From contig NZ_JBBPCO010000008.1 in NCBI RefSeq assembly GCF_038070005.1, positions 36,777-60,776 on the forward strand: a DNA stretch of 24,000 nt, in the 5' to 3' direction. The notes beneath the pieces were generated by a model. That model was not told the origin of the DNA. It ran no database searches and saw only the letters and a program-made list of their open reading frames with translations. This document shows, piece by piece, positions 1 to 24,000 of the stretch (positions within the stretch are counted from its first letter, which is position 1; each line of letters opens with the position of its first letter). Made by a program: the position numbers and the translations under genes. Origin of the DNA: Thermithiobacillus plumbiphilus (GTDB lineage Bacteria; Pseudomonadota; Gammaproteobacteria; Acidithiobacillales; Thermithiobacillaceae).

Positions 1-516
1 GAGCGCGGTACCGCGGCCGGGGATGTCCTCGATGGCGCCGCCGCCGTCTGTGCGCCGATGGAGCTTGCCGTGGCCGGCGAGGTGCTGGGCGTGGGTCTCA
101 ACCGCGTCTATACCTGGCATTTTTTGCGCAGCCTCAAACCCCGCGCTGTCGCCCGCCTGCAGCGTCATCCTGGCATCTATGATCTAGCCGCCCTGCGCCG
201 GGCCCGCAATCTGCGCGGCTTCGACGATGCCGTCACCGCGCCTTTGCACGGTTTTGCCGGCGTGGATGATTACTGGCAGCGGGCGTCGAGCAAGCCTCTG
301 CTCGGTAATATCACCCTGCCCACCCTGCTCCTGAACAGCCGGGATGATCCCTTCTATCCGGCCGCCGCCCTGCCGGATCCGGCCGCCCTGCCAAGCTGCG
401 TGCAGGCAGAGTACCCGGAATCCGGCGGGCATGTGGGCTTTGTCAGTGGTGCCTTTCCGGGCAATCTGGACTGGCTGCCAATGCGTCTGCTGGGGTTTTT
501 CGACGAGCAGCTCTAG
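1..516 (+). CDS. alpha/beta-fold hydrolase, YheT-like (C-terminal part; 5' end outside window)
   Basis: Frame 1 is open from base 1 to TAG 514-516. The translation (FDDAVTAPLHGFAGVDDYWQRASSKPLL, LLLNSRDDPF, GGHVGF) resembles the C-terminal half of YheT-type abhydrolases, including the Asp and His catalytic regions. Confidence 0.7.
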   Translation, partial: ERGTAAGDVLDGAAAVCAPMELAVAGEVLGVGLNRVYTWHFLRSLKPRAVARLQRHPGIYDLAALRRARNLRGFDDAVTAPLHGFAGVDDYWQRASSKPLLGNITLPTLLLNSRDDPFYPAAALPDPAALPSCVQAEYPESGGHVGFVSGAFPGNLDWLPMRLLGFFDEQL

Positions 517-583
517 CGCTTGCCACCGGCATTCAGCCTATCCGCCTTTCGTGTTATATTCCCGCTATTTACGCGCAGGCCCC

Positions 584-2095
584 ATGCTCAATACCCTTAT
601 CCGCCAGATCCTCACCAGCCGCGTCTATGACGTGGCGCGGGAAACGCCGCTTGAACCCGCCGCCAATCTCTCCCGCCGTCTCGGCAACCAGGTGCTCTTC
701 AAGCGCGAGGACCTGCAGCCGGTGTTCAGCTTCAAGCTGCGCGGTGCCTACAATCGCATCGCGCATCTGAGTGAGGCCGAGCGCGCCCGCGGCGTCATCG
801 CTGCGAGTGCCGGCAACCATGCCCAGGGCGTGGCCTTCTCCGCCCTGCGCCTTGGGCTGCGGGCCGTGATCGTGATGCCGCAGACCACCCCACAGATCAA
901 GGTGGATGCGGTGCGGGCTCTGGGTGCCGAGGTGGTGCTGGCGGGCGACAGCTATTCCGATGCCCAGGCGCATTGCGATCAGCTCGTGGCCGAAACCGGC
1001 ATGAGCTTCATCCATCCCTTTGACGATCCGCTGGTCATTGCTGGGCAGGGCACCATTGGTGACGAACTCCTGCGCCAGAGCAACGGCAAGCTCGATGCCG
1101 TGTTCGTGCCGGTCGGCGGGGGCGGGCTGATTGCCGGCATTGCGGGCTTTCTCAAGGTGCTCATGCCCGATGTGCGGGTGATCGGGGTCGAGCCCTTCGA
1201 GGCCGACGCCATGTACCAGTCCCTGCAGGCCGGGCAGCGGATCAGGCTCGATCAGGTGGGGATATTTGCCGATGGCGTGGCGGTGCGCGAGGTCGGCAAG
1301 CATACCTTCAAGATCGTGCGCGAGACCGTGGATGAGATCATCCGGGTCAGCAATGACGAGATCTGCGCCGCCATCAAGGACGTCTTTGACGACACCCGTG
1401 CCATCATGGAACCGGCCGGTGCGCTGGCGGTGGCCGGCCTGAAGGCCTATGCCGAGCGCCAGGGCGTCCAGGACCAGCGCCTGGTGGCCCTGCTCTCGGG
1501 CGCCAACATGAACTTCGACCGGCTGCGCTTCGTAGCGGAGCGGGCGGAACTCGGCGAGGCGCGCGAGGCCCTGCTCGCCGTCACCATCCCCGAGCGCCCC
1601 GGCGCCTTCCAGTCCTTCTGCGGCACCATCGGCAAGCGCGTCATCACCGAATTCAATTATCGCCTCAATGGCCGCGACAGCGCGCATATCTTTGTTGGCA
1701 TCAGCACCCGTTCGCGCGAGGACGCCCAGGGCCTGACCGAGTGCCTGAATGAAGCAGGTTATGCGACCACGGACCTGTCCGACAACGAAATGGCCAAGCT
1801 GCACGTCCGCCACATGGTCGGCGGGCACTCACCGGCGGTGCGCAATGAACTGATCTATCGCTTCGAATTTCCCGAGCGGCCCGGCGCACTGATGGAATTC
1901 CTGGAAAAGCTTGGCGGCCACTGGAACATCAGTCTGTTTCATTACCGCAATCACGGCGCGGACTTCGGCCGCATCCTCGCCGGCATCGAGGTGCCACCCG
2001 AGGACCTGCCGGCCTTCGAGCAGTTTCTGGCAAGGCTGGGCTATCCCCATGTGCGCGAGGATGACAATCCGGCCTATCGGTTTTTTCTGGGGTAA
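584..2095 (+). CDS. ilvA: biosynthetic threonine ammonia-lyase (threonine dehydratase)
   Basis: ATG 584 gives MLNTLIRQILTSRVYDVARETPLE. PLP-lysine motif FSFKLRGAYN, glycine loop PVGGGGLIAG, and two C-terminal ACT-like regulatory repeats. Length 503 aa is typical of IlvA. The 344-583 extension in the ORF track has no family similarity. Confidence 0.93.
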   Translation: MLNTLIRQILTSRVYDVARETPLEPAANLSRRLGNQVLFKREDLQPVFSFKLRGAYNRIAHLSEAERARGVIAASAGNHAQGVAFSALRLGLRAVIVMPQTTPQIKVDAVRALGAEVVLAGDSYSDAQAHCDQLVAETGMSFIHPFDDPLVIAGQGTIGDELLRQSNGKLDAVFVPVGGGGLIAGIAGFLKVLMPDVRVIGVEPFEADAMYQSLQAGQRIRLDQVGIFADGVAVREVGKHTFKIVRETVDEIIRVSNDEICAAIKDVFDDTRAIMEPAGALAVAGLKAYAERQGVQDQRLVALLSGANMNFDRLRFVAERAELGEAREALLAVTIPERPGAFQSFCGTIGKRVITEFNYRLNGRDSAHIFVGISTRSREDAQGLTECLNEAGYATTDLSDNEMAKLHVRHMVGGHSPAVRNELIYRFEFPERPGALMEFLEKLGGHWNISLFHYRNHGADFGRILAGIEVPPEDLPAFEQFLARLGYPHVREDDNPAYRFFLG

Positions 2096-2172
2096 GGTCA
2101 CTGCTGCCGCTCGTTTCGAAAGGAACTGAACAAGAACGGGAACTGGCCCTTTATTTTGCAGTGCGAATTATT

Positions 2173-2188
2173 GCTTCCTATAGGAAGC
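2173..2188. promoter_or_regulatory. perfect 16-bp palindrome GCTTCCTATAGGAAGC, candidate upstream activator sequence for the sigma-54 activator
   Basis: GCTTCCTA/TAGGAAGC is an exact inverted repeat centred about 145 bp upstream of the -24 element at 2325. This is the usual distance for EBP binding sites. Confidence 0.45.
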
Positions 2189-2324
2189 TACACATTCTCG
2201 CCAGCCTATGGCCCCGTGCCTTAGTTGTTCCAGCCTTTTGAGGTCGCATTCCCTGGGAAGCGCGCGATCTCATCCAACCCCCTTAAATAATCATATCCGA
2301 TTGTTTTTAAATGTAAAATTAAAA

Positions 2325-2338
2325 GGCACAGGTTTTGC
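2325..2338 (+). promoter_or_regulatory. sigma-54 (-24/-12) promoter
   Basis: aGGCACaggttTTGCt has the exact GG-N10-GC spacing and matches TGGCAC-N5-TTGCW at 10 of 11 consensus positions. It lies ~100 nt upstream of ATG 2442 in an AT-rich intergenic region. Confidence 0.7.
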
Positions 2339-2441
2339 TTCGAAGTTGTTGCGGACCTGTCGCCTGGTGACTATCAAATTGGGTCTTTTCTTAGCCGAGT
2401 GTCGGACATCCGCTTAACTCAATTTTAAATGGAGACGCAAG

Positions 2442-3098
2442 ATGACAACACTGAAGGACCAACTGAACGCGCGGACTGATTCCTACGACCATTGGGCCCT
2501 ACGGCGCCGCTATGGCCCCGAAGGCCACAATGACAGATCCCTCTGGGTGCTGGCCTGCATGGACGAGCGCCTGCCTGTGGACGAGGCTTTGGGGATTCGC
2601 GTGGACAGCCCAGCTGGTGGCGGCGACGCCCACTGCTTTCGCAATGCGGGCGGCATCGTCACCGACGACGCGATCCGCTCAGCCATGCTGACCTGCAACT
2701 TCTTCGGCACCAAGGAAATCGTCATCGTTCAGCATACCCAGTGCGGCATGCTGTCCGCCAATGCCAACGACCTAGAGCGGATGCTGAAGGAAAAGGGCGT
2801 AGACACGGAAAACCTGACTCTGGACCCGACTCTGCCCGAACTGAAGCTGGACAAGGGCGGGTTCGCCAAGTGGATCGGCATGATGGACGATGTGGATGTG
2901 ACATGCATGCGTACCATTGAGACGATCCGCAATCATCCCCTGATTCCCAAGCATGTCGTGGTCAGTGGCTGGATCTGGGAAGTGGAGAATCGTAGGCTGC
3001 GGGCGCCCACGTTGGATGCCAAAGTGCGAGGGCGTGTGCCTGATGTCCGTAGCACGGACTTCGGGGTGAGTCAGAATCAACCCCCACGGTGGGTCTGA
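2442..3098 (+). CDS. beta-carbonic-anhydrase-family enzyme, clade resembling CS2 hydrolase / COS hydrolase
   Basis: Zn-ligand and catalytic motifs CMDERL (Cys, Asp, Arg) and HTQCGM (His, Cys), plus RNAGGIVTDDAIRSA, NFFGTKEI and NHPLIP. GGAG RBS 8 nt upstream. The family call is solid; the substrate (CO2, COS or CS2) cannot be read from the sequence. Confidence 0.8.
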   Translation: MTTLKDQLNARTDSYDHWALRRRYGPEGHNDRSLWVLACMDERLPVDEALGIRVDSPAGGGDAHCFRNAGGIVTDDAIRSAMLTCNFFGTKEIVIVQHTQCGMLSANANDLERMLKEKGVDTENLTLDPTLPELKLDKGGFAKWIGMMDDVDVTCMRTIETIRNHPLIPKHVVVSGWIWEVENRRLRAPTLDAKVRGRVPDVRSTDFGVSQNQPPRWV

Positions 3099-3138
3099 TC
3101 GGCATTTAGGGCATGCTCGCAAGTTGTAAGAAGAAATA

Positions 3139-3165
3139 GAACGCACCGCCTAGAGCGGCGCGTTC
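3139..3165 (+). terminator. stem-loop downstream of the beta-CA-like gene (possible terminator/attenuator)
   Basis: GAACGCACCGC-ctaga-GCGGCGCGTTC forms an 11-bp stem with one mismatch. There is no clear U-tract, so read-through into fmdB is possible. Confidence 0.35.
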
Positions 3166-3193
3166 GGTCATAATTTAATCTGGGAATTCATTT

Positions 3194-3466
3194 ATGCCGA
3201 CCTATGATTATCGCTGTTGTGAGTGCGGGACACCGTTCGAAGCCAGCCACGCCATGAGCGAGCACGCGCCAGATTGTCCCAGCTGTGGTGGCGTGGCGGA
3301 GAAGGCCATTTTAGTAGCTCCGGCCATACATGGCCAAATGGCGCGGGGGCGTGAACTCGCAATGCGCTCGTTGCCGGCATTTAGGACGGAGGCCGGCCCA
3401 AATGGCCATAAGCCGGGCTGTAGTTGTTGCGCGCCCCGCGCGACGAGTACGGTCAAGACGAATTGA
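3194..3466 (+). CDS. FmdB-family zinc-ribbon putative regulatory protein
   Basis: N-terminus MPTYDYRCCECGTPFE...CPSCGG is the characteristic FmdB CxxC-N-CxxC zinc ribbon. The C-terminal tail carries an additional CSCC cluster. Confidence 0.8.
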   Translation: MPTYDYRCCECGTPFEASHAMSEHAPDCPSCGGVAEKAILVAPAIHGQMARGRELAMRSLPAFRTEAGPNGHKPGCSCCAPRATSTVKTN

Positions 3467-3601
3467 ATACGCCTATTGGGTTGTTTGTCCTGCACATCTA
3501 GCCTGCCGTGCTAGGATGAGAACATGGCTGTGGGCCCGCCGCGTACTTTGTGACATCGCAGCTCCGCAGTGCCTCCCTCATCTTTCTGAAGAGGATCGTC
3601 C

Positions 3602-5185
3602 ATGTCCCACGCATTGCTTTCCGAGCTGATCCCACTCTCGTTTTTGCAAATGTTCTTCACGCAGAGCGTCAAGCTTGCGGGACAACTGCCGCAAGAGGAC
3701 GCAGCCTGTCACAACCATATCCAGATTCTGGGGCTGACCGCCAGCAGCTGTCTGGAGGCCCATGTCCGCCAACAACTCGGCCTGTCTGGTGAAATCAGTG
3801 GCGATCAATACACTGCGTTGGTCATCAATATCAAGAACCAGATCGGCGGTGGCTTTGCGCCGGCTACGGGCGAGGCGGGAGCCATCCGCGTGATGAACAC
3901 CCGCTGCCCCTTCGGCGACCGGGTCAAGGAAGCGCCGGAGCTGTGCCGCATGACGTCGTCCGTGTTCGGTGGCATTGCCGCTCGTAATTTCGGTTACGCA
4001 AAGGTGGAGTTGCGTCGGCGCATTGCGAATAATGATGGTTGCTGCGAAGTGCTGATCCATTTTGACCGGGAGACGGCCCGGGACAAGTATGGCGACGAAT
4101 ACGTCAGCCAGGACGGTGCTATCGTGTCCCGCATGGCCTTGGAAGACGTGACCGTGCGGGTAGCGGAGAAAATGGCGCGGATCTGGTGTCCTGCGACCGG
4201 AAACGCGCCAGAAGGCTGCCGTGGCGGGCCGGAAATCGTGGCCGAATCCCTCGTTATGCGCGAAGCACTGGAAGCCGTCGAATTGGTGGCCCCAACCATG
4301 GCCAACGTCCTAATCAACGGCGAAACTGGCGTAGGCAAGGAAATCATCTCCCGCGCTATCCATGCGCTCAGCAAGCGTAGCGAGGGCAAGTTCGTTGCCG
4401 TCAACTGCGGGGCGATCCCGGATAACCTGATCGAGAGTGCCTTGTTCGGTCACGAGAAGGGGGCTTTCACTGGGGCGCATGAAATGCGCCAGGGCGTGTT
4501 CGAGCGGGCTGCGGGCGGTACGCTGTTTCTTGACGAGGTCGATAGCCTTCCGCTCTTGTCACAAGCTAATCTGTTGCGCGTGCTGCAGGAAGGCGAGTTC
4601 GAGCGAGTGGGCGGAAAACAAGTATTGCACGCAGACGTGCGCATCATTGCCGCCTCCAATACGCCAATGGACAAACTTCTAACTGGGGGAGGCTTCCGGC
4701 AGGACCTCTACTACCGGTTAAACGTCGTGCCCATCCATATTCCTCCCCTGCGGGAGCGAAGGGAGGATATTACCGCACTGATCAATCACTTGCTGTCGCG
4801 TCTAGCGGCGCGTTACCAGAGGCCCCGGAAAGTACTGGGCAGCCGGGCCTGGGGACAGGCTATGGCCTACGAGTGGCCTGGCAACGTGCGTGAACTGGAA
4901 AATGTGCTGGAGCGCACATTCCTTTTCGCCAGGGGACAGGTTATCGACGAGCTCGGCGTGCAACTCTCGGCCGAGACCGGCTTGTCGCAAATAGAGGATT
5001 TGCGCAGGCGTAGACAAGGCGCGGTTCGGGATGTCGAGACCAAGATTCTACGCGATGCCCTACAACGTCAAGCCGGCAACGTAAGCGCAGTAGCCCGTGA
5101 GATAGGCATCACGCCCCGGGCAATTCATCAGAAGTTGCGAAGTTACAATATCGACGCCGCGACTTATCGAAAACCAGGCAAATAA
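3602..5185 (+). CDS. sigma-54-dependent Fis-family transcriptional activator (bacterial enhancer-binding protein) with Cys-rich N-terminal sensor
   Basis: AAA+ core with Walker [24 protein letters not shown] (GAFTGA loop) and Walker B TLFLDEV. C-terminal Fis-type [22 protein letters not shown]. The ~215-aa N-terminal domain contains CPFG...LC...CCEV. GAGGA RBS. Confidence 0.9.
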
Positions 5186-5234
5186 GCTGGGCATGTGTGC
5201 CGGGCTGGCGCCGACATTATCCCGATTTGAGTAG

Positions 5235-5483
5235 CGCCTCAATGGCCGCGACAGCGCGCATATCTTTGTTGGCATCAGCACCCGCTCGCGCGAGGATGCC
5301 CAGGGCCGAGTGCCTGAATGCGGCCGGTTATGCGGCCACAGACCTGTCCGATAACGAAATGGCCAAGCTGCACGTCCGCCACATGGTCGGCGGGCACTCA
5401 CCGGCGGTGCGCAATGAACTGATCTATCGCTTCGAATTTCCCGAGCAGCCGGGGGAGCTGATGGAATTCCTGGAGAAACTCGA
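5235..5483 (+). pseudogene. duplicated, diverged and frameshifted fragment of the ilvA 3' region
   Basis: Aligns base-for-base with 1661-1913 of the intact ilvA: roughly 16 substitutions plus a 5-nt deletion (tgacc), including a ~90-bp identical stretch. It lacks the remaining 180 bp of ilvA. Confidence 0.85.
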
Positions 5484-5649
5484 GGTGTCGTCTTCCACCC
5501 TCAGCCGGGTTCTGAACGGATTCAGTCGTGTCACGCCTGAAATGCCGCCGCGGCTCGCCAAGGCGCTGGGCCGCTCGCCCGAGAGCTGGCTTGCCATGCA
5601 GGATGCCCATGATCTTTGGATGGCCCGACAACGGGTAAACTTGAACTAA
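5484..5649 (+). pseudogene. N-terminally truncated HigA-family (XRE HTH) antitoxin remnant, fused in frame to the ilvA fragment
   Basis: [42 protein letters not shown] matches helices 3-5 of HigA antidote proteins. The first ~25-30 residues of the family and any partner toxin are missing. Confidence 0.65.
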
Positions 5650-5745
5650 GGTCGCCAAGCTTCAGCTGGTGAGAGCCTGACATCGCATTCAAGGGGCGCG
5701 GCCAACGAGGCGCAGTCCTAAATCCATGCAGACTGTACTGTTTTC

Positions 5746-5776
5746 TTGACGGCACCTGTAGACAGGTGCTAAAAAT
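5746..5776 (+). promoter_or_regulatory. candidate promoter with embedded operator for the phd/parE pair
   Basis: TTGACG (5746-5751), then the perfect inverted repeat GCACCTGT-ag-ACAGGTGC (5752-5769), then TAAAAA/T. The palindrome fills the -35/-10 spacer, as expected for antitoxin autoregulation. Confidence 0.4.
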
Positions 5777-5803
5777 GGCCCTATTGGAAAAGAGGGCGTT
5801 GTC

Positions 5804-6073
5804 ATGCAAACGAAATTTTCAGAGGATGTCATTCCCCTGTCCGGTCTCAAGATCAACCCGGGCAAAGTCGTAAGCCAGGTGAACGATACACACAGGCCAG
5901 TCCTGCTGACCAGCAGAGGCAGAGGGGTTGCTGTCGTCCAGAGTCTCGACGATTACGAAAAGACTGCCGAAGAGCTGCGGTTCATCAAGGCTGTGGCCCA
6001 GGGACTGGCGGACATCCGGGAAGGAAACACCGCCACACTGGCCGAGGCGAAGAAAATACTTGGCGCAGAGTAA
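5804..6073 (+). CDS. Phd/YefM-family type II antitoxin
   Basis: PVLLTSRGRGVAVVQSLDDYEKTAEEL is the typical Phd/YefM core. The stop codon abuts the start of the downstream toxin gene. Confidence 0.85.
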   Translation: MQTKFSEDVIPLSGLKINPGKVVSQVNDTHRPVLLTSRGRGVAVVQSLDDYEKTAEELRFIKAVAQGLADIREGNTATLAEAKKILGAE

Positions 6074-6373
6074 GTGGAAATCATCATCGCTCGCTCTGCC
6101 CTGAGTGATCTCCAGGAGATTAAAGCGTACTACCTGGAGCAGGATGTCCCGGACATTGGCCAAAAGTTTGTAAATGCCATATTGGAAAATGTGCAACGGC
6201 TACGTGATCACCCTGATTCAGGTAGAAAGGTCCCCGAGTTTGATCAGGAGCGCATCCGGGAAATTATCCATCCGCCGTTTCGTGTGATTTACCTGCGGGA
6301 TGTGGCCTCTGTGAATCTGGTTCGGGTCTGGAGAAGCGAGCGGTTGCTATTGCTTCCCGATGAAGAAACATGA
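6074..6373 (+). CDS. RelE/ParE-family type II toxin
   Basis: GTG start directly after the antitoxin stop. 99 aa with the ParE-like pattern (LQEIKAYY...HPDSGRKVPE...REIIHPPFRVIYL...VNLVRVW). Confidence 0.8.
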   Translation: MEIIIARSALSDLQEIKAYYLEQDVPDIGQKFVNAILENVQRLRDHPDSGRKVPEFDQERIREIIHPPFRVIYLRDVASVNLVRVWRSERLLLLPDEET

Positions 6374-6416
6374 CAGCTCGCCCCAGCCGCTTAATCAGAC
6401 CTAAGGCGCTGCACCA

Positions 6417-6920
6417 ATGATCATCGCCGAGCGTGATGCTTCAGCATTCATCCGCGGGTACACCCTGATAATGGGTGAGATCTATGGTGCACCGCCCGCC
6501 AAGCACAAAATTCTGGAGGTGCTGACCGTTGCCCGGGAGAAATATATGGCTGACCGTTCGTTGCTTGACAGAGCGCTGAGCGGATTGACTGCAGAATCAG
6601 TGCCGGTGCCCGGCGAAGTCGTCTCCGCCATACGTGGCCTCGAAGTGGCGAAATGGATTTACCTCAAGGACACGCGGTCGCATTCCGTCTTCATCCATCC
6701 GTCGGGCCAGGTCGCCTATGGTGTGCTCGGCCTGACTGAGCGAGTCAGAAGTATCATTGGCGGTTCCGGCGCCATCATTGAGACTGGCGTCGTTCGCTAT
6801 CGCGGGCGATATGTGACGGACGGCGTTGTGTCACGAGTCGCATGGCTTGGCCCAAACTACAAGAGGGAATTTTCGGGTGTTCTGTCCCACCTTCGCAGTC
6901 AAGGGTTGTTCAATGTGTGA
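6417..6920 (+). CDS. hypothetical protein (167 aa, no recognisable domain)
   Basis: Longest ORF in this interval with protein-like composition. In-frame TAA at 6402-6404 fixes the maximal start. Only a weak RBS and no recognisable motif. Confidence 0.45.
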   Translation: MIIAERDASAFIRGYTLIMGEIYGAPPAKHKILEVLTVAREKYMADRSLLDRALSGLTAESVPVPGEVVSAIRGLEVAKWIYLKDTRSHSVFIHPSGQVAYGVLGLTERVRSIIGGSGAIIETGVVRYRGRYVTDGVVSRVAWLGPNYKREFSGVLSHLRSQGLFNV

Positions 6921-7027
6921 TATGCGCCCTGACTTCCCGGTCAATCGGGCTACCCGCGAGCCGCGATTGTGGAATCCTTCCGCCCTTCGGATTCCGGTGG
7001 CCGATCACTTTGAACGTCAGGTGTCAC

Positions 7028-7375
7028 ATGGCATTCACGGAGCTTGAACTTCAGCGGTGCAAGAAAGTGCTCGCACAATTCCTCGAACGTCGCCGCCCGC
7101 CAGCGCACATTCGCGACCGATTGGACATCGATTACCGTATCACTGGTCAGAGCGTCGAAATCTTCGAGATCCGACCCGATTGGCAGGACAAGTCGAGAAA
7201 GCGGGAAACGCTTGTTGCCAAGGCCACGTTCGTGCGCATACAGAATCGATGGAAAGTCTTCTGGATGCGCAAGGATCTCAAGTGGCATGGGTACGAGCCC
7301 AACCCTGAAATGCATTCGCTCGAAGCCTTTCTCGACGTGGTCGGTCGCGATGAATATTGTTGCTTCTTCGGCTGA
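7028..7375 (+). CDS. DUF3024-like protein
   Basis: From ATG 7028: MAFTELELQRCKKVLAQFLERRRPP...VEIFEIRP...NRWKVFWMRKDLKWHGYEP, which resembles the DUF3024 family pattern from memory. The upstream part of ORF 6842-7375 overlaps the preceding gene and looks non-coding. Confidence 0.65.
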   Translation: MAFTELELQRCKKVLAQFLERRRPPAHIRDRLDIDYRITGQSVEIFEIRPDWQDKSRKRETLVAKATFVRIQNRWKVFWMRKDLKWHGYEPNPEMHSLEAFLDVVGRDEYCCFFG

Positions 7376-7450
7376 GAAGGTCGCGTCTAAGCTCCATCTA
7401 AGAGACGGGCGCTTGCAGGGTAATTTGGCAGAATCCGGAGTGATTCAGTT

Positions 7451-7687
7451 ATGAAATATACCCAGTACTTTCAGGCCATGCGGCAAAGACCCGATCGGGC
7501 TAGTATCGATTTGCACTGGATCGAGCGGGTCGTGCATCAGCCGATACGGGAAGTGATTCAGCAGGATGGCCGCATTCGGCGCTGGGGAGCAGTGCCGGAA
7601 GCAGGGGGCAGGTATTAACGTGTTATTTTGCTGCCTGACGGCGAAACGGTTCATAATGCCTTTTTCGATCGAGGGTTCATGCCATGA
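7451..7687 (+). pseudogene. small toxin-like gene (family usually paired with DUF2283; DUF4258-like) interrupted by an in-frame TAA
   Basis: ATG 7451 reads MKYTQYFQAMRQRPDRASIDLHWIERVV...GGRY, then TAA at 7616-7618. The same frame continues RVILLPDGETVHNAFFDRGFMP and ends at TGA 7685-7687, which overlaps ATG 7684 of the next gene (ATGA). Confidence 0.6.
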
Positions 7688-7881
7688 AGATCCAGTATTT
7701 CCAGGAAACGGATACGCTCTATATCGAGTTTCGCACCACTGAAGTGGCCGAGACCAAGGATCTGGATGAAAACACGCTGCTGGATCTCGACAAGGCAGGT
7801 CACATCTGCGGCATCACCATCGAGCATGCCAGCGAGCGAGCAGATATTCCTCACTTCTCTTTTGAACAAGTGGCGGCCTGA
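7684..7881 (+). CDS. DUF2283-domain protein
   Basis: MKIQYFQETDTLYIEF...DENTLLDLDKAGHICGITIEHAS is the characteristic DUF2283 pattern. Confidence 0.8.
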   Translation: MKIQYFQETDTLYIEFRTTEVAETKDLDENTLLDLDKAGHICGITIEHASERADIPHFSFEQVAA

Positions 7882-7934
7882 CTGATCATTCAGCGACTGC
7901 GCAATGCGCGCCGCTGGCCCACGACCCATGACCC

Positions 7935-8339
7935 CTAATCCCGCGCAAACATCAGCCGCAGGCTCTCGCCGATGCCGCTGGCCAGTCGCATCCAGCGCTC
8001 GGCCAATTCCGGGGCGATGTGATCCAGCATGGTCTGATGAAACAGCGCCAGCCAGTCGTCCACCAGGGCATTGCTGATGCCTACCGGCGCGTGCTTGTCG
8101 CCCAGCGCATAGCCAAAATCGCGGTAGGGCTGGCCACCCATCACCGTCCACCAGTAATGGATCAGGCGCTCCTTGTGCAGGTCCCAGTCGCCGACCACAC
8201 TGAAGGGGCCACTCAGGGTCGGGTGCTGCTGGATGCGGTTGTAGAAGTCATCCACCACCGCGCGGATGGTGGGCAGGGGGATCTGGGCGCAGAGTGGCTG
8301 GAGCTTGCGCGGCGCGGGTTTCGGTTCAATGTCGGACAT
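7935..8339 (-). CDS. truncated hemoglobin (group III-like globin)
   Basis: From ATG 8339: MSDIEPKP...AVVDDFYNRIQQHP...WDLHKERLIHYWWTVMGGQPYR...DDWLALFHQTM. The longer 7935-9158 ORF is an antisense extension through the SDR gene. Confidence 0.72.
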   Translation of the reverse strand: MSDIEPKPAPRKLQPLCAQIPLPTIRAVVDDFYNRIQQHPTLSGPFSVVGDWDLHKERLIHYWWTVMGGQPYRDFGYALGDKHAPVGISNALVDDWLALFHQTMLDHIAPELAERWMRLASGIGESLRLMFARD

Positions 8340-8435
8340 GAAATGCTCCACAAGGCGAGAGGTTTCCCTTAAGATAAGATGCTCCCGGTGCCTGTGGCAA
8401 TGCAGGCGTTTGACCCCTTCAGGTGAACCAAACCC

Positions 8436-9167
8436 ATGACACAGAAAACCGCAGTCGTAACCGGCGCGTCGAGCGGCATCGGCGCTGCCACGGCCCGCAT
8501 GCTGGCCGCCCAGGGCTATAAGGTGTATGTCGGCGCCCGACGGCTGGACCGCCTGCAGGCCCTGGCCGCCGAGATCGATGGCGTGGCCCTGATGCTCGAT
8601 GTCACCGATCCCGAGAGCGTGGCCGCCTTCGCCGCAAAAATTCCGGTCCTGAACGTGCTGGTCAACAATGCCGGTGGCGCGCTGGGGCTCGAAGCCATCG
8701 CCGAACTCGATGAGGCCAAGTGGCTCGCCATGTATCAGAGCAACGTGCTGGGCCTGGCGCGCGTGACGAAAGCCCTGCTGCCGCAACTGCGCGCCTCGGG
8801 TGATGGCCATGTGGTCAATCTCGGTTCCATCGCCGGACACGAAACCTATGCCGGTGGAGCGGGCTATACCGCCGTCAAGCACGCGGTGCGCGCCATCTCC
8901 GAGACCATGCGCCTGGAATGGCTGGGCGAGCCGATCCGGGTGACGGAGATCGATCCCGGTTTTGCCGAAACCGAATTCAGTCTCGTGCGCTTCGCGGGAG
9001 ATGCCGAGCGCGCCCGCAAGGTCTATGAGGGCCTGCAGCCACTGAGCGCCGAGGACGTGGCGGACAGCATCGTCTGGGCGGTCACCCGCCCGAGCCACGT
9101 GAACATCGACCAGATCATTCTGAAACCCACCGCCCAGGCGCGCGTCGACAAGATACATCGCGGTTGA
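8436..9167 (+). CDS. SDR-family NAD(P)-dependent oxidoreductase (YdfG-like)
   Basis: TGASSGIGAATA cofactor motif, NNAG, and catalytic S...YTAVKHAV (YxxxK). 243 aa. Confidence 0.9.
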   Translation: MTQKTAVVTGASSGIGAATARMLAAQGYKVYVGARRLDRLQALAAEIDGVALMLDVTDPESVAAFAAKIPVLNVLVNNAGGALGLEAIAELDEAKWLAMYQSNVLGLARVTKALLPQLRASGDGHVVNLGSIAGHETYAGGAGYTAVKHAVRAISETMRLEWLGEPIRVTEIDPGFAETEFSLVRFAGDAERARKVYEGLQPLSAEDVADSIVWAVTRPSHVNIDQIILKPTAQARVDKIHRG

Positions 9168-11176
9168 TGGCAGAGCTCAATCCCCAGCAGCAGGCCGCCG
9201 TGCTGCACGCTCATGGACCCATGCTGGTGCTGGCCGGGGCCGGCTCCGGCAAGACCCGTGTGATCACGCAAAAGATCGCTCACCTGATCGATAAGCATGG
9301 CGTGGATGCCAGGCACATCTTTGCCGTGACCTTCACCAACAAGGCCGCCAGCGAGATGCGCGAGCGCGTCGCCCAGCTCTGCCAGGGCCAGCCCACTCGC
9401 GGGCTGACGGTCTCGACCTTTCATAGCCTTGGGCTGCAGATCCTGCGCCAGGAGATCCACCGGCTCGGCTATAAAAAGGCCTTCTCCATCCTCGATGCCT
9501 CGGATACCGTGGCCCTGGTGCGTGATCTCCTGAAGGACAATCAGGACGACCCGGATCTGGCCGAAGGCATCCAGGGGCGCATCTCGCGTTTCAAGAACGC
9601 CGGCCTCGCGCCGGAGGCCGTACCACTGGAAGGTGACCCTCTGCACAGCCGCGCCGCGCGTCTCTATCCCTTCTACCAGCGCGCGCTCAAGGCCTACAGC
9701 GCGGTGGATTTCGACGACCTGATCAGCCTGCCCAATCAGCTCTTCGCCCATGACGCCGAGGCCCGCGCCCACTGGCAGGAGCGGGTGCGTTATCTGCTGG
9801 TGGATGAGTATCAGGACACCAACAGCGCCCAGTATCAGCTCATCAAGTGGCTGCTGGGCATGCGGCGCAATCTCACCGCCGTGGGCGACGATGATCAGAG
9901 CATCTATGCCTGGCGGGGCGCCGAGGCCGAGAACCTGCACCGGCTGGGGCAGGACTTCCCGGACCTGAACGTGATCAAGCTGGAGCAGAACTACCGCTCC
10001 ACCGGGCGCATTCTCACCGCCGCCAACCGCTTGATCGCCAACAACCCGCATCTCTATGAAAAGCAGCTCTGGAGCACGCTCGGCCACGGCGAGCCGATCC
10101 GCGTGGTGCGCTGCGATGACGAGACCCACGAGGCAGAGAAGGTGGTCAGCCTCTTGCTGGCCGAGAAATTCCAGCGCCAGGCGAGGTTCAGCGACTTCGC
10201 CATCCTCTATCGCGGCAACCATCAGGCGCGCGCCTTCGAGACCGCCCTGCGCGCCGCCCGGGTGCCCTATCATCTGACCGGCGGCACCTCGTTCTTCGCG
10301 CGTGGCGAGATCAAGGATCTCATGGCCTATCTGCGCCTCCTGGTGAATCCGGACGATGACCTCGCCTTCCTGCGTGCGGTGAACACGCCGCGCCGGGGCA
10401 TCGGCGGCACCACCCTGGAGGCCTTGGGGCAATTCGCCCAAAAGCGTGACAAGAGTCTCTTTGAAGCCATCTGGGAGCCGGATCTTGGCGAGCATCTGCC
10501 CACTCGCGCCCTGGAGGCCCTACGCGGCTTCGGTGACTGGATCAATCGCACCAACGAGCAGATCGACAAGACCACCACCACGGATGGCGAACTCGCCGCC
10601 GAGCTGCGGCGCCTGCCGGACGCCATCGACTATCCCGGCTATCTGCGCGACCAGTTCGATGAGCGTGGCGCCAGCCGCCGGCTGGAGAACATCAACAGTC
10701 TCTTTGACTCGGTACAGCGCATGCTCGAAACCGAGGATGGCCCCCGCAGCCTGCCCGAGATCCTTGGCCGGCTTAGTCTCTTTTCTGTACTGGAGCGCCA
10801 GGAAGAGGAGGGCGGCGACGAGGTTCGCCTGATGACCCTGCACGCCGCCAAGGGCCTGGAGTTTCCCTATGTGTTTCTGGTGGGCATGGAGGAAGGTTTC
10901 CTGCCGCACCGCAACAGCATCGACTCGGATAACATCGAGGAAGAGCGGCGCCTGGCCTATGTCGGACTCACACGCGCCCAATTCCTGCTGGTGCTGACCA
11001 TGGCCAGAAAGCGTCGCCGCTATGGCGAGTGGATCGCCGGCGAACCCTCGCGCTTCCTGAGCGAGCTGCCCGCCGAGGACCTGCGCTGGGAAGGCGAGAA
11101 CAACAGCGAGGAACAGCGCCAGGCGGTTGCCCAGGGGACGCTGGCGCAGTTGCGCCAGATGCTCGGTAGCAAATAG
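9164..11176 (+). CDS. rep: ATP-dependent DNA helicase Rep (UvrD/Rep superfamily 1)
   Basis: LNPQQQAAVLH...LVLAGAGSGKTRV (Walker A), LLVDEYQDTN, VGDDDQSIYAWRGA, LEQNYRS, MTLHAAKGLEFP, YVGLTRA. The ~670 aa length fits Rep. The start overlaps the SDR stop. Confidence 0.92.
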   Translation: MMAELNPQQQAAVLHAHGPMLVLAGAGSGKTRVITQKIAHLIDKHGVDARHIFAVTFTNKAASEMRERVAQLCQGQPTRGLTVSTFHSLGLQILRQEIHRLGYKKAFSILDASDTVALVRDLLKDNQDDPDLAEGIQGRISRFKNAGLAPEAVPLEGDPLHSRAARLYPFYQRALKAYSAVDFDDLISLPNQLFAHDAEARAHWQERVRYLLVDEYQDTNSAQYQLIKWLLGMRRNLTAVGDDDQSIYAWRGAEAENLHRLGQDFPDLNVIKLEQNYRSTGRILTAANRLIANNPHLYEKQLWSTLGHGEPIRVVRCDDETHEAEKVVSLLLAEKFQRQARFSDFAILYRGNHQARAFETALRAARVPYHLTGGTSFFARGEIKDLMAYLRLLVNPDDDLAFLRAVNTPRRGIGGTTLEALGQFAQKRDKSLFEAIWEPDLGEHLPTRALEALRGFGDWINRTNEQIDKTTTTDGELAAELRRLPDAIDYPGYLRDQFDERGASRRLENINSLFDSVQRMLETEDGPRSLPEILGRLSLFSVLERQEEEGGDEVRLMTLHAAKGLEFPYVFLVGMEEGFLPHRNSIDSDNIEEERRLAYVGLTRAQFLLVLTMARKRRRYGEWIAGEPSRFLSELPAEDLRWEGENNSEEQRQAVAQGTLAQLRQMLGSK

Positions 11177-11224
11177 AACGCGGCTTTGATTCAGGCCGGT
11201 CATCCGCTAGTATGATAGGAACGA

Positions 11225-11476
11225 TTGCAAATTGTCCGCGAGGTCTTCCCATTGCAGGACCCCCGTTTCGAGCCCCTCTTGCAGCAACTGGAAAGTTTCT
11301 TTGCCGACTACCGGGCGCAGCGCGGCAAGCGACAGGACGATGACCCGCGCCTGCTGCTCCTGAACCGCCAGATCGAGCAGTTGCAGGCCGAGAATCAGCG
11401 CTTGCGCGAACGCCAGGAGGTGGTCTGCGGACGGCTGGAACGCCTGCTCAACGATCTGGAACCGGTCGAGGAGTGA
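11225..11476 (+). CDS. small coiled-coil protein upstream of zapA (TIGR02449/ZapB-like); start uncertain
   Basis: No ATG in the ORF; TTG at 11225 is the track start. Heptad-rich sequence (LLLLNRQIEQLQAENQRLRERQEVV). Its stop overlaps the zapA GTG (GTGA), and its position before zapA is conserved in many gammaproteobacteria. Confidence 0.5.
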   Translation: MQIVREVFPLQDPRFEPLLQQLESFFADYRAQRGKRQDDDPRLLLLNRQIEQLQAENQRLRERQEVVCGRLERLLNDLEPVEE

Positions 11477-11796
11477 CATTGGACATCAAGCAGCCGGTCA
11501 ACGGCGCCTCTCAGACCATCAATATCCAGTTGCTCGGGCGCAGCTACCGGATTGCCTGTCCCCCGGAAGAGGCGGATTGCCTGCTGGACGCCGCCAGCTA
11601 TCTCGACCAGCAGCTGGAGCAGGCGCGGCGTTCGGGAAGGATCGTCGGGACTGACCGGCTGACGCTGATGGTGGCCCTGAATCTGGCCGCCGAAGTGGTG
11701 CAATTGCAGGCCCAGGTGGCAGCGCAAAAGGGCGATCTCGACAGCCTCGCCGGACGGCTCCAGGGCATGGTTGACAGCCTCATTCAATCGGGATAA
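11473..11796 (+). CDS. zapA: cell division protein ZapA
   Basis: IQLLGRSYRIACPPEEADCLLDAASYLDQQLEQAR...DRLTLMVALNLAAE matches ZapA. It sits in the canonical zapA-ssrS-ygfA arrangement. Confidence 0.85.
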   Translation: MTLDIKQPVNGASQTINIQLLGRSYRIACPPEEADCLLDAASYLDQQLEQARRSGRIVGTDRLTLMVALNLAAEVVQLQAQVAAQKGDLDSLAGRLQGMVDSLIQSG

Positions 11797-11801
11797 GGTG
11801 G

Positions 11802-11985
11802 TTTTGCATCCCCTGCGGTGCTCGTAGGTACGGGTAAATTCTTGAACCAACAGTTATCACCCTGGGAGCTTCATGATCGTCGTGGTGAGCCGCTCTAGCG
11901 AGTAGCCTGAAGCGACGTGGAGGCGCCCACCTGACCTTCGGGTTCAAGGGAAACAACCTACGGCACAGGCGGGGGATGTCTCATT
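11802..11985 (+). ncRNA. ssrS: 6S RNA (ends approximate)
   Basis: Intergenic between zapA and the 5-formyl-THF cyclo-ligase gene. The 5' CATCCCC...TAGGT pairs with the 3' ACCTA...GGGGATG as a closing stem. Conserved GGGUUCAAGGG element at 11939-11950, as in E. coli 6S RNA. Confidence 0.75.
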
Positions 11986-12010
11986 TCAAAATCCCCATTA
12001 GATTCTCCAG

Positions 12011-12604
12011 ATGATCGACAAAAAGGTTTTGCGCCGGGACATGCGGCGTCTGCGCCGCGCCATTTCCGATGAGCAGGCGCATCAGGCCGCCCGCCGTCTG
12101 GCTCGCGAACTGAGCCGCAATCCGCGCTTTCTGGCCGCGCGCAGCATCGCCTTTTACTTGACTAATGATGGCGAGATCGATCCCACCTTATTGCTGCGTT
12201 TGGCCCTGCGGATGAAAAAGCAGGCTTTTCTCCCGGTGCTCGATCCACTCTTTGGCCGTTCCCTGCGCTTTGCCCGGCTGCGGCCCGGTACCGCCATGCG
12301 CGCCAACCGCTTCGGCATTCCGGAGCCTGTCGTACCGCGCCGCGCCTTGCTGAAAGCGCGCCAGCTCGATCTCATTCTCACGCCACTGGTGGCCTTTGAT
12401 CCCCACGGTGGACGCCTTGGCATGGGCGGCGGCTTTTATGACCGCGCCCTGCAGCATCTGGGCTGGTCGCGCCACTGGCGCCGCCCGCATGTGATCGGCC
12501 TGGCCTATGAGCTGCAAAAGATCCCGCAGCTGCCGCGCGAGTCCTGGGATATCGCCCTCGATGGCATTCAGACCGAACAGGCCTGGTACCCCGCGGCATC
12601 TTAG
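12011..12604 (+). CDS. ygfA: 5-formyltetrahydrofolate cyclo-ligase
   Basis: 197 aa: RRLRRAIS..., FYLTNDGEIDP, FLPVL, GIPEP, DLILTPLVAFD..G.RLGMGGGFYDR. Located downstream of ssrS as in E. coli. Confidence 0.88.
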   Translation: MIDKKVLRRDMRRLRRAISDEQAHQAARRLARELSRNPRFLAARSIAFYLTNDGEIDPTLLLRLALRMKKQAFLPVLDPLFGRSLRFARLRPGTAMRANRFGIPEPVVPRRALLKARQLDLILTPLVAFDPHGGRLGMGGGFYDRALQHLGWSRHWRRPHVIGLAYELQKIPQLPRESWDIALDGIQTEQAWYPAAS

Positions 12605-12672
12605 CGCCTTCGGCGCATGGCCAGAGGCGGGCGCATGCACTATCATGGGCAGTTCTTCGAGGGAGCTTGACC

Positions 12673-13455
12673 ATGAATCTGCTGTTTGTCGGTGATGTCG
12701 TTGGCGAACCCGGGCGGCGCGTGCTGCTCAGGCATCTGCGCCCGCTCAAGGACAAGCTGATGCTGGATTACATCGTCGTCAATGCCGAGAACATCGCCGG
12801 CGGCTTCGGCGTCACGGAGAAGATCTGCCGGGAGCTCTTCGAGCACGAGGTGGATGTCATCAGTTCCGGGAATCATATCTGGGACCGCAAGGAAGCCCTG
12901 GAGTACATCACCCGCGAACCGCGCCTGCTGCGGCCCCACAATTTCCCCTCCGGCACACCCGGCAGCGGCTGGCATGTCGGCCAGACCGCCAGTGGCGAGC
13001 CCGTCGGCGTGCTCAACCTCATGGGCCAGGCCTTCATGCATCCCACCCTGGACTGTCCCTTTCAGGCCGCCGACCAGGTGCTGGCCGCCAAGCCCGACAA
13101 CCTGAAGATGATCCTGGTGGACATGCACGCCGAGACCACCAGTGAGAAGATGGCCCTGGGCTGGCATCTCGATGGCCGGGTATCCGCCGTGGTCGGCACC
13201 CATACCCATGTGCCCACGGCCGATGAGCGGGTGCTGTCGCGAGGTACGGCGTATATCAGCGATGTCGGCATGACCGGCCCCTACGATTCGGTGATCGGCA
13301 TGAAGAAGGAGGGGGCTCTCAAGCGCTTTCTCACCAAACTCCCCGAGCGCCTGGAGGTGGCGCCCGGGCCGGCCACGCTCAGCGCCGTGCTGATCCGCGT
13401 GGATCCCGTCAGTGGCCGCAGCCAGGGCATCGAAAGAATCAGCATCCGCGAATGA
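12673..13455 (+). CDS. YmdB-family metallophosphoesterase (TIGR00282)
   Basis: MNLLFVGDVVGEPGRR...VVNAENIAGGFG...SSGNHIWD...VDMHAETTSEK...GTHTHVPTADERV are the calcineurin-like metal-binding motifs of YmdB. Confidence 0.88.
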   Translation: MNLLFVGDVVGEPGRRVLLRHLRPLKDKLMLDYIVVNAENIAGGFGVTEKICRELFEHEVDVISSGNHIWDRKEALEYITREPRLLRPHNFPSGTPGSGWHVGQTASGEPVGVLNLMGQAFMHPTLDCPFQAADQVLAAKPDNLKMILVDMHAETTSEKMALGWHLDGRVSAVVGTHTHVPTADERVLSRGTAYISDVGMTGPYDSVIGMKKEGALKRFLTKLPERLEVAPGPATLSAVLIRVDPVSGRSQGIERISIRE

Positions 13456-13595
13456 TCCTGCCTGTGACAAAGCTTGACTGTCGGCAGATCGTTTTTTGCT
13501 TATAATCGCGCTTTTGCGGTTCGGCAAACTTTTGCCGGCGTTTGAAGATACTGGGGCGAGGCATGAAGGCAGGGCAGGGCAGACAGCAGGCTGGC

Positions 13596-14996
13596 ATGGA
13601 CGGCAAGGAAAGACGGGCAGCGGTGTCGCTGGCGGGCATGTTCGGCTTGCGCATGCTGGGGCTGTTTCTGGTGCTGCCGGTGTTTTCCATCTATGCCCAT
13701 CAGCTCGAAGGCGTGCGCGAGCATCCGGCGCTGATCGGCCTGGCGCTGGGCGCCTATGGCCTCACCCAGGCGCTGCTGCAGATCCCCTTTGGCATGCTCT
13801 CCGACCGCTATGGCCGCAAGCCCGTCATTCTCATCGGCACCATACTCTTCATTGCCGGTAGCTGGATCGCGGCGGCCTCCGACTCCATCTACGGCGTCCT
13901 GATCGGGCGTATCGTGCAGGGCGCGGGGGCGGTGGCCTCCGTCATCATCGCGCTCTCGGCGGATCTGACGCGCGAGGAGAACCGCACCAAGGCCATGGCC
14001 ATGATCGGCATCACCATTGGTCTCTCCTTTGCCGTGTCGCTGGTGCTGGGTCCCCTGCTGGCAAGCTGGATCGGTGTCGATGGCATCTTCTGGCTGATCG
14101 GCGGGCTGGGCCTGATCTCGCTGATCTTTCTTTACACCGTGGTGCCCACACCAAAGCTGCTGCGCCACCACCGCGATGCCGAACTCAGTCCGGCCATGGT
14201 GGCCGGGGTGATGAAGGATCCCGAACTGCTGCGCCTGGATTTTGGCGTCTTTGCCCTGCACGCGGCACTCACCGCGCTCTTCGTGGTGCTGCCGCTGGTG
14301 CTGATGGACCCGCGCCATCCGCTATTGCCGCTGGAGCGCCAGTGGGAGCTGTATCTGCCGGTGATGCTCATCGCCTTCGCTCTGATGGTGCCCTTCATCA
14401 TCATTGCCGAGTCAAGGCGCAAGATGAAGCAGGTCTTCGTCGGCGCCATCGCCACGCTCGCCATATCCGTGCTCATCATGGCCTTGTCGCATGACTCCCT
14501 GGCCTGGATTGCCTTGGCCCTGCTGGTGTTTTTCACCGGCTTCAATGTGCTGGAGGCGAGCCTGCCCTCACTGATATCGAAAATTTCGCCGGCCGGCGTG
14601 AAGGGCACGGCCATCGGGGTTTATACCACCGCCGAATTTCTCGGGGCCTTTGTCGGTGGCGCAATCGGCGGCCTGCTCTACGACCCGGTACAGAACAACT
14701 ACGCCACCGTGTTCTGGGCGGTGCTGGGGCTGTTTGTCGCCTGGCTGCTGGTCGCCATCGGCATGCGCCAGCCGCGCTATGTTGCCACCCGGGTGCTGCA
14801 TGTGGGCGCGGTGAGCGAGCTTGAGGCCCGCGCGATCGAGGCCCGCCTGCTGGCCATTCCCGGCGTGGTCGAGGCTGCGGTCTTCCCTGACGAGGAGGTA
14901 GCCTACTGCAAGGTCGACAGCAAGGTGGTCGACGAGAGCGCCCTGGCCGCGGTCATGCGCGTGGCAGGCGACGAGGGGCTGGCTACCTCGCCCTGA
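13596..14996 (+). CDS. MFS transporter, YajR-like with C-terminal YAM-type domain (start 13563 or 13596)
   Basis: 12-TM-like hydrophobic pattern. MFS loop motif GMLSDRYGRKPV. The N-terminus MDGKERRAAVSLAGMFGLRMLG aligns with remembered YajR N-termini. A soluble C-terminal ~70 aa region (VLHVGAVSELEARAIEARLLAIPGVVEAAV) follows. Confidence 0.82.
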   Translation: MDGKERRAAVSLAGMFGLRMLGLFLVLPVFSIYAHQLEGVREHPALIGLALGAYGLTQALLQIPFGMLSDRYGRKPVILIGTILFIAGSWIAAASDSIYGVLIGRIVQGAGAVASVIIALSADLTREENRTKAMAMIGITIGLSFAVSLVLGPLLASWIGVDGIFWLIGGLGLISLIFLYTVVPTPKLLRHHRDAELSPAMVAGVMKDPELLRLDFGVFALHAALTALFVVLPLVLMDPRHPLLPLERQWELYLPVMLIAFALMVPFIIIAESRRKMKQVFVGAIATLAISVLIMALSHDSLAWIALALLVFFTGFNVLEASLPSLISKISPAGVKGTAIGVYTTAEFLGAFVGGAIGGLLYDPVQNNYATVFWAVLGLFVAWLLVAIGMRQPRYVATRVLHVGAVSELEARAIEARLLAIPGVVEAAVFPDEEVAYCKVDSKVVDESALAAVMRVAGDEGLATSP

Positions 14997-15053
14997 GTTG
15001 TTTTGCCGATGGACAGGCGTGGACATGCCGGGTAAAATCAGCCCTCGTCACAT

Positions 15054-15130
15054 GCGCGGTTAGCTCAGCTGGATAGAGCGTTGGCCTCCGACGCCAAAGG
15101 TCATAGGTTCGAATCCTATACCGCGCGCCA
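15054..15130 (+). tRNA. tRNA-Arg (anticodon CCG)
   Basis: Hand-folded cloverleaf: acceptor GCGCGGT/ACCGCGC, D stem GCTC/GAGC, anticodon stem TTGGC/GCCAA with loop CTCCGAC, T arm ATAGG-TTCGAAT-CCTAT, discriminator G, encoded CCA. Confidence 0.93.
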
Positions 15131-15140
15131 TGAACATAGA

Positions 15141-15176
15141 GGGCTTGCAGGCAACTGCAGGCCCTTCTTTCATTTT
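15141..15176 (+). terminator. rho-independent terminator after tRNA-Arg
   Basis: GGGCTTGCAG-gcaa-CTGCAGGCCC (10-bp stem with one G-U pair) followed by TTCTTTCATTTT. Confidence 0.6.
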
Positions 15177-15280
15177 GACCGCTTTCTGCCATTTACCCTG
15201 TGCAAGCCCTTCTGGATACCCTGAAAAGGTATTATCCGCAAGGATCTTGGATCTTATACCATTTTGGGTATAATCTGGTC

Positions 15281-15646
15281 ATGATCAACAGGGAAAAACA
15301 AATTCATTGGGTCGGTAAATCGCTGCAGGAGTTTCAGGCCATGCTGCAGGCCTTTCCTGACCGCGTGCGGGATACCTGTACATATACCCTCTATCTTGCT
15401 CAGTCGGGCAGACGCCACGAACAGGTCCAGTGCATCCAGGAGCTTGATTTCGGCAAGCTCGGCATGCTGGAGCAGTGGCACCAGGGCGCCTATTGTGCGG
15501 TCTATATTCTGTCGCACACTGAGGCGGTATATGTTTTGTATTGCTTTCACCGTGCAGCAGATCAGGTCAGCAGTCCCGACATGAACTTGCTGCAGTCGCG
15601 CCTGCAGTTGGTGAAAGCACAAGTGGAGAACCAGCACCATGCGTGA
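15281..15646 (+). CDS. RelE/ParE-superfamily toxin (phage Gp49-like / HigB-like)
   Basis: From ATG 15281: MINREKQIHWVGKSLQEFQAMLQAFPDRVR...AVYILSHTEAVYVLYCFHRA resembles Gp49/HigB-type toxins. It overlaps the downstream XRE antitoxin gene by 8 nt. The GTG 15200 extension has no family support. Confidence 0.72.
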   Translation: MINREKQIHWVGKSLQEFQAMLQAFPDRVRDTCTYTLYLAQSGRRHEQVQCIQELDFGKLGMLEQWHQGAYCAVYILSHTEAVYVLYCFHRAADQVSSPDMNLLQSRLQLVKAQVENQHHA

Positions 15647-15959
15647 TATCGAACCAGGAAGCGGTAATGTCTATGCTGACTTAGGGCTGCGCGATGCGGA
15701 AAACATGCTGGTCAAGGCAAGGCTGGCGGTGAAGATCGGTGAAACCATCAAACAGCGTGGCATCAGCCAGGAAGTGGCGGCACGTCTGATCGGCATTTCC
15801 CAGCCGAAATTATCCAATCTCCTGCGCGGTCAGTTCCGGGGCATCAGCGAAGCGAAAATGATTGAGTGTCTGACCAGGCTTGGCAATGATGTGCATATCG
15901 TCGTCAAGTCGCTCCCGGATGAACAACAGTCAGGTCAGATCGAGGTGGTCCTGATCTGA
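15639..15959 (+). CDS. XRE-family HTH antitoxin (HigA-like)
   Basis: GSGNVYADLGL.DAE...KARLA..I...I...GISQEVAARLIGISQPKLSNLLRGQF.GIS..KMIECL..LG is the typical partner of Gp49-like toxins. Confidence 0.8.
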   Translation: MRDIEPGSGNVYADLGLRDAENMLVKARLAVKIGETIKQRGISQEVAARLIGISQPKLSNLLRGQFRGISEAKMIECLTRLGNDVHIVVKSLPDEQQSGQIEVVLI

Positions 15960-16044
15960 TGTGCCTGCTACCAGCCCCACCTGGCAAGTGCTGGTTTCTG
16001 CTGTCTTCCCGGCTTGCGTGGATTTGTGCCCGGGACGTCTTGCG

Positions 16045-16470
16045 ATGAGTTTCCTGCTGCTGGTCGAAGACAATGCAGATGATGCCTTCCTGCTGATGCG
16101 GGCCTTGCGCCGCAAGCTGCCGGAACTGAAGATCAGAACGGCCACCGACGGAGCACAGGCGCTGGAATGTCTGTTTCCCGCTGATTCTTCGGAGGGATTC
16201 CGCCCGGATCTCATCTGTCTGGACCTCAACCTGCCCAAGGTGTCCGGTTTTGATGTGCTGACCAGGATCAAGCGTTGCCCGGATACGCAGCGGATTCCCC
16301 TGATGGTTTCATCGACGACCACGGACCCGCGCGAGATCGAGCACTGTTACGCGCTCGGTGCCGACCTCTTCGTGCCGAAACTGGTCGGCTATTTCGAATT
16401 CCAGGCCATCATGGAAGAGATTCTGCAGTACTGGTGGCAGCACAAATGCCTGCCGCCCCGCACGCCCTAG
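16045..16470 (+). CDS. stand-alone response regulator (receiver domain only)
   Basis: LLLVEDNADD (acidic pocket), LICLDLNLPKVSG (phospho-acceptor Asp), SSTT, FVPKL (conserved Lys). No output domain and no kinase gene nearby. Confidence 0.85.
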   Translation: MSFLLLVEDNADDAFLLMRALRRKLPELKIRTATDGAQALECLFPADSSEGFRPDLICLDLNLPKVSGFDVLTRIKRCPDTQRIPLMVSSTTTDPREIEHCYALGADLFVPKLVGYFEFQAIMEEILQYWWQHKCLPPRTP

Positions 16471-17017
16471 CTTTCCCGCTCCGATTCCCTTTACCTGGTT
16501 TATCTCAAGCCAATGGATCTGGTTGGCTTCGAGGGCATTGTGGCATCCCCCCCTCTGTCACGATAGATGTCCGCTTGATTGAGTTTAGGATTTGAAGGGA
16601 CGGTTGGAGTGATGAAATGCCCAGCTACAGCGCCGCACTTTTCCGTTTTCCTTCAGGTCAGTGACAAAGGGCAGGCTAGTTAAGTTGTTGGATTCGCTCA
16701 GGTGGCAGAGGGTGGGAATGGTGCCGGTAATCATTGGTATGGCTCCTACGTTGTGGCACGGTAGGCGCTCATCAGATGATGGGCGCCGGGAGCTAGAAAC
16801 CGCACGTAGACGGCGGGCGTATTCCCCCGAAGGGTCTTGTATTGGCCGCACTCCCGACATAAAAGCCGGACAGCCGCGGGACGCACAAGGCGCCATACAG
16901 GCGAAAAAATACCGCGATGCTTTCGGGCGCGGATGCCGCTACGTGAAAGGTGTTTCTAGCACCTGGACGGGTACGGTAAGCCAGCCGCCCTGGCGGCGTC
17001 AAGCGGGTTGCCCGTGC

Positions 17018-17095
17018 TCAGGGTGCCCGTTCCGCTGGCGTCATGGCGCGTTCACCGGAAGGCTTGCGCCCACGCTTTTTCTGCTCGACTGTCAT
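17018..17095 (-). pseudogene. truncated paralogue of the small regulator gene at 19201-19476
   Basis: MTVEQKKRGRKPSGERAMTPAERAP-stop parallels MSKPVEQKNRGRKPSGARAMTPAERAA of the full-length gene. Nucleotide homology spans 17024-17150 vs 19399-19532, including the promoter palindromes. Confidence 0.7.
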
Positions 17096-17295
17096 GGCTA
17101 CCCCTAAATTATATGACTTGTCACAGTTCTAGGAATATGTGACACGTTGCCAAATAACAAGGGGCTGGGGGCATCGGCCACTATGGTATTCTATATAAGA
17201 AAACGTAATTAAATCAGGGGATTGCGCGTAATACCAAAGGCTGATATACCTATTCCACCGGCATCAGCCGGCATAAAAACAGGGAGGCAGTACCC

Positions 17296-17493
17296 ATGCA
17301 ACACGACACAGACACCGCCGCACCCATCCTGCCGGAAGCCGAGTGGATCCTGCACGCGCTCTCGGGCATCCATGGCATTGCCCGCGTGCTGCGCCGGCTG
17401 CATCACGAACTGGAACCCCAGGAGCGCCAGTCCCTGGCCGAGGCGATGGAATGCCTCAGCGACGAGATGCTGGAGAAGGGCGCCGGCGCCTGA
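17296..17493 (+). CDS. hypothetical small protein (65 aa)
   Basis: ATG preceded by a GGGAGG RBS 7 nt upstream. Helical, acidic composition. No recognisable family. Confidence 0.4.
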   Translation: MQHDTDTAAPILPEAEWILHALSGIHGIARVLRRLHHELEPQERQSLAEAMECLSDEMLEKGAGA

Positions 17494-17514
17494 TCGGCGC
17501 GCATGGGGCGGGGA

Positions 17515-17724
17515 TCAGGCAGCGGTGGCGTGCGGCTGGTGGTGCAGGGCCATCAGGTGGCTGGCTGGCACGGCCACTGTAGCATAGGTCCGGCCATCCG
17601 GGTCCGCGAACTCAACCTCATAGACGTCCGGGGCGAGCGATTCGACCAATGTCCCGACCTGTCCCCGCAGTAGATGCCGATCGGGCAGGTCCTCGGTCAA
17701 GGCGACAACATCAAATAGTTTCAT
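17515..17724 (-). CDS. DUF4926-domain protein
   Basis: MKLFDVVALTEDLPDRHLLRGQVGTLVESLAPDVYEVEF.DPDGRTYA fits the DUF4926 pattern. Confidence 0.72.
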   Translation of the reverse strand: MKLFDVVALTEDLPDRHLLRGQVGTLVESLAPDVYEVEFADPDGRTYATVAVPASHLMALHHQPHATAA

Positions 17725-17733
17725 GGCATTCCC

Positions 17734-18066
17734 TCACAACACATAGCAACTTGTCAGGCGCGGGGCATCTTCCCCAGCCCGGATGATCCAGGCGGCGCGC
17801 ACCATTGCATCACGGCCAGCGTGGCGCATCCGGAAGTCCAGTACGAAACGCTGTCCATAGAAATCCGACAAGCCTGGCTGCGCATCGTTCACCCGCGCGG
17901 CATCCAGCAGGGCGTCCCGCAATATCGCTGCATCAGGGGACGCCAATCCCAACGCCGAGCGGAACACACGGGCCTTGTGACGCCCTTCAGGATGCCCATC
18001 ATTCAAACAATAGTCCCGCAACTTGGCGATGTCTACAATCGCCCTCTCTCCATTCGGCAGGATCAC
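17734..18066 (-). CDS. DUF6883-domain protein
   Basis: IVDIAKLRDYCLNDGHPEGRHKARVFRSALGL...RAAWIIRAGEDAPRLTSCYVL fits the DUF6883 pattern. GTG start. Located 10 bp upstream of the DUF4926 gene on the same strand. Confidence 0.68.
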   Translation of the reverse strand: MILPNGERAIVDIAKLRDYCLNDGHPEGRHKARVFRSALGLASPDAAILRDALLDAARVNDAQPGLSDFYGQRFVLDFRMRHAGRDAMVRAAWIIRAGEDAPRLTSCYVL

Positions 18067-18609
18067 GCGTCGGCACCCGCCTGGGCCGCGTTCCTGTCAG
18101 TTGATGCAAGCGGGATTCTCGGCGCACCTCGCAGGCGCTGGGCCAGCCGCGCCGTGCGTAGATGGGTATAACGCGCCAGCATCTGCAGGGTTTCGTGGCC
18201 CGTGATCGTCCGGATCTCCATGATGTCCAAGTCGGTGCGCTCGAAGAGCCTCGACGTGGCCTCATGGCGCAGGTCATGGAAAACCAGGCCCGTCAGTCCG
18301 GCAACGGCGCCATGGGACAGCGGTACAGTCTGGGGATGCCGGTTTTTGGGATCCCGGACGTAAACCGTCCCACCCGCCAGATCCACATCCTCCCAGCGCA
18401 ACTCCGACAGTTCGATCCGGCGCATGTTCGGGCCCGCCCCCTCGGTTTCGCGGGTGCGCAGGTAGGTCGCCACGTCACGGCCGCGGATTGTGCTCAGGGG
18501 GCGCGTGGCAATGGGGTAGTTTTGCAAGGCGCGGATGCGGTTTTTTTCCCGGCGCCGACCGGATGCGCGCTTCCCACTGCAATTCCCCGCGCCAGCGGAT
18601 GCTCGCCAT
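18063..18609 (-). pseudogene. degraded tyrosine recombinase (phage-type integrase) with frameshift and internal deletions
   Basis: N-terminus MASIRWRGELQWEARIR (18609 downward) lies in one frame. LSELRWEDVDL, VFHDLRHEATSRLFE and ITGHETLQMLARYTHL (catalytic R, HxxR, H, Y regions) lie in another. Total ~180 codons vs the usual 330-400. Confidence 0.8.
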
Positions 18610-18717
18610 ACCTACTCCTTGCCCCAAGCCTGTGGAGCAATTGGAGCAAAATTGGAGCAAATATTCAAAGGGGCAAAGAAAAAGGGCCTGGCATTTCAGC
18701 CAAACCCTTGTGTTTAC

Positions 18718-18762
18718 TGGTGGGCCCGCTCGGACTCGAACCGAGGACCAAGGGATTATGAG
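18718..18762 (-). other. 3' fragment of a tRNA with CAT anticodon (Met-type): att-site remnant
   Basis: The reverse complement reads CTCATAA-TCCCT-TGGTC-CTCGG-TTCGAGT-CCGAG-CGGGCCC-A-CCA: anticodon loop, 3' anticodon stem, variable loop, T arm, 3' acceptor and CCA. No matching 5' half (GGGCCCG, AGGGA) lies upstream. Confidence 0.75.
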
Positions 18763-19015
18763 GTCTCAAGCGTAAGTTTCTGCATCATTCCCGCATGTTC
18801 TCAAATCTTTTGTTTTCAAGGAGTTGCGGAGTTCCGTTGTCAGACAGGAGTTCTGCTGAAATCCTCAAAGTTCCGGGCCTATTCGTGCACGATTACACAG
18901 GAATTACACAGACCAGAACCCGGCTTTTCCGGTGGGAAAAGTGATCCAGAGTTGTTTCCGAAAATACCAATTTTCAGAAATTTCTGGAACTTTTGGGATT
19001 TCTTGGGAACTCTTT

Positions 19016-19050
19016 GGACGCTCGCCCAGGGGCAGGCGTCCGATTTTTTA
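19016..19050 (+). terminator. terminator-like hairpin plus T-tract on the plus strand
   Basis: GGACGCTCGCC-cagg-GGCAGGCGTCC (11-bp stem with one mismatch and one G-U) followed by GATTTTTTA. No plus-strand gene is evident upstream. Confidence 0.4.
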
Positions 19051-19200
19051 ATTTCGCGGGTGTAAAAATCTGGTGAGGCGCGCGGTCATGCCGGCATGAA
19101 GTCCTGAAGATTTGATCCCCCCTCCCCAGGTCTGCCCATGCTCAGGGTGTCCAGGTCATCAGTTCAATGGATGCGTCTTCCGGGTGGAGCGTTCCACAGC

Positions 19201-19476
19201 CTAGCTTGTGTGACTTGTCACTGATTTAGCGTAATGCACAAGAGCCTCGTCAATGATCTGTTTTAGTGACTTGTCACTAAACTGTTCTTTGAGGTCCAGC
19301 AGGGCGCCATGGGCATCCCCTGAGAGCATCACGCCGATTTGCTTGCCACTGAACACGCCTGTCGGTTGCTCATATCGACGTTTGAAGCGGCTTGCCGCTG
19401 CCCGTTCCGCTGGCGTCATGGCGCGTGCGCCGGAAGGCTTGCGGCCACGATTTTTCTGCTCGACTGGCTTTGACAT
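19201..19476 (-). CDS. small basic putative DNA-binding regulator of the element (91 aa)
   Basis: Strong RBS (GGGGGAG) 5 nt before ATG 19476. Basic N-terminus KNRGRKPSG (AT-hook-like). Four GTGACTTGTCAC palindromes surround or lie within the gene. A truncated paralogue is at 17018-17095. Confidence 0.6.
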   Translation of the reverse strand: MSKPVEQKNRGRKPSGARAMTPAERAAASRFKRRYEQPTGVFSGKQIGVMLSGDAHGALLDLKEQFSDKSLKQIIDEALVHYAKSVTSHTS

Positions 19477-19503
19477 ATCTCCCCCTAAATTATGTGACTT
19501 GTC

Positions 19504-19541
19504 ACGTTTATAACAATATGTGACTTGTCACTCAATGGCAA
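19504..19541 (-). promoter_or_regulatory. promoter/operator region: two GTGACTTGTCAC palindromes flanking a putative -10
   Basis: The minus strand reads TTGAGT-N17-TATAAA. One palindrome (19530-19541) overlaps the -35/spacer and the other (19504-19515) lies between the -10 and the RBS. Confidence 0.5.
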
Positions 19542-19677
19542 GGCGTCATCCGTGCGTATGACATTGAGGGGATAGGCGGTCCCGCAGTGCTCAGGGTGCC
19601 CAGGCCGCAAGCCCAATATCCGCCTGCATCGATGCCGCCTAGTGGTGGAGCATATGCACTGGCCGGAAAACTGGCGC

Positions 19678-19855
19678 AATCCGCGGCCTCAGTGCCCCGT
19701 GGTGACGTCTATCCCGTCCAGGGTCCCCCTGCTGGCCAGGCTCGCCGCTGCCGTGCAACTTGAAAACAATCAAGTTGGAATCCCGGAATTTAGCCATAAA
19801 CCGCGGCCTTAGTAGCCCCGTGGTGGGTGGGTGCCTATCAGGGTCCCTGGAGCGG
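19678..19855. repeat. pair of ~58-bp imperfect direct repeats flanking an 8-bp-stem inverted repeat
   Basis: Unit 1 at 19678-19735 and unit 2 at 19798-19855 share AAWCCGCGGCCTYAGT.GCCCCGTGGTG...TATC..CAGGGTCCC. CAACTTGA-aaacaa-TCAAGTTG lies between them at 19756-19777. Confidence 0.6.
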
Positions 19856-19908
19856 GTGGCCGTACCACGGGGACGCGATGCCGCGGTTTCCCGGAGATTT
19901 CCGGGCGC

Positions 19909-20271
19909 TTATGGGGTTGTTGTTGAGGGCTGCCGCTGTCCGGCAATCTGTCTGACCCGCTCAGGCGTCAGGCCCAGCAGCCAGGCAATGCGCGACACGG
20001 CCACGCCCAGCTCCAGCAGGTAACAGACCCGCGCCTGCCGGGCATCACTGACAAAGCTCGCGCTCGGTATCCAGAGCGACTGGCCGCCATAGACGCGCAC
20101 CAGCTCCACGAAGGCATCCAGGCCCACCATGCGGGTGATCGCATGGTCCGGGCTGGCCTGGTCGGGTACATACAGGGTGAGTCCGCCCCAGCAGGCCGCC
20201 AGCTTCAGCGCTGCTGGCGTGCCGACGATCTCGGCCAGGGTGGCCAGGGTCAGGTGAGCATAGCGGCTCAT
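19909..20271 (-). CDS. Mor-like transcriptional activator family protein (tentative)
   Basis: VYGGQSLWIPSA...ARQARVCYLLELGVAVSRIAWLLGLTPERVRQI resembles the GG-x-x-YIP motif plus C-terminal HTH of phage Mu Mor-type proteins. Separated from the upstream gene's stop (20274) by only 2 nt. Confidence 0.5.
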   Translation of the reverse strand: MSRYAHLTLATLAEIVGTPAALKLAACWGGLTLYVPDQASPDHAITRMVGLDAFVELVRVYGGQSLWIPSASFVSDARQARVCYLLELGVAVSRIAWLLGLTPERVRQIAGQRQPSTTTP

Positions 20272-20273
20272 GC

Positions 20274-21137
20274 TTAACCGACCTCCGCTGTGATCTGGGC
20301 CAGGGCTGCTGCCTGCTGCTCAGGGCTGGGCGCCAGGGTGTCCGGTGCGCCCGGCAGCTCCGGCATGCTGACATGCAGGGTGCTCGGCAACAGGGGAATG
20401 TTCGAGCGGATGCCGGCTGCCTGGATCAGTGCGCCCAGACGCATCAGCTCCTGTGCCGTGCTGGTATATTCCGCCGCGTACTTCAGCGCCAGACCATGGG
20501 CTGCCGCCGCCTGCATCCGTGCCTGATCCTCGCGGGCCTGGTGCAGCATCTGGTTCAGGGTATCGCGCCGCCGCTCCAGGCCAGCACGCCGGGCCGCTGC
20601 CCGTTCGGCAGCTCGCTCGGCTTGGGCCAGCTGCTCGCGGGCCTTGTCGTACTCGGCTTCCGCCTTGGCCGCTTCGCTCTGCTTCTTGCGCCCCAGGGCC
20701 AGGCCCGCCAGCATATCTTCCAGGGCGTGGCGTGCTTGGGCAAAGCGCCCCTGCTCGGTGCCCTCATCAGGTGCCGTGCTCGACAGCGCCGCTTCGGTCT
20801 GTCTCAGCTCGTTTTCCAGCTGCTGGATATGGCGGCTGGCCGCCTGGAGCATGGCCGCATCAGGGACGGGCCGCTTGTGATAGTCGGCATGACGGGCCTG
20901 CTCCTCGATGCGTGCCGCCTGCTCGCGCAGCGTGGCCATGCGGCTTGCCGCGTCGTCTCGCATGGGTCGCGCGTTGCGCTTGTTTTCATGTTCGGGCATC
21001 TCGCGGATGCTGCTTTCAGTTTCGATATGGATCTGTTGGGCGTCGGCGCGAAGCTGGGAAGCCGTGGCCATGGCGGTCTGCTGGGACTGGGCGAACTGCT
21101 GTTCCTGCTCGACAAAGCGGTCAAAGGGTGTGGACAT
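20274..21137 (-). CDS. hypothetical Ala/Gln/Glu-rich coiled-coil protein (287 aa)
   Basis: ATG 21137 (MSTPFDRF) is preceded by GGAGG. Long heptad-like helical segments. The overlapping plus-strand ORFs (20373-21152 etc.) are mirror-frame artefacts. No recognisable domain. Confidence 0.6.
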   Translation of the reverse strand: MSTPFDRFVEQEQQFAQSQQTAMATASQLRADAQQIHIETESSIREMPEHENKRNARPMRDDAASRMATLREQAARIEEQARHADYHKRPVPDAAMLQAASRHIQQLENELRQTEAALSSTAPDEGTEQGRFAQARHALEDMLAGLALGRKKQSEAAKAEAEYDKAREQLAQAERAAERAAARRAGLERRRDTLNQMLHQAREDQARMQAAAAHGLALKYAAEYTSTAQELMRLGALIQAAGIRSNIPLLPSTLHVSMPELPGAPDTLAPSPEQQAAALAQITAEVG

Positions 21138-21203
21138 AGGGCCTCCGGGTGAGTGAGGCCCCATCTTGGGTGAATTTGCGGGCTATTACCTGTGGGCAGA
21201 TTT

Positions 21204-21524
21204 TCAGTGCAACACTTTGCCTTTGCGTTCCTGCATGGCGTGCGCCTGCCGTTCTCGACTATGTTCCGCGTTGCGCTCGGCAATGCGCTCGGCTTCGATG
21301 GCGTCCAGGATCTCCTTGTCGCGGGTCAGGGCAGCCCGTCCCCAGGCAGTGCCGCGTAATCGCTTTTCGACGTAGCGGGCCACTTCCGACACTTGCCCCC
21401 AGGTCATGCGCGGATGGCGGTCCCAGGCCCTGTCCACGGCACGGTGCAGGAATCGCCCGGCCTGGACGTCCGCCATGATTTCGGAAACCATCTTCTTTTG
21501 TGTCACGGTCATGTGCTGTTTCAT
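21204..21524 (-). CDS. hypothetical protein (106 aa)
   Basis: ATG 21524 (MKQHMTVTQKK) overlaps the stop of the upstream gene as ATGA, which suggests translational coupling. No recognisable domain. Confidence 0.55.
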   Translation of the reverse strand: MKQHMTVTQKKMVSEIMADVQAGRFLHRAVDRAWDRHPRMTWGQVSEVARYVEKRLRGTAWGRAALTRDKEILDAIEAERIAERNAEHSRERQAHAMQERKGKVLH

Positions 21525-22318
21525 CGGGCCTCCCAGGTGGCGCATAGGCGCTTGGCGTTGGGGTATAGGGCTGGCTGGATAGGGTGGCCTGCCGGGTAAC
21601 GCTCTGCTGGTGGCGTGGTGCGTTGATCCTCCTGCATGGCACAAGTGCCGATGCCGCCATGCTCGCCGGCTTGGTAGTGCTGGCAGGTGGCGCAGGTGAC
21701 GTACTCGGTCGCTGGTGGCGTGGTCGGTGCCTCAGCCTCGCTGACCGGGTGCATGGTCGATGCCGGGAACGTCCGCTTGAGCGCCAGCCAATCCCGCGCC
21801 GCCTGCCTGTTGCCTGGTGGGATCAGTCGCAGTTCTCCGGTGGTGAAGAGTGGATAGGCTGCCCAGGCCTCGGGAATTGTCGCCGTGGTACTCGCCCAGA
21901 CCATGTAACCATCATCCACCCGCACCAGCAGCGCCAATCCGCTGGATTCGATGGCAGACAGACGCATGGCTGCCGCGTCTTCGGGTGTCGTTACAGGGAC
22001 GGGTGCGGGTACAGGGTCATTGCTATTCCCGCTACTTTCGCTACTCGGGTGCTCAGGAGTAGCAGGAATAGCAGCCGCAACAGGCGCAACTTTTGCGGGT
22101 GTTTTTTCGGGGTCGAGTTGCGCCTTGTTTTGGCCTGAGTTGCAGGCCGGTTGCGCCTTCGGTTGCGCTTTGTTTCCCTGCAAAGCCAGACGGGCCAAGG
22201 CTTTGAGGCTGGCGGTTGCGCTTTGGGTTGCGGCCACGGTTGCGCCGCTCTGGTGAAAAGTTGCGGGTTGCGTCTCTATAGGGTGTGCAACGCGCAACTT
22301 TTGTGGATCAGTCTGCAT
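21521..22318 (-). CDS. hypothetical protein with low-complexity Ala/Pro/Gln N-terminal half and Cys-rich C-terminal domain
   Basis: ATG 22318 (MQTDPQKL). KAQPKAQP-type repeats. C-terminal CATCQHY...GIGTCA...RLCATWE is a four-Cys putative zinc-binding module. The alternative start at 22462 would overlap the upstream gene by 155 nt. Confidence 0.55.
   Translation of the reverse strand: MQTDPQKLRVAHPIETQPATFHQSGATVAATQSATASLKALARLALQGNKAQPKAQPACNSGQNKAQLDPEKTPAKVAPVAAAIPATPEHPSSESSGNSNDPVPAPVPVTTPEDAAAMRLSAIESSGLALLVRVDDGYMVWASTTATIPEAWAAYPLFTTGELRLIPPGNRQAARDWLALKRTFPASTMHPVSEAEAPTTPPATEYVTCATCQHYQAGEHGGIGTCAMQEDQRTTPPAERYPAGHPIQPALYPNAKRLCATWEAR
22076..22298. repeat. cluster of GTTGCG/CGCAAC hexamer repeats (iteron-like) inside the 21521-22318 CDS
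   Basis: Eight exact GTTGCG (22117, 22150, 22162, 22215, 22227, 22239, 22260, 22267) plus one GTTGCA, and three exact inverted CGCAAC (22076, 22085, 22293). Several are spaced 12 bp apart. Confidence 0.6.
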
Positions 22319-23393
22319 CCTCGGCCTCCTCGCTCCAGTCGCGGGCTGGCTTGTTACGCTTGGCAGATGCGGGTTTGTTGGATTCCCGATAGCGCCCCTC
22401 CGTAATAGCGCGCTTGCGATGACGTGAAACGCGGGACTTGTGTATGCCCAACTCGGTGGCAATTTCTATTTGACTCAGGCCCTCTTCGAGCAACTGAATG
22501 ACCCGCTCATAAGTGCTGTCTTCCACGCTCCGTACGCTCCAGGGATTGCCACTGGCATCCGGTGTTCCCATGCGGGCTTCGAAGGGCGCCACGGCATCCC
22601 CCATCACGCCGCGTGCCTTCTCGAAATGCACCTCGAAAACAGCGCCCTCTTCCGGGCTGTACTGGCTAGGGCGCCGCAAGTTGATAACCGTATCCAGCAC
22701 GTCTTCACGGCGGCTGGTGCCCCGTTGCTGGCCGCCCTTGCCGGCATGGTGAATGAACAGGATGCTCTTGCCGCGTGCCCGCCATTTCAGTGCCCATTCC
22801 TGGATGGATAGCCAGGATTCCCCTTCGTTCTCTTTGCCGGTGCGGGCCAGGGTGGACAGGTTGTCCACCACGATCAGGGCAATCTCATCGGTGATGTGCT
22901 CATCCACCATGATCTGACCTAAAGGGCTGCTCAAATCGGGAGTTCGCCCATGCTCCTGCTCATCGGGGGTAATGATCCGAAATGGCGCCGTGGCCTCTTT
23001 CTCGCTCGCCAGGACGATGCCTGCCAGGCGTTCCTTGATGGTCACGGCGGGCATTTCCCCATCCACGAACAGCACGCCGCGCGGTCTTGGTGCCTGCCAC
23101 TTCAGGAAGCTGCCGCCGCTGGCCACTGCATAGGCAATGCCAAGGGAAAGGTGGGTTTTGCCGATGCCGCGCTGAGCAAAGATCATGGCCAGGCCTTGCG
23201 TAGGAATGACCGGCTCCATGACCCACTCACGCGGGGGATATTCCTTGGATAAGAGTTCATCCAGGCCCACGGCACGGACACGGGGCAGGGATTCGCGTTC
23301 CTCATTGCCTGCCAGTTCAACGCCGCCCAATGTCTCGGCCACTTCCTCGGGGCTGGCCAGCTCGGTATAGATCTGCTCGCTTAGGCTGCTCAT
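22308..23393 (-). CDS. RepA-like/RecA-fold AAA ATPase (putative replicative helicase) with C-terminal HTH
   Basis: Walker A FAQRGIGKTHLSL, Walker B ALIVVDNLSTL, FIHHAGKGGQQRG. C-terminal GLSQIEIATELGIHKSRVSRHRK HTH. ATG 23393 overlaps the upstream stop (ATGA). Confidence 0.78.
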   Translation of the reverse strand: MSSLSEQIYTELASPEEVAETLGGVELAGNEERESLPRVRAVGLDELLSKEYPPREWVMEPVIPTQGLAMIFAQRGIGKTHLSLGIAYAVASGGSFLKWQAPRPRGVLFVDGEMPAVTIKERLAGIVLASEKEATAPFRIITPDEQEHGRTPDLSSPLGQIMVDEHITDEIALIVVDNLSTLARTGKENEGESWLSIQEWALKWRARGKSILFIHHAGKGGQQRGTSRREDVLDTVINLRRPSQYSPEEGAVFEVHFEKARGVMGDAVAPFEARMGTPDASGNPWSVRSVEDSTYERVIQLLEEGLSQIEIATELGIHKSRVSRHRKRAITEGRYRESNKPASAKRNKPARDWSEEAEDAD

Positions 23394-24000
23394 GCCGCGC
23401 CCTCCATCGTCAGCACGTCCGCCCAATCGCAGGTCTTTGGAATGGCTCCATTGATGGCCGCCAGGCGCGCCAGGTGGTCTTTGGATGGCATCAGGATATG
23501 GACGCTTCGCCCTTGTGCCCGCAGCCGCTCCCGGAGCGTTCTTGCGGCTTCTTCGCCCGCCGCACTCCGGTCCAGGTCGGTGCCGATGATGATCTCTCGC
23601 GCATGGGGTGGCAGGATCACGGATGCCAGTCCCGGTGCCGACACGCAGGCCCAGGCCGGCCAGCCGGTGAACTGGTGCAGCGCCAGCGCGGTTTCGATGC
23701 CCTCGGCCAGGATCAGCCGCCCATTCTGAACAGGAAACAGGCGAATCGCCGCGCCACGGGTAGCGCCCTCGGCAATGGCCGGCATCAGCTTCTTGGGCTC
23801 GGGTACTGGTGCCTTGGCGCCGTCGGCAATCAGATAGGTACGGTGAATGCTCACCAGCCCCCCGTCCGGTCCCTGTACCGCTGCCAGCATAGCCGGGTGA
23901 AAGGTCTTGCTGTCGTCGGCATGGCGATAACTCAGGGCCGGTGCATGACGCAGCACAACGGGGAAAGTGGGCAGCCTCAGACCACGTGCATGCAGATAGC
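23390..24000 (-). CDS. toprim-domain primase-like protein (N-terminus outside window)
   Basis: The frame stays open to the window edge (..YLHARGLRLPTFPVVLRHAP..). Toprim motifs ILAEGIETALA (Glu) and IIIGTDLDRSAAGEEAA (DxD). Typical of P4-alpha/TraC-like primases of integrative elements. Confidence 0.75.
   Translation of the reverse strand, partial: YLHARGLRLPTFPVVLRHAPALSYRHADDSKTFHPAMLAAVQGPDGGLVSIHRTYLIADGAKAPVPEPKKLMPAIAEGATRGAAIRLFPVQNGRLILAEGIETALALHQFTGWPAWACVSAPGLASVILPPHAREIIIGTDLDRSAAGEEAARTLRERLRAQGRSVHILMPSKDHLARLAAINGAIPKTCDWADVLTMEGAA

What the first reader, a model, noticed from the sequence alone, without database searches (positions are those of the whole stretch)
2096..5234. 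Sigma-54/EBP-controlled CS2/COS-hydrolase-like beta-carbonic-anhydrase cassette inserted just downstream of ilvA
Seen in the sequence: a 218-aa beta-CA-family protein with CMDERL and HTQCGM zinc/catalytic motifs, plus RNAGGIVTDDAIRSA, NFFGTKEI and NHPLIP. As I recall them, these motifs are closer to the CS2 hydrolases of Acidianus and Acidithiobacillus thiooxidans and the COS hydrolase of Thiobacillus thioparus than to ordinary CO2-hydrating enzymes. In the CS2 hydrolases, the paired Phe of NFFG lines the narrow hydrophobic substrate tunnel. The gene has an exact-spacing -24/-12 promoter and is followed by an FmdB zinc-ribbon gene and a sigma-54 activator with a dedicated sensor domain. To my knowledge, a dedicated sensor/activator circuit for this enzyme clade has not been described. 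It would imply inducible use of a volatile sulfur compound, or another small triatomic substrate. The AT-rich promoter region and the flanking ilvA scar point to horizontal acquisition.
Basis: partly seen in the sequence, partly recalled or inferred. Interest (0 to 1): 0.72.

Follow-up and report, generated by a model that had tools for sequence, protein, structure and literature searches.

The report
Inducible CS2/COS-hydrolase-like gene cassette
A mobile three-gene unit (a zinc enzyme closest to carbon-disulfide hydrolases, a small zinc-ribbon protein and its own sigma-54 activator with a ligand-sensing domain) sits behind ilvA here and recurs in hundreds of sulfur-oxidising, methane-oxidising and nitrifying species, yet I found no paper describing it as a regulated system.

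Summary

**Enzyme.** The 218-aa protein is a beta-carbonic-anhydrase-family enzyme. Its best solved relative by a wide margin is the Acidianus CS2 hydrolase (E 4e-47, 48% identity). Ordinary clade-D enzymes score about 1e-20. The T. thioparus COS hydrolase scores 3e-17, so it is not a close relative.

**Conserved module.** The enzyme, an FmdB-type zinc-ribbon protein and a MetOD1-AAA+-HTH sigma-54 activator recur together. Relatives were found in 342 reference species. In the 80 loci read, FmdB was detected in 70 and the activator in 68.
- A sigma-54 promoter lies within 200 nt upstream in 67 of 69 loci that have the activator. The background rate is 5%.
- It is absent where the activator is absent.
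- A GAAG-N5-CTTC palindrome upstream is a candidate activator site.

**Sensor.** The sensor domain models as a V4R/H-NOX/Bet3-like fold.

**Mobility.** The unit is a discrete 3.1-kb block in changing genomic contexts. On a Methylobacter plasmid it is flanked by IS elements.

**Limits.** The substrate (CS2/COS) and the inducer are inferred, not shown. No paper describing this circuit was found.

The parts
584..2095 (+). Intact ilvA (threonine ammonia-lyase), 503 aa from the MLNTL start. This is the resident gene immediately upstream of the cassette and is not part of it.
   Evidence: ORF; start position. The duplicated fragment matches NCBIfam IlvA models.
2165..2196 (.). Candidate activator-binding region (UAS). 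It holds two degenerate GAAG-N5-CTTC sites, at 2165-2177 (1 mismatch) and 2184-2196 (2 mismatches), starting 19 nt apart. They overlap a perfect 16-bp palindrome, GCTTCCTATAGGAAGC, at 2173-2188.
   Evidence: Across the family, the exact motif occurs in 38 of 69 loci against 1.8% of background windows. With up to 1 mismatch it occurs in 62 of 69 against 11.8%. The block is conserved in Thiobacillus copies. Binding has not been tested.
2280..2323 (.). AT-rich spacer between the UAS and the promoter. It may be a DNA-bending (IHF-type) region.
   Evidence: Composition. The conserved TATCC..TTGTTTTT block appears in Thiobacillus copies. An IHF role is inferred from the usual sigma-54 promoter architecture.
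2324..2339 (+). Sigma-54 -24/-12 promoter element AGGCACAGGTTTTGCT, starting 118 nt upstream of the enzyme's start codon.
   Evidence: A match of at least 9 of 11 positions lies within 200 nt upstream in 67 of 69 loci with the activator, against 5.4% of background windows.
2442..3098 (+). CS2-hydrolase-like beta-carbonic-anhydrase-family enzyme, 218 aa. Predicted Zn ligands are C39, H98 and C101, with a D41/R43 dyad. The Phe-Phe motif is F87/F88. An RBS (GGAGA) lies at 2431-2435.
   Evidence: Pfam Pro_CA. 3TEN E 4e-47; 48% identity. Shared clade features are shown.
3139..3165 (+). Stem-loop between the enzyme gene and fmdB (about 10 pairs in the + strand RNA fold). It may be an attenuating terminator or an mRNA-stabilising hairpin.
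   Evidence: The same intergenic position folds into a strong hairpin in most loci, with different sequences (median z -2.7; 42 of 70 have z below -2). The window's own intergenic region is weak on this measure (z -1.1). The function is inferred.
3194..3466 (+). FmdB-family zinc-ribbon protein, 90 aa. It has an N-terminal CxxC...CxxC ribbon, a conserved PAxHGxMARGR segment and a His/Cys tail (H..PGCxC).
   Evidence: Pfam and NCBIfam. Alignment of 68 distinct orthologues. Detected in 70 of the 80 related loci by tblastn.
3602..4216 (+). Sensor domain of the activator (residues 1-205). It is MetOD1 with a V4R/H-NOX/Bet3-like fold and has invariant C102, C115 and C148.
   Evidence: Pfam MetOD1. 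Alignment. Model pLDDT 83.4. Foldseek matches to Bet3/TRAPP, H-NOX and DmpR. PMC5847659.
4235..4738 (+). AAA+ sigma-54 interaction domain of the activator, with Walker A GETGVGKE and the GAFTGA loop.
   Evidence: Pfam Sigma54_activat, E 1e-66, residues 212-379. The motifs were read in the translation.
5024..5146 (+). Fis-type HTH DNA-binding domain of the activator. The gene ends at 5185.
   Evidence: Pfam HTH_8, residues 475-515.
5231..5478 (+). Internal ilvA pseudogene fragment, 92% identical to 1657-1907 and frameshifted by a 5-bp deletion. It marks the right-hand junction of the cassette.
   Evidence: NCBIfam IlvA models match the chimeric ORF at 5197-5649.

Best explanation
Window 2116-5212 is a self-contained, horizontally mobile regulon.

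**Proposed mechanism.**
- A one-component sigma-54 activator is built like XylR/DmpR, with a V4R/H-NOX-like MetOD1 sensor, an AAA+ domain and a Fis-type HTH.
- It binds GAAG-N5-CTTC-type sites about 140-160 nt upstream of a -24/-12 promoter.
- On sensing a small hydrophobic effector, it drives transcription of a zinc enzyme of the CS2-hydrolase-like branch of beta-carbonic anhydrases, together with an FmdB zinc-ribbon partner.
- The most likely reaction is hydrolysis of CS2 and/or COS to H2S and CO2.
- In sulfur oxidisers such as this Thiobacillus, this would feed sulfide into energy metabolism. In nitrifiers and methanotrophs, it would remove a compound I recall as an inhibitor of their copper monooxygenases.
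- FmdB is most likely a metal-binding accessory of the enzyme rather than a regulator.

**Shown here:** the gene content, family assignments, co-occurrence, promoter conservation, the upstream motif, the sensor fold class and the module's mobility.

**Inferred:** the substrate, the inducer, DNA binding and the role of FmdB.
For: **Enzyme.**
- The best solved relative is the Acidianus CS2 hydrolase: 163.6 bits, E 4e-47, against at most 76 bits for any other CA, with 48% identity.
- It shares the clade's Phe-Phe motif, the roughly 20-aa LDPxLPxL insertion and the N- and C-terminal extensions that canonical clade-D CAs lack.
- The Phe-Phe motif is used in the literature as the CS2-hydrolase signature (PMC6382920).
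- Characterised CS2 hydrolases have no CA activity (PMC12035519).

**Module.**
- FmdB is detected in 70 and the activator's sensor domain in 68 of the 80 related loci. No other neighbour is conserved.
- The sister lineage P0357 has the same trio. More distant CS2H-like clades lack it.

**Regulation.**
- The sigma-54 promoter is present in 67 of 69 loci with the activator, against 5.4% background. It is absent in 7 of 9 loci without the activator; the other 2 are on contigs that end right after the enzyme gene.
- The palindrome is enriched: 55% of loci against 1.8% background for the exact motif. It often occurs as two copies 20 nt apart.

**Sensor.**
- The model has pLDDT 83 and matches Bet3, H-NOX and the DmpR-phenol complex.
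- MetOD1 is related to V4R and HNOB and shares three conserved Cys with V4R (PMC5847659).

**Mobility.**

**Metal link.**
- ZIP or NicO transporters lie beside or inside the module in about 10% of loci.
- Actinobacterial homologues carry a fused YHS metal-binding domain and, on the one plasmid examined, have no FmdB neighbour.
Against: - No member of this 217-aa subclade has been assayed, as far as I could find.
- It is only 43-48% identical to the Acidianus enzyme. It lies in a different subclade of a superclade that also includes cyanobacterial, planctomycete and other proteins of unknown activity.
- No sulfur-oxidation genes are consistently linked.
- The tunnel and oligomer could not be evaluated. 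The AF2 model of the enzyme was poor (pLDDT 56) and only a monomer was modelled.
- The window's own UAS copies are degenerate.
- The three invariant Cys of the sensor could equally serve product (sulfide/persulfide) sensing.
Confidence: 0.55

Rival explanations
1. The enzyme is an ordinary carbonic anhydrase. It interconverts CO2 and bicarbonate and is switched on by the activator under a particular carbon or pH condition in these largely autotrophic or C1-using hosts.
For: It has the Pfam Pro_CA fold and a complete Zn site with the Asp-Arg dyad. Every public annotation I saw calls it a carbonic anhydrase. Many hosts are autotrophs.
Against: It groups with the CS2-hydrolase-like superclade, not with canonical clade-D CAs. 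The characterised members of that superclade lack CA activity. A V4R-like sensor for hydrophobic ligands is an odd choice for sensing bicarbonate.
Confidence: 0.13
2. The enzyme hydrolyses a different small linear heterocumulene, such as isothiocyanate/thiocyanic acid, cyanate or cyanamide/carbodiimide. The activator senses that compound.
For: The subclade has features that the Acidianus enzyme lacks: a 6-aa VDSPAGGG insertion, HTQC in place of HTDC, and a conserved FGV..QPxRW tail. Hosts include the thiocyanate degrader Thiohalobacter thiocyanaticus and nitrogen-cycle bacteria.
Against: No nitrile, cyanate or thiocyanate genes are linked. I know of no precedent for such chemistry in this beta-CA branch.
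Confidence: 0.12
3. The enzyme is as in the best explanation, but the activator senses the product (sulfide or sulfane sulfur) through its three invariant cysteines, as the sigma-54 activator FisR responds to sulfide. It would not sense CS2 or COS directly.
For: C102, C115 and C148 are invariant in MetOD1 domains. FisR is a precedent for a sulfide-responsive sigma-54 activator (PMC7315123).
Against: The same three Cys are shared with the V4R domain of the phenol sensors PoxR and MopR. From my own recollection, those Cys hold a structural zinc there. Product sensing would also not explain why the target is a hydrolase rather than sulfide-oxidising genes.
Confidence: 0.2

Closest known systems
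Carbon disulfide hydrolase of Acidianus sp. A1-3 (PDB 3TEN/3TEO; UniProt CS2H_ACIS1) and its Sulfolobales relatives
   Same: Same beta-CA fold family. It has the same Cys-His-Cys zinc site and Asp-Arg dyad, the Phe-Phe (NFFG) motif, the LDPxLPxL insertion and the N- and C-terminal extensions. Identity is 48%, and it is the best hit in the PDB by about 90 bits.
   Different: It belongs to a separate subclade (Sulfolobales 199/200 bootstraps; window clade 200/200). The window clade has a 6-aa insertion, HTQC, and its own conserved C-terminal tail. It is bacterial and neutrophilic. It comes with a zinc-ribbon partner and a sigma-54 activator, which I did not find beside more distant bacterial CS2H-like genes.
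Carbonyl sulfide hydrolase (COSase) of Thiobacillus thioparus THI115 (PDB 3VQJ)
   Same: It is a clade-D beta-CA-family enzyme from the same genus that hydrolyses COS to H2S and CO2.
   Different: It is only a distant relative (E 3e-17, aligned over residues 31-114 only). That is no closer than Rv1284 or other ordinary clade-D CAs.
XylR/DmpR/MopR/PoxR-type sigma-54 activators (V4R sensor + AAA+ + HTH)
   Same: It has the same three-part architecture and no receiver domain. The sensor is of the V4R/H-NOX/Bet3 fold class with three conserved Cys. It has a -24/-12 promoter with upstream palindromes.
   Different: The sensor is the MetOD1 family, not XylR_N/V4R. The structural match to DmpR is weak (E 0.046, TM 0.45). 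The target is a single hydrolase gene rather than an aromatic catabolic pathway.
FisR, the sulfide-responsive sigma-54 activator of sqr/pdo operons (Cupriavidus, Acinetobacter)
   Same: It is a sigma-54 activator tied to reduced-sulfur stress, often divergently transcribed from its target (PMC7315123).
   Different: Its targets are sulfide-oxidising enzymes. I could not compare its N-terminal domain here.
FmdB of the Methylophilus formamidase cluster (TIGR02605 family)
   Same: It has the same N-terminal CxxC...CxxC zinc ribbon.
   Different: The window subfamily has its own conserved PAxHGxMARGR segment and His/Cys tail. The original 'regulatory' label for FmdB is, as I recall, not experimentally grounded.

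Membership tests
Beta-carbonic anhydrase superfamily (Pfam PF00484), Cab-type/clade D | Pro_CA profile match above the gathering threshold | tested here: met
   36.2 bits against a cut-off of 25.7, covering residues 36-181.
Beta-carbonic anhydrase superfamily (Pfam PF00484), Cab-type/clade D | Cys-His-Cys zinc ligands and the Asp-Arg dyad (CxDxR ... HxxC) | tested here: met
   C39-M-D41-E-R43 and H98-T-Q-C101 align with C35/D37/R39 and H88/C91 of 3TEN. They are invariant in the family alignment.
CS2 hydrolase (EC 3.13.1.5), Acidianus/Acidithiobacillus type | Closer in sequence to characterised CS2 hydrolases than to CO2-hydrating beta-CAs | tested here: met
   3TEN scores 163.6 bits, against at most 76 bits for any other solved CA. 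The CS2H-like group splits from canonical representatives in 200 of 200 bootstraps. The Acidithiobacillus enzymes could not be placed because no sequence was available.
CS2 hydrolase (EC 3.13.1.5), Acidianus/Acidithiobacillus type | The characteristic Phe-Phe motif (F77/F78 in 3TEN) | tested here: met
   NFFG at residues 86-89; F87/F88 are invariant in the clade. PMC6382920 cites the motif as characteristic.
CS2 hydrolase (EC 3.13.1.5), Acidianus/Acidithiobacillus type | N- and C-terminal extensions that build the octameric ring or catenane and close the usual entrance, leaving a long hydrophobic tunnel | tested here: inconclusive
   Extensions and the clade-specific insertion are present and align with 3TEN residues 10-186. 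The monomer model was poor (pLDDT 56), and neither oligomer nor tunnel could be modelled.
CS2 hydrolase (EC 3.13.1.5), Acidianus/Acidithiobacillus type | Hydrolyses CS2 (and COS) to H2S without CO2 hydration activity | not testable with these tools
   This requires an enzyme assay.
COS hydrolase (EC 3.13.1.7), T. thioparus type | Close sequence relationship to 3VQJ | tested here: not met
   E 3e-17 over residues 31-114 only, no better than ordinary clade-D CAs.
Bacterial enhancer-binding protein (sigma-54 activator) | AAA+ Sigma54_activat domain with the GAFTGA loop, plus a C-terminal HTH | tested here: met
   PF00158 E 1e-66; HTH_8 E 4.5e-11. GAFTGA and GETGVGKE were read in the translation.
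Bacterial enhancer-binding protein (sigma-54 activator) | A cognate -24/-12 promoter at the target gene | tested here: met
   Element at 2324-2339. It is conserved in 67 of 69 loci against 5.4% background and co-varies with the activator.
Bacterial enhancer-binding protein (sigma-54 activator) | RpoN- and activator-dependent transcription | not testable with these tools
   This requires genetics or in vitro transcription.
V4R/H-NOX/Bet3-like ligand-binding fold (MetOD1, PF18546) | Profile match and fold similarity | tested here: met
   PF18546 scores 45.9 bits against a cut-off of 23.8. Foldseek probability is about 1.0 to Bet3/TRAPPC3, H-NOX and DmpR, but with modest scores (E 1e-3 to 5e-2; TM 0.45-0.6). 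The literature agrees.
FmdB family zinc ribbon (TIGR02605) | CxxC...CxxC ribbon above the family cut-off | tested here: met
   TIGR02605 scores 49.8 bits against 31.3; PF09723 scores 47.9 bits against 34.4.

The most novel reading that the evidence does not exclude
The MetOD1 activator may be the first dedicated bacterial sensor of CS2 and/or COS. On this reading, the cassette is a widespread, mobile defence and utilisation system. It lets sulfur oxidisers harvest these gases. It also protects ammonia- and methane-oxidisers from CS2, which I recall (Hyman et al. 1990, not checked here) as an inhibitor of ammonia monooxygenase. This would tie volatile-sulfur turnover to nitrification and methane oxidation.
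Probability: 0.3. Interest if true: 0.8.

Novelty: new variant of a known kind. Interest (0 to 1): 0.62.

Why it matters
COS is the most abundant atmospheric sulfur gas, and soil microbes are a major sink (PMC12035519). CS2 hydrolases have so far been treated as rarities of acidophiles.

If this subclade is active on CS2 or COS, it would place an inducible hydrolase in several abundant guilds. Relatives were found in 342 reference species, including Thiobacillus, Sulfuricella, Chromatiaceae, Methylobacter/Methylomonas and Nitrosomonas/Nitrosospira. That would be relevant to COS budgets.

**Nitrification inhibitors.** As I recall, some nitrification inhibitors act by releasing CS2. An inducible hydrolase in nitrifiers could affect how they behave.

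**Biosensor.** The activator would also be a ready-made biosensor part for volatile sulfur compounds.

**Annotation.** Every public annotation I saw calls the enzyme simply 'carbonic anhydrase'. The regulatory link is therefore invisible to annotation-based surveys.

Tried and rejected
1. **AlphaFold2 model of the enzyme** from a 10-sequence alignment. Mean pLDDT was 55.9. That is too poor for fold search or tunnel analysis, so I did not use it.
2. **Smeulders et al. 2013** (PMC3754733), wanted for tunnel residues and the Acidithiobacillus sequences, is not held. The Acidithiobacillus enzymes could therefore not be placed in the tree.
3. **Exact-sequence look-ups** of IlvA and the activator found nothing. 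I could not find an 'empty' ilvA site in a sister strain.
4. **Search for conserved sulfur-oxidation, cyanate or carboxysome neighbours.** ORF clustering found nothing shared by more than 6 loci. A Pfam census of 137 downstream neighbours was heterogeneous. The DUF442-FAD oxidoreductase fusion beside the cassette occurs in only a few Nitrosomonas loci.
5. **Terminal inverted repeats or an integrase** within or at the ends of the cassette: none found.
6. **AT-rich promoter as a sign of foreign DNA:** rejected, because the AT-rich block is conserved in the five Thiobacillus-group copies aligned.
7. **Literature searches** for a regulator or FmdB link to CS2/COS hydrolases returned nothing relevant.


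Full report
**1. What is in the sequence**

The three ORFs exist as described:
- 2442-3098: a 218-aa protein.
- 3194-3466: a 90-aa protein.
- 3602-5185: a 527-aa protein.

All lie on the + strand, directly after ilvA, which stops at 2095.

Pfam and NCBIfam assign them as follows:
- The first is Pro_CA, at 36 bits. It is a divergent beta-carbonic anhydrase.
- The second is the FmdB/Zn_ribbon_8 family.
- The third is a sigma-54 activator. It has an N-terminal MetOD1 domain (residues 68-153), an AAA+ domain (212-379; the GAFTGA loop is present) and a Fis-type HTH (475-515). It has no receiver domain.

The quoted motifs CMDERL, RNAGGIVTDDAIRSA, NFFGTKEI, HTQCGM and NHPLIP are all present.

The element AGGCACAGGTTTTGCT at 2324-2339 has the correct GG-N10-GC spacing. 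It is the only such match in the window. Taken alone it is not significant, because 1.38 matches are expected by chance.

**2. The enzyme**

Against all PDB sequences, the best match is the Acidianus CS2 hydrolase 3TEN (E 4e-47, 163.6 bits). The next matches are ordinary clade-D enzymes at 76 bits or less. The T. thioparus COS hydrolase 3VQJ scores only E 3e-17 over the N-terminal half. Identity to 3TEN is 48%.

An alignment with representatives shows that the window protein shares four features with the Acidianus enzyme and about 2,000 other proteins:
- an N-terminal helix, W(A/V)LRR..G..N;
- the NFFG Phe-Phe motif (F77/F78 in 3TEN, F87/F88 here);
- an insertion of about 20 residues, LDPxLPxL;
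- a C-terminal extension, RLRxP....

Canonical clade-D CAs lack all four. The Phe-Phe motif is cited as characteristic of CS2 hydrolases (PMC6382920). Characterised CS2 hydrolases show no CA activity (PMC12035519).

In a neighbour-joining tree with 200 bootstraps:
- Seventeen canonical representatives split from the CS2H-like group in 200 of 200 replicates.
- The window protein's own clade is monophyletic in 200 of 200.
- Its sister is the P0357 lineage, in 152 of 200.
- The Sulfolobales enzymes form a different subclade, in 199 of 200.

The window clade has its own signatures: a VDSPAGGG insertion, HTQC, and a conserved FGV..QPxRW tail. It is also unusually conserved, at 75-82% identity between beta- and gammaproteobacterial hosts. 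In a library clustered at 50% identity, only 28 clusters score below E 1e-30 before scores fall to the canonical-CA range.

Membership of the CS2-hydrolase-like branch is established by sequence. The activity, tunnel and oligomer are not established; my AF2 model had pLDDT 56 and I did not use it.

**3. The three genes form a conserved module**

A scan of one genome per species found relatives in 342 species. I read the best 80 loci. Hosts include:
- Sulfur oxidisers: Thiobacillus (95-96% identical, so the window is Thiobacillus-like), Sulfuricella, Sulfuriferula, Thiocapsa and other Chromatiaceae, Thiohalobacter and Thiohalomonas.
- Methanotrophs: Methylobacter, Methylomonas and Methylomicrobium.
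- Nitrifiers: Nitrosomonas, Nitrosospira and Nitrospirota.
- Some Alphaproteobacteria.

By tblastn, FmdB follows the enzyme gene in 70 of the 80 loci. An activator with the same sensor domain is adjacent in 68. The activator lies either downstream on the same strand, as here, or upstream and divergent, as in the Nitrosomonas type.

Clustering all ORFs, with the window as an 81st locus, shows that these are the only conserved genes: 81, 71 and 67 loci for the three. No other real gene family is shared by more than 6 loci. A Pfam census of 137 downstream neighbours is heterogeneous.

The sister lineage P0357 has the same trio next to plasmid partition genes. Two more distant CS2H-like lineages have neither FmdB nor the activator.

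**4. Regulation**

A match of at least 9 of 11 positions to TGGCAC-N5-TTGCW lies within 200 nt upstream of the enzyme gene in 67 of 69 loci that have the activator. Only 5.4% of random 200-nt windows from the same loci have one.
- Of 9 loci without a detectable activator, 7 lack the promoter.
- The other 2 are on contigs that end right after the enzyme gene.

This co-variation is the strongest computational evidence that the promoter and the activator work together.

Upstream of the -24 element, at 75-160 nt, a GAAG-N5-CTTC palindrome occurs:
- exactly, in 38 of 69 loci, against 1.8% of background windows;
- with up to one mismatch, in 62 of 69, against 11.8%.

Several loci carry two copies 20 nt apart.

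The window's own copies are degenerate: 2165-2177 has 1 mismatch and 2184-2196 has 2. They overlap a perfect palindrome, GCTTCCTATAGGAAGC, at 2173-2188, which is conserved in the Thiobacillus group. The AT-rich stretch between these sites and the promoter is also conserved in that group. It is therefore part of the promoter architecture, not a mark of foreign DNA.

**5. The sensor**

With a 31-sequence alignment, the first 208 residues model at pLDDT 83.4. Foldseek places the model with Bet3/TRAPPC3, H-NOX and the DmpR-phenol complex. Probabilities are about 1.0, but the scores are modest (E 1e-3 to 5e-2; TM 0.45-0.6).

Galperin and colleagues, who defined MetOD1, reached the same conclusion from sequence. 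They describe it as related to HNOB and V4R, and as sharing three conserved cysteines with the phenol-sensing V4R domains of PoxR and MopR (PMC5847659). Those cysteines are C102, C115 and C148 here, and they are invariant.

The same domain occurs alone in Bacillaceae and fused to anti-sigma-type kinases in Actinobacteria.

The architecture is therefore that of a one-component, effector-binding activator of the XylR/DmpR kind. Direct binding of a small hydrophobic molecule is a reasonable inference. Sensing of sulfide or persulfide through the cysteines, with FisR as the precedent (PMC7315123), is the main alternative.

**6. FmdB**

Sixty-eight distinct orthologues share four features:
- the N-terminal CxxC...CxxC ribbon;
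- a PAxHGxMARGR segment;
- an RSL motif;
- a His/Cys tail, H..PGCxC.

Three observations point to a metal-related accessory role rather than a regulatory one:
- ZIP or NicO metal transporters lie next to the module in 8 of the 80 loci and in the P0357 loci. In a Methylobacter plasmid and in Methylomonas L020, the transporter lies between fmdB and the activator gene.
- Actinobacterial members of the same enzyme clade carry a C-terminal YHS metal-binding domain. On the Mycobacterium plasmid examined, they have no FmdB neighbour.
- The enzyme is a zinc enzyme.

This role is an inference.

A hairpin between the enzyme gene and fmdB (window 3139-3165) is conserved in position but not in sequence. 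It may set the ratio of enzyme to FmdB. The window's own intergenic region folds weakly on this measure (z -1.1).

**7. Mobility and the ilvA scar**

DNA similarity between the window and the Thiobacillus copies covers only 2116-5212. The flanks are unrelated. The right end of the homology falls a few bases after the activator's stop codon.

At 5231-5478 lies a 252-bp internal piece of ilvA. It is 92% identical to the resident gene, carries a 5-bp deletion, and is fused to the 3' part of a higA antitoxin gene. Toxin-antitoxin genes follow, and G+C stays low to about 7900.

Eight metagenome contigs carry the identical enzyme. Those that extend upstream show the same junction with ilvA.

On Methylobacter sp. 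YRD-M1 plasmid NZ_CP091425, the module is flanked by IS3 and IS1 transposases.

The cassette has no integrase or terminal repeats of its own. How it moves is unknown. Recombination within larger mobile regions is the simplest reading.

**8. Function**

The best-supported reading is an inducible CS2 and/or COS hydrolase regulon. I put about 0.85 on 'sigma-54/activator-controlled CS2H-like enzyme module' and about 0.55 on the full statement including the substrate.

The host range fits:
- Sulfur oxidisers can use the H2S produced.
- For ammonia- and methane-oxidisers, I recall CS2 as an inhibitor of ammonia monooxygenase (Hyman et al. 1990, from memory). Held papers mention CS2 only as a possible toxic agent for nitrifiers (PMC6091914). 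A protective role there is a hypothesis.

Against this reading, there is no consistent linkage to sulfur-oxidation genes, and no member of this subclade has been assayed.

**9. Novelty**

Putative CS2-hydrolase homologues in neutrophilic sulfur bacteria have been noted before (PMC6382920). Clade-D diversity has also been surveyed (PMC13098186).

I found no paper linking this enzyme branch to a sigma-54 activator, to MetOD1 or to FmdB. Every public annotation I saw says only 'carbonic anhydrase', 'zinc ribbon domain-containing protein' and 'sigma 54-interacting transcriptional regulator'.

I rate it a new variant of known kinds: a known enzyme branch and a known activator class joined in a previously undescribed, widespread and mobile circuit.

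Noticed in passing
window 5197-5649: A chimeric ORF. The frameshifted internal ilvA fragment (5231-5478) is fused in frame to the C-terminal part of a HigA-family antitoxin (TIGR02607, profile positions 25-81). This suggests a second rearrangement at the right edge of the cassette.
   Followed up: partly
window 5804-7881: A run of accessory genes in a low-G+C stretch (52-59% to about 7900, against 62-68% in the flanks). It contains a Phd/YefM-ParE toxin-antitoxin pair (5804-6373), a 167-aa ORF with no Pfam match (6417-6920), a DUF3024 protein (6842-7375) and two small ORFs (7451-7618, 7684-7881). No integrase was seen.
   Followed up: partly
window 3139-3165; the same intergenic position in L009-L088: A strong hairpin between the enzyme gene and fmdB. 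It is conserved in position in most loci, but its sequences are unrelated (median z -2.7; 42 of 70 with z below -2). The window's own intergenic region is weak (z -1.1). It could be a leaky terminator or an mRNA-stability element.
   Followed up: partly
L101 (Methylobacter sp. YRD-M1 plasmid NZ_CP091425) 5068-12378: The gene order is IS3 transposase, carbonic anhydrase, zinc ribbon, ZIP metal transporter, sigma-54 regulator, cupin, IS1 transposase. This is a composite-transposon-like copy of the module with a metal importer inside it. An IscB gene and trfA lie nearby.
   Followed up: partly
L102 (Mycobacterium paragordonae plasmid NZ_CP025547) 7001-7843; P0361: Actinobacterial members of the same enzyme clade are 67-70% identical and have the same QPxRW tail. 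They carry a fused C-terminal YHS metal-binding domain. On the plasmid examined, there is no FmdB or activator beside the gene.
   Followed up: partly
L019, L026, L045 (Nitrospirota) and L062, L064, L070, L074: In these loci the enzyme gene has no detectable activator and also no -24/-12 element within 200 nt. FmdB is also absent in L019, L026, L045, L062 and L070, but is present in L064 and L074. The enzyme is evidently used under other regulation in some lineages.
   Followed up: partly
L078 3057-4745; L079 9255-10943 (Nitrosomonas): A 562-aa fusion of a DUF442/BLH-phosphatase-like domain with an FAD-dependent pyridine-nucleotide-disulfide oxidoreductase lies directly after fmdB. This architecture is, as I recall, seen in sulfide-detoxification clusters. 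It occurs in only about 4 of 80 loci.
   Followed up: partly
L097-L100 (P0264 lineage): A more distant CS2H-like gene sits next to peroxiredoxin, rubrerythrin and a Pyr_redox_2-rhodanese fusion (a CoA-disulfide/persulfide-reductase-like protein). This is a different, redox or sulfur-flavoured context without the activator.
   Followed up: no
proteins P0186-P0240: The MetOD1 domain also occurs as a stand-alone protein of about 200 aa in Bacillaceae. In Actinobacteria it is fused to HATPase-type anti-sigma-factor kinases, and some of these carry ArsR-family annotations. It is therefore a broadly used bacterial input module, despite its 'methanogen output domain' name.
   Followed up: no
window 22308-23426 (- strand): A 372-aa AAA_25 ATPase with a C-terminal HTH, a type common in integrative or mobile elements. 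This hints at a second mobile region at the right end of the window. I did not examine it.
   Followed up: no
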